Assembly (NCBI RefSeq): GCF_000143415.4 | Contig: NW_003314268.1 | Span: 3,418,559 to 3,482,558 of the forward strand | Reading direction: 5' to 3' | Length of the DNA stretch: 64,000 nt | Source of the DNA: Selaginella moellendorffii | Taxonomy: Eukaryota > Plantae > Lycopodiophyta | Part shown: piece after piece, positions 1 through 64,000 of the stretch | How positions within the stretch are numbered: position 1 is the first letter of the stretch | How the letters are laid out: each line of letters starts with the position of its first letter | The notes under the pieces: generated by a model | What the model saw: the letters and a program-made list of their open reading frames with translations, nothing else | Told to the model about the DNA's origin: nothing | Databases searched by the model: none | Translations under genes and position numbers: made by a program

Positions 1-759
1 ACGGTCCTTTCAAGTGTACAGATACAATCCCCAAGATGGCAAATCACCCCACCTCCAAGAGTACAAGGTTGACACCAGCAACTGCGTTATGATGCTTGAT
101 GTTTTGTTTGAGATCAAGAACAAGCATGATTCGAGTATCACGTTTAGGCGTTCTTGTCGCGAAGGTGTATGTGGCTCTTGCGCCATGAACATCAATGGTA
201 AGAACTGCCTGGCATGCTTAACAAAAGTTGACAGGGATGAGGATGGTATTGCTTCTACTGTGGTGTTGCCTCTGCCACATATGTTTGTGATTAAGGACCT
301 GGTGGTGGACATGACTTATTTTTATCAGCAATACAAGAGCATTGAGCCATGGTTGAAGACCAAAAAGCAAAAAGAAGATGGCCAAAAAGAGTTCTTGCAA
401 ACCAAAGAGGAGAGAGCAAAACTGGACGGGATGTGGGAGTGTATCCTATGTGCTTGTTGTAATACTTCTTGCCCTAGCTACTGGTGGAACACACCTACAT
501 TCCCTGGTCCAGCAATTCTGCTCCAAGCATATAAGTAAGTACCATTCCATTCTTTTTCCTAGTAAAATTTTCCAAATGTTTACTGTTTATTAGAATGATT
601 GCTGATAGCCGCGATGACTTTACCAAAGAGCGTGTGGAGGCCCTCCGTGGAGAGATGAAGATTGGAAGATGCCACACTATTCGCAATTGCTCTAATGCTT
701 GTCCAAAGGGACTGAATCCCGCTGAAAAGATCCTACAGATCAAAGGGATGCTTGGGTAA
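1..759 (+). CDS. SDH2: Succinate dehydrogenase iron-sulfur subunit, copy 1 (5' end outside window; intron 535-593)
   Basis: [36 protein letters not shown]; exon 2 after a GT..AG intron gives IADSRDD...[21 protein letters not shown], stop TAA at 757-759. Confidence 0.96.
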
Positions 760-1201
760 AGAGTTCATAAATTTAAATAAACATCACAAGCTCATGTCGT
801 TTTTAAATACTCTTGACAAAACAACACCGGTAGATTAGAATAAAGAGCAAATGGACGGCTTGGATGGAAACTCGTCAGACATGCCTTCTTTTTTCTTTTG
901 CACGGGATTTAAATGGTAAGATCGATCTCGAAATATTTGTCAGAGAACATTATCTGTGACAGTGGATCGAGGACGACGGTGTTTGGAAGCCAGCTCGTTT
1001 AGAAGATCTCGATGTCGAAGAGTCAAGGTTTGGCTATTAACCATCTCAAGCCTGTATTCTCACAAGCTTTCATGGTTGACGCGACCGACGAGAACTCGCA
1101 GCTCGAGGAGGAGACTTCAAAAGCCAGGCCTGCCGCTTTACTTTTACTCTTATGGTTTCTTTCTTTCCAGAGACAAGCGAATTACATCGAGCGATCGTGA
1201 A

Positions 1202-2103
1202 TTAGTACTTGAAAACAACCTCGTTCTTCTCCAATTTTATGAACGAGAACTTGAGGCTGGTCCGGCCAAGCTCGTGGCTCTTCTGGATTCCTTCCCGGCA
1301 CAGTGTAAGTGCATCCTCGAACTCGGAGTTCTCGATGTTTCGGCTCGAGTTCTCCTCGTTGAGCCAGTCCAGGATGGTACTGCCAGCGGATCCCGCTGCT
1401 CCAGCTTTAACTCGCATAATTCCCAGCCCCGTTTCTGCGAACTTGCCGATGATGAAGCGCTCCTTGGCGTCCACAACGAAGATGTTGAAGTCGTCCTCCA
1501 TATCCAGAAGGTCCAGGTAAACCACCAACGCTCGTGCTACGGCCGCAGCAGTGCTCAGGTGGTGGAAATCTCGAACCAAGAAGGACGAAGCGCGGTCTTT
1601 CACCTGGATCGAGAAACATTGCAAGCATTTTTTGTAATTTGATGAGCAGTGTCCTTACCTGGAGCGAGCCGGCAAACGCAAGCCACACGCGCTCGTTCAC
1701 GTTCCAAATCTTACAGTGATCGTCCTTGATGAGACACTGCTCGGACTGGAAGAAGAGAGATCCATCGGCAGCCAGCAGCGTACCATGCTTATACGTAAGG
1801 CATATGAGCACAGTATTGCTAAAGCACTCCTGAAACCAGTTAAAGAAAAGAGCTTCTCGATCGATAGTCTATAGGAAGCTTACCTGTGCAGCTAGCTTCA
1901 CGAACGCTTCTCCATTCTCGTTCACGCGGTCGTAGCTCCTGGCCGAGAAGAAATTGAAAAGGATAAAAGACGAATCCCAATTGAGAAGTTATCTACCTGG
2001 AACCGTCGGGAGTCTTAGCGCTCTCCCTGGCCGGCCCCCGCTCCGCCCCGTCGTCGGTCGTGTTCTCCTCCGCGATCTCTTCTCCATTGATCTTGTCCTG
2101 CAT
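1202..2103 (-). CDS. Highly divergent proteasome beta-subunit-like (Ntn-hydrolase fold) protein, 4 exons, apparently intact copy
   Basis: Spliced translation contains NTVLICLTYKHGTLLAADGS...KIWNVNERVWLAFAGS...AAGSAG...FEDALTLCREGI, matching the beta-subunit motif pattern; three canonical GT-AG introns. Confidence 0.65.
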
Positions 2104-2835
2104 TGGCGTGAAAGAACTGCTAGCTCTCGAAACGATCAGAATTGCGGAAAAAGAATCGAGATGAAAGCATTGTACCTCACGAGCTTGTTCTTGTCGGCGC
2201 TGCTACCACTGCCGGAAAAACTTCGAAATGGAAAGCTCCAGACAGCGCCGATCTCTGGCGCGTCGTGCTTGTCTATCCCCTGGGAAGCTAGGATCGCGCT
2301 CCTGGTCGATCGGAAAGCTTTGCCGGCTGAAGGAAGCACTCCCTGGATGCAAACTCCTGCACCACGGCCATGCCTGGAAAAGAATTGGAAACAAGAATCA
2401 GCATGAAAGATCCATACCCCGTGACGATCTTCTTCGCAGCTCGCAGCATCGAATTCATCCAAGAAGAAGAAAGAAGTAGAAATAAAAAACGAAAACGCTA
2501 TACCAAGATCCCTTTTCCCCTGCCTTCTACCATAGGCATCACGATACATTTCACGATCAGTGCAGGTTGATCATCATCAGATTATGTCAGATACCCAGAG
2601 AAGTGATACGGTGGCGGTTTGTAGTATTTCTACTATACGTATGTATACCACATGACGGTAAGCTAAGCGTTGACTTTGACACGCTTTTCCTTAATCGTAA
2701 TGCTTATAGCTGACGAACCGTTCCTCTGAAAATTTCTCAGCAGTCTGGTTACATGGTGTTATTTTTGAAAGCCTGGACAAGCTTTTTCTCTTTGTAATCA
2801 GCACTAAACAATTCTCTCAGTTGGAATCCTGGAAG

Positions 2836-3200
2836 TTACACTAGGAACTCCTTCACCTTGTCAGCCAAGCTATGGTCGTAAAGGTACAAGACTTTCATTC
2901 TCGCGGTGCTCTGCATTTCCTGTAAGAAATAAGTTAAAAGTCTGTGCGTCTTGATCGAAAGTACGTGCTGCGAGCACCACTGGCGGCCATTGCCTGAAAG
3001 AAAATCAAGGGTGAGAACAAACAAAAGAAGCATTTTACTTGAGAACTGTTGATCAAAAGGAACTCTTAAGCTCTTTCTACAACTCACTCCAGTACGGTTG
3101 CTATTGAGCACGGAATCCAGCGTGGGGACGCTTACGTACTCCTCCACGTCGAAGAAGAAGGTCCAGTTGGTGGCATGCTTGTAGCAAAACAAGCAATCCC
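2836..3200 (-). pseudogene. Glycosyltransferase family 92 (GALS-like) fragment
   Basis: DCLFCYKHATNWTFFFDVEEYVSVP resembles GALS DCLHRY...WMFFFDVDE; ends in LADKVKEF; truncated. Confidence 0.6.
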
Positions 3201-3739
3201 TATTGCTTTTGGGAAAAGGGAAGAGAGAGAAATCCTTGAAGCTGGGAAGGAAGGCAAAGGATGAGCCTCCCGGCATACAAGAGCACACTCACACAAACAC
3301 TAGTGTCTCGATAGCAGTGAGTTGCCATGCTCGCTTGTGTGTGTTGTGGTCGGAGGCCACGAGACTACTATAACCAGTTATATTGACACCCCTCAAAATT
3401 CTAAACAGATTCCTTTTTCAACAGGAGTTGGCCATCGGCATCATCCCCATGACGAATGTGCCACTCTCCGGAGCACCTATATTCTTCTTCTTCTTCACAA
3501 AGAATAGGAGTAACTCAATTTTCTCCTTTTTGGCACTTCCTCTCTCCCCACTATCCATGTTCATGTCTTCCCCCTGGAATTCCCTCAAATTCCATTTGAT
3601 TTCAGATGTGTATGAAGGCATCGGTCTCAGAAGTCCAAGCACATTTGTTTGGTATTCTATTCACACGATTAGAAGCGCTGGAATTATCATTCTCAAGCAT
3701 TGGCTGGCAGACATGGAAAAGGAGCTGTCTGCCTTCGCA

Positions 3740-4473
3740 TCCGCAGAAGTCTGCCAAACCTGGACGATATGGATGTAGCCACTATCCTGCCTTTCTTGTG
3801 TTCTTATTGTGGTGCTTTTCTTGATTTTTTTGACCTGGAGAACTTCACTCCTAACGAAAGGGAATCACGAAGACTATATGGTGAGGGAGAAGATTCAAAG
3901 CCAAAAGTCCAAGAAGTTCAAATCAAGCAAGCTCTTAGAGAACTTGATGAGTAGAGCAAGATATTCCATTGATTTGATTACTCTACTTTTAGTTTAATGT
4001 TTGAAAGACATGCTTTGATTTATTTTACAATGCATTGAGGCATGAACCATTTAACTTTTATTTTGTCATCAGAAATTGAATACTAATTTTATGTGCTAGT
4101 AATCATTTCTATATTTTTGTCAAGAACATTTAAAAAGTTCTTGATACTTATTGCTCTTAGTTTTTCATTTAAAATAGTTTAACTTTTATAGTGCACTCTC
4201 TCTGAATTCACATGAAAGTTTCACTACATTAATGTTTGAGAATCCTTCTTAAAAACTAGTGCTTGCTCTACTCATCAAGTTCTCTAAGAGCTTGCTTGAT
4301 TTGAACTTCTTGGACTTTTGGCTTTGAATCTTCTCCCTCACCATATAGTCTTCGTGATTCCCTTTCGTTAGGAGTGAAGTTCTCCAGGTCAAAAACATCA
4401 CAATAAGAACACAAGAAAGGCAGGATAGTGGCTACATCCATATCGTCCAGGTTTGGCAAACTTCTGCGGATGC
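3740..4473. repeat. Local inverted repeat (~215-bp arms, ~300-bp AT-rich loop)
   Basis: 3740-3960 is the reverse complement of 4262-4473 apart from a short indel and a few substitutions; mirrored at ~20943-21680. Confidence 0.93.
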
Positions 4474-5793
4474 AAAGGTCTGAATCTCTAATAATATCTA
4501 TAATGGATTATTAAGCTAAGATGGACCATTGCCAAAGTCTCAACCACTAAAACAAAGAGGAAAACCTTAAGGGAGGCCGAAAAGATCTATAAAACCTGTA
4601 AAGCTAAACATATCAAATTAGTTAATTAGTTGCTTACATGAATTTGATCCTACGAACTCAAAAGAGAAAAGATAATTAAAGAGAACAAAAGTCACTTAGA
4701 ACAGGTAGGAATTCAAACTCCTGTGGCAAGTTAGTAATGGCTCCTTTTGTTATTTTAGACTCTAAGTTGATGAGTCTATCTAGCTATTGTAAATTATAAT
4801 TTGAATCTTATATTTTATGAACATATTTTTTTTCTAAACACAAGCTATATATTGAAAATATAGTTTACAATTATAGTTCTAATTTAGAAAATGGGTTAGA
4901 AAATGAATAAGTAGCTCTTGATGCATTAGCTCATAACCATTGGGGATAAAACCAGTTTTAATTGAATATTTTAATATAAAAAACAGATTCACAAAATCAA
5001 ACACGATTAAGAAAGAAACATAAATATAAATACTAAATAACTATTTATAGAGTTTAGGCTTTTATGTTTTTCTTAATTAAGTTAAAAGGAATTTAAGTTT
5101 TTGTCAGTTCTAATAATAAGCATCTAAATCTCAACATTCTTCCATTTTTTAGTTTTTAGGAAGGATTCTTAGATATTATTGCAGTGAAACTTCTGTATTG
5201 AATTCATCATAGTTTTAATTTAAATTTTGTATATAGGTTTTCTGTGGGAACTAAACCTTAAGCTTGCATTCACAATCCAATCTATATGATAAAGGAATAC
5301 TTGAATTGGGCTAGCATATTTACCACTCATAACAAACTCAAAGAAGGTTTCTTTTTATCTAAAGTAACATAGTAACAACTTATGATAACCACATATAGAT
5401 AATATTAACTACAGAGAGCTAATATATTATAAAATTAATTGTGTGAGGTGCAAGTATACAACTATGATACTGTATATTAATATTAGTATAGTGGGATTTT
5501 GATAGCCATCGGATTGGTTTCAATCTGGACCACTCGCTCCTGTATATAAGCTATAGTTTTTGGGCTAATTGATATACACATTTTTTAATTCCATTTCTAT
5601 ATTTTATATACTTATATTGGTGGAGATGATGGGTAGTTTGGCTTTGATTATCCTTGAGGAGTGTTTAGATTTGGGATTTTGGTTTATATTTAGCTTTTGC
5701 ATCATTTAGATCTCACTTCCTTATAGCTTTTTTAATTTCTTTTTTTTCTTTTTTTCTTTTTCCTTTTCATTCATCTTTATAGTAGAGCAGCAC

Positions 5794-7104
5794 CTTGGAA
5801 GAGTCTCACTCACAGCTTCTATAAGTTTTATTTTGGACTTAAGGACTTGCTAACCCCAAGAATGACATCCATGCCACTCAACCATTGCATTTGGTCCAAG
5901 TGCTCCACGTGTTTGATCCCATGACCGAGAGGTACCACTGACATACCAACCCATTACCTTAAGGCCATGCCCATTCATCTTGGTCACTCCGATGGTCCAA
6001 CACCACTTACATCATAGTCTTGTCTCTCAAAGATTGGGCCATTTGTCCATGAGTCACCATCCTAGGTCCACTCTTTAGCATCTTTAAAATGCTTGCAGAC
6101 ATGGGGGAATAGCCTTTCCCAATATCCCTTTTACAGTTCCCACTAAATCCCTTTCTCTCCATAGTTGTGTTTGCCAACATTGCCATTAGAATAAGGCCTA
6201 TAGGCCTAACCACTAAGTCCCACCTCATAGGTACTCTCCCCACCTTCCACCTTTGAGTGCTCTAGCCATGGGCTTAGAGCGAGGTTCTATTGAGCCATAC
6301 TATGTATCCAAGTAGATAGTGCCACCCACACTTGGATTGGGAGCATCGGCCATTCGAGCTTTTGAGGGAACTAGAGTTGGCTCTTGAACATTTCACCAAG
6401 CTACCTTGCTTGTTGGTCTATATTAACTCTAGCCTTGGACTTCCTAGTGGTTATCCCATCACCCAACATCTGGGTCTAGCCTTCTTGGGCTAAACTGGCC
6501 TTTCTTGGCCAAACTAGCTCCACTGAAGTCTTCCCCCTACTATACTTTTGGAGCTCACCAAACCCCCTAGGGTCTGGGAGACGAACACTTTGGGCTTTCA
6601 CCCTCAAACTCGGACTTGGCCTTGGCCTCGGTTTCGGGGTCTCGATCTCGGTCCTAGTCCCGGTTTTGGTCTCGGTCTCAATTTTGGGCTCGACGTCAGA
6701 CTCCATCTCGGGTCCTTCTTAGACTCCATCTCGAACTCCATCTCGGTCCATCTCGGTCCATCTCAGGCTCCATCTCGGACTCCATCTCGGGTCCATCTCA
6801 GACTCCATCTCGGACTCCATCTCGGGTCCATCTCAAACTCCATCTCGGACTCCATCTCGGGTCCATCTCAGATTCCACCATGTGTCATGTGTTGGTCCTC
6901 TTGTGTCTCTTTTCTAGAGACTCTCTTATTGCTTGCTTTATGCTCGTTCCTTGAGCACTCCGTTGGGAGTTCCACTCCCGCTCTTGACCTTTCAAATCGG
7001 AGCTTTTAGTCCAAACGTGTTACGCTTGTTTGGCTTTTGCTTCGGCCATTACCACATGGTACCCTTTCAGCTCTACTTTGGGGCTTAGGGATTTGTGTCT
7101 CACA
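5794..7104 (-). mobile_element. LTR copy A (1.5-kb family), truncated at the inverted-duplication junction; probable 3' LTR
   Basis: Homologous to 14874-16408; terminus TGTGAGACAC (reverse strand) at 7104 preceded by purine-rich aggtgatggag; GGACTCCATCTC-type tandem array at ~6700-6870. Confidence 0.85.
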
Positions 7105-7562
7105 ACTCCATCACCTATAGATAAAGTTTGATGTCCTCATCGAACAGTAAACCCTTTTATAAAGTAACATTAACATGTATTACCCTTTCCATCCTTGGCA
7201 CCCAACTAATATTCATCAATGGTTTGACACTGAAGGCTCATCAATGGTTTTCTCCCTCTTATTGATTTACTTCTTGCTAAATCCATTAGAGACACTTTCT
7301 CTATCTCAATCTCACTACCATTCTCAAGTAATCTCAACTTCAATTGATAACCATTCCACTTTGGAACTTTTAATCTTGACTTTTTGAAGTCAATTTCCTA
7401 GGTGTCTTTGACACCTTTCCTTGCACATATAATGCAAATTCCACTTCCCCATTCTAGGAAGTTCTCTACTACTATCATCCTCTTTTCTATTTTATGCCAC
7501 TTCTGGCACTAAGTTACTATCATCCTCTTTTCTATTTCATGCCACTTCTGGCACTAAGTTAT

Positions 7563-7757
7563 TGTAAGCTCCTAAGTTTGGACTTCCCAGGAGGTCACCC
7601 AACCCAGTACTATTCAAACCCAAGGACACTTAACCCTAAATATCCCAAGACCCTTAACCAATTGGAAAAAGGGGTGCACTCTTGTTCATGGGCCCTTTCC
7701 CTCTATATTTGAATCTCTATGGATCGTCTTTCAAGTCGTTCCCTTTGGTTGCTTATA
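7563..7757 (-). mobile_element. Solo Cassandra-type TRIM LTR containing a 5S rRNA-derived segment
   Basis: TGTAAGC...GCTTATA ends, perfect 5-bp TSD GTTAT; ggacttcccaggaggtcacccaacccagtactattcaaacccaaggacacttaac is antisense to the plant 5S A-box/C-box region. Confidence 0.88.
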
Positions 7758-8458
7758 GTTATCATAAGTTGTGCTAGGGCTGTTCATAACCCTATCATTT
7801 AGTTACTTTGCCGCTCCCTCCCTTGGAACTTTCACCTTTGCCAAATTGAAGTATTTGGGAATCCATCTTTGGAATCACACTCCCTTTCCCAATATCCATT
7901 AGCATCTAATACATTAGTGTTCCTTGCCTAATATTGCCATTTGGATTTCTTTTAACGAATTTCATGGCCCACACTTGGCCACTAATCTTTTGCTCCTATC
8001 CTTTGATGGTTGCACTAAGCAACATAGGATCACTACCTCCATTCTCAAAGTATCATTTTAGTTCCATGGCAAAGGCTCTATTTTGCCAAGTCCATAAGGT
8101 GCTCACCTTTAGTAGTTCTTTTTAGCATTTTCTGCTATGGGTTCCATCGACGGCCCAACTTTTCGACCCTCCCATGGGTCTTTCATAGAAATTACTTTCT
8201 TGGACTCATTATACCATCCTATTGACACACTGATTTCCATTTTGGTGTCCTTCCCTCTTGATCACCTTAACCAAGTCATGCCATTATTAACAGTTCAAAT
8301 CAACACTTTGAACTAGGGACTTTCTTCCTTAACCTCACAAGGACCCCATCTTTGCTTAGCCATGAAATCACATAGTGATCTAATCTTGACACCTTAACAG
8401 ATTTGCCAATAAGTACTAGGTCCTCTAGACCCTTTTAAATTGTTTACTATGACCTTGG

Positions 8459-8746
8459 ATGCTTTATTTCGTTAAAGTGGGACTTTTCATTATCCCACTT
8501 ATGGTGTGTGGCCACATGCCATTTTTATAACAACAATAAAAAATTGAAGTTTTAACTTTATAATTTATAAATTAAAAACTTTTCATATGATTTTGTGTTA
8601 TAATATTGTGAAATATAAAAAAATAAATTAAAAAACTGATAGAAATATTAATAAATATTAATTAAGTACTAGGAAATGGCATGTGGACACATGCTAATTA
8701 ATGTCCCACTTTACTGAATAAGTCCCACTTTAACGAAATAAAGCAT
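8459..8746. mobile_element. MITE (~290 bp)
   Basis: Perfect 27-bp TIR atgctttatttcgttaaagtgggactt (8459-8485 / 8720-8746), subterminal inverted ccacatgccattt motif, AT-rich core. Confidence 0.8.
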
Positions 8747-10928
8747 TTGGGGGCATCCCCCACACTTGGCGGTGTGCCCAAGCTAACTCTTCCGGCAATA
8801 GTGTGGAGACATCGAATGTGCCAAGGCGTGACGCTTTAAGAGCAAGTCAGCAAGTTCATGAAACCCCTTCCCAAAGGAATACTAATGGAAATGGGAATGG
8901 CATAGCTTAAGCTGGAAGCATGTGGTCAAAAGTGTGGTGACTCAAGTAATGATGGAGGTGTGGAAGCACCAATAATGAGTTGTAGGACTTGACAACTATG
9001 AGACAAATAAACAAAAGGTGCAAAATAACTACCCAAGACTTCTAGGATAAGGAAGTTAGATATATCTTTATAGGGAATAAATTGCTTATGTTGTGATATA
9101 ATAAGTCAATGTCATAAAGGGAATGCTCATTGTCAAAGAAGGCCATCATTGGGACACCCAAACACTTTAAAACACCAAGAAGTGGTGTTTGGTGTCATGA
9201 GGGTATTAAATAAGGCCCAAGGGACTAAATCTTTAGCAAATGATGGATAGAAAGTGCTATCTAAACATCCAAGGTTGCAGAGATGGGAGAAGTCTGTCTA
9301 CCCAAATTGGACAAAGCCAAAAAAGATTTTAGCAAGGCTAGTGATGGGCATATAAAGGCCCATAAATAGCAAAGTTAATCCTGATGTGTGGGATTACAAA
9401 GTAAGCATACCTGGATTGAAAAACCACTCCCTAGGCTATCAGGTAAGTTCATCTTTAAGAATACTTGCTAAAGCATGGTAAAAAGTGCAAAGCTATCCTC
9501 CTAGTTTAGAGGAGAATAACCGAAAGAAACATATGAAGCCAAAAGCAAATAGTAAAGGGATAGAATTAAACCATATTAATCGAAGGGCATAACCAAGAGT
9601 GGTTATGTAAGTTGGAAGTGGAGAATTATAAGGGTGCTCGAGTGTGTTGCTACTAGTAACCGTGATGCCATAGAAAGTCTAAAATATAGAATTATCCATG
9701 TTAGATTATATGACAATTAGAAAGCTTGCGAAAGGAGAGGCCTTAGCAAGCTAAGGGATAAAGTTCCTTCAATATTCCCAAAGACAATTCTAAGTAGTTT
9801 AATACCTAGAAAACCAAGTGTAAATAGTTTATAGAGCACCAAAGACGTGGTGAATGAGATGGAGACACCCAATCTCAGTTGCTATGGACCCTTGGGCTCC
9901 ACGAGCCTACCTTTATGATACTTCTCACTTGTGTCTAGGTCTTTGCCAAGTTCAATATAATTCTTTCTCATGCTAACTATCCGTTAGCACTACACTATAG
10001 AGTTTACACACAACTTTATGTCAGAGTTGTTTTCTTCTAGGAACACTTTTCCCACGACTTTAGTATGGCATATTCTACCATCAATGAGATACTCATCGTT
10101 CTCATACTTGGATTTTATGATCCTCCCCATCCTTCGTGGGGCATAACACACCTCAGTCCAAATGCTTTTACTAATCCTTTCTTGACTCTACTTGAGTTAT
10201 CTAGCATTTTTGGACTTTGCTAATTTAATGACCCATAAGGTCTTATTTTTGAGGTGCCAGCTTGCTAGAATACAACTTCATGTATTCATATCCTACTCAT
10301 AAAGACCATCTTTGCAAGTGTTACTCCAACACTTGATTATTTTCTATTTTCTATGGGCTACCTTTGCCCCTTAGGATTATTCGTCCCTATAATGAGAATA
10401 CCAACTCATCCTCTAAATACACCCCCAACTCCTTAGGTTTGTTCTAGCATTTACAAAAGGTAGCCCCGGCTACCATTTCAAGGACTCGTGTTCTTATCCA
10501 TATTTGACTTTTTATAGTCATTAATTCTGGTCTCAAATTCATGAGCACCAGCCTCAACTATATGAGGATAATCTTATGACTCCTTTATTGTTTTGGAGTC
10601 CCTATCTTTCCCGTGATCCCAACTATATGTTTATCACAACTACATTAGCTAGTTTGTTAAGTTAAACACTCATCTGGATCACATCCTCAACTCTCTAAGG
10701 AAAACCTTTTATTGTTCCCAAGATCCCAAAGTCGTTCCATTATTGGCCCTTTTCTATCCACCACCTCATCTCCAAGTTCATATATGAACTATAGTGGAGA
10801 GTTATGTCTTCCTGACTTGCTACTTCCCAAGGATAGGCCCACTCCTAGGACCTTCTGATACTAACACCAGTGGTGATATACTTGAGCACCAATAAAAGTC
10901 AGACTAAGGAACAACTTTGATACTAAAT

Positions 10929-12346
10929 TTTAAGCGACTAAATTTTCCATTCTACTTTAGTCACTTAACCACACTTTCGACCACTTGGAAGAGTCTCACT
11001 CACAACCTCCGTAAATCCTATTCTGGACTTAGGGATTTACTAGCCCCAAGAATGGCATCCATGCCACTCAACCATTGCACTTGGTCCAAGTGCTCTAGGT
11101 GTCCGATCCCATGACTGACACCACAAGGTACCACTGACATACCAGCCCGTTACCCTAAAGCCATGCCTATTCACCTTGGTCACACTGGTGGTCCAACACC
11201 ACCTACATCATAATCCCATCTCTTAAAGATTGGGCCATCTGTCCATGAATCACCATCCTAGGTCCACTCCTTAGCATCCTTAAGATGCTTGTAGACATAG
11301 GGAATAGTCTTTCCTAATATCCCTTTTACAGTCCCTACTAAGTCCCTTTTTTGTCTATGGTCGTGTTCGCCAACACTACCATTGATACAAAGCCCACAGG
11401 CTCGACCACTAAGTCCCACTGTCCTCTAGGACTTCCTCACCACATGACTGTATCATTAATCACTACACCATAGGACCACTTTTCTTCTTTTCCATATTCT
11501 GGGACTTTGGGACAACATTTTGGAACACTGTGGCCCTACATGAGCCTCATGGGTACTCTCCCCACCTTCCACTTTTGGGTGCTTTAGCCATGGGTTTAGA
11601 GCGAGGTTCTATTGAGCCACGCCAGGTATCCAAGTAGGTAGTGCCACCCACACTTGGACTGGGATCATCAGCCATTCGATCTCCCGGGGGAACTAGAGCT
11701 GGCTCTTGAACACTTCACCAAGCTACCTTGCTTGTCGGTTCATATTAACTCTAGCCTTGGACTTCCCAATGGTTATCCTATCACCCAACACCTGGGTGCA
11801 GCCTTCTTGGGCCAAACTGGCTCCACTAAAGTCCTTCCCCTACTATACTTTTCAAGCTCACCAAACCCCCTAGGGTCTGGGAGACGGGCTTTCACCCTCG
11901 AACTCGGACTCCACTTTGGCCTCGGTCTCGGTCTTGGTCTCAATCTTGGTCCTAGTCCTGGTCTCAGTCTCAGTCTCAGTCTTGGTCTCGACGTTAGACT
12001 TCATCTTGGGTCCATCTCAGACTCCATCTCGGACTCCATCTCGGGTCCATCTCGGACTCCATCTTGGGTCCATCTTGGACTCCATCTCAGACTCCATCTT
12101 GGGTCCATCTTGGACTTCACCATGTGTCATGTGTTGGTCCTTTTATGTCCCTTTTCTAGAGACTCTCTTATTGCTCGCTTTATACTTGTTCCTTGAGCAC
12201 TTCGTTGGGAGTTCCACTCCCGCTCTCGACCTTTCAAGTTAGAGCTTTTAGTCCAAACGTGTTACGCTTGTTTGGTTTTCACTTCAGCCACTACCACGTG
12301 GCACCCTTTCGGCTCCACTTTGAGGCTTAGGGATTTGTGTCTCATA
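10929..12346 (-). mobile_element. LTR copy B (probable 5' LTR)
   Basis: Full-length homologue of 14874-16408 with mutated termini; adjacent PBS-like sequence. Confidence 0.87.
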
Positions 12347-13847
12347 TCCACGTGGTAGTGTTCTACGCGGAAGCCAAATGAAAGTAACATGTTTGGACTA
12401 AAAAATTCCGACTTGAAAAGTCGAGAGTGGGAGTGGAACTCCCAACAGAGTGCTTAAGGAACGAGCATAAAGCGAGCAATAAGAGAGTCTTTAGAAAAGG
12501 GACACAAGAGGACCAATACATGACACATGGTGGAACCCAAGATGGACCCGAGATGGAGTCTGAGATGGACCCAAGATAGAGTCTGAGATGGACCCAAGCT
12601 AGAGTCCAAGATGGAGTCCAAAATAGAATCGAGATTGAGACCGAGACCGAGACCGAGTCCGATGTAACGCTCCTGAGTTTGGACTTCCCAGGAGGTCACC
12701 CAGCTCAGTACTATTTAAACCCAAGGACGCTTAACTCCAAATATCCCAAGACCCTTAACTGATTGGAAAAGGGGGTGCACTCTTATTCATGGGCCCTTTC
12801 CCTCTATACTTGAACCCTTATGGATCGTCTCTCGAGTCGTTCCCTTTGGTTGCTTACATTCGAGTCCAAATACTAAATAAAGGCTGTTGGGTGAAAGCCC
12901 AAAGTGATTGTCCCCGACGGGGGGGGGGGTTAGCTACAGAGGGTTCCAAAAGTATAATAGGGAGAGTGTGGGGATTGGACCTTAGTGGAAACACTTTGGC
13001 CAAGAAAGGTTAATTTGGCCCAAGAAGGTTGTACCCAAGTGTTAGGTGATGAGATAACTACTGGGAAGTCTAAGGTTAGAGTGAATACGGACCGACAAAC
13101 AAGGTCGTTTCAGGAAGTGTTCAAGAGCCAACTCTAGTTCCCTTGGGAGATCAAATGGTCAATATTCTCAGTCCAAGCGTGGGTGGTATTACCTACTTCG
13201 ATACCTAACATGGCTCAACGGAACCTTGCTCTAAGCCCATGGCTCCCATGGCTAGAGCACCCAAAGGTGGAAGGTGGGGAGAGTACCTATGAGGCTCACG
13301 TAGGGCCATAGTGTTCCGAAATGTTATCCCAAAGTCCCAAATTGTGAAAAGGAAAAAGGGCAATCCTTGACCAAGGTTACAATCACATGGTGTGGAAGTC
13401 CCAAAGGACAGTGGGACTTAGTAGTCGGGTCTATAGGCCTTGACCCAGTGGCAATGTCGGTGAACACAGCCATGGCAAAAAGGGATTTGGTGGGGACTGA
13501 TAAGGGATATTAGGGGTTGTTCCCCATGTCAAGGATGCTAAGGAGTAGATCTGGGATGACCACTCATGGATGGATGGCCCAGTCTTTGAGAGACGAAATT
13601 GTGATGCAAGGGGTGTTGGACCTCTGGTGTGGTAAAGGTGAATAGGCATAGCTTTAGTGTAACAGGTTGATACATCGGTGATACCTTTGGGTGTTGATCA
13701 TGGGATCAGACACATGGAGCACTTGGACCAAGTGGCAAGATGCTTGCTAGCCCCAAGTCTGGAATAGGACTTATGGAGGTTGTGAGTGAAAATCCTCCAA
13801 GTAGTTGTAGGTGTACTAAATTAAAATGGAAACTTTAGTCGCTTACA
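12347..13847 (+). mobile_element. LTR copy C, head-to-head with B, lacking ~45 bp at its 5' end and interrupted by a solo Cassandra LTR
   Basis: Homologous to 14874-16408; ends in gtcgcttaca at 13847. Confidence 0.85.
12663..12858 (-). mobile_element. Solo Cassandra-type TRIM LTR nested in LTR C
   Basis: TGTAAC...CTTACA termini; TSD tccga/ttcga; reverse strand reads gttaagcgtccttgggtttaaatagtactgagctgggtgacctcctgggaagtcc, which is 5S rRNA-like. Confidence 0.9.
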
Positions 13848-13849
13848 AA

Positions 13850-14383
13850 TATAAGCTTTTGAGTTTAAACTTCTCAGGAAGTCACCCAACTCAGTACTAT
13901 TTAAACCCAAGGACACTTAACCCTAAGTATCCCAAGACCCTTTATATTTGAACCCCTATGGATCATCTCTCAAGTCCTCTTTGGTTGTTTATAATCCACC
14001 ACGCTTCCCTGCAAGTTTATGCCCTCGTGAACAAAAGCTAAGAGCCACAGCTCTCCTAAGAGCCCCGCTCTCTTGACACCCTACCCCTCGAGTCAAGCTC
14101 AGTTGGAGCAAATTGGATCTGCCAAATGTCAGTCAATATGTGGTGCAATTCCCCTAAACCAACTAACAGAGTCAAACTTGAGATCTTCTAATACCAAATG
14201 TAAACTCTTGAGTTTGGACTTTCTGAGAGGTCACCCAGCCCAATACTATTCAAACCTAATGACACTTAACCCTAAATATCCCAAGATCTTTAACTAATTG
14301 GAAAAAGGGGTGCACTTTTGTTTATAAACCCTTTCCCTCTATATTTGAACCTTTATGGATTGTCTCTCAAGTCATTTCTTACA
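13850..14383 (-). mobile_element. Complete, degenerate Cassandra-type TRIM: LTR 14199-14383, PBS, ~205-bp internal region, PPT, LTR 13850-13993
   Basis: Two direct LTRs with the 5S segment; PBS tggtattaga (reverse strand of ~14187-14196, tRNA-iMet type); PPT gggaagcgtggtggat before the second LTR. Confidence 0.85.
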
Positions 14384-14394
14384 TCTGACAACTT

Positions 14395-14868
14395 CAGATA
14401 TACATGAAATTTTTTGAAACCCTAAATTGCTACTAAACACTCTTTTTCTATCATGGAGTAGTTCACTTCTATTTTTTATAAAATACAGTTGATGTATGCA
14501 ATGGGATAGCATTGACCATGCATACTCAGACTCTCTTGCATTAGCATACCTCCAAAACCAATATAAAAAACATTCACGAATAAAATGAAAAATCGAGTCT
14601 CATCATGATATAACCAACCAAATTCTTCCACTTGCATAATGAAGTAACTACAATATGATCACCTTTTAGTAATGTCTAAGAACCATTTAGATATGCATGA
14701 AGTTTTTTAAAACCCCAAACTGCTACTAAACACTCCTTCTGTATCATGGAGTAGTTCACTCTACTTTTTGTAAAATACGGTTGATATATACAATGAGATG
14801 ACACTGATTACACACACTTAGGCTCTCTTGCATTAACACACTTCCAAAACTGATATCAGAAGTATCAG
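14395..14868 (-). mobile_element. Ty3/gypsy RNase H remnants (two diverged tandem copies)
   Basis: Reverse translation GGMLMQ...YPIAYINCIL*KIEVNYSMIEKECLVAI*GFKKFHVYL; ~170-bp unit repeated at ~14398 and ~14690. Confidence 0.75.
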
Positions 14869-14873
14869 CTGAT

Positions 14874-16408
14874 TGTGAGACACAAAATCCCTAGGCCCCA
14901 AAGTGGAGCCGAAAGGGTGCCACGTGGTAGTGGCTGAAGCGAAAGCCAAACGAGCATAACACGTTTAGACTAAAAGCTCCAACTTGATAGGTCAAGAGCG
15001 GGAGTGGAACTCCCAACAAAATGCTCGAGGAATGAGCACGAAGCGAGCAATAAGCGAGGCTCTAAAAAAGGGACCCAAAAGGATGAACACATGACACGTG
15101 GGAGTGCCCGAGATGGAGTCCAAGATGGACCCGAGATGAAGTCCGAGATGGACCCGAGATGGAGTCCGAGATGGACCGAGACGAAGTCCGAGATATACCG
15201 AGATGGAGTCCGAGATGGACCGAGATGGAGTCCGAGATGGACCAAGATGGAGTCCGAGATGGATCGAGATGGAGTCCAAGATGGAGTCCGAGATGGACCC
15301 GAGATGGAGTCTGAGATGGACCAAGACGGAGTTTGAGATGGAGTCCGAGATGGAGATCGAGAAGGACCCGAGATGGAGTCCGAGGCCGAGGCCGAGGCCG
15401 AGTTCGAGTCTACAAGGGTGAAAGCCCAAAGCGTTCGTCTCCCAGACCCTGGGGGGTTTGGTGAGCTCCAAAAGTATAGTAAGGGGGGGACTGCAGTGGA
15501 GCCAGTTTGGCCAGGAAAGGCTAGTTTGGCCTAGGAAGGCTGTACCTAGTGTTAGGTGATGAGCTGCCCACTGGGAAGTCCAAGACTAGAGTGAACACAG
15601 ATTGACAAGCAAGGTAGCTTGGTGAAGTGTTCAAGAGCCGGCTCTAGTTTCCCCGGGAGATCAACTGGCCGATACTCCCAGTCCAAGTGTGGGTGGCACT
15701 ACCTACTTGGATACTAGGTGTGGCTTAACGGAACTTCGCTCTAAGCCCATGGCTAGAGCACCCAAGGGCGGAAGGCAGGGAGAGTACCTAGGTGGCTCAC
15801 GTAAGTCCACAGTGTTCCGAAATGTTGCCCCAAAGTCCCAGACTGTGGAAAGGAAGAGGAGCAGACCTCTGGCATAGTGACTAAGGACATATTCACATGG
15901 TAAGGAAGTCCTAGAGGGCATTGGGACTTAGTGGTCAGGCCTGTGGGCCTTGACCCAGTGGCAGTGTTGGTGAACACGGCCATGGGTAGGACGGGACTTG
16001 TTTGGGACTGAAAGAGGGATATTGGGGAAGGTTGTTCTCCTTGTCGGTGGGCATCCGAAGGATGCTAAGGAGTGGATCTGTGATGACCACTCATGGATGG
16101 TTGGCCCAGTTTTGGAGAGGCAAGACTGTGACGCAAGTGGTATTGGACCACTAGTGTGGCAAAGGTGATTGGGCATGGCTTTAGCGTAACAGGCTGCTAT
16201 GTCGGTGGTACCTTTGAGTGTCGGTCATGGGATCGGACACATGGAGCACTTGGACCAAGTGCAAAGGTGGAGTGGTAGGGATGTTATTCTCAGGGCTAGC
16301 AAGCCCAAGTCCGAAATAGGACTTATGGAGGTTGTGAGTGAGACTCCTCCAAGTGGTCGAAGGTGGGGTTAAGTGGCTAAAGTAGAATGGAAAAATTAGT
16401 CGCTTACA
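14874..16408 (+). mobile_element. Solo LTR D (1535 bp) inserted into an older gypsy pol
   Basis: TGTGAGAC...GCTTACA termini with perfect 5-bp TSD CTGAT (14869-14873 / 16409-16413); GAGATGGAGTCC tandem array at ~15108-15380. Confidence 0.93.
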
Positions 16409-16413
16409 CTGAT

Positions 16414-16930
16414 CTAACATCTTATGAGGATGTATTCCTTTTATGTCACTTCTAAGTGGATAAAGATATCATTGATGAAGTCAATAGTCACATTCAGCAT
16501 ATCATAGAGAACTTCATCTATCATCCGCTAGAAAGTTGTTAGAGCATCATTCAAACCAAATGGCATCACCAAGAACTTATACAAAATAAATAGTGTATAA
16601 ATCTTCCTTAGCCATCGGCACGTACCAATACCCAAAAGCAATATTTAACTTGGTGAACTAACAACTTCTCCCCAAACAATCTAGGAGATCAGCAGTGTGA
16701 GGATGAGGGTACACATCCAAAATCGTCACTTTGTTTAATGGATAATAGTCAATGTAGAAACAAATACTCCCATCAAGCTTTATTACAAAATGAGGTTCAC
16801 ACTCTTAGGATTTTGTGATTTTCAAATAACACCTTTTTCCAACATCTCCTTGACGTTTGTATGTAAAATTTTAATCTATTTTGGTGAGCGACGATGAACA
16901 TAAATCTTGATTGGATGAGCATCCCCAATT
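16414..16930 (-). mobile_element. Degenerate Ty3/gypsy reverse transcriptase
   Basis: Reverse-strand FYIDYYPLNKVTILDVYPHP and LYKFLVMPFGLNDALTTF*R motifs, with stops and frameshifts. Confidence 0.8.
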
Positions 16931-17286
16931 GAAATAGGATGAAATATTACAATCTTGGCCCTAAATAATAAATTAAATTCAAATAGATCGGCATACTCCA
17001 TGAACCAGTTAACTACTACAACACAAAGACTGTCAAAAGGATCTAAAGAGGGAATAAAGGAACAAGATGGAAACATAAGAGGAAGTAATGGGGAGACAAA
17101 AGTGATGGAAGTAGAGGGACAAAAAGGAACAAAAGTGAAAGGAATGGAAAAAAATATTAAAAAGTATCAGATACAAGGGAGAAGCCTCAAAGTCACACTC
17201 ACTTAGCTGTAAGGAACTAACTCCCTGAGGTGTCATATGCTAAAGGATCCTTGCAACTATGATTGAAATGATAAAGAGTTCATCAG

Positions 17287-17700
17287 ATGAGACCGAGTCC
17301 AAAATTGAGTCTGAGACTGACTCCGAGACCAAGTTCAAGACCGAGTCCAAGACTAACTTCAAGACTGAGTTTAAAACCAAGTCCCAAGACCCGAGATTTG
17401 AGATTGGGTCTGAGACCAAGTCTAAGATCACATCCAAGACTGAGTCCGAAATCAAGTCTAAGACCGAGTTTGAAGTCGAGTCAAAGATTGAGTCTAAGAC
17501 TGAGTCCAAGGTCGAGTCTGAGATTAAGTCCAAGATCGAGTTCGAGATCGAGTCCAAGGTCGAGTCTAAGATGGAGTCTAAGATCAATACTGAGTCCGAA
17601 TACTAATACAGATCAGATTATAGGGTGAAAGCCTAAAGCGATCGTCTCCTAGGGGAGCTGCATGGGGTTCCAAAAGTATAATAGGGATAGTGAAGTCTAG
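17287..17700 (+). repeat. Degenerate hexamer array in a diverged relative of the LTR family
   Basis: GAGTCC/AAGACC-like 6-mers at 17287-17600 followed by agggtgaaagcctaaagcgatcgtctcc, similar to agggtgaaagcccaaagcgttcgtctcc in LTR D. Confidence 0.6.
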
Positions 17701-20700
17701 GAATCAGTCTTGAAGGAACTCTCTAGTGGTGTTTCCAAACCAGCTTAAGGTTGGGACTAGGGGTTAGGGGCTTTAAGTGAGAGTGAGCATAGACTTGAGT
17801 GGTGCCAAATACACCACCTAAGGAAATGCTCAAGAGTAACTCCCACTCTTGGAAGGGAAATTGACAACAATGCTCTTAACTCATATGGAGTGGTGCCCTA
17901 CATGAGTACCATTCTCGCTCCTTTTTAAAGGCTTGGGCCTTCCCTTTGGGATAGAAGTGGGGGAGTAAGTGTACCTATACTGGGGCATTAGGCCACAATG
18001 TTTCCCTTGGGGTCCCAAAGCAAGTGATGCACATAAAGTTTAGGATTTAGAGGGTCTTATGATCAAATCTTGTTGTACTAAAGGATGTTAAAAACCTAGA
18101 GGTTTGGTGTGCTTGGCTGCTTATGCCTACAGGGAGTGTTGCCAAACCTTAAGCTTAGTTTAACCTGGAGAGAGGGATTGGGAAAGAATTTGGGAATTTA
18201 TAGATGGATGGCTAACACTTTGTTGCTTGTGTAGTGAGTAGTTGAAACCAAATAAAACCAAGTAAGAACTAGTATAATAAGTGGGAACTTTGGTAAGGGA
18301 ATTTAACTAATGCCAAGGTAGTGGTGGTTGAATAAATGAGGTAAGTTGGCAAATTAGAAAAGAAAAATTTATAGATTATATTAGCATGATTATGTTACAA
18401 TCAATCCATATTAAGGATGAAGTCAAAAGTTTAACTTGGCACAACTTGCAACGGTTGCAACTCAAGCTTGAGATTGCCCATACATACAACTAGGTCTATC
18501 TCATCCTAATTATACACATGTGTACAACTGTTGCTATAAAGAATGAAAATTGATTTTGCTGCATGACGCAAATGTAGAAGGCAACATGTGGCAACAGACT
18601 AAGCAATAGAAGATAAACTCAAGCTTATATCAACTAACACGGAGAGATTAATAGAAAATTAGATTGGAAAGTAAACATTGAATGAACTAATGGCGAGTGA
18701 ACCCCTTAATGATACTCCCGTAAAAAAGATGAAGGGATCGCTAATTTATTTATACAAAAACCCTTTGTTACTCGTGCAACTCCTTGTTTCCTAGGAGCAT
18801 CTCGGTGTCCATACCTTCCACTGCATAAGCATTAATAAGACATTATTGATGCCAAGGTTTCCACCCAAAAAATGGAGGTCACCAATTTAAAAAACACTGA
18901 CCATGCTGATAAGTGTGACCAACTTTATCACACACCCAGCACCAGATATCACGGCCATGACCATATCCTTGCCTTTGTCCTTGAACTCAAGCAACAACAG
19001 CAACCTTTATTAGAATAGTACCATCTCCCACAAGTAGAGTTGAAGGATGTGCAGTGAGAAGTGAAAGAAGTCTTACATGATTTTGATAAAATGCTAGCCA
19101 CAGCATTCCTAACTTGATCCATTTTGATATATTTGGCTCTGCACGAAACAAAAGGCTCTAGAAACAAACACCAAATTGCATCATTAACTCAAATGGCCCT
19201 TAATAAAGATAATGTAATTATTAGAAGGCATTATCATAATCATTGGCATATTTAAATGTGCATTTGAAGACATCCTTGAGAATGCTCCAATCCACACGAG
19301 TAGCTACATTCAAACCATTATACCATTGTAGTGTTGTCCTTTAGAGACACGTGAGAAACTCATGCAAATGTTGAATATCTTCCCAAGAATGATATGTGGC
19401 AATCATTATAAAGTGATTGAACCAATGGCATATTTCATCCTCAGGATTCCCATAAAAAAACTCTAACTAGATGTAAGGATTAGCAGTAAGAGAAGGAAAA
19501 AATGTACCACACACTATGAATACCACCATCAACTAAGTCTAATTCTTCAACTACAATCATATGGCATCAAACAATTACACCAAGTGTTGCTCTAGAGTCA
19601 AAGGAGGAGGAAGGTGCTGCTCTACCATAAAGATGAATGAAAAGGAAAAAAAAAGAAAGAAAAAAAAGAAATTAAAAAAGTTATAAGGAAAGTGAGATCT
19701 AAATGATGCAAAAGCTAAATATAAACCAAAATCCCAAATCTAAACACTCCTCAAGGATAATCAAAGCCAAACTACCCATCATCTCCACCAATATAAGTAT
19801 ATAAAATATAGAAATGGAATTAAAAAATGTGTATATCAATTAGCCCAAAAACTATAGCTTATATACAGGAGCGAGTGGTCCAGATTGAAACCAATCCGAT
19901 GGCTATCAAAATCCCACTATACTAATATTAATATACAGTATCATAGTTGTATACTTGCACCTCACACAATTAATTTTATAATATATTAGCTCTCTGTAGT
20001 TAATATTATCTATATGTGGTTATCATAAGTTGTTACTATGTTACTTTAGATAAAAAGAAACCTTCTTTGAGTTTGTTATGAGTGGTAAATATGCTAGCCC
20101 AATTCAAGTATTCCTTTATCATATAGATTGGATTGTGAATGCAAGCTTAAGGTTTAGTTCCCACAGAAAACCTATATACAAAATTTAAATTAAAACTATG
20201 ATGAATTCAATACAGAAGTTTCACTGCAATAATATCTAAGAATCCTTCCTAAAAACTAAAAAATGGAAGAATGTTGAGATTTAGATGCTTATTATTAGAA
20301 CTGACAAAAACTTAAATTCCTTTTAACTTAATTAAGAAAAACATAAAAGCCTAAACTCTATAAATAGTTATTTAGTATTTATATTTATGTTTCGTTCTTA
20401 ATCGTGTTTGATTTTGTGAATCTGTTTTTTATATTAAAATATTCAATTAAAACTGGTTTTATCCCCAATGGTTATGAGCTAATGCATCAAGAGCTACTTA
20501 TTCATTTTCTAACCCATTTTCTAAATTAGAACTATAATTGTAAACTATATTTTCAATATATAGCTTGTGTTTAGAAAAAAAATATGTTCATAAAATATAA
20601 GATTCAAATTATAATTTACAATAGCTAGATAGACTCATCAACTTAGAGTCTAAAATAACAAAAGGAGCCATTACTAACTTGCCACAGGAGTTTGAATTCC

Positions 20701-22217
20701 TACCTGTTCTAAGTGACTTTTGTTCTCTTTAATTATCTTTTCTCTTTTGAGTTCGTAGGATCAAATTCATGTAAGCAACTAATTAACTAATTTGATATGT
20801 TTAGCTTTACAGGTTTTATAGATCTTTTCGGCCTCCCTTAAGGTTTTCCTCTTAGCTACTTTTGTTTTAGTGGTTGAGACTTTGGCAATGGTCCATCTTA
20901 GCTTAATAATCCATTATAGATATTATTAGAGATTCAGACCTTTGCATCCGCAGAAGTTTGCCAAACCTGGACGATATGGATGTAGCCACTATCCTGCCTT
21001 TCTTGTGTTCTTATTGTGATGTTTTTGACCTGGAGAACTTCACTCCTAACGAAAGGGAATCACGAAGACTATATGGTGAGGGAGAAGATTCAAAGCCAAA
21101 AGTCCAAGAAGTTCAAATCAAGCAAGCTCTTAGAGAACTTGATGAGTAGAGCAAGCACTAGTTTTTAAGAAGGATTCTCAAACATTAATGTAGTGAAACT
21201 TTCATGTTGAATTCAGAGAGAGTGCACTATAAAAGTTAAACTATTTTAAATGAAAAACTAAGAGCAATAAGTATCAAGAACTTTTTAAATGTTCTTGACA
21301 AAAATATAGAAATGATTACTAGCACATAAAATTAGTATTCAATTTCTGATGACAAAATAAAAGTTAAATGGTTCATGCCTCAATGCATTGTAAAATAAAT
21401 CAAAGCATGTCTTTCAAACATTAAACTAAAAGTAGAGTAATCAAATCAATGGAATATCTTGCTCTACTCATCAAGTTCTCTAAGAGCTTGCTTGATTTGA
21501 ACTTCTTGGACTTTTGGCTTTGAATCTTCTCCCTCACCATATAGTCTTCGTGATTCCCTTTCGTTAGGAGTGAAGTTCTCCAGGTCAAAAAAATCAAGAA
21601 AAGCACCACAATAAGAACACAAGAAAGGCAGGATAGTGGCTACATCCATATCGTCCAGGTTTGGCAGACTTCTGCGGATGCGAAGGCAGACAGCTCCTTT
21701 TCCATGTCTGCCAGCCAATGCTTGAGAATGATAATTCCAGCGCTTCTAATCGTGTGAATAGAATACCAAACAAATGTGCTTGGACTTCTGAGACCGATGC
21801 CTTCATACACATCTGAAATCAAATGGAATTTGAGGGAATTCCAGGGGGAAGACATGAACATGGATAGTGGGGAGAGAGGAAGTGCCAAAAAGGAGAAAAT
21901 TGAGTTACTCCTATTCTTTGTGAAGAAGAAGAAGAATATAGGTGCTCCGGAGAGTGGCACATTCGTCATGGGGATGATGCCGATGGCCAACTCCTGTTGA
22001 AAAAGGAATCTGTTTAGAATTTTGAGGGGTGTCAATATAACTGGTTATAGTAGTCTCGTGGCCTCCGACCACAACACACACAAGCGAGCATGGCAACTCA
22101 CTGCTATCGAGACACTAGTGTTTGTGTGAGTGTGCTCTTGTATGCCGGGAGGCTCATCCTTTGCCTTCCTTCCCAGCTTCAAGGATTTCTCTCTCTTCCC
22201 TTTTCCCAAAAGCAATA

Positions 22218-22582
22218 GGGATTGCTTGTTTTGCTACAAGCATGCCACCAACTGGACCTTCTTCTTCGACGTGGAGGAGTACGTAAGCGTCCCCACGCTG
22301 GATTCCGTGCTCAATAGCAACCGTACTGGAGTGAGTTGTAGAAAGAGCTTAAGAGTTCCTTTTGATCAACAGTTCTCAAGTAAAATGCTTCTTTTGTTTG
22401 TTCTCACCCTTGATTTTCTTTCAGGCAATGGCCGCCAGTGGTGCTCGCAGCACGTACTTTCGATCAAGACGCACAGACTTTTAACTTATTTCTTACAGGA
22501 AATGCAGAGCACCGCGAGAATGAAAGTCTTGTACCTTTACGACCATAGCTTGGCTGACAAGGTGAAGGAGTTCCTAGTGTAA
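22218..22582 (+). pseudogene. GT92 (GALS-like) fragment, mirror copy
   Basis: Identical translation to 2836-3200. Confidence 0.6.
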
Positions 22583-23314
22583 CTTCCAGGATTCCAACTG
22601 AGAGAATTGTTTAGTGCTGATTACAAAGAGAAAAAGCTTGTCCAGGCTTTCAAAAATAACACCATGTAACCAGACTGCTGAGAAATTTTCAGAGGAACGG
22701 TTCGTCAGCTATAAGCATTACGATTAAGGAAAAGCGTGTCAAAGTCAACGCTTAGCTTACCGTCATGTGGTATACATACGTATAGTAGAAATACTACAAA
22801 CCGCCACCGTATCACTTCTCTGGGTATCTGACATAATCTGATGATGATCAACCTGCACTGATCGTGAAATGTATCGTGATGCCTATGGTAGAAGGCAGGG
22901 GAAAAGGGATCTTGGTATAGCGTTTTCGTTTTTTATTTCTACTTCTTTCTTCTTCTTGGATGAATTCGATGCTGCGAGCTGCGAAGAAGATCGTCACGGG
23001 GTATGGATCTTTCATGCTGATTCTTGTTTCCAATTCTTTTCCAGGCATGGCCGTGGTGCAGGAGTTTGCATCCAGGGAGTGCTTCCTTCAGCCGGCAAAG
23101 CTTTCCGATCGACCAGGAGCGCGATCCTAGCTTCCCAGGGGATAGACAAGCACGACGCGCCAGAGATCGGCGCTGTCTGGAGCTTTCCATTTCGAAGTTT
23201 TTCCGGCAGTGGTAGCAGCGCCGACAAGAACAAGCTCGTGAGGTACAATGCTTTCATCTCGATTCTTTTTCCGCAATTCTGATCGTTTCGAGAGCTAGCA
23301 GTTCTTTCACGCCA

Positions 23315-24214
23315 ATGCAGGACAAGATCAATGGAGAAGAGATCGCGGAGGAGAACACGACCGACGACGGGGCGGAGCGGGGGCCGGCCAGGGAGAGCGC
23401 TAAGACTCCCGACGGTTCCAGGTAGATAACTTCTCAATTGGGATTCGTCTTTTATCCTTTTCAATTTCTTCTCGGCCAGGAGCTACGACCGCGTGAACGA
23501 GAATGGAGAAGCGTTCGTGAAGCTAGCTGCACAGGTAAGCTTCCTATAGACTATCGATCGAGAAGCTCTTTTCTTTAACTGGTTTCAGGAGTGCTTTAGC
23601 AATACTGTGCTCATATGCCTTACGTATAAGCATGGTACGCTGCTGGCTGCCGATGGATCTCTCTTCTTCCAGTCCGAGCAGTGTCTCATCAAGGACGATC
23701 ACTGTAAGATTTGGAACGTGAACGAGCGCGTGTGGCTTGCGTTTGCCGGCTCGCTCCAGGTAAGGACACTGCTCATCAAATTACAAAAAATGCTTGCAAT
23801 GTTTCTCGATCCAGGTGAAAGACCGCGCTTCGTCCTTCTTGGTTCGAGATTTCCACCACCTGAGCACTGCTGCGGCCGTAGCACGAGCGTTGGTGGTTTA
23901 CCTGGACCTTCTGGATATGGAGGACGACTTCAACATCTTCGTTGTGGACGCCAAGGAGCGCTTCATCATCGGCAAGTTCGCAGAAACGGCTGGGAATTAT
24001 GCGAGTTAAAGCTGGAGCAGCGGGATCCGCTGGCAGTACCATCCTGGACTGGCTCAACGAGGAGAACTCGAGCCGAAACATCGAGAACTCCGAGTTCGAG
24101 GATGCACTTACACTGTGCCGGGAAGGAATCCAGAAGAGCCACGAGCTTGGCCGGACCAGCCTCAAGTTCTCGTTCATAAAATTGGAGAAGAACGAGGTTG
24201 TTTTCAAGTACTAA
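23315..24214 (+). pseudogene. Proteasome-beta-like gene, mirror copy with a 2-bp frameshift
   Basis: aaacggctggg at ~23985 vs aaacggggctggg in copy 1; the last-exon ORF is split (23794-24009 / 23942-24214). Confidence 0.65.
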
Positions 24215-24655
24215 TTCACGATCGCTCGATGTAATTCGCTTGTCTCTGGAAAGAAAGAAACCATAAGAGTAAAAGTAAAGCGGCAGGCCTGGCTTTTGAA
24301 GTCTCCTCCTCGAGCTGCGAGTTCTCGTCGGTCGCGTCAACCATGAAAGCTTGTGAGAATACAGGCTTGAGATGGTTAATAGCCAAACCTTGACTCTTCG
24401 ACATCGAGATCTTCTAAACGAGCTGGCTTCCAAACACCGTCGTCCTCGATCCACTGTCACATATAATGTTCTCTGACAAATATTTCGAGATCGATCTTAC
24501 CATTTAAATCCGTGCAAAAGAAAAAAGAAGGCATGTCTGACGAGTTTCCATCCAAGCCGTCCATTTGCTCTTTATTCTAATCTACCGGTGTTGTTTTGTC
24601 AAGAGTATTTAAAAACGACATGAGCTTGTGATGTTTATTTAAATTTATGAACTCT

Positions 24656-25461
24656 TTACCCAAGCATCCCTTTGATCTGTAGGATTTTTTCAGCGGGATT
24701 CAGTCCCTTTGGACAAGCATTAGAGCAATTGCGAATAGTGTGGCATCTTCCAATCTTCATCTCTCCACGGAGGGCCTCCACACGCTCTTTGGTAAAGTCA
24801 TCGCGGCTATCAGCAATCATTCTAATAAACAGTAAACACTTGGAAAAGTTTACTAGGAAAAAGAATGGAATGGTACTTACTTATATGCTTGGAGCAGAAT
24901 TGCTGGACCAGGGAATGTAGGTGTGTTCCACCAGTAGCTAGGGCAAGAAGTATTACAACAAGCACATAGGATACACTCCCACATCCCATCCAGTTTTGCT
25001 CTCTCTTCTTTGGTTTGCAAGAATTCTTTTTGCCCATCTTCTTTTTGCGTTTTGGTCTTCAACCATGGCTCAATGCTCTTGTATTGCTGATAAAAATAAG
25101 TCATGTCCACCACCAGGTCCTTAATCACAAACATATGTGGCAGAGGCAACACCACAGTAGAAGCAATACCATCCTCATCCCTGTCAACTTTTGTTAAGCA
25201 TGCCAGGCAGTTCTTACCATTGATGTTCATGGCGCAAGAGCCACATACACCTTCGCGACAAGAACGCCTAAACGTGATACTCGAATCATGCTTGTTCTTG
25301 ATCTCAAACAAAACATCAAGCATCATAACGCAGTTGCTGATGTCAACCTTGTACTCTTGGAGGTGGGGTGATTTGCCATCTTGGGGATTGTATCTATACA
25401 CTTGAAAGGACCGTAAACCATTGCTGGTCAAGCGCTTGCTTCCTAAAACTCGTGAAAGCAT
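24656..25461 (-). CDS. SDH2: Succinate dehydrogenase iron-sulfur subunit, copy 2 (complete, 1 intron)
   Basis: [19 protein letters not shown] presequence-like start; all three Fe-S Cys clusters present. Confidence 0.96.
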
Positions 25462-25683
25462 CCTTGGTGAAAAGTCAAAACCTAAAAGATGGCCTTATTT
25501 TTATTGAGTTTAAGCTATTTAAGTATTTACGTCGCAACGACAAAATGTAATTTGCACTATTTTATCGTAACTAAGCTCCAACATAATTTAAACATTTTAT
25601 TTTGTGATTTACAAAATAATATTTTGAAAACCACCTTTTTTTCAAGGCATATATATATATATGCCTTGAAAAAAAGGTGGTGT

Positions 25684-26414
25684 TCTGGAACGTACTGATA
25701 CTGGGATACCCCGAGGTGGCTTTGAATCTTTACGCACGAAAGATTCAAAGACGAGGAGACGAGGAGAGACGGCTGTGAGGCGGATTCTTGGACTTTTCTT
25801 GCCGTGCTCAAGGCTTGCGGAAGCTTTGTGGCTCTGGAGACCAGAAACGGGCGATCGATCATTCGCGAGCTTGATGGCATTCGATGGTAAGTCCCGGGCA
25901 TGCTCTTCACAGGGACGTTTATCGGCATGGACATGGTTCTGGCGACTTGCTTGGGGGTGTGGCCGCTGCTCAACGGGTGTTCGACTCATTTTCTACGAGG
26001 AACATTGTCAGCTGGAGCGCACTGATAACAGGCTACAGCCACCTGGGAGATGTGAACCAAGTCCTGGATCATTTCCCGTGACATGGAGCACGGAGGAGTG
26101 CAGCCAAGCTCACTTCCGTCCCCGCGGCTTGCAGTCATGCGGGCCTGGTTGACGTCGCCAGGGACTACTTCAAGTAATGAGCTTGAAATATGGTATTCGT
26201 CCGGGCATCAATCACTACCACTGCTTGGTGGATGTGCTCGGGAGAGCCAACCATTTGGACGAAGCAGTGGCTGTGATAAACGCCATGCCTTTCGAAGCCA
26301 ACGCCATGACTTGGAAGACGCTGCTGGGAGCATGCCGGAAAGTGGAAGAACGTAGAGTTTGGGAGGCTTGCATTCGAGTTGCTGCTAGAGCTCGACGAGA
26401 AAGACGTGGCTGCC
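25684..26414 (+). pseudogene. PPR (PLS-E) gene fragment, inverted relative to the neighbouring DYW-PPR gene
   Basis: Matches the reverse complement of ~28447-29167 (YGIRPGINHYHCLVDVLGRANHLDEAVAVINAMPFEANAMTWKTLLGACRK) with many deletions and frameshifts. Confidence 0.9.
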
Positions 26415-27981
26415 ATACAATGTCACATATACCTGTGTGGCAAACTTTGGCGATTTGACATGTCATATTGATGTTGCCATTCCCATACACCTTAACCATT
26501 GACTCATGTAATGTATGTGTCTTATTGCATATTAGGCAACCAGGCTGCCTGCTACAAATTGATTGCCATAAATATCAACTTTATAGGGGTGAGTTGGGAT
26601 TGTATTTGTATACCTGAAAAGACTATAGCTTCTTTCTTAAAACTAATGTGGTTTTATTTTTATTGAGTTTAAGCCTTAAGCTATTATACTATATCTGGGA
26701 ATATCTCTAGAATCATACCCCAACTACTTCTCACAGAAAGAATATTCTAAGATTCCTTAGTTTCATCAGATTGGATTACTACAGGTCTTGGGACACCCAG
26801 GAGGTGACATAAGGAAAAAGATATTGTGCAATCGTGATTGCTACTGGTTACCAGACGGATGATCCTTGGATGAATGTAACCAGAAATGGCTTAGTTCATC
26901 TGCTCTTTTTATACTTCGCCAGTCAATGTTATATCTGAAGACGTAATGGAGACAGAGTGAATTCTAAACCTAAAAGTGCATACTGAGTTTTTGTCTTATA
27001 CCAATGCCTCTAAGAACATTCCAATTCATGATACATTGGCAAATACTAGGATCATACTTCTGGTGGATTTAGTGTTTCTCCAAACATTTGAACGTCCTAA
27101 GTCCAAGATTAAAATCAAAGAAGCTATTATGATTGAGAATAATTTCTTAAATTCACATGTGCAGCAAGTTATTTGTTATTGTCTTTCTAAGTGTCTTCAT
27201 TTTTCTGATTTAATTACATATGCCATGCGAAGCTCTACATGCCCGCACACAACCATGTGATTACATGGACAATTGAGGAAGTGCAAAATTTGTTGGAGCT
27301 TATCAGCCTCTGAAGAGTTCAGGAGATGTGATTCCAGCTTTGGAGGTTGTCAAGCATTGTTTGGAGTTTAGTAACTTATTTTTGATCATTATAGAAGAGT
27401 AGTCGTGCATTGGACTGGTACCTCTTGTCTGGATTATGTTAGTACTCAATGGTGAAATGAACAGTCGTGATTTGTGACCTTTGACCTGCCACATGAAAAA
27501 AGTTTGAAAAATGGAGGTGGAAGATTTGAGTTTTGCGATTCGAGTCTTCCAGCTGTTACTTCTCCCACCGAGGACCATTTGTCTCGAGCAAATGACTGCA
27601 AGCAATGGGCCTCGAGTCCAGAAGTGATCTCGTCAACTTGCTTGGTAATTGAAAACTCTGCCAAGTCAGAAAATCATGACATGTTGACGCATACCATTTG
27701 GAAGGACGCGTTGCTGAGCTCCACAACGCCTGTCCAAAGAGGTTATTCTTGACCGAACGTGTGACAACAGGAGCTGACACAGGACGCATCCACTCGGCCG
27801 CTTGTCCGCTCCTAAACAAAGCTTCCTTCACTTCGTCACATCTATGAGCAAGATGCCCAACGTCAACCTGAAATCAAAGAGCGATGGAACAGAGGTTCGA
27901 CTTAACTGATCTTGTTCCCAACAGTCCTGTATTAAAACGAGTTGAAAAGCAAGAAAAAAAAGAACCAATGCAGCATACCTG

Positions 27982-30900
27982 TTACCAGTAGTCACCACAG
28001 CAACAGGTCCCATCCTTGAAAACGTGAAACCGGCTTGCATCCCGGCATATAATGGTCCTCTTCTCCAGCATTGAGATAGCTGCTGCGACTTTGTGGCAGC
28101 CATCGCAGAGCAGAGAGTTCTTCACGATACGTATGGCTGTCCCCGGCACCGTATTCAGTAACGCACAACCAATGGCCATTCGCTCGCTGTGACAACAGAG
28201 ACGCTTGTTTCCACCGTCCTCCTCCATTTCCACCGCAAAGTCGCCGAGCTTCTTGAGTATCTCTTGAGACTGCGGATGTCTTGCATCGTTTCCAGCTTCA
28301 AACGAGTGAACCGTGCCAGTATCTTCAGTCCACCAGCTCCGCTCGGCCACCGAGTTCTCGTCTCGAGCACCCGCCTTCATCGTCTCGACATGCTGCTGTT
28401 CTTCCACCATGCCCCGGCTCCCATATATGTTGGCCATCAAGACGTAGGCAGCCACGTCTTTCTCGTCGAGCTCCAGCAGCGACTCGAATGCAAGCCTCCC
28501 AAACTCTACGTTCTTCCACTTCCGGCATGCTCCCAGCAGCGTCTTCCAAGTCATGGCGTTGGCTTCGAAAGGCATGGCGTTTACCACAGCCACTGCTTCG
28601 TCCAAATGGTTGGCTCTCCCGAGCACATCCACCAAGCAGTGGTAGTGATCGATGCCCGGACGAATCCCATACTTGAAGCTCATCGCTTGGAAGTAGTCCC
28701 TGGCGACGTCAACCAGGCCCGCATGGCTGCAAGCCGCGAGCACGGAAGTGAGCGTCACAGCATTTGGCTGCACTCCTTCGTCCTCCATATCACGGAAGTG
28801 ATCCAGGACTTGCTTCACATCTCCCTGGTGGCTGTAGCCTGTTAACAGTGCGCTCCAGCTGACGATGTTCGTCATAGAAAACGAGTCGAACACCCGTTGA
28901 GCAGCTGCCACACCCCCACACTTGGCGTAGAAGTCCACGAAGCAAGTAGCCAGAACCATGTCATCTTCGAGTCCATGCCGATAAACGTCCCTGTGAAGAG
29001 CCTGCCCGGTCTCCAGAGCCACAAGGCTTGCGCAAGCCTTGAGCACCGCAAGAAAAGTCCCAGAGTCCGCCTCACAGCCTTCCTCCTCGTCTCGCATTCG
29101 TGCGAAGAGCTTCAAGGCCACCTCCGGCTGCTCGCTCTCGGCGTATCCCAGTATCAGTACGTTCCAGGACACCACGTCTCGACGGGGCATGCCGTGGAAC
29201 ACTCGCCAAGCGTCATCCAGGCTCCCACACTTGGCGTACATGTTCACCAGCGAGCATCCAACGAACTTGTCAAGCTCGCAGCCAAGCTCGGCAGCCTTGG
29301 AATGGATTTTCATGCCGATGTCCAAGGCCTCCAGCTTCACTGGCCTTCCAAACAGCTGCTTGGCTTCCTCCTTGGCCGCCAGACTGATGCAGGCGTTGAG
29401 CGCACCGATGAAAGTCCGGGAGTTCGGTTTGCAGCCTGGAAACTGCGGCATGGCCTCGAACAGCTCCAAAGCTAGCCTCTCTTCACCACTCTCGGCGTAG
29501 CCATGGATCAAAGAGTTGCACGAGACAACACACCGCCTTGGCATGCTGCTGAATGCTTTGTGTGCCTCCACCAAGCTCCCACACTTGGCGTACATGTCTA
29601 CCAGAGTGCTGGCCAGGAAGAGGTCCGAGTCGCAGCCGTGCTCCACAGCCTGAGAGTGAATGGCAGCTCCCATTTCCAGTGCCTTCACTCGAACCAGCCT
29701 TCCATCAACCGGCGTGGCCTCCTCTTTCCGTGCCAGGCGGCTGCAAGCTTTCAGTGCCGTCAAGAAGCTCCTGCGGTTCGGTCGTCCCATTCGAGAGAAA
29801 ACTTCCAGAGCGAGCTCCTCTTCCCCGTTGTCTACGCATCCGGCCATTAGCGCGTTCCACGACACCACGTCGCGGAGAGGCATGGATTCGAAGACTCTGA
29901 AGGCCTCCACCAGGTTGCCGCACTTCGCGTACATGTTGAGGAGCGAGCATGCAACGTGAGAGTCCAAGTCCCGCCCCGTCTCTACAGCTTTCAAATGGAT
30001 CGCTCTTCCTTTCTCGAGAGCCGCCACCTTGAGAAGCCGGTCATCAACTTGCTGGAACTCTTCCTTGACTGCCAGAGCTGTGCACGCGTTGAGAGCAGCA
30101 GTGAAAATCCCAGCAGCAATAGAACCTCTGAACTGGAGAAGCTTGCATATTTCCAAGGCCAGCTCCTCTTCTCCGTTGTCAGCATAGCCGAGCATCAGCG
30201 CCGTGCAAGAGAATGCGTCGTGATGACGCATCCTGTCGAAAATCATACGAGCGTCCAGCAAGCTCCCACACTTCGCATACATGTTGATGAGCGAGCTCGT
30301 CAAGAACACGTTGGAATCGCAGCCAGCCTTCAAAGCTTGATAGTGCACGGAGAGCCCCCGTTCCAGAGACCCGATCTTCACCATCTTTCCTCCATCAACC
30401 TGTCGCCCCTCTTCTTTCCTCGCTAAACCAGTGCAAGCGTTCGAAGCAGCGAGAAAAGTCCGAGCGTTCGCTGAACAACTGCCTTGAGTTTGCATCTGTG
30501 AGAAGAGCTCCAGCGCCACCTCTTCTTCCCCATTCTCTGCGAAGCCTTGTATCAATGCGGTCCATGACACGACGTCGTGGTGTCGGAGCCTGTCAAAGAC
30601 CAGTCGAGCGTCCAGCATGCTGCCACACTTCGCGTACACATCGATCAGAGTGCTGGCGGCAAATCTGTCCAAGTCGAACCCGTTCCTCAGACCATCAGCA
30701 TGAGCAGCCATGGCTTTCTCCAAAGAGTTTACTTTCACCAAGATCCCACCGAAATCCCTGCATTCTTCCTTGCTTGCCAGACTTGCACACTCCTTGAAAG
30801 AGGTGAGAAGAGATCGAGAGTCCAAGTATGTAAGCACATCCAGTGCCGCCTCGTCTTTGGCATTCGCGGAGTAGCTGCCAGAAAAATCTTTCAAAAACAC

Positions 30901-31178
30901 TTCGAGCTTGACGAGCGAAACTTACGTGTTTGTCTTGCAAACTTGGTTTTCGCAAGTGCCTGTCCCTGGAGATTGCGAGACCTCTTCGATGCCATAGCTG
31001 CCAAGAGAAGAATGGCTTTAGACTTGACCAGAAGATCAGCTAGAACGAAGGAAAAACTCACGCATTCGTCGCGCAGGAGTGATTTTCGCGATTTCTTGTC
31101 CCTGGAAGTAGCGAAAATCGCATCAAGACACTGCAGTGTGCTGGCCGATTCCCGGAACAAGCACGCATCGTTGTCCAT
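27982..31178 (-). CDS. PLS-class PPR protein with E and DYW domains (organellar C-to-U editing factor); 5' exon structure uncertain
   Basis: 972-aa ORF with repeated MYAKCGS...VVSW motifs, HSE...CDGCH...FHVFKDGTCCCGDYW; short upstream exons with GT-AG introns. Confidence 0.93.
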
Positions 31179-31431
31179 GCTGCTAGTCCAACAAAATTTC
31201 AGCAGCTGGAACACAAAACCCCGTGAGCAAATGCTCCAGGAGCATAGAATCCCACCTTAACCTCGTCCCAAAATCTCCTGGATCATCCAATCGAGCTGGA
31301 AATACCGCGAGCGAATCCCCGCGACGCGATCAATCCCCAGGAAGATTCAGGAGCAATGTGGCATCACGGCGCTCCCTGAACGAAATATCGAGCAAAGCAA
31401 ACCCTAAAGAACCTAGAAGAGAAGAGATTTC

Positions 31432-32194
31432 ATGACCGCTATTGATCAGCCTCCATGCTCGTCGCGCACCGTGGACGCGTTCCTCCGGATGGGAATGGTG
31501 ATCTCCTCCTTCTCGCCTTGCCCCTCCTCCTCCTCTCATGGTAATCGCGCTTTCTTCTCCAGGCCGGCTTCTCGTGGGGATTGTTCGTGGGATCATACGA
31601 CGCTGGCAAGAAAGGTATTGGCAGGAATCTCTCCATCTCCATCTCCATCTCCATCTCCATCGATCATCCTTCTCTTCGTTTGGCAGGACTGTCCGGATTG
31701 GCGAACGCGTCCTATGTGGTACTTCAAAAAAAAAATTCCATCCTACATTGTTCTGCCATGACTTTCTTTCTTCTTCGACACCATCTTCTTTGCTCGATCG
31801 CAGGCCAAAGCCATCGCCAACAACAGCGTGAAATGGGGTGAGCAAATCCATCTCACCATTTCTTCTCGAGTGATTTGGAAGAACGTTTCTATGTGTTCTT
31901 CCAGGACTTTGCGGAGGACTCTACGTGAGTCTCAACTGTGGCTTTGAGGTCCTGAGAACGAAGAGAGATTGGGTACGTAGTTGTAGTTCTTCCCAAAACC
32001 ATGGATCTTATGAAAAAATCGTCTTTTTTTTCCTTTCCCAGATAAATGGTACACTCGCTGGAGCACTGACAGGAGCAGCGGTGGGATCCAAAAAGATTGG
32101 AATTATCAAGACTGCTCTCGCGGCATCGGTGATCTGTTCTACTCTCGAGATGATGAAACCAGCTGAGTATCCTCCCACAAGAATCATCAAGTAG
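31432..32194 (+). CDS. OEP16-4: Outer envelope pore protein 16-4-like (Tim17/PRAT family), ~6 exons
   Basis: Spliced: MTAIDQPPCSSRTVDAFLRMGM/AGFSWGLFVGSYDAGKK/GLSGLANASYV/AKAIANNSVKW/GLCGGLYVSLNCGFEVLRTKRDW/INGTLAGALTGAAVG. Confidence 0.8.
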
Positions 32195-32225
32195 GAGATC
32201 TTCTCTTTTTTCTCGCGATCCAGCC

Positions 32226-32634
32226 TCACAATTTGGGCTGCCTGCTACTTTCCTTCTGATAGAGCTCCGATCTGCCAAAAAAAGAGAGCTTTTTTGCAAT
32301 GTTCTACGGTGGAAAAGAAGGGAAGAACACTGCTCACTTACATCACATAGCCTCCGTGCACGAAAGCCATCCCGAGCGCCACCGCAAACACTCGATCCCT
32401 CACCTCGGGATTCTTTCGGAACGCGAGCCTTACTGCGAAAAGAGATGAGAAATCCCTGGCGAGGAAGAAATCGCTTACTGAGCGGCAGGATTGGAGCGTA
32501 TATCAGTGGAACGATGTACTTGAATTCCGGCTGCCGCCCCTGCTGCTGCCGGATGCTGCTAGTGCTGCTGCGTGCTCACAAAGTCACTCTCGGCCAAGGA
32601 TGCGTTCTAGATTTGCTCACCTCGCAGTCGCCAT
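32226..32634 (-). CDS. Small conserved plant membrane protein of unknown function (4 exons; not in the ORF track)
   Basis: Spliced: MATA...QPEFKYIVPLIYAPILPLIRLAFRKNPEVRDRVFAVALGMAFVHGGYVISELYQKESSRQPKL*; the PLIYAPxLPLIR motif is recalled from conserved plant proteins; canonical introns. Confidence 0.75.
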
Positions 32635-33044
32635 TGCGAGAAAAAGAAGGTACTTTCTTTTAGGGTTCTAGCACTCAAAGATTTAGGGTTCTAGCACTCA
32701 AGATTTGGGGTTTAGGGGTTTGGTTTTGGCTCAGACTCATGATTCTTTCCATTTCAGAGGCGACCAAGCCTCATCTTCGGGAAAATTTGGTCATCACAGC
32801 CACCGCGGACTCGAGATTCTCAAGCATTCTACTAAATTTCGACAAATTCCTGACAAAAAAGCCCTCTCAATCCCTCTTCTAGCTGTAGTAACTTTTGATC
32901 GATCGATCGACTGATCCCGCCCCGCCCATATAATGATCGCAAGAACTGTGAGAAAGAAAGAAACAGGCCACAGAGATCAAAACTCCCAGCTTGGAAGAAA
33001 GACACTTACCGAGTGATAGATAGTCTTGTTCTTCCAGTGCTGCT

Positions 33045-33638
33045 CTAGAGTGGAAGATATCTCTTTGCCGCTTGCTTTCCCACGACCATCCCCCCCGCCG
33101 CCATGGCTCCCAGAGCGCCAGCGATGGCGGCGGTCCTAGGCCCGGCGGCGGCCTTGTAGAAGGCGCCAGTGGCGAGCCCCGCCGCCACGGAATTGAGGAG
33201 ATCATCGCTCTTGCGGAGGTACCAGGCGCCGCTCTCCATTCCCGCGTACATTAGTCCCACGATCCCAATCTTGTTGCCCAGCATCCTCCCCGTGTGGCCC
33301 GACGAGTTGAGCAGCCGATTGACGCGCAGCTTGGCGGTGTCACCGCTCTCGATCTGCCGGACGCCGTCCACCAGGCCCTTGGCGCCGCCCGCCACCGCGC
33401 CGCCCAGATAACCACAGCCCGTGTAATACTGGATGTTCTCGCCCAGGGATCGCCGCTGGAACGTCGCCTCCTCCGAGAAGAGGAACTCCGGGGTGGTGGG
33501 GAGCTTGTACATGTGTTGATCCATGGTGCCAAAGAGCTCGCTGTAGGGGCTGTAGTAGAGCTGCCCATCGGCGTCGGCTTTGAAGCCCTTTCTCTCCGGG
33601 AATGCGGGGGAGGAGGAGGAGGAAGAGGTGGACGCCAT
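33045..33638 (-). CDS. TIM23: Mitochondrial import inner membrane translocase TIM23 (intronless)
   Basis: YKLPTTPEFLFSEEA...RRSLGENIQYYTGCGYLGGA...KLRVNRLLNSSGHTGR; start MASTSS at 33638. Confidence 0.93.
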   Translation of the reverse strand: MASTSSSSSSPAFPERKGFKADADGQLYYSPYSELFGTMDQHMYKLPTTPEFLFSEEATFQRRSLGENIQYYTGCGYLGGAVAGGAKGLVDGVRQIESGDTAKLRVNRLLNSSGHTGRMLGNKIGIVGLMYAGMESGAWYLRKSDDLLNSVAAGLATGAFYKAAAGPRTAAIAGALGAMAAGGMVVGKQAAKRYLPL

Positions 33639-34061
33639 AGCCAAGCACCAAGAACCGCAGCGCCCTCCTTTCTCTCTGCCCAACTGTTGCCCTAACCCTA
33701 GGGGTTTGGCTAAAACCTCGCTAGCGGCTTTCTGCCATCGAGCCGTCCACGTGGACGGAGATCCAGTCCAAGAGAAAAAAAAAAAGATTTTCAAACGAAA
33801 GGTAATAAAGGTAATATCACTTTGCAATAAAATTTGATATTTGTCCTTGGTTTGCAAGCATCTCAAACAAAATAGTTTCTTGTGGCTCGACTGCAAGCAA
33901 GAGGGAGAACCCATCTTCTTTATAGGTTCTTATCACTGATTTTCTGTGGAGAATGTTTAATCAGTCATGAAAGAAACGATCATGTAAGTAAAGGCAGTTT
34001 GATAGATCCAAATAAAAACAAGGTGCTGGCAGCAGCAGATTGATTTATTAAAACATTGGAG

Positions 34062-34236
<175 letters not shown>

Positions 34237-35639
34237 CCAAAATAACCCATTTGGTTAGCCCTTCAAGAACATTTCTTTTGAAAAATTTAGTGATTCTATG
34301 ACACCTCTTAAAAGGTAGAAATGCTGTCAAAATCAATGCATTTTTGTTTTCTTCACTAACAAAACAAAAATAGCAATATAATAAACTACAAATTAAGTCT
34401 CTTTTTGAGCTCAGCCGAGCAAATTTCTGTCCTCCACCTGGAGCTCTAGAACTTTGAGAGCTTGAACATGCCTGTCTAGACAAGATCCAAGTTGCAAAAG
34501 TTTACTATGGCATGCCACTGACCATGGGAGTGATCTGCATGGTAGAGGTATCAACAAGCGGCTTGAAGATCTAGCGCTGCCCCATGAAGCTCTCATCTTT
34601 GACCATCTTGCGAATACTTCATCCCGGGCACAAAGAACATGGTAGCGGTTCCTGGAGGCAGCTGCTTCCTTCCAAGGAAGACTACCACCATTCAGCAGCA
34701 TCAAGCAGCAGTACAGTAGTCCCTGTATGTGCAGTCTGGCGACAGGCTCCAATCTTTTATCAGCGGGAGCAAGACTGTGACGAGAGCATCCGGCACAGCT
34801 TCCGTGAGGGGATCCAGCCCTAGGTAGAACACATACCCCCGTCCCCGCCCCCTCCCTCCCCCCCCCTTTATTTAGGGTGGGCCCCATTTGCTTCTTTGGA
34901 TATGCATGCCACCTCATTGCTTACATGCACAAGATTGTTCTAGTATATTATTTTCAGCTATTTTTAAGTATTTAAAAGTACAAAATCAAATATATTATTT
35001 ATTCTACTATAACAGCATTATCTTGATTGTATAGCTGAATATAACTGCATAGAATATTAAACATAGCTTTCTTTCTTTCAATATATATTTTTTGTCAAAT
35101 ATATTCTTGAAAGTAAGAGCTGTATAATCCTTTTGTTGTACCATAGCAAGGAAGGGATCTTTTCATTGCATTCCATGTTGATTCAATACGATTTGTATGA
35201 ACTCCAGTCATGGGATCAACAAAATTCTAGGAGTGGTTGACTGTATAATGAGTGAAGTTCAATTGATTCAACCACTCTAAATCATAACCAGCCCAACAAT
35301 CACTATATATAATTGTTCCTAAAAAATTAATTATAATTATTAGTTAAGAATAATAATAGAAATAGAACTACACATATGTATATAATATATCAGTTAAAGT
35401 TTGTGCAGTACAACATTAGAACCATAAACATTTGATTTAAATCATGTTCAATTCCTCCAAAGACCCATTGACCTTCTATTTTTCTACCATAATTATATTT
35501 CTGCTTACCAAACTTACTTTCATCAATTTCCACAATTCTTCCTGGACCACTAATTTTTTACTACCTCATTGTAATGTGATAACACAAATATCATGACAAA
35601 AGTTGTACCAATTTGTTGTCATACGCTCACTTTAATACC

Positions 35640-36621
35640 CATGCCTCAACCAGGTAGTACTTCAGCAATGGCTGGCCGTCCACTTGTTCAATTGCCAGCT
35701 GGTTGTCCTTGATCAGGGACTGTCGCGGGAAGATAACACCCTTGGGATGTCAAACACCGAGTACCTCAAGTCTGGTAAAGGTAAAGCCCCTAACAGTGCT
35801 CTTGAAATCCGGATCTGGATTGTAACACAGTAGGAGTTTCCAAGATTCGTATCTCTACTGGAAATACTGATTTGCCAGGCGCACCAGCTCTCCTCATAGC
35901 TTGTGACCCACGCTCTTATTTGACTTGCCTTCTGCAGGCATTCTTGGAGAAGCATTCACAAAATTGTGGCCATCAGGGAACTGCTGATTGCTTGTGCGGG
36001 CCATTTCCGCAATGGAGTAAGTCACCTGCTTCTGCATGCCCAACCTGTCGTAGACAACCTTCATAGCCTCCGGCACCAGGCGCATGAAAGCCTCGCATTG
36101 TTCCTTAACTGTATCCCAGTCCTCATCAACCACGCACACCTCCAGCCCGAGGTTTTCGATAGCCTGAAGGATATTCATCTCCGGGTTGGGGTCCATGACA
36201 AATCGACCCCAGAAACCTTTGAGAGGACCTGCAATATCCAACTCACAGCTGTTCCACCTTACTAGGTTCGAAGTCTCTCTCCTAAGAGCATAGTCGCTTC
36301 CTTGAAATAGAGCGCGTTCAAACCAAGAGGAAATTATATCATTAACTCCCAAGGCACAAGCTTACCAAGAGTGCGATTCAACGATTCCAGCAATTTCACG
36401 CAGGCACGCAGCTCATCTTCCAAAGCCTCCCGTTTCCACTTTCGTCTGTAGGAAAGCATGAGCCTGAAGAAACCCACCAGTTCTGTATCTCTCTCTATCT
36501 CGGCCACCTCACTTAAATCCTCCTCGCCTGCAGTCTTCATTTCTTCCCAGATCTCACTTAGTTCCTCAGTGGGAAAGTGGTGGTGAACAGACAGCAGCTT
36601 GGATAGCCACCCCCTTGGCAA
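35640..36621 (-). pseudogene. Coding-like sequence of unknown family with frameshift and stops
   Basis: Consecutive protein-like ORFs 36334-36621 and 35894-36352; the frame continues past stop codons; GC-richer island in AT-rich flanks. Confidence 0.4.
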
Positions 36622-37399
36622 TAAAACACAGTCAGTCTTCCGCAGTTTCTAAAACCGCATGTCCAATGATCCAACCGTCAGTCATAATTTTTAATAGAAG
36701 TTAGAATCCGAGTTGGATGCAATTAATAATGTCCATGCCATCACGCAATTGCAAAACAATGATCCAGCTACAATGGCTCAAGATAAATCCAATGATAGCT
36801 AAGATAAAAAACTTGTGTATTAATTTTAATGAGTATATCTATTTTCTTGTGAATGCTTACAAGATAAGTTGATAAGAGTCTGAATATTTTTGGTGAGTTT
36901 GCATTTGTAACAATAATTTTCTGTTTAAATTTATTTTGTCAATGTATGCATTATTTTTCCTGCCTTTATTTTTGTTATTTGTATTTGCTTACATTTGCGA
37001 TGTATATTTAAGGAAGACAAGCATTAATACTTAATTCCAAGGCTTTCTCTCCAATCATAGAAAGTAACACAAGTGCTTTGATTTCATAAACACTACAACC
37101 AAAGGTACCATAAAGGGAGCACATCAAGACCAATTTCAAGCAATAAACCCATAGTTGCATCCAAAACATTGATGTAGTTTCCATTCAGTTAAAAAATGAA
37201 GTACTTGACTTTTGAGATGTAGGGGCTACATTCAAGAAGTTAAAGCCTTCAAATAAAGATATGCTTTAAGCTTTTTAAAAACAAATAGCTCTACATATAG
37301 CTCTAACATCCTCATGTCAAGACACAATAGCCTCAAGTATTAATCTAGCAATCTCAAGTACAAGAAGAAAGCTTTGTGTGACCTTTCTCAGTCTTGGTC

Positions 37400-37560
37400 T
37401 ATGTCAATATAACTTTAGGTTTCTCAAGGCTTGAAGTGCTTGCGCTCACTCAATAAAGCTAAGTATCATCTTAATACTATTGGCTCTTCTCAACCTCTTG
37501 CTCAAGATCATGGATTTTGGGATAGCCAAAACATTTGAACAACTCTAACCACACTTGAAA
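37400..37560 (+). pseudogene. Decayed receptor-kinase fragment
   Basis: KIMDFGIAKTF (kinase subdomain VII) at ~37504. Confidence 0.45.
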
Positions 37561-39942
37561 ATGAGGCACAGAATTCTATAAGGATTTATAAGTGATATTG
37601 TAATGGTGGTGATAAATTTTGTGACATGTATAACTTTGTCATGACTTTCAAAAACTTAAGTGCTATTTTGTGAGAGTGGAGGTGTCAATGCATGGAGCTG
37701 GATGAAATTGGTAGTGAGGCCTTTGCTGCTAAGATATGTAAGAAAAGTTTATAATTTAAAAAAAAAGATTAATCTAAATACATTCTACTTTAGATAATAA
37801 AATATGCTAGAATTTACCTAAAGGTGTTTAAGAATGTTTATAAATTATAAACACTAGATGTAGCTATATTACCAGCAAACCAAAAAGAATTTTTTTTGCT
37901 TTACAAATTAATCTTTTTTAAAAGATTAGTTATATCAATTAAATTAAGGTTGAAACCCTTAACATGGATATGGATCATCTTAACCTTTTAATTCCACTAG
38001 AGGCTTCTAACTGTAAGCTTACCATTCACTAAATCTTTTAGCAAGAATCTCTATCAATCAAAAGTTAAAGATTTTGGAATTTCTTTTAGCAAAGAATCCT
38101 ATTGCTAGAAGTATATTCAAGCCATAAGACACTCAGCCATCCTATAAAGAATGTGGAACATTCCAAAAGTTGGTTAATGTGTTTTTGTGGTGAGCATGTA
38201 TTTGGACAGTAGGATGTATAATTAGAATCATAATTTGTTGCAACTGGTTTTTACACACTCTTGATGAATGTCTTTTTATTGAGTATAGTTTTTTTTTTTT
38301 CTGTGTAGCATTGGAGAAAGCTTGATTTGGCATTCATTTAGAATTTGAATTTAAAAGCACAACAATTAATAGAAATTCTTTAGAAGATTAACATGTCTTA
38401 AGGGAAATGATTATTCCAATCTTAAGTGGGATATACTTGAATATTCTAGGTATATTCTTTACCTATAGGTTTTCTTAACAGATAAACAACAAATGTATCT
38501 CTTTTCTTGTTTGATTTTACTCCAAACTTTTCTTACCATGATTGCAAGCATATCTTATTTCCTCGTTATTTCTTTCTTAGTGGGAGATTGCATTCACTCG
38601 CTTCCAGAATCATTTCAACCCGGACTCAGTTCCTTGTCTCATATGTGGAGCTTCATAGAGCACCAACATGAGCGTGTGCAACTGACTGAATATGTTCATT
38701 GCCACTTTGTTTTTCAGTGTTTGCTAAGTTTTTCTTTATAGATTGATGCTCCCTTTCTCTCCAAGAATTTTTTTCTTCTCTCAGCTGCTAGCTTGTCCAC
38801 TCGACAACTTCTGGCTCGTCTCAGCGAACCAATACAAATACAATTAGTTTATACAAGAGCTTTCAACAATTAAGAACTGACGTAGAGCAAGTCAAAAGGA
38901 TCGAACCGACGACGCCACCACGCTCCATGACCCATGACTCATTTAAGTTGGTTCTTTGCTTTGTTTTCTCATGGCCCACATACAGCTCAACTGTCATGTC
39001 TTATCATGGGTCATGCTACATTGCCCAATTTTGCGCCAAATCTCATTTTCACACTTGGTTCAAATTTCACGTCGCCGGTACCGGTAAAGGGTAAACGTAC
39101 GCTTTTTGAAATTTACCTTTAATTTAAACACCCTCGACCGGACATTGGGGTTAATCGTGAAAGAAGAGAGGGAAGAACAGGGTTTTAGCGAGAGTAGTCG
39201 CGGGTGAGTCATCGATCGATCGTAGGCGCTAGCTCCATCCGCGTCGTGGCACGCCTGGCGCCGCGACGGCCGCGTCCGATCTTCGGGTTTAATCCGTGTT
39301 CTTGGCCGGGGAATCCACTGTTCTTAGTGCTGATTGCGTAGTTTTCTTCCGGGAAATCTCGATTCTAGCGGCTGGTGAGGTGCTTTTGCGGCGGCATTGC
39401 CGAAATATTACAGTAGTCGCAGGGGGCCAAAAGTTTTTCTCCTCGTCCTTTCTGGCAGAGGCATCTTTTCTTTGACGAGAGGAGATTTTAAATGCTTCTA
39501 CTGCGGTGTTTTCTCGATCTCCTCGGTCAGTGACACAAATCCAGGTGAGAAATTTTCTCCCCATATTTAAATTCTTTACTGGTAGAGCATAAAAGATTGC
39601 TCCCTTGCGTTGCTTGTGTTGGGCGCAGGCGATCGGACCATATGTTTCTGCCCCATCCCTTTTTCCTTTCCTTTAATTCGTCGGTGCCGAAGCTACATTG
39701 TGATTGATTGAAGGGCGACACACCGTTATTGGGTGGATGAATTCTTCTCATCACTAGGCGTACTGCTTCCACAAGGTACATTTTTCTTTTTCGTTTTTCC
39801 CAGTACGATTCCTCACCGTCAGAATCTGATTGCGTGGATATCTCTGCTGTGCCAGTTGCAGCTAGGAAAGCAAAGCTAGGAAATTGCCTCACGGTCCATT
39901 GTCCATATGTGAGAAGGGGCGCCCGAACGACGCGTTTCCTCA

Positions 39943-42900
39943 ATGGACTCGTCGAGAATGGAGCAGTATGAGATCATTGGGCAAGTTGGGAAGGGCGCGT
40001 TTGGCTCAGCCATTCTCGTCAATCACAAACTTGAGAAGAAGAAGTAAGGCGCATTGTGTTTTGATGTTCCTTGTTCCTTCTCATGTTTTTTTTTTCCTTT
40101 TTTCTTTTTATCGTTTCCGCTTGTCATAGGTATGTCTTGAAGAAAATAAGACTTGCTCGCCAGAGTGATAGATGCAGGCGTTCTGCTCACCAAGAGGTAC
40201 TTCGAGCAATTTGAGGAGAAAATTTCGCATAACGTGTTTTTGGTTTCTAGATGGCTCTTGTTTCTCGGGTGAAGCACCCTCACATTGTCGAATACAAGGA
40301 AGCGTGGGTGGAGAAGGTTTGGTATTCTTGTTTTATGCGTAGTTTTGTTCTTATACAAGTCTGCAGGGATGCTATGTATGCATCGTCACAGGATACTGTG
40401 AGGGAGGGGACATGTACGCATTTGTTTTGTTCATAACAAACACTTCGAGTTCTTATGATTCGCCTCTTGTATGTTTCGCAGGGCGGACATCATCCGTAAA
40501 GCGAACGGAACTTACTTCCCAGAGGAGGTCAGCGGATTGTTTTCATTGTTTCTGGTTTTAATGTTTCTGCTGTTTGTCACAGAGGCTTTGCAGATGGTTC
40601 GTCCAACTCCTCTTGGGCGTTGAGTACCTACATGCAAACCACATTCTCCATCGGGATGTTAAGGTAGACGTGTTTGTCAGTGCTCCCGTGATATGCTCAA
40701 CAGCTGTTCTCCATTTCAGTGCTCCAACATATTTTTAACGAAGGATCATGACATTCGATTAGGTACGCCAAGTGATTGGAGCATTCGTTGTGTTTCTCAC
40801 TAAAATGTGGAAAACTTGGTAGGTGACTTTGGACTCGCCAAAATGCTCAAGTCGGATGACCTTGCGTGCTCGGTAAATACCATCCTGTGGTCGTATTTCT
40901 TCTGCTTAAAGCTGTTATACAGGTCGTAGGGACACCGAACTACATGTGTCCTGAGCTTTTAGCTGATATCCCATATGGTTTCAAGTCAGATATCTGGTCT
41001 CTAGGTAAAAGTAAATAATGGTTCTGAGTTGGTTCTAATTTTAAGCGTTACGTGTGCAGGATGTTGCATGTATGAGATGAGCGCACATAGGCCAGCATTT
41101 AAAGCTTTCGTGAGTTTTCTTACTTCCTGCTCTGCAGAAACCGTTTTTCATGTTTTGTCTGACCAGGACATCCAAGGACTGATCAATAAAATCAACAAGT
41201 CTTCGATCGGCCCACTGCCAACGTGCTACTCTAGCTCATTGTGAGTGCAGCATTGAGTGTCTTCTCCTGTTCTGCTCGTTTGCTAACTTTTTGCTTCGAC
41301 TGCACTGTGTTCTCTAGTAAATCCTTGATACGGAGTATGCTTCGAAAAAATCCGGAGCATCGTCCGACGGTAATCTGTTCGACTTGTACCTTTGTCGCTA
41401 ACCTGACCTGGTTGAAACATTTTGTAGGCCGCAGAACTACTGAGACACCCTCATTTGCAACCGTATCTACTCCAGCGTAGAAGGCAAGTTGGTGGAGCTC
41501 TTCTCATGGCGCACAGCCTGGACCTTAGTGGCGATAGCAGCTATTCAATGAACGCCACGGACTCTAGTGGCGACGTCGACAATAAACGATTTGAGCACGA
41601 CGACGTGCAATCAGCTGCTCCCACTAGCAGAACTGCAAGTCACATTTGGAATGTCGATACGAGTGAGAAGGAGAATTCCGAGACGTCATCAGAGTCTCTA
41701 TCAAAGACACTGGGAAGAAACGCAGGTCTAACGAATTTTGAGTGGCTGAAGCATCGACTCGCTAAAAGGCACTTCGAAGAAAACTTGACGGACGGGAGTG
41801 AAACGCAAGTGGATTCTGGTGCTGAACAAGACAAGTATCCAATCAAAAGCTCGCCGGTTCGAACTAGCCGTGTAAAGTCGGTAGTCCCAAGTCCTCGGAC
41901 GCCGTTAGCAAGGGAAGCTCCTCCACGAAAGAAGTATTCTGTAAGTGTTCGTGCTTACAATTCTGAATGGTTCTAAACTTTTCAAGCGTCTGCAGGGTGG
42001 GGAGCCTCCTTCAAGATATAAAATCAAAGCAGAGCTGGTGTCTCCGCTTGTGGTGGAACGATCAACTGGAGCTAAGTCTAAGCCGACCGTCCCCACAACA
42101 CCACTTTCAACTGCACGAAGGTCCTCGATGCCCGCAGCTGGTGGTGGCAAGTATACTTCCCGGAATGCCGTGCCGGCGGTACACGAGACACCAAAGCCTT
42201 ACACACCAACAACTAACCCGGCTGGACGAGTTTCTCGGCCAGAGGATCCAGCCTTCGTTCGCACCACGGTGAAGTCATCTCTACAGTCGCGGATACATCC
42301 GAGCCCAGTCAAGTCTCTCGGACGGGACCAGGAGTTTAAAGACGACGTGCTATCGCTGCTGCGGCCTCTGGTCCGGCCGTCCAACAAGAAGTCGGCGCAC
42401 CTGGCCGGATTGAAGGACCTCCGATCACCAGACGTCTCAGTGAACGCTCCCAGGCTGGACAAGATCCCGCAGTTCAACTTGACGCCTGACGAGTCGCTGT
42501 GCGAGGCCCACGACTTTGCAAAGTACGCGGACAGGTACTTCTCCAAGAGCAGGCTGCCAGAGCCGCGCAGCAGCCACGCAAAGTCTGGCGACTTCCACAC
42601 AAGTGGCGATCGCTATCACGGGAGCGGTGGTGGATCCAAGGACAAGATAGCCATCCAGATAAGCAACGAGAAAGTCCAGATGCCAGGCAGCTCGGGCCCG
42701 GTCTTCAACGACGTGGTTCATGTCATCCGGCACAGCACGTTTAGGCTCGGCGGTGGCGGCGACAAGGCCGAGCCGCAGCAACACCACCCGACGCACAGCG
42801 ACCTTCCGCGGGACATGGACATCGCGTCGCTGCTCGATCTCAAGCCCGACGTGGAGGTGCTTCCAATCTCCCAGCAGCAGCAGCAAAGCCAGCAACAATG

Positions 42901-43240
42901 TCAACACCAAGGTGGCGGTTGTGGTGGTGGTCCTTCGAGTTTGAGTGCTACTGCGACAGCAACAGAGGTAGCGTCCGGGAGCGAGCAGCAGGACAGGGGT
43001 GCGATGGATGGGACGGACTTGAAGTCTTACAGACAAAGGGCGGATGCTCTGGAAGGCTTGCTGGAGCTTTCGGCCCAGCTGCTAGCGCAGCACAGGCTGG
43101 AGGAGCTGGCCATCGTCCTCAAGCCTTTTGGTGGCGGTGCGGTGTCGCCCAGGGAGACGGCGATCTGGCTCACCAAGAGCCTCAAGGGGATGCTGGCCGA
43201 GCACCACCAGGAGCAGCACAAGGTCACGGCAGCAGCGTAG
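39943..43240 (+). CDS. NEK: NIMA-related kinase (NEK5/NEK6-like), multi-exon
   Basis: [61 protein letters not shown]; plant NEK C-terminal [14 protein letters not shown]...[10 protein letters not shown]. Confidence 0.95.
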
Positions 43241-44399
43241 CCACAGAACTCTTGTTTGGAACACTCCCAACTCCAAAGTATATGACCACGCGGCCCAGGG
43301 ATCAGGTGAGCCAATTTTTTTTTCTTACGCACGGGATTGCCGGTCTCTGTGGCGATCACATAATAAAAGAAATGCATCCTTGTGTTTTGTGTATTGGCAA
43401 GAAGAAAATCGCATTTGCCTTTACTGGATGAGTGTTTATAGCTTTGTATTTGTAGTAAATCAAAATAACAATGCTAATCTAAATTAGATACATAGTTTAT
43501 AACGATCATGTTTGGTTTACTTAATATCAAATGGAAGTTTATAATTACAATAGTGTTTAAATTAGAATACACTAAAAAGTGTTTAGGAAAGTTTATAAAT
43601 TATAAACACAAAATTAATTTAAATAACTGTTAAATGGTAAAATATCCCAGAATATTTAACATATTTTTTCATATTAAAATCTGGAAAGCCGAATTGATTT
43701 ACACAAAAATTCTGGAGTTTTAAAACAAATGTTTGGAAATTATAATCAAGAAAAACAAAAAGGCCATATTCTAATATATACTGAAAATCCAATCTTCGCT
43801 GCATATCTCCAAATATATATAATACGAACCGACCCACTACCCCGAGTACACCCCGCTCGAGACAAGCTCGTGCCTGGTGTACGCATCTCTTGCCCCAGTT
43901 ACTAACTCCCACATTCTCAGGGATGTTTGTCCAATTGCACCGTATCAATGACCCTTTCTCTTGTACCTCATAATCTATCTCCTCGTATCTCAACTTCCAG
44001 CGCGACCACAAGATCATCGCCATAACTCTGTGATTCATCGCAAATCATGTCTTCTCCCTCCCCAAAGTATGTCCTGCTCGAGAGAACTCGTGCCCGATGC
44101 GTCACACACCACATCCTTGGCATGGACTCGTTCCACGCCTCCAATCATGCGCGCAGTACATAAGCGATGGCGCTCTTTATTGCCGAAACAAACTTGTGCT
44201 CTCTCCATATCTCTTCTCGGCCTCGCGTCCTTTTCCGCGATTCCTCTAGCACCAGGCGAAAAAACGCCACCTCCTACGAGTGTAGTTCTCAGTTGAGTAA
44301 CGAGTTTGCTTTGCTTGCTTGCTTTCCAGGAACAAGCACACGCGTAGCTCCTTTCTTTGAAAGCTCGCATTCCTGAAAGAAAAAGAAAATCAAGGAAGC

Positions 44400-46208
44400 A
44401 TGGAAGTTAGCAAGTTCCAGACCGAGGCCAAGAACGCGGTACTAGCACGCTTGCTCGCCTGCCTCGTCAATGAGAAGTTCGTGAAAGCGTACCTGGTGCT
44501 CCACGCCGAATCTCTCCCAGCCAGGCTCGCGGCTCCCGTCCCTCCCAAGCACCGCAAGCACTGGATGTGCATCTCCGCCGCCTCCGAAGCGTTCGAGCTA
44601 CTCAAGCACGGTAGCTTTCTCGTGCCACTTCGAGAGCTTCCCCCGGTCCAAAAGCCTCCACAGCTCGGCGGCGAGCCCGCGGAGATTCTTCCAGTAACTT
44701 TGCTCGACCCGGACGAGATTGGCTTCCCCGTCCAGCAGCTGCAAGTCGATCGACCTGTCGAGTACGTGCCCGCAGACGTCCGGACCGTCACCACGCAGCT
44801 CCAAGAATGGAACCCGGCCTTGAGCGCTGCGCTGGTGGAGCAGATCACTCAAGAGATGGAGAACTCGGTGTCACACCAGGCGGCCGCTTACAGCCACCAC
44901 CAGGGACGAGCTCCGCCAGAACTCGAGCACACCACCGATTCGACGCAGTGGGAGCAGCTCATTGTTGAAGGCCACGCAACCCATCCCATGCACAAGTCGA
45001 GGTTTCACGTCCCTCCAACTTTGCCCATCGATCCCTGGAACAACGACCTATCGGCCCCCAAGATCCATTTCTTCGCGGTTCCACGATCCAAGCTCACTGT
45101 CCGTGGCGACTTTGAGAAGCTTGTAGCGCCTCTCGTCCAGATCTCCTCCACCAGGGCCAACGTTTTCATGGATTCCTGCGACGAGCTCGTCATGCCTGTC
45201 CACCACGTCCAAGTCCCGAGCGTGCTGCTCCACTTTCCTCACGCTCGCCACCTTCCTTTCACTTGCAAAGCCCGAGCTCAAGCCTCAGTGAGAACAGTGG
45301 TCGTGGACGAGCTCCCCGCCTTCAATCTCAAGCTCCCAATCGGTGTGAAGATCAGCTCGGCCACCCGGACTATCACACCGTGGACGACTCACATCGGCCC
45401 AGCTTTCAAGCCCGTTGCTGACAAGATCATCGAGGACAACGACCTGCTCGAGGTTGCTCACGAGCTCGCCAGCGTTGTTTCCAATCACCCGGATCCCGAC
45501 GTCGCCAAAAACCTGAGCTGCGTGATCCGGCAGGACCCCCAGCACCTGGCCACCACCCGAGCCCGAGGCGAGAGAGTCGTGCTATCTGCCGCTCTCACTG
45601 AGCGATATCCCTCGAGGAGCGATGACTTCGTCGTCAACACCCTGTTCCACCTCGACTCCCTCGAGAAGAAGGAGCTCTTCTTCCAGAACTACGCCCGGCT
45701 CTTCCTCCGGGCATTCCTTCCACCGCTGCTGAAACACGGAGTGAGTTTCGAGGCCCATCTCCAAAACGTTCTGGCACGGTTCCGTCCCGCAGCTGTCGCT
45801 GGAGAGTGGGAGCTCGTGGGTTTCACGGTCCGCGACTTGGGCGGTATCAAAGCCCACCAACAAACTCTGTTCGAGACCACTGGCCTCGAGCTCGACGTGT
45901 GGGATGCGGAGAACTGCTCTCAGCTTGCTGAGACAATCGACGAAGTTCACAACCTGGCCTTTCACACGATCATCCAGTGCCATCTCCATCGTCTCGCACG
46001 GGCGCTGAGCGTCCACTACAACGCCAAAGGTTGGGAGTTTGTGAGAGCCGAGGTGGATGCCATGCTACCGCCCGGATGCCATGCCCGAAGCCTGTGGCTT
46101 GGTGCTACTGTCAACTGGAAGGCGTTTATCACCATGAAGCTCCAAGGCTTGTACCGCGACTACCTTTACATTAAGGTTCCCAATCTCATCACTTACCGGC
46201 CATCTTGA
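44400..46208 (+). CDS. NRPS-independent siderophore (NIS) synthetase, IucA/IucC family; intronless, 602 aa
   Basis: WEQLIVEGHATHPMHKSR, MPVH, AQASVRTV, LKLPIGVKISSATRTI, FEAHLQNVL, RDLGG; AATAAA at ~46260. Confidence 0.9.
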   Translation: MEVSKFQTEAKNAVLARLLACLVNEKFVKAYLVLHAESLPARLAAPVPPKHRKHWMCISAASEAFELLKHGSFLVPLRELPPVQKPPQLGGEPAEILPVTLLDPDEIGFPVQQLQVDRPVEYVPADVRTVTTQLQEWNPALSAALVEQITQEMENSVSHQAAAYSHHQGRAPPELEHTTDSTQWEQLIVEGHATHPMHKSRFHVPPTLPIDPWNNDLSAPKIHFFAVPRSKLTVRGDFEKLVAPLVQISSTRANVFMDSCDELVMPVHHVQVPSVLLHFPHARHLPFTCKARAQASVRTVVVDELPAFNLKLPIGVKISSATRTITPWTTHIGPAFKPVADKIIEDNDLLEVAHELASVVSNHPDPDVAKNLSCVIRQDPQHLATTRARGERVVLSAALTERYPSRSDDFVVNTLFHLDSLEKKELFFQNYARLFLRAFLPPLLKHGVSFEAHLQNVLARFRPAAVAGEWELVGFTVRDLGGIKAHQQTLFETTGLELDVWDAENCSQLAETIDEVHNLAFHTIIQCHLHRLARALSVHYNAKGWEFVRAEVDAMLPPGCHARSLWLGATVNWKAFITMKLQGLYRDYLYIKVPNLITYRPS

Positions 46209-46604
46209 GTTACCGTCTGTGGATTTGTTATTACCACCTGTGTGTGGAGAACGTGAATCAATAAAACGATTGTAACGATTTTAGAACTGCAAAATTTACC
46301 TCTGCCTGAACGATGCTTTGGTTAAGAGTTACACGTCAACATGGACAACGGACTTTTCCAGAGCTGGACTATTCCATGGCCTGGCAACAGCAAGGTATAT
46401 TAGAGAAGAAGAAAACACTGTTTCTAGAGCTGTAGAAATCACTGCGAAGCATTCCTCGCGGAAACAAAACTTTGGAGCTTCGTTTAAACCGGCCTGATTG
46501 TCATAGCGAAGCCGGAAGAAAGATCAGCATTTCCATGCTCTAAACTTCATTGGAAAACGACGTATTCTTCAACAGCGCCAGGGTAATAATGGGATATCAC
46601 ATTA

Positions 46605-46850
46605 TTAATCGTAATGTATCGGGGCTTTGCCCGCGCTGCCACTCAGATCCTTCACGATAGCTGCGCTTGGCGTGGACACACCTCCAAGACCACCATTGCC
46701 ACTCGCCAAATCTTTCCCAGTCACCGCGGTTGCGGTGGAGACGCAAGTTCTGAAACCACCACCGCGAGTTGCAAGAAGGACCCCACCCCGTCGGCATGCA
46801 TTGCCATAGCGACACTTTCCTCGAGCAAAAAACCTGGAAGAAACGAAAGT
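46605..46850 (-). pseudogene. CCCH zinc-finger fragment
   Basis: RFFARGKCRYGNACR; no complete finger or gene. Confidence 0.4.
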
Positions 46851-47019
46851 CATGAGCTTTGCTGCACAGTGGAAGCTCCGGAAGCAAGTGGCTCCCGACG
46901 CCGCGAAGATGACCACCTCCCTCAGGTCCGACACCTCGATGCTCTTGATGGCACTCTAGGAGAGATCATCTTCTCCCCATCCTCGGCACATCCTCGGCAC
47001 ACCACCTCGATGCTTGGCT

Positions 47020-48057
47020 TTGTGGTGGTGGTGCCGAGGATGTGCTTTCCTGGAACACAATGATCACAGCTTTCTGCCAAGACGGCCAAATCAGCATAGC
47101 AAATTGTTATTTGCCGCATGTCTCTGGAAATTTGATGGTCCAAGAGTTTGCCAAAGTCGGGCAAAATCGATCGCACGAAAGAGTCGTGGCCCGGGCTCAT
47201 TCTTTGCTATGGCGCTGGCGGCCAGACCGAGCAAGCGCTGGCTTTTACAGCGAGCGTGGATCGCTGGACAGCGCTGCACCAATCGTATGCCCGGATCAAA
47301 GGCGGTGTTTGCCGAAGCACAACCATGTTGCCGCAAACTCGATGCTCCAGGGAATTCGCGAGATGGTCTTTTGACTCCATGCCCGACGCTGCCGCGATGC
47401 TCCACAGCGCTGCGATCGCGATGGGGTGAAGAGATGCTTCGACGCCATGCCCACGCACGATCTTGTCTCGTGGGCCGCGCTTCTGCATCTGGACAAGTAA
47501 CGAGTTCGATCGAGCCAGGGACGAACTCGCCAGGATGCCCAATCGGAGCGGCCTCCTCGCGGCGGCCGCGGAGAACGCCATGGCCGAATCGCTCTTCCGG
47601 GAGATCCCGGACAAGGAGGATCCACTCGCGTGCGCCATGATCCCAGAACGGGCGGATCGACCGCGCCTGGGAGGCGTACAACGGCGTTCGCCGACCGGTC
47701 AAGGACGGTCGTGGCGTCGACCGCGGATCGGGCATCCCGCGCTGGAGCATGGAGCTGTCGGGCGTGATCCCCGACCGCGTCGTGATGATCAGTCACGCCG
47801 GGGAGCTGGGTCTATGGGATCAAGAGTTCGTGCGATCACTGGTGCTGCGCGGTGGATCTCCTGGGGCGATCGATCTAGCGGAGCCATTCGTGCCCGGCGG
47901 CGGAGTGTGGGGAGCTTGTGCTCGATCTGGAGCCAGGGAACTCAGGACCAATTCTCGCACTTGCGAGCATCTGGATTGGAATGTAGGCGAACAGGAACTG
48001 GGGAGGAGCTTATACGAGAGAGCTTTCCAAATACAAACTCATGAGCACAAGGTATGA
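47020..48057 (+). pseudogene. Degraded PPR gene
   Basis: Frameshifted motifs SWNTMITAFCQDGQ, FDSMP, FDAMPTHDLVSWA, MELSGVIPDRV...SHAG, VWG...GAC. Confidence 0.75.
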
Positions 48058-48969
48058 ACACTCATTTTCTCATCAGAAAGGAGATACAACCTCTGGAAAT
48101 TCAAATCTTGACTAGCCATGCAAACGTGTGCTTTTACTAGCACAAGGCTCATGTGAGTGATTTGTGTCATGAACGTCATGCAAGCAACAACTAATTAACT
48201 AGTGTTTTTATGCTGAGGTTAGCTCTTACGTTTGTTGTGCTTTTGAGCTGGCGATCTCATAGAAGCCTTTTGGCACCAACTCAACGTTTTGGAAGTCTTG
48301 GCGCTCCTTGCACAAGAAACCTAAAATAGTATTTAAAAGGATCTAAGGATCTGCATTTCTTCAAATTGATTTAAACTTTGTTTCAATGTACTGGATCTTT
48401 AGTCCTGAATATTGACAACGTAAATTCATGCTCTGCTCAATGAACTGCGACAAACAAGCTCATTCTTTGGCCCCATGAAGGAATTGCCTCGTTGACTAGA
48501 CATCTTGCTCTCCAAATGAAATTGGCACCACAGGCAGGTCACAGCCGGCATGCCCGATCAGATTGGTAGAAGAAGACAAGCGGATGGTGCTGTGTGATGA
48601 CCTCTTTTCCTGCTTATTTTAATTCTATCGTTCTAAGTTGAGGTTTTCGTTCATGCGTCTCAACTGTGCTTCATTATCACGTCAAGAGGAGCTGGTGTTA
48701 GTTGCCGAGGTTGTGGAGCTACTCTCCATCCTCGGAGCGAGGGAATCGTTGGTATTATCTTTTGGTCGACCAAAATTCCGAAGCAATTTTCAACCACTTG
48801 AAGCAATCAATTCAACCTTTCATCCTATTGTCACCACCAGTCTCTGCAATCATAGTTAGTTGTATGGAAACATGTTAGTATAGCTCTGTCCTCCACATGT
48901 ATACATATGCGACTCTCAACTTTACAGTCTCAAGTTGTGTTGTTTCTGGTTCTCATCTGTCCATAAATC

Positions 48970-50695
48970 CTAAAAAGTAAAACCACAAATTTCAAAGGCA
49001 ATAAATTTTCTTAAAATCTTACGCATGGTACCTGTGTGCAAAACTCGCTCCTCCATACGTATTGATTCCCTTGCTTCTACAACTTTGTTAAGCATTTCCT
49101 TACTCCATTTGAGCACCGCATCTCCAATGATGATACGTAAAAGTCCCTCATAGAGACGGTGTGTGTCTGGACTGCCACCACCAAACAACTCATTCCGAGG
49201 AAGTTCATGCCACTTCCTCAGAATGCCAAAGGCGTAAGTTAAATCAATCATTTAAAACTTCAGAAATACTTGCCTCGTCGGAGGTGTAAAGCGTCCCAAC
49301 AAGGTACATATTGTCAGGGTAGAGCGACTGTGGGGCTTGAGAATATTTCCGCTGGAAGAAAGCAGTGCGTTCCTGCAACATTTCCACAAGCTCCTCTTCG
49401 GGAATTGGGTCCTTGAAACCCATCATCTTCTCGGTCTTCCTAAAAGCTGTACAAACACATTGCTAGGAAACAACTTTCTCAGTATAGTAAGTACCTGGAA
49501 GGGAACTGCGATCGAGTGTGCCATTCTTTACAGAAACTTCTCCCCGCAAATGTAGGATGGAACGTTTCCAGCGCTCGGAGAAACAGAGTACGTAAATGGG
49601 ATTCGTCTGGGAGTTGTGCATATTGATGGGAGCTTCTTTGCAAGCATAGCAGGCGCCCTGGAAGCCTGCCTGTTTTTCGTCTGTGAACTTGAACTCTATA
49701 ATCGCAACTAACTTCTTCACAAGCTAGAGTCAAACAAAACATACGTCAGAATGATTATACATGCAATTCAGATGGCTTACTTCTTGCAGCTTGTTCACCA
49801 GCACGTACACTTTGAGGTCCGCAGCGCCCCTCGATTCTTCACCATCTTCTCCTATTACTGGAGCATGCTCAGGATCAAGGTCAAAATCTAGTTCCCCCTT
49901 CAAATCCTGTGAAATTCTTTCCTCAGCCACCTGCAACAACATGTCCAGCTGGTCTGAAAAGCTTGCAATGTCCAACGGATCTGTACGCTTCCTCTTTTTC
50001 CCCGTTAGGCTCTCGTACAGCAATTGATCTCCCTCAAGTTTCTTCAGTGTCTGGCCCGATGGTATTGTGAGCTTCTCCAGTTCTCTGACCAAAGAATGGT
50101 GGAACTCTGTTAGTTGTTTTTCATTGGATGCCTTTCCGTAAAGTCTGGGTAAGAAACCAAAAAAGATCGTTACTGCACTCACGAGAAACATAGCTAAAGA
50201 ACATACTTATAGAATCGAGTAAATTCTGTAGAGCACAAGAAAATAGCCGCTCGTCTGACTTGCGCATCCACCAGCAGCGGCAGCGCAAACTTGTCAAATG
50301 CCGGCATTAGTTCCTCTCCGCTGACAATCTACAAGCATTACAACAAGTATTATGAAGCAGCCAACTTTGTTTACCGCTTGCCCACCTTAATCAAAGGGTG
50401 GTTCGCCTTGAACACACCCTTTGTGTACAAATAAGCAGGAAACTTCAGTGGATTAGTTTTTCCCCATATGTGACTTGAGGATGCAGCTCCCTCGGCCTTT
50501 GCCTTGTCGATCTTTGCTGCTTTTGCTTTCGTGGGAAAGCAGCCAGCACCTTTCACTAGGAAAAAAAGCTCTGATAAGTCAAAGCAAAAGAAAGAGCCAT
50601 TTCACTAATGGAACTCTGCTAAGAAGAGAGAGCGAGCCTTCCACAGACTTACTCTTGTTCTCCCCCTCTTCCTTGCTTTCCTTTCAATGTAACCT
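48970..50695 (-). CDS. Multi-exon gene with a PD-(D/E)xK restriction-endonuclease-like domain; both ends uncertain
   Basis: Splicing joins SRGAADLKVYVLVNKLQE to LVKKLVAIIEFKFTDEKQAGFQGACYAC (D...ExK...QxxxY); KKRKR NLS-like motif; short introns. Confidence 0.6.
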
Positions 50696-50914
50696 TTGAC
50701 AAAAGCAACCCTATGACGTAACGCCCTAAACATAAGCATTTAATATCACGTGGCATTCGTTGTTGGAAAATGTATCTCGCAGCTCGACTGGCGGCTCTAC
50801 TTCGCAGGAGTGAGCTACGATCCGGAAGATCGAAGCTCTCTGGCGATCTGGTGGAGTTTTTCCGGTGCCAATCCAGGGGCCGAGTTCATCTTATGTGTCT
50901 TCATTCTCTTTTTT

Positions 50915-51143
50915 CAAGCCTCTATTGGAGGCAATGGAACGGCAAAGCGTGTCCGTTGCAAAAGCTGGTCTTGTTGGGCGACAGCTCCTGTTCTTGCTGC
51001 CGCCAATTGTTGGCATCACTTCTTACAGTCGAGCAAAACGGTCAATGAGAACCTCAAGATGAGCTTGCGCTTCGATCTCGTCTTTATTCCTCTGGACAAG
51101 CCCGATGAGGTTTTAGATCGACGGCTATCAGAACACATTATGG
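50915..51143 (+). pseudogene. MCM8-like helicase fragment
   Basis: [59 protein letters not shown], with deletions and a frameshift. Confidence 0.8.
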
Positions 51144-51564
51144 GGATCGTACACTGCCCCGACGATACCATCTTGCGCATCATCCGCAAAGAATCCGCGT
51201 CCATGACGAATCGAGAGAAGAGAAGCTCCTGGAACGGCGCTTCACCGCCTTGGTCGATCCATCGCTCTTGCGTTCCAGCGATCGTTAGGTGATCGGCAAG
51301 AAAGAAGAAAAGAAAGAATTTCCATGAAGAAATAATGTTGAACTAGCTGAATGTTAGTGAAGCTCTTTCTTTTCGTTCTGAGAAGAAGAAAAGCGTCAAA
51401 GAATGAAGAGAAACGAGACTGAGATACTTGCGCTATGAAGACAAAAAATCAAAATATGAGAAAAAAAATCAGCTTGCCTGAGAAAATCGATTACGTATGT
51501 ATACAAGTCGCGATGATGCTGAAGTGTACATTCTATATCTTAGCAAATTTAATATATGCGTAAC

Positions 51565-51633
51565 GTGAGCGTGCCGGAGTGGTTATCGGGCATGGCTGCT
51601 CTGCCCGCGCAGGTTCGAATCCTGCCGCTCACG
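51565..51633 (+). pseudogene. tRNA-Ser-derived pseudogene lacking the anticodon
   Basis: GTGAGCGTGCCGGAGTGGTTATCGGGCATGGCT-GCTCTGCCCGCGCAGGTTCGAATCCTGCCGCTCACG; acceptor stem and A/B boxes intact, anticodon loop and 3' stem deleted. Confidence 0.85.
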
Positions 51634-51689
51634 AAAAAATTTCTCTGCGTAGATTCTTGAAATATTCGGTTTTAATCAAACCCCTAAAT

Positions 51690-51739
51690 ATGAGCGTGCC
51701 GGTTATCGGTCCGCGCAGGTTCGAATCCTGCCGCTCGCG
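51690..51739 (+). pseudogene. Second, shorter tRNA-Ser remnant
   Basis: atgagcgtgccggttatcggtccgcgcaggttcgaatcctgccgctcgcg. Confidence 0.8.
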
Positions 51740-51862
51740 ATTCTTTCAATTTTATTCGACTAAATTTTTCGCGGTTCACAAAATCTTCGAGTGTTGAGCC
51801 TAGCATCGATCAAAAAGCTCGGGGGTTGAGGATCGGGCTGCGATGGAGGAGTGTTACCTTCA

Positions 51863-53569
51863 TCAAATCAAGCGTCGCCGTGTTGAGCGCAGCTTTCCTA
51901 GCAGCCCTGTCGTCGCCTGTTCTTCTTCTTGCTCCTCTTTTTCCGGCTCACTGGTTGGAGAACCAGCCTTGGCCCAGGCCGCAAACTCCGGTGACGCGAG
52001 CAACCTCTTCAGTGCCTCGTTGGTCGAAGGACTTCCAGTGGGAGTAACCGAGCGACCTCTCGAACTTCCGGGGCTTCTACCGTCCTGCCGACCTCTGGAA
52101 CTTCCGGGACTTCTACCATCCTGCCGACCTCGTGGAGTTCTTGGTTTCTCTGCAGTCGCACGTCTTAAATAGAGCTCGCGAGTTGAACAGACCCTACTTA
52201 CCGTGATCAACACCGTGGCCTGCAGGTTGGTTTCTTCCGGTAATGCCTGCGGTCGTGAACATTATGTCTGCAAACCAGGATGCAAGCCAGCCTAGTGGGA
52301 TTATCGGTATGACCATGGGGAGGGGTGCGCTCTGTACAGACAAAGTCAGAAGGGACAACCGACAGCGCGGATACGACCTGAGAAAGCGCGACCGTCCCGG
52401 CCATTCGTATGGCCCATGTAACAAAGTAAACAGTTCCAATATCAACTTCCCCGTCTGGAGTTAAAACGAACTTGCGGACTGCACAGTAGCCGAGCCAGGC
52501 GCCAAATAGAAACACTCCCAGGATAGAGAACAAAAACACCTATATGGAAACAAGAATGAAACAACGACAAGTCAGGACCGCGCCAAAGGCTTACCGCGCG
52601 CCACATTCCTTCAAATATCTCATATCTGAGGATGAAGAGGAAGAAAGCGCCGCCATATATTGTTCGAATTGAGCTGAAGCTCCACTGTTGAGCGTAAGCT
52701 TTTGTCAGCTTGTAAACTTAACAGTATGCTTACCAGAAACGCAGTTCCAGACCGTCTCGTAGCCTTAAACACAGAGTTACATCAAAACTTTCAAGAAACT
52801 CGCAAACGGTACCTGCTGGAAAATGAAGAACACAACAAAAAATATGCTGATGCTCATCGCGCTGGTGTAATATAGCGGAACCCATGAACTGAGTATCGTC
52901 GACAGAAGCAGCAACGCCATCCCAAGTATAAGAAAGACTACTCGAGCGGTATGGAACTCTGACCATGCTACAACTGTTACAAGCAAAAAGAAATAAAAAT
53001 GTAGGCTGACCTTCGGTCGCTGTAACACGGACGAGATTCCGTGACTCCGCCAGTTTGATGTCCAAGAAATAGGATTCAACTGTTGTATAGCGCCCAGTCC
53101 AGAGAGATCGATTCTTCGCAGGCGTCAAGTTTCCGTATGGGCATCGGCAGATATCCGAGTCATTGCCCCCCCTACAAAGAGAATGTTCTGTTAGCATTTG
53201 ATCGATGATACGTAGAAATCCCACGTACCACACTGCGCATGCTCCTTTGATTGTGGGAAAGTACGTAGCGTTGACCTCTTCTAGCTTTATAATCCTGGAC
53301 TTGGCGAAATCCAGCATCTGTTTCGAGTGTCCGAGAACGCGTAAGCGAGCGCAGTACGCCTTGCTTCTATTCTCCTCAAACGAAGAGCAGTTCGCGGACG
53401 TGAGGTAAAGAGGCGAATCGACTATGAGCTCTCGAAAACCTGACACTACACACGCACAAAGAAATAAGACAGAGTGCCCATTCATCTGAGAAGAAAGCAA
53501 ACCTGGCTCAGCCGCCGACGAGAACAAGCTCGCGAGTACGATAGCGAGGAAGAACGACCAGGTTCCCAT
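51863..53569 (-). CDS. NEMP / DUF2215 nuclear envelope integral membrane protein, multi-exon
   Basis: Signal peptide; LSSWVPLYYTSAMSI; GAWLGYCAVRKFVLTPDGEVDIGTVYFVTWAIR; C-terminal TNEALKRLLASPEFAAW. Confidence 0.8.
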
Positions 53570-53660
53570 GGCGTATACAGGGAGTCGTCGAAAGGTCCTT
53601 GATTTCACGCGATTCAAGCTGCGACAGACGGAGAATCGTGAGAAAACTTCCAAGATTCTG

Positions 53661-53726
53661 GAGATTATGAACCGCAGAGCCGATGCTTGTGCGGAGATTA
53701 TGAACCGGAGAGGCGATGCTTGTGCC
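53661..53726. repeat. 33-bp tandem duplication in the NEMP/SUD1 bidirectional intergenic region
   Basis: gagattatgaaccgcagagccgatgcttgtgc x2 (imperfect). Confidence 0.85.
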
Positions 53727-54055
53727 GCAGTGACACAATCGGATCTAAGAGGACGCCGGTATCGACAAGGCCGCGATCATCGATCAGAGAAGCGCTGCAT
53801 TTGGAAGAAATCACACATACCAGGGCAGCGCCATCGCTAGCGCCATCGCCTTGTCTAGCTCAATCGCCAATCCACTACACTGAAAACCCTATCGAAGCGC
53901 ATGCAAATGTGTAGAAGGCGGGCTATTCAAATGCAAGTAAAAGAAAGATGCGACAGACGTTAAAGAAGATTCCGCCATTGTCCGTCAGGCAAATTTAAGG
54001 AATATTCTCTCTTAGCTAGGGTTTGGAGAAATCGATCGAGCTGCCCGAGAAGGAG

Positions 54056-57000
54056 ATGGAGATGGAGATCGAGAGCAGCGCTTCTCGGATTGAAGCTGAG
54101 AATCGCGGCGCTGGCGCCGCCGCGGCTGAGGATGAGGAGGATGTCTGCCGGATTTGCAGGACATCGGGCGAGGATGGATCGCCACTCTACTATCCTTGCG
54201 CTTGCAGCGGCAGCATCAAGTACGTGCATCAAGAGTGCCTGTTGCAGTGGCTCAATCACAGCAATGCCAAGCAATGCGAGGTTTGTGTCTAGCCTAGAAG
54301 AAGAAGAGAAATTTCTTCCAAGTCACAAGATTTATCGCGTTCTTCACAGGTTTGCAAGCACCAGTTCTCTTTCTCCCCGGTCTATGCCGAGGACGCTCCA
54401 ACGCGCCTCCCAGTGACCGAGCTCGTCTATGGCATGGTCGCCAAGGCCGGGAGGGGCCTGCGATTCTTCTCCAGGCTCGTGCTCGTCTTGTCGGTGTGGC
54501 TGCTCTTCATCCCTTTCACCACCTTCTGGATTTGGAGGATGACTTTCGTGAGAGGCCTCGGTGATGCCCAGAAGCTCTTCGTCACCCGCTTCCTCACGCC
54601 GGCCTTCCTCTTCGCCGACTGCTTGAATGGCTTCCTCATCTCGGCCGGGATCGTCTTTATATTTCTTGGAGCAACGTCGCTGCGAGAGTACTTTAGACAC
54701 ATCCGGGAGGTGGCTGGCCAGGAGGCTGATAGGCAGCAGCAAGCTCCTCCCGCGAACGGCGATGGCGGTGCTGGGCAGGGACAGGGACTAGCCGCTGGAG
54801 CTGGCGAGATCATCAGGAGGAACGCTGAGAACGTCGCAGCGCGGATAGAAGCTCACGTGGAACAGATGTTTGAAGCCGACGATCCAGATGGTGCTGAGGA
54901 TGTTCCTTTCGACGAGCTCGTTGGAATGCAGGGACCGATCCACCATTTGATCGAGAATGCGGTCACTGTAAGTTGTTTCTTCTAGTCCAAGCTCTCCTTT
55001 GCTTACACTTCTTTTGTTTCTTCTTCTTCAGGTTCTAGCAAGCAATGCCATTTTCCTGGGAATAGTTGCGTTTGTTCCGTTTACCATCGGCCGTATCTTT
55101 CTCTCGGTATTAAATCTTGGCAAAGCTCCTGCTCGCTCAGAAGGACCAGTGGAGGTTGTGGCCAAGGCTGTTGCGGTTTACGATGCTATGGCCGAGGTGT
55201 TCGTAACTGCGATCCAGCTCTCCGACGCAGCAACCGTTGCGGTTGGCTATGGAGTCATCTTTCTTCTGCTGAGCTTCTATCTCGGCTTGATACTTCTCGT
55301 CCGCTATGGAAGGGGTGAGCCACTTATGGTCGGACGAATTCGCGGGGTGGTGTCAGTAGCCGAGGCTGCCCCTTCTTTGTTCCGACATATTATCGGTTGC
55401 GTGAGGTATGTGGCGACGATGCTCAAGGTTGCTTTCCTTCTGGTCATCGAGCTCGGCGTCTTTCCTTTGGTTTGCGGATGGTGGCTCGACGTTTGCACCT
55501 TGGCTATGCTAAAGGTGTCCTTTGCACAGCGAGTTGCATTCTTCTGGGCCTCACCCCTTACCAGCTCTCTTCTGCATTGGCTGGTCGGCATATTTTACAT
55601 GCTACAGATAAGCATTTTTGTGAGCTTGTTGCGCGAGGTGAGTTGCTATTTTTTCCGGGTTTTCTAGTTCATGCTAATGGTTTTAAGTTTCAGGTTCTCC
55701 GCCCTGGGGTCCTATATTTCTTGCGTGACCCGGCGGATCCAAATTACAATCCTTTCCGCGACTTGATTGACGATCCGCTTCATAAGCACGCTAGAAGAGT
55801 ACTTCTCTCTGTGGTCGTGTATGGAAGCTTGATTGTTTTACTGGTGTTTGTTCCGGTTCAAGTGGCCACGCATTTAGCTTTTTCCGTTTTTCCTCTGGAC
55901 ATAAGGTAAAGCTGTATCATAAGTTTGATCTATCTTCAACTGAACGCTATTCTCCTGCAGAGTGTCGGATCCGTTTACTGAGCTCCCTGCCGACATGCTC
56001 TTGTTTCACATATGCATACCGTTCGCTCTCGAACACTTCCGCCCAAGAGCGACCATCAAGGCTGTTCTATTCTACTGGTTTTCAGTTGTGGGCAAGGCTC
56101 TCGATCTTTACGAGTACCTCCTTCCTCGTCCGGAGGACACAAATAGAGGAAATGGGAATGCCGTTGCTGAACAAGCCGCACCACCACCAGCTGCTAATGG
56201 CGAAACCAACGCCGACGAGGAAAGATTAGACACTGGAGAGTAAGTATTTCTCATTATCTACGTTGGCAGGATTCATTTCGATAAACTGCTGTTACCAGGT
56301 ACAAGTTCGCGGTGCGCATTGTTTTGCTTCTGCTCGGGGCGTGGTTGACGATGCTGGTTTTCAACTCGTCCTTGATTGTCCTTCCGGTTTCCGTTGGGCG
56401 TGCCATTGTCACCTCGTTCTCTCGCCTTCCAATCACGAGGGGTGCAAACTGCAATGGTATGTCGCACAGCTCCGGTAAAATGAGAAATCTAACATTTCCT
56501 TATTTCAGATCTCTATGCGTTTAATATCGGCTGTTTCGTCATCTGGGCGGCAGCTGCAGCGGTCCGTTACATAGTAAACTATTTGAGGACGCATGACATG
56601 TGGGTTCTTTTCATGCAAGTTCTCAAGTGGTCAGCCATTGTGTCGAAGAGCGTTGTGCTCCTCTCGCTATGGGTAAGTTTTGTTTCTATTGTTCTTGTTT
56701 CTTCTCATGACTTGTCGATGATCAGGTGATTGTCATTCCCGTTCTTATTGGTTTGCTGTTTGAGCTTCTGGTGGTGGTGCCACTGCGAGTGCCTGTGGAT
56801 GAAAGCCCCGTCTTCTTGCTGTATCAAGACTGGGCTCTCGGACTCGTCCTCTTGAAAATCTGGACTCGACTGGTACGCTATATTTGTGCTCTCTCCTTTC
56901 TCACTCCACTGATGCCTTTGCGCTCTTTGTTCTATACCACAGGCAATGGCAGGCCAGGCGACGCTCCTCACGGACGAGAGCTGGAGGCGAAAGTTCGAGC

Positions 57001-57434
57001 AAGTGAAAGCCGATGGATTCTCCCGGCTCCGCGGGTGGTGGGTTTTCCAGGAGATTGTAGCTCCGGTGCTGGTGAAGCTCCTGACGGCTCTCAGCATCCC
57101 ATATGTCGCTGCTCGGGGACTGTTTCCAGCGCTGGGCCTCTCCATCCTCATCAACTCGGCAGTCTATCGGTTCGCGTGGGCCGGGTCGCTGATGCTGCTA
57201 ACTGGCTGGTATGGGCTGAGGCAGCTGAGGCAATTGTTTCTCGACGTCCACAACGCGATCAGGGATGACAGGTATCTCATTGGCAAGAGGCTCCACAACT
57301 ATGGCGAGCCTTCGAAAGCGCTAGTGGCGGCGGAGGAAGAGAAAGGTGGCTCCTCGGATGGGGAAGCTACTGCGGACGGGGCCGGGGCCGCTAGTCCTAT
57401 TGCTACCGCGGATCAAGCTTTGAGGCAGGAATAG
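54056..57434 (+). CDS. SUD1: ERAD E3 ubiquitin ligase SUD1/CER9 (Doa10/MARCH6 family), multi-exon
   Basis: RING-CH CRICR...YPCACSGSIKYVHQECLLQWLNHSNAKQCEVC; DGAEDVPFDELVGMQGP; LRPGVLYFLRDPADPNYNPFRDL; HNAIRDDRYLIGKRLHNYG. Confidence 0.95.
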
Positions 57435-57899
57435 CGAGGATCATTGTTTGTATACTCGGAAGTAAAGCAGTGTGTAAATTATTATAGAAAAGATGATGAA
57501 ACAGGAGCACCCCCGAGCAGTTTTTCCATCCCAGATTACTTCTTGCAACAAAGGAGGCTGATGCATAGCTATATTGAATTATTTAGAACTTCCCATCGAA
57601 TCAAGAAAAGCCTTTATGTCGGAGTAGGCAACAGCGTTTCAAATACGATGCAACTCAATTGCTCAAGTTTGTGGCTGATGCAAAGCAACAAAGAGCATAA
57701 GAAGAAAAGATTTGAGCACTGTCTTTGGCTGGAAACCAAAATTTCTAGTAAAAAGAGAAAGAGAGAAAAATTAACGAAAGAACCAAGCAAGCTTTTGAAC
57801 TTCCTTCAAGTCTGGTGCCTCCACCTTCGACCAGCACTTGGAATCGACTCCGAAGTGCATCATACGCCAACAGAAGGAAGCAGAAGGTAGGTCTCAACA

Positions 57900-58383
57900 C
57901 TAAGTTGGTATGCCATCCCACATTTTATATGTTGGTCTCCATGCAAAGTATCTCTCCCGCATGCACGCACTGACCACTCGCCATAGATGTAAAGCGCATG
58001 CGATCCTGTCAACGCAAAACCCTCTCATGCACGTATAGTTGCTGACCCTTCGGGGAGGAGTTGAGATCGCTGTAGCACCAGACGTAAATGGAGGAGGGCC
58101 GCTCAAAGACCAAAGGTGGCAAGGGCACTGGCGATGATCATGTCCCCGGGGTGGAAGAAGTGCCACTCACTGCGCTGGGAATTCTCAGCCGGCTTGACAA
58201 AGAGGGATTGGGCGACCCTGAGGTGGGAGTGAGCGTATCATTGATTGTTCGTCGCCATTCACGGCACACACACCTCACCTGACACAGATCTATCGCGGAC
58301 AACGAGCTCCAGCTCCGCCATGAACTCTCCGCTGGCAATGGCTCCTCTTTGGTGAGTATGGAAGAAACATTCCCTATGCTCAA
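57900..58383 (-). pseudogene. F-box gene fragment
   Basis: LPAE...LSAIDLCQVRCVCREWRRTI F-box motif followed by broken frames. Confidence 0.55.
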
Positions 58384-58593
58384 CGGTAATTCGATCGAGC
58401 CTGGCAGACTTTCGAGCTTGGGAGAGAATGCTCGCAGTAGAGGGCAAATGCATCACACGAACCAAGTCTATTACGAGATGCGACAACGGAGAATCATTCC
58501 GCGACTGCCCTAGAGATCTTTGTCCGCCAGAGTGAAGAGGTGGATTGCCTGGACAATTTTGGTCAGCAATTTGGTCAGTAAAAGATCCCTTTT

Positions 58594-59150
58594 ACAACAC
58601 TCTCATGCTAACTTCCCTCACCATTCTCTACCCCGAGAGAAAGCTCGAGATCAGGAGCCCCAAACAGTAATGCGCCTCTGACTTTGTCCCGGATCGCCGA
58701 TGCATATCAGAGGTGTCTTGGTACGTAGATTCTCGATGTGTTGTTCCTAGATGTGTCTGCCTCCAATTGCCCTTGCCTGCACCGGCATTCAGAGAAAGAT
58801 CGCGGCAATATTATGTTCTAATCAAGGTGGAGTATTCCAAGGTGGTGCAGCTTATTCTGTATGCTCCTTGCTTATCTTGGGCTGCTGCTGCACATGTCTG
58901 TTCAGACTGCAAAATAACCGAAACCCATCTCGCAGAGATTTCGAGGCAAGACACGTCTACTCGTACAAGGGGTTGCTGCAACCCACCCAAGGCTTCAACG
59001 AGGGGTTCAAGTTGGGAAGCGGTGGATTACTTGCAAGACGGCACCGTGGTTGCCATCACACGCAGCAAAAGCTCCGCCAACTTTGGAGCCCTGGACGAGC
59101 AGCAGTTCCTTAACGAGACCACCACTCTCTCCAAGGGTGTCCATGAGATC
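58594..59150 (+). pseudogene. Deletion-riddled copy of a WAK-like kinase gene
   Basis: Collinear with ~63043-63860 (DFEARHVYSYK, QGFNEGFKLGSGG, QDGTVVAI). Confidence 0.88.
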
Positions 59151-59153
59151 TCT

Positions 59154-59937
59154 GACTTGTATACAAACAATCATTCCTGCCTTGAAGCTTGATCCGCGGG
59201 AGCAATAGGACTAACAGCCCCGGCCCCGGCCGTTCCCCATCCGAGAAGCCACGTTTCTCTTCCTCGGCGCTTTCGAAGGCTTCCCGCGGAGCCGGGATAA
59301 TCCATCGGCAGCGTTGCCTGGCCTGCCATTGCTTGTGGTATAGAACAGAAAGCATCAGTGGAGTGGGCTTTCATCCACAGGTACTCGCAGTGCCACCACC
59401 ACCAGAAGCTCAAACAGCAAACCAATAAGAACGGGAATGACAATCACCTGATCGTCGACAAGTCATGAGAACAAGTTGTAGCACCCATAGCGAGAGGACG
59501 GAGGAGGACACTCTTCAACACAATGGCTGACCACTTGAGAACTTATGCGACCTCAAATAGTTACTATGGACGGCTGCAGCTGCCGCCCAGATGACGAGCA
59601 GCCGATATTAAACGCATACAGATCTGACAGAAGATTCTCATTTTACCGGAGCTGTGTGACATGCCATTGTAGTGTGCACCCCTCGTGATTGGAAGGCGAG
59701 ATAACGAAGTGACAATGGCACGCCCAACGGAGACCGGAAGGACAATCAAGAACGAGTTGAAAACCAGCATGATCAACCACGCCCCTAGTACACCGCAAAC
59801 TTGTACCTGGTAAGTAGCTTATCGAAATAAATATTGCCAACGTAGATAATGAGAAATACTTACTCTCCAGTGTGTAATCTTTCCTCATTGGCGTTGGTTT
59901 CGCCATTAGCAGGTGCGGCTTGTTCAGCGACGGCATT
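59154..59937 (-). pseudogene. Inverted, deletion-riddled copy of the SUD1 3' half including introns
   Basis: Reverse complement collinear with ~56158-57455. Confidence 0.92.
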
Positions 59938-60539
59938 AGGAGAAGGAAAGAATAGCAAAAAAAAAAATGGCAAACCTTATGCGACTTGCATGGCGTGGTG
60001 AGGATCCATGCGAAGAGCTGTGGAACCAACCTATGAAAACGAAAAAGAATCTTTAAGTATGTAATGTGGAACAAACCTTGAGCATGTTGACAGGGTTAAG
60101 TCCCGTTGGACGATTTGTGAAACATCGAGGACTTTCAGAGAACCGCTCTTGAGCGCCTTCTGAGGAAAGCTGTCTAGAGAAGCACGCAAAACTTCATACC
60201 AGAAGATGTGAAGGTGAGAAAAAAGCTTTCCAAAAACCTTATTGCCTGCCTATTCTATTAGTGGTTTTCTTGCTTAATTAATATCACAGGATTTGACAAT
60301 TGAAATTCCAAAGAATAGATTTCAAATAAAAACTCCTATTTACGACCCTCTTGTTCTATCAAATCAATGTTTTGTTTCTTGATCTTACCAATTGCAATCT
60401 TATATTATTGAAGTTGTGGCATAATTTATCAATTATGGATGTTAAGCAAGTAAGAAGGAAGAAATATTGTCACTCTTTAGAGGTATGAGTTCATAAAAGT
60501 CTAAAATAAATTTCAATTTGTTTCTTGAAAGACTATCTA

Positions 60540-61500
60540 AGTGATTGTTTATTAAAGATACTAGGATTTGAAGGGTTATTTTGGTAGAGACTAATCTTGT
60601 TATTGCCTGAAATAAGAATATCATCTGAAAAAATAGCAAATAAGTAAAGTGTAGGGTATTATTGCATAACAAGTTAAATTGTAATTTTATAAATGAATTA
60701 ATATTAATTCTAGCAAGTTTTGTATCAAATAGTCTTCTATTAATCAAATGCAAATTGGAGCAATTGATGAAAGCCATATACAAATTATTTTACCAAAAGA
60801 GCTATAATAATATTTTAACAAGAAAGGGTTTTACTCTGTTATTTTATAGATTATGGTTTTTGCAAGATGTTTGATTTGGGATTTAAATTTTAGATGGGCT
60901 GGTAGTTGTTACAATTAGTTAGTTTTCATAAATATGTTGTTGGTTTAAGGATTATGCAAGGACACCTTAGGAAATATATATCAATAAAAGATGCAACTTA
61001 TCCACCAATATATGTTTAGTCTATATAAGGGATTGAAAGATGGGTTAAGCATATATGCCAACAAAATTAGAACTTCATTCAATCAAATATAGGAAGAAAG
61101 AGATTTTTGCATGTTAAAATCAAGTAATTTTATTTTATATTATAACTAATAAAAGATGACTTTTGTTAAGTCCCAAATTCTTCTGAAACAAAATAATTCA
61201 AGACTTGATAATATCAAAGATCACATCACTGTACATTATATCTTATGTAAAAATTATGGTGATAGTTTTGATCTTTCATGGATTGATTAAGCTAAAGAGG
61301 AGTTGATGAGATTGATTCAATATGAAAAAGAGGCATTATAATGTATTCAATCATTTGAAGTAGAAGTTCTAAAAAATCAATTGTGCAACAACATATGAAT
61401 TACATTAAATCAAAGCAATAAATCAAGATGTTAAGAGACAAATTACAATATGCACTAGATAGTTTTGATCAATTTAAAGCTAGTGAAGAAGTATTAAAAA
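60540..61500 (+). mobile_element. Degraded PIF/Harbinger (HARBI1-like) transposase
   Basis: IGAIDESHI (~60754), NKKGFYSVIL, WAGSCYN and KDATYP correspond to the GAIDGTHI / RKGFYS / WPGSxHD / GDxAYP motifs. Confidence 0.65.
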
Positions 61501-62874
61501 ATATTGAATGTTGTGATGCTCAAGCATAAATGTTATTTAAAATTTAAACAAAGCAATTTGTTTATGATCAATTTTTAGGAGAATTTATTCTTCAGAAGAT
61601 AAAGATTAAATTAGTTTTTAATAAATTAAAAAGGCAAATAAAATATTTCAAAGCATATTCACTATAGTATTAAAGGAAGCTTGTATAACTTTCATAATTT
61701 GAAAATGCTACTCTATGTGATTGATGATTTTTTCTTTTATATTCTTGATAATCTCAATCATATTATTCATTATATAATGATAATATTCATTATCATTTTC
61801 CATCTTCACCTTTTTGTATTAAGTATTTAATCCTTTTGTGTTGTCCAACTTTATGTAATCAGTAACAATTTTATGTTTACCATCTTCAATAGCTTTTTAA
61901 TAAAGTTAATATAGATAGTTTTCTTCATTTGAGGTTTATTTGAGAAAAACTCATTTATGGTATTATAAAATTTATATTTTCATATATATATATATTTATA
62001 AAGAATAATAAATATATACATTATATATATATTCATAGAGAGAGAGGAAAGAAATATTGTTAAAGGGAAAAAAATTACCTATTATTTCCAAAAATATTAT
62101 TGTGAGTTTTGTTTTACATACAATCCTTTTACATTTTGTTTTCATTTGTTATTACAAGGTATAAAGTCTTTGTCAAAGTTTAGATAAACATTATACCAAT
62201 TTAGGATAAATAAGATTTTTGAATTCATTTCTATCTTAGATTTAATTATAACACTCAATGATTTTTCCATTTAACCCATTTCCCTTTTTCATTATTAATT
62301 TCTTCTTTTTTACCTTCTCTTGCACTACCTTTCTTTTCTTTTTTGGCCTAATTTTTTTTAATTGTTGGATGCTTTAAAATTGAATGTCTTGGAGTTTGGA
62401 TACATTAAAATTAGGTAATTTATAATTTTAAATTTTAAAATTAAATGGATTAAAGTTTAAAACAGAAAATAAAGAGACATAAGGGGATTAAAGAAAATGA
62501 TGTTGAATTAAAGAAAAATATATTTATTTAAAATGAGTTTGAAATGGAAGATGAAACATACTTTATAGTGGATATTTCATATAACATTTTGATTTTTATG
62601 AAATTTTCCTGCCATTTTCCCACTAAGCTTAAAAAACATAAATATAATTTTGAATTTATTTAGGGCAAAATAAAATCTGTCCCCAGTTAGAGAAACTATA
62701 TTTATTAAAAAAACCCAAAATGCTACCTTTTCTAGGTAATGAGTGGAAAAGCCAAAAAACTAATATAAGTAGAATTATATATAATTTTTTTTAACACTGA
62801 CAGGTTCAGCACACACATGACACCGTGCCTATCACGGCTCAAAGTCATCTACATTCTCAAAAAACGGGAAGAGA

Positions 62875-64000
62875 ATGAATCTCTTGCTGCTCACTATAGT
62901 GCTCTCACACCAGGGAATTATGACAATAATTGGTAGCGCCGCGAAAGAATGTGCGAGCTCCTGCGGAATTCAAGATGTGCACTATCCCTTTGGATTGCAA
63001 TTTGGATGCGGAGATCCCTCTCACTTGCTCAAGTGCACTGGCAACACTCTCGTGCTAACTCTCAACAATGGCGCTGATTATCCCCTCACCATTCTCTACC
63101 CCGATAGAAAGCTCGAGATAAGGAGCCCCAGCTCCATCAGAAATCTCCTCCCGGACATCTATTTCAACAATTTCTCAGAGTCGTGCAGCCCAAACTTCGT
63201 TCCGGCTCGCCGGTGCACAACAGAGTGTCTTGGTACGTAGATTCTAGGCGTGCATTCAAGTGTGCGGAGTGTGTGAAGTCGGGAGGGACTTGCGGCTACA
63301 CGGGCTACAATTCAACTTTCTTTCTATGCATCACAGATGATGAAGGTGAATTCATCTCAATTTCATGATTCAAGTTCTATATGGTCTCTTTGTTATGTTT
63401 CTAGATGTGATTACTTCTCAGCCTCCAACGTCCCTGCCCCTGAGCCGGCATCCACAGAGAAAAATCGCTGCAATATCAGGTATTAAAACTTTTAATCCAG
63501 GTTATGTTCTAATCGGTTATGTGCAGCTTCTGCTGTATGCTCCTTGCTGATCTTCGGCTGCTGCTGTAAGTACGTCTACAGGTTCAGACTGCACAAAAAC
63601 CTACAGCAACGCTCCCATCTCGCACAAAGGCTGAACGATTTCGAGGCAAGGCACATTTACTCCTACAAGGACTTGCACGTTGCAACCCAAGGGTTCAACG
63701 AGGGGTTCAAGCTGGGAAGCGGTGGATTCGGCACGGTTTACAAGGGCATCTTGCAAGACGGCACCGTGGTTGCCATCAAACGCAGCAAAAGCTCCGCCAA
63801 CTTTGGAGTCATGGACGAGCAGTTCCTCAACGAGATCACCATTCTCTCCCAGGTGAACCATAGGAACCTGGTAAAGCTCAAAGGGTGGTGCATGGATACT
63901 CGCCGAAACGCCCCTCCACTGCTCGTGTACGAATACGTCACCAATGGAACGCTGCTGGAACACTTGCAGTGCAAGCGAGGGGTGGTTCCTCTCGGCTGGG
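62875..64000 (+). CDS. WAK/LRK10-like receptor kinase (runs off window; possible frameshift in ectodomain)
   Basis: Signal peptide, CASSCGIQDVHYPFG (GUB_WAK), CAECVKSGGTCGY, TM segment, LGSGGFGTVYKG...VAIK...QFLNEITILSQVNHRNLVKL. Confidence 0.85.

What the first reader, a model, noticed from the sequence alone, without database searches (positions are those of the whole stretch)
44400..46208. Intact IucA/IucC siderophore synthetase in a plant nuclear genome: candidate horizontally acquired one-gene siderophore pathway
Seen: an intronless 602-codon ORF with the NIS motifs (EGHATHPMHKSR, ASVRT, KLP, EAHLQN, RDLGG) and a polyA signal, directly downstream of an intron-rich plant NEK gene. Established: NIS synthetases are ATP-dependent citrate-amine ligases of bacteria and some fungi, and known plant iron chelators (nicotianamine/mugineic acids, coumarins) do not use them. 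Rhizoferrin is made by a single NIS enzyme from citrate and putrescine, both abundant in plants. Inference: the termini (RLLACLVNE; FITMKLQGLYRDYLY..PN) look like eukaryotic/fungal-type NIS as I recall them, and no accessory genes are adjacent. This single gene could therefore give the plant a polycarboxylate siderophore. I cannot tell whether this has already been reported.
Basis: partly seen in the sequence, partly recalled or inferred. Interest (0 to 1): 0.9.

Follow-up and report, generated by a model that had tools for sequence, protein, structure and literature searches.

The report
Fungal siderophore synthetase gene in Selaginella
The spikemoss Selaginella moellendorffii carries an intact, expressed, intronless siderophore-synthetase gene of fungal type, shared only with a few ferns, so some non-seed plants may make a microbial-style iron chelator themselves.

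Summary
Window 44400-46208 (+) is an intact 602-codon ORF with IucA_IucC and FhuF domains. Its predicted structure (pLDDT 89) matches every solved NIS synthetase over its full length. It keeps 47 of 47 family-conserved residues, including the ATP/Mg motifs.

The genome is Selaginella moellendorffii. The gene is a real nuclear gene. Both haplotype scaffolds carry it between the same plant genes, downstream of a multi-exon NEK-type kinase. Stranded RNA-seq shows an unspliced sense mRNA (about 44157-46290) from both alleles. It is on in one library and more than 100-fold lower in a sister library.

The other plant homologues found are in Adiantum ferns, plus an unnamed fern-like contig. The plant clade (support 100/99) nests among fungal sequences beside Entomophthoromycotina. 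An AU test rejects placing plants outside the fungi (p = 0.02). Purifying selection (fern-fern dN/dS about 0.2) and host-like GC3 indicate long residence.

Most likely this is a fungus-to-plant transfer of a single-enzyme citrate-amine ligase of the rhizoferrin-synthetase type. The product and any role in iron nutrition are inferred, not shown. I found no prior report. Lycophytes reportedly lack nicotianamine synthase, which makes the iron question worth testing.

The parts
44400..46208 (+). Coding sequence of the NIS (IucA/IucC + FhuF) synthetase. It is 602 aa and intronless. The stop codon is included.
   Evidence: ORF. Pfam PF04183 and PF06276. AF2 model with pLDDT 89. Foldseek matches to AsbB, SbnC, AcsD, AlcC, IucA and DesD at TM about 0.7. 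Consensus residue at 47 of 47 columns conserved at 90% or more.
44157..46290 (+). Transcribed unit (mRNA) with a 5'UTR of about 243 nt and a 3'UTR of about 82 nt. The ends are approximate.
   Evidence: A 2134-nt transcript contig in run X1 spans 44157-46290. Stranded RNA-seq run X20 gives depth 32-79 here and zero in 43379-43969 and 46334-47900. There are no joints. The orientation matches the + strand NEK gene.
46260..46265 (+). AATAAA polyadenylation signal
   Evidence: Read directly from the sequence. It lies about 25 nt before the end of the transcript contig.
44967..44984 (+). Codons 190-195 (EGHATH), the conserved His motif. H195 is invariant in the family and is the probable adenine-stacking histidine.
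   Evidence: Invariant columns. It aligns to GHPYHP of AsbB. The role comes from the DesD structures (PMC9356276). The mapping is by motif and is an inference.
45285..45371 (+). Codons 296-324: S296-x-R298-T299, K311 and R323-T324, the triphosphate-binding motifs.
   Evidence: Invariant or nearly invariant columns. Aligned to AQQSMRT...KVSLNILNTSTLRT of AsbB. DesD equivalents are S275, R277, K291 and R303.
45750..45845 (+). Codons 451-482: E451-A-H453-L-Q455-N456 and R478-D479-L-G-G, the Mg2+/alpha-phosphate site.
   Evidence: Invariant columns. Aligned to ESHGQN and KDF of AsbB. DesD equivalents are H440, E442, N443 and D460.
39943..43240 (+). Context: the upstream multi-exon NEK-type Ser/Thr kinase gene, a plant host gene. 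Its 3'UTR runs to about 43409.
   Evidence: Kinase exons with NEK-like motifs. Nek7 is the best PDB match of one exon. An 838-aa Pkinase gene is called at the same position on the allelic scaffold. It is expressed in all four runs.

Best explanation
This is a functional nuclear gene of Selaginella moellendorffii that encodes an NRPS-independent siderophore (NIS) synthetase of the fungal type, the family that includes the rhizoferrin synthetase Rfs. It most likely entered a vascular-plant lineage by horizontal transfer from an early-diverging fungus close to Entomophthoromycotina. It has since been kept under purifying selection in Selaginella and in a few ferns. The enzyme should bind ATP-Mg2+, adenylate a carboxyl group of citrate, and transfer the citryl group to an amine. 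For rhizoferrin it would do this twice on putrescine. That would give a polycarboxylate metal chelator from two common plant metabolites with no accessory enzyme. Transcription is switched on and off between samples, so the product is made conditionally. Shown here: the intact ORF, the family and fold, the conserved catalytic residues, genomic integration on both haplotypes, biallelic sense transcription, nesting inside the fungal clade, and purifying selection. Inferred: the substrates, the product and the role in iron.
For: Family and fold:
- Pfam hits lie above the gathering scores.
- A profile of 29 homologues hits AsbB at 2.5e-36, and also DfoC, SbnC, IucC, AcsD, AlcC, DesD and IucA, with the ATP motifs aligned.
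- The AF2 model has pLDDT 89 and pTM 0.91. Full-length Foldseek matches have TM about 0.7 and E from 1e-25 to 1e-19.
- The Selaginella protein has the consensus residue at 47 of 47 columns conserved at 90% or more, and at 89 of 90 columns conserved at 80% or more.
- These include the counterparts of the ATP/Mg residues that PMC9356276 describes as conserved in all NIS types.

Host gene:
- The allelic copy SELMODRAFT_417847 is 595/602 identical and sits in the same gene order: Pkinase, NIS, 438-aa gene, NEMP, MARCH6.
- One 9-kb alignment at 96.6% identity spans the NEK-NIS junction.
- GC3 is 0.72, against 0.68 for the last NEK exon.

Expression:
- Run X20 gives 32-79x with sharp edges and no joints.
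- Run X19 gives at most 0.7x, while NEK is 42-58x in the same run.
- All 15 allelic SNPs are present at about 40-63% of reads.

Origin:
- The exhaustive phmmer search gave 131 representatives at E of 1e-30 or better.
- Every one that could be named is fungal or a bacterial endosymbiont of fungi.
- In the careful ML tree the plants are monophyletic (100/99). They are sister to Entomophthoromycotina (92/89), inside a clade with 99/96 support.
- With bacterial outgroups the root falls among basal fungal lineages. The AU test rejects fungi as one clade excluding plants (delta lnL 11.0, p = 0.0196).

Selection:
- Fern-fern dN/dS is 0.20-0.24 at dS of about 1.
- Selaginella-fern dN is 0.40 with dS saturated.
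- Between the two haplotypes pN/pS is 0.28.

Chemistry lead:
- The nearest curated bacterial model is FslA, the rhizoferrin enzyme.
- Fungal NIS enzymes including Rfs group with type A' citrate-amine ligases (PMC10700112).
- One NIS enzyme suffices for rhizoferrin (PMC7857480).
- Rhizoferrin is reported from Mucorales and Entomophthorales (Thieken & Winkelmann 1992, as cited).
Against: - No enzymology or metabolite data exist for any plant copy.
- The plant clade is not in the subclade that holds Mucorales (the order of Rhizopus delemar, source of the only characterised fungal enzyme, Rfs). It sits in a sister subclade. Calcarisporiella has one copy in each subclade, so the two could differ in substrate.
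- The FslA hit is far below its cutoff (49 bits against 1000).
- The bacterial outgroups are very distant (branch lengths 4-7), so the rooting and the AU p of 0.02 are only moderately strong. The group tested was also named after the tree had been seen.
- The very patchy plant distribution needs many losses if the transfer happened once and early.
- No exporter or uptake gene is adjacent.
- The conditions behind the on/off expression are unknown because run metadata are coded.
Confidence: 0.78

Rival explanations
1. There were two or more independent acquisitions. Selaginella and the ferns each obtained the gene separately from closely related, unsampled fungal donors. Alternatively, one plant lineage passed it to the other. 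In either case there was no single transfer before the lycophyte-euphyllophyte split.
For: The plant distribution is extremely patchy. Only S. moellendorffii, two Adiantum species and one fern-like contig appeared in three searches of 5.8 billion proteins, including a core-only search for fragments. Donor-side sampling of Entomophthoromycotina is thin: only 3 named taxa, on long branches.
Against: Plants form one clade with 100/99 support on a stem of about 0.27. Its internal topology, Selaginella sister to ferns, matches the species tree. All plant copies are intronless. Selaginella-fern dS is saturated (above 2.4), so any plant-to-plant event would also be old.
Confidence: 0.3
2. The gene is a genuine transferred NIS ligase, but in plants it makes something other than an iron-acquisition siderophore. 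Candidates are an internal metal or aluminium chelator, a citryl-polyamine storage or defence compound, or a means of withholding iron from pathogens.
For: The plant clade lies in a different fungal subclade from Mucorales, and the products of that subclade have not been characterised. There is no linked exporter or uptake gene. Strong on/off expression fits a stress-specific or tissue-specific role of any kind.
Against: The whole family-conserved residue set is retained: 89 of 90 columns conserved at 80% or more. All characterised type A' relatives make citrate-based siderophores. Rhizoferrin is reported from Entomophthorales.
Confidence: 0.25
3. The gene was inherited vertically from an ancient eukaryotic ancestor and then lost almost everywhere outside fungi and a few non-seed plants.
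For: The basal part of the fungal gene tree is an unresolved polytomy, and the outgroups are distant.
Against: The AU test rejects plants outside the fungal clade (p = 0.0196). Plants nest at least two well-supported nodes inside fungi (92/89 and 99/96). No algal, bryophyte or seed-plant homologue was found.
Confidence: 0.04
4. The gene is an assembly artefact or fungal contaminant that was mis-joined to plant DNA.
For: None beyond its fungal-like phylogenetic affinity.
Against: Two haplotype scaffolds of 3.9 Mb and 1.75 Mb carry it in the same gene order, with a continuous 9-kb alignment across the junction. All 15 haplotype differences are seen at about 50:50 in RNA reads. GC3 is host-like. 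Runs from four separate studies of the same organism hold the sequence. The Adiantum capillus-veneris copy lies on a 150-Mb chromosome.
Confidence: 0.01

Closest known systems
Rfs, the rhizoferrin synthetase of Rhizopus delemar (fungal type A' NIS synthetase; Carroll et al. 2017, as described in PMC10700112 and PMC7857480)
   Same: Both have the IucA_IucC + FhuF architecture and a length of about 600-640 aa. Both belong to the same fungal NIS family: Mucorales representatives score 1e-77 at 36% identity. Both are stand-alone genes with no accessory biosynthetic gene. The ATP/Mg motifs are conserved.
   Different: The host is a vascular plant. The plant clade groups with Entomophthoromycotina, not with the Mucorales subclade. 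The plant gene is intronless, whereas rfs is reported to have 6 exons. No product has been shown.
FslA / LbtA / the Ralstonia pickettii NIS enzyme (bacterial rhizoferrin synthetases, type A')
   Same: FslA is the nearest curated bacterial model. The presumed chemistry, joining citrate to a diamine, is the same. In R. pickettii a single enzyme is sufficient.
   Different: The FslA similarity is weak and partial: 49 bits against a cutoff of 1000, covering aa 303-553 only. Bacterial rhizoferrin is the opposite enantiomer, and in Francisella the pathway needs a decarboxylase.
Structurally solved NIS synthetases (AsbB 3TO3, AcsD 2W02/2X3J, SbnC 7CBB, AlcC 2X0Q, IucA 5JM8, IucC 6CN7, DesD 7TGJ)
   Same: The full-length fold matches (TM 0.64-0.72) and the nucleotide-binding motifs are shared.
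   Different: Sequence identity is only 13-18%. A single-sequence phmmer search finds none of them at E of 1e-3 or better. Their substrates differ.
Fungus-to-plant transfer of nicotianamine synthase (bioRxiv 10.64898/2026.08.27.747422)
   Same: Both are metal-chelator biosynthesis genes proposed to have entered plants from fungi by horizontal transfer, with a patchy distribution across lineages.
   Different: The enzyme family and the chelator differ. NAS is reported in euphyllophytes and some mosses and is absent from lycophytes. This NIS gene is in a lycophyte and a few ferns. The preprint does not mention NIS genes.
Fungal-type NIS genes in Mycoavidus/Glomeribacter (bacterial endosymbionts of Mortierellaceae and Glomeromycota)
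   Same: They are another case of this fungal-type gene sitting outside the fungi. They are 33-35% identical to the Selaginella protein over its full length.
   Different: They branch beside Kickxellomycotina, not beside the plant clade. They are therefore a separate transfer and not the donors.

Membership tests
NIS synthetase superfamily (IucA/IucC) | IucA_IucC domain (PF04183) above the Pfam gathering score | tested here: met
   91.1 bits against a cutoff of 25, covering aa 182-400 and nearly the whole profile (3-238 of 239).
NIS synthetase superfamily (IucA/IucC) | C-terminal FhuF-like domain (PF06276) | tested here: met
   44.2 bits against a cutoff of 25.2, covering aa 426-550.
NIS synthetase superfamily (IucA/IucC) | Full-length fold of solved NIS synthetases | tested here: met
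   AF2 model with pLDDT 89.0 and pTM 0.91. The top 50 Foldseek PDB matches are all NIS synthetases, with TM 0.64-0.72 and E down to 7e-25.
NIS synthetase superfamily (IucA/IucC) | Conserved ATP/Mg2+ residues. In DesD these are H153, S275, R277, K291, R303, R370, H440, E/Q442, N443 and D460, stated to be conserved in all NIS types. | tested here: met
   Counterparts by motif and spacing are H195, S296, R298, K311, R323, R377, H453, Q455, N456 and D479. All of them are conserved in at least 90% of 29 homologues; all but S296 are invariant. They align to the matching AsbB motifs. Residue roles come from PMC9356276. The residue-by-residue mapping to DesD is an inference.
NIS synthetase superfamily (IucA/IucC) | ATP-dependent carboxylate-amine (or alcohol) condensation activity | not testable with these tools
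   This needs a recombinant enzyme assay.
Fungal Rfs-type (type A') NIS synthetases | Phylogenetic placement inside the fungal NIS clade | tested here: met
   Trees. The AU test rejects exclusion from the fungi at p = 0.0196. The subclade is the one with Entomophthoromycotina, not the one with Mucorales.
Fungal Rfs-type (type A') NIS synthetases | Stand-alone gene with no linked accessory biosynthetic genes | tested here: met
   The neighbours are a NEK-type kinase, a 438-aa protein with no Pfam hit, NEMP and a MARCH6-type RING protein.
Fungal Rfs-type (type A') NIS synthetases | Product is rhizoferrin, made from citrate and putrescine | not testable with these tools
   This is inferred only from family relations.
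FslA equivalog (NCBIfam NF041038) | Score above the curated cutoff | tested here: not met
   49.2 bits against a cutoff of 1000, and only a partial match. The protein is not a member of the bacterial FslA family. FslA is merely the nearest curated bacterial model.
Horizontally acquired plant nuclear gene | Physical integration among host genes | tested here: met
   Both haplotype scaffolds show the same gene order, and there is a 9-kb collinear alignment across the junction.
Horizontally acquired plant nuclear gene | Recipient sequences nest within the donor group, and the recipient distribution is patchy | tested here: met
   for the nesting. Only Selaginella, Adiantum and one fern-like contig were found.
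Horizontally acquired plant nuclear gene | Expression and selective maintenance in the recipient | tested here: met
   Biallelic sense mRNA. dN/dS of 0.20-0.28.

The most novel reading that the evidence does not exclude
Selaginella and some ferns make a rhizoferrin-like polycarboxylate with this single fungal-derived enzyme and use it as their own inducible iron chelator. In lycophytes it would fill the role that nicotianamine plays in other vascular plants, since nicotianamine synthase is reported absent from them. This would be a third, siderophore-based iron strategy encoded by a plant itself. If the transfer preceded the lycophyte-fern split, it dates from the early period of plant-fungus association on land.
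Probability: 0.3. Interest if true: 0.9.

Novelty: new member of a known kind. Interest (0 to 1): 0.72.

Why it matters
Plant iron nutrition is usually described as reduction-based uptake, coumarins, and nicotianamine or mugineic-acid chelation. No plant-encoded NIS siderophore pathway turned up in my literature searches. Here a complete one-enzyme pathway of fungal type sits in a vascular-plant genome. It is transcribed from both alleles, is switched on and off between samples, and has been kept by selection over a long period. That makes a concrete question testable with ordinary methods: do lycophytes and some ferns, and lycophytes reportedly lack nicotianamine synthase, make their own rhizoferrin-like siderophore? 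It also adds a clean, well-supported case of fungus-to-plant gene transfer. The donor lineage (Entomophthoromycotina-like) is not the one usually discussed for early land-plant symbioses. If active, the gene would be a single-gene module for engineering chelator production in plants.

Tried and rejected
- A single-sequence phmmer search against the PDB found nothing at E of 1e-3 or better. A 29-sequence profile was needed.
- The search for related loci with the broad alignment A2 failed because it had no conserved 7-10-column stretch. With the plant alignment it returned only four Mycoavidus MAG loci, which are fungal-type genes and not an outgroup.
- The tail of the exhaustive hit list gave no bacterial outgroup either. 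Those proteins hit only FslA, and weakly.
- Outgroups finally came from a tblastn search of plasmids (Rhizobium, Sinorhizobium, Ensifer). They are very distant, with branch lengths of 4-7.
- I could not name the organism behind the fern-like Logan contig (SRR17638753). No paper mentions the run.
- I could not decode the conditions of RNA runs X19 and X20 because run ids and names are coded.
- The annotated intron in the Adiantum capillus-veneris model was rejected. The locus is one uninterrupted ORF (L002:9965-12121) that covers the whole homologue, and the annotated C-terminus is spurious.
- The 1-kb haplotype-specific stretch downstream (about 46987-47982) has no Pfam hit, no clear terminal repeats and almost no RNA coverage.
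- Ten literature searches found no paper linking IucA/IucC or NIS genes to Selaginella, Adiantum or land plants. Large HGT screens in subscription journals or in supplements could not be checked.
Full report
**Observation**

Window 44400..46208 (+) is an uninterrupted 602-codon ORF. Pfam gives IucA_IucC (91 bits, aa 182-400, nearly the whole profile) and FhuF (44 bits, aa 426-550), both above their gathering scores. The nearest curated bacterial model in NCBIfam is FslA, the rhizoferrin enzyme of Francisella. That match is only 49 bits against a cutoff of 1000, so the protein is not a member of that bacterial family. AATAAA lies at 46260-46265.

**Whose genome**

An exact-sequence look-up shows a 602-aa cluster mate, EFJ20816.1 / SELMODRAFT_417847, of Selaginella moellendorffii. 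It is 595/602 identical to the window protein. It lies on a different scaffold, GL377601.1, in the same gene order: an 838-aa protein kinase upstream, then the NIS gene, then a 438-aa gene, NEMP and a MARCH6-type RING gene. This is the second haplotype of the assembly. Window 38000-46986 aligns to it in one 9-kb block at 96.6% identity that runs straight across the kinase-NIS junction. An earlier first-stage note, s1-385077, flags the same gene on that other piece. The upstream kinase is split into many small exons whose translations carry motifs I recognise as plant-NEK-like. One exon's best PDB matches are Nek7, narrowly ahead of PAK4. 'NEK' is therefore likely but only lightly tested.

**Is it a real enzyme of this family?**

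- A single-sequence search of PDB sequences finds nothing. A profile of 29 plant and fungal homologues hits AsbB (2.5e-36), DfoC, SbnC, IucC, AcsD, AlcC, DesD and IucA.
- In the printed AsbB alignment the motifs line up: GHxxHP, AQxSxRT, K...S.LRT, CIxRE, E.H.QN and (R/K)D.
- AlphaFold2 with that alignment gives pLDDT 89.0 and pTM 0.91.
- The 50 best Foldseek matches in the PDB are all NIS synthetases, aligned over the full length at TM 0.64-0.72.
- The DesD structural paper lists S275, R277, K291, R303, R370, H440, E442, N443 and D460, plus H153 stacking on adenine, as conserved in all NIS types (PMC9356276).
- By motif and spacing, the Selaginella counterparts are S296, R298, K311, R323, R377, H453, Q455, N456, D479 and H195. 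All are invariant in the 29-sequence alignment except S296, which is conserved in at least 90%.
- Overall the Selaginella protein carries the consensus residue at 47 of 47 columns conserved at 90% or more, and at 89 of 90 columns conserved at 80% or more.

I see no sign of decay or of loss of catalytic residues.

**Is it expressed?**

I laid reads on window 42000-47900.

- In the stranded RNA-seq run X20, depth is 32-79 across about 44167-46333. It is exactly zero in the intergenic bins 43379-43969 and 46334-47900.
- All reads have the same mate orientation as those of the + strand NEK gene, and there are no splice joints.
- A 2134-nt transcript contig in run X1 spans 44157-46290. That implies a 5'UTR of about 243 nt and an end about 25 nt after AATAAA.
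- In the sister run X19, from the same study, the NIS gene has at most 0.7x while NEK has 42-58x. NEK is 44-82x in X20. The NIS gene is therefore switched by more than 100-fold between samples.
- In contig-based runs, NIS depth relative to NEK also varies, from about 0.7 in X1 to about 0.06 in X3.
- All 15 nucleotide differences between the two haplotype CDSs appear in X20 reads at roughly 40-63%. Both alleles are transcribed, and the reads come from the plant itself.

**Relatives**

- A search of 5.8 billion proteins found two Adiantum ferns (45-48% identity), one unnamed Logan contig (P0002), and then Basidiobolus, Dimargaris, Massospora, Dispira, Coemansia, Kickxella and other early-diverging fungi at 37-42%.
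- An exhaustive phmmer scan of 1.84 billion representatives found 638 hits, 131 of them at E of 1e-30 or better.
- The 20 representatives I looked up span Entomophthoromycotina, Calcarisporiella, Mortierellomycotina, Kickxellomycotina, Mucorales, Basidiomycota, Ascomycota, Chytridiomycota and Blastocladiomycota. There was also one 'Glomeribacter' MAG. Six of the 20 had no name.
- Searching again with a plant-only alignment, and then with only the conserved core to catch fragments, added no plant beyond extra partial copies in Adiantum nelumboides.
- The Adiantum capillus-veneris gene lies on a 150-Mb chromosome. It is one open frame that covers the whole homologue, so its annotated intron and C-terminus are spurious. 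All plant copies are therefore intronless.
- P0002 is 61.6% identical to the A. capillus-veneris ORF and branches with Adiantum, so it is probably another fern.

**Phylogeny**

- A 97-sequence quick tree gives the same picture as the careful trees below.
- In a 45-sequence careful tree (LG+C20, UFboot/SH-aLRT), plants are monophyletic (100/98) and Selaginella is sister to the ferns.
- The plant clade sits in a well-supported clade (98/99) with Neoconidiobolus, Massospora + Entomophthora, a second Calcarisporiella paralogue and one unnamed sequence.
- The rest of the tree broadly follows fungal taxonomy.
- I took three rhizobial NIS genes from plasmids as outgroups. They are distant, with branch lengths of 4-7.
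- With them, the careful tree roots in the basal fungal polytomy. Plants are sister to Entomophthoromycotina (92/89) inside a 99/96 clade.
- The best tree that holds all fungal sequences together with plants outside is 11.0 log-likelihood units worse, and the AU test rejects it (p = 0.0196).
- Two caveats apply: the outgroup is distant, and I named the tested group after seeing the tree.

Together with the taxonomic breadth in fungi and the near-absence in plants, this supports transfer from a fungus to a plant.

**Age and selection**

- Between the two fern copies, dN/dS is 0.20-0.24 at dS of about 1.
- Between Selaginella and the ferns, dN is 0.40 and dS is saturated.
- The two Selaginella alleles differ by 8 synonymous and 7 non-synonymous changes, giving pN/pS of 0.28.
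- GC3 of the gene (0.72) resembles that of the neighbouring NEK exon (0.68), while the window as a whole is 45% GC.

The gene has been resident and constrained for a long time. The data do not decide whether there was one transfer before the lycophyte-euphyllophyte split followed by many losses, or later and repeated events. Plant monophyly and the species-tree-like topology favour a single entry. The patchiness argues for caution.

**Mechanism**

Shown: the enzyme has the NIS fold and a complete nucleotide/Mg2+ site.

From established knowledge:
- NIS synthetases adenylate a carboxylate and transfer it to an amine or alcohol.
- The characterised type A' relatives of the fungal enzymes (Rfs, FslA, LbtA, SfaB/D) all use citrate (PMC10700112).
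- One enzyme is enough to make rhizoferrin from citrate and putrescine (PMC7857480).
- Rhizoferrin is reported from Mucorales and Entomophthorales (Thieken & Winkelmann 1992, as cited).

Inferred: the plant enzyme makes rhizoferrin or a close citryl-diamine conditionally, for metal chelation. The main reservation is that the plant clade lies in the Entomophthoromycotina-type subclade, not the Mucorales one, and Calcarisporiella keeps one copy of each.

**Context and novelty**

- Ten full-text searches found no paper connecting NIS or IucA/IucC genes with Selaginella, Adiantum or land plants. Two NIS papers read in detail do not mention plant copies.
- The protein exists in public databases only with automatic annotation.
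- A 2026 preprint reports that nicotianamine synthase itself came to plants from fungi. It also reports that NAS is absent from lycophytes, which nevertheless have YSL transporters, and it speculates about 'alternative siderophores'. This gene is an obvious candidate source of one, but that link is my inference.
- The enzyme kind and fungus-to-plant transfer are both known. What is new is the host kingdom for this pathway and its intact, regulated state.

**Limits**

- Run and organism names are coded.
- The one fern-like contig is unnamed.
- Large HGT catalogues in supplements or subscription journals could not be searched.
- Nothing had to be referred.

Noticed in passing
L004-L007 (Mycoavidus cysteinexigens MAGs); P0032/P0169 ('Glomeribacter sp.' MAG): Bacterial endosymbionts of Mortierellaceae and Glomeromycota fungi carry a full-length fungal-type NIS gene, 33-35% identical to the Selaginella protein. 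It branches beside Kickxellomycotina sequences. This looks like a separate transfer from a fungus to its endosymbiont.
   Followed up: partly
P0185 (Adineta vaga, 379 aa, on an 18-Mb contig): A bdelloid rotifer protein with an IucA_IucC domain matches the plant core profile at 1.8e-28 and 34% identity. It may be another transfer of this family, this time into an animal known for foreign genes.
   Followed up: no
window 46987-47982: About 1 kb of GC-rich sequence lies 700 bp downstream of the NIS poly(A) site. It is present in this haplotype but missing from the allelic scaffold, where the L001 alignment jumps from 12587 to 12583. It has no Pfam hit and no clear terminal repeats, and RNA coverage is almost nil.
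   Followed up: partly
L002:9965-12121 (Adiantum capillus-veneris CM043963.1); P0003, P0016, P0087 (A. nelumboides): The annotated A. capillus-veneris model (672 aa with an intron) is wrong at its 3' end, because the locus is one uninterrupted ORF. A. nelumboides has at least three loci, one full-length and two partial models.
   Followed up: partly
P0015 and P0024 (Calcarisporiella thermophila): This fungus has two divergent paralogues. One falls in the Mucoromycota/Basidiomycota-type subclade and one in the Entomophthoromycotina/plant subclade. This hints at an old duplication, with possibly different products.
   Followed up: no
window 43266: A one-base deletion polymorphism in the NEK 3'UTR is seen in about half of the RNA reads (14/26 and 9/23). 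It is consistent with the second haplotype.
   Followed up: no
same genome, other pieces (notes s1-346889, s1-420295, s1-363803 and others): The scan's notebook lists 159 unchecked first-reader notes that match the words 'fungal horizontal' for this genome. If even some hold up, the NIS gene is part of a wider set of fungal-type genes in Selaginella.
   Followed up: no
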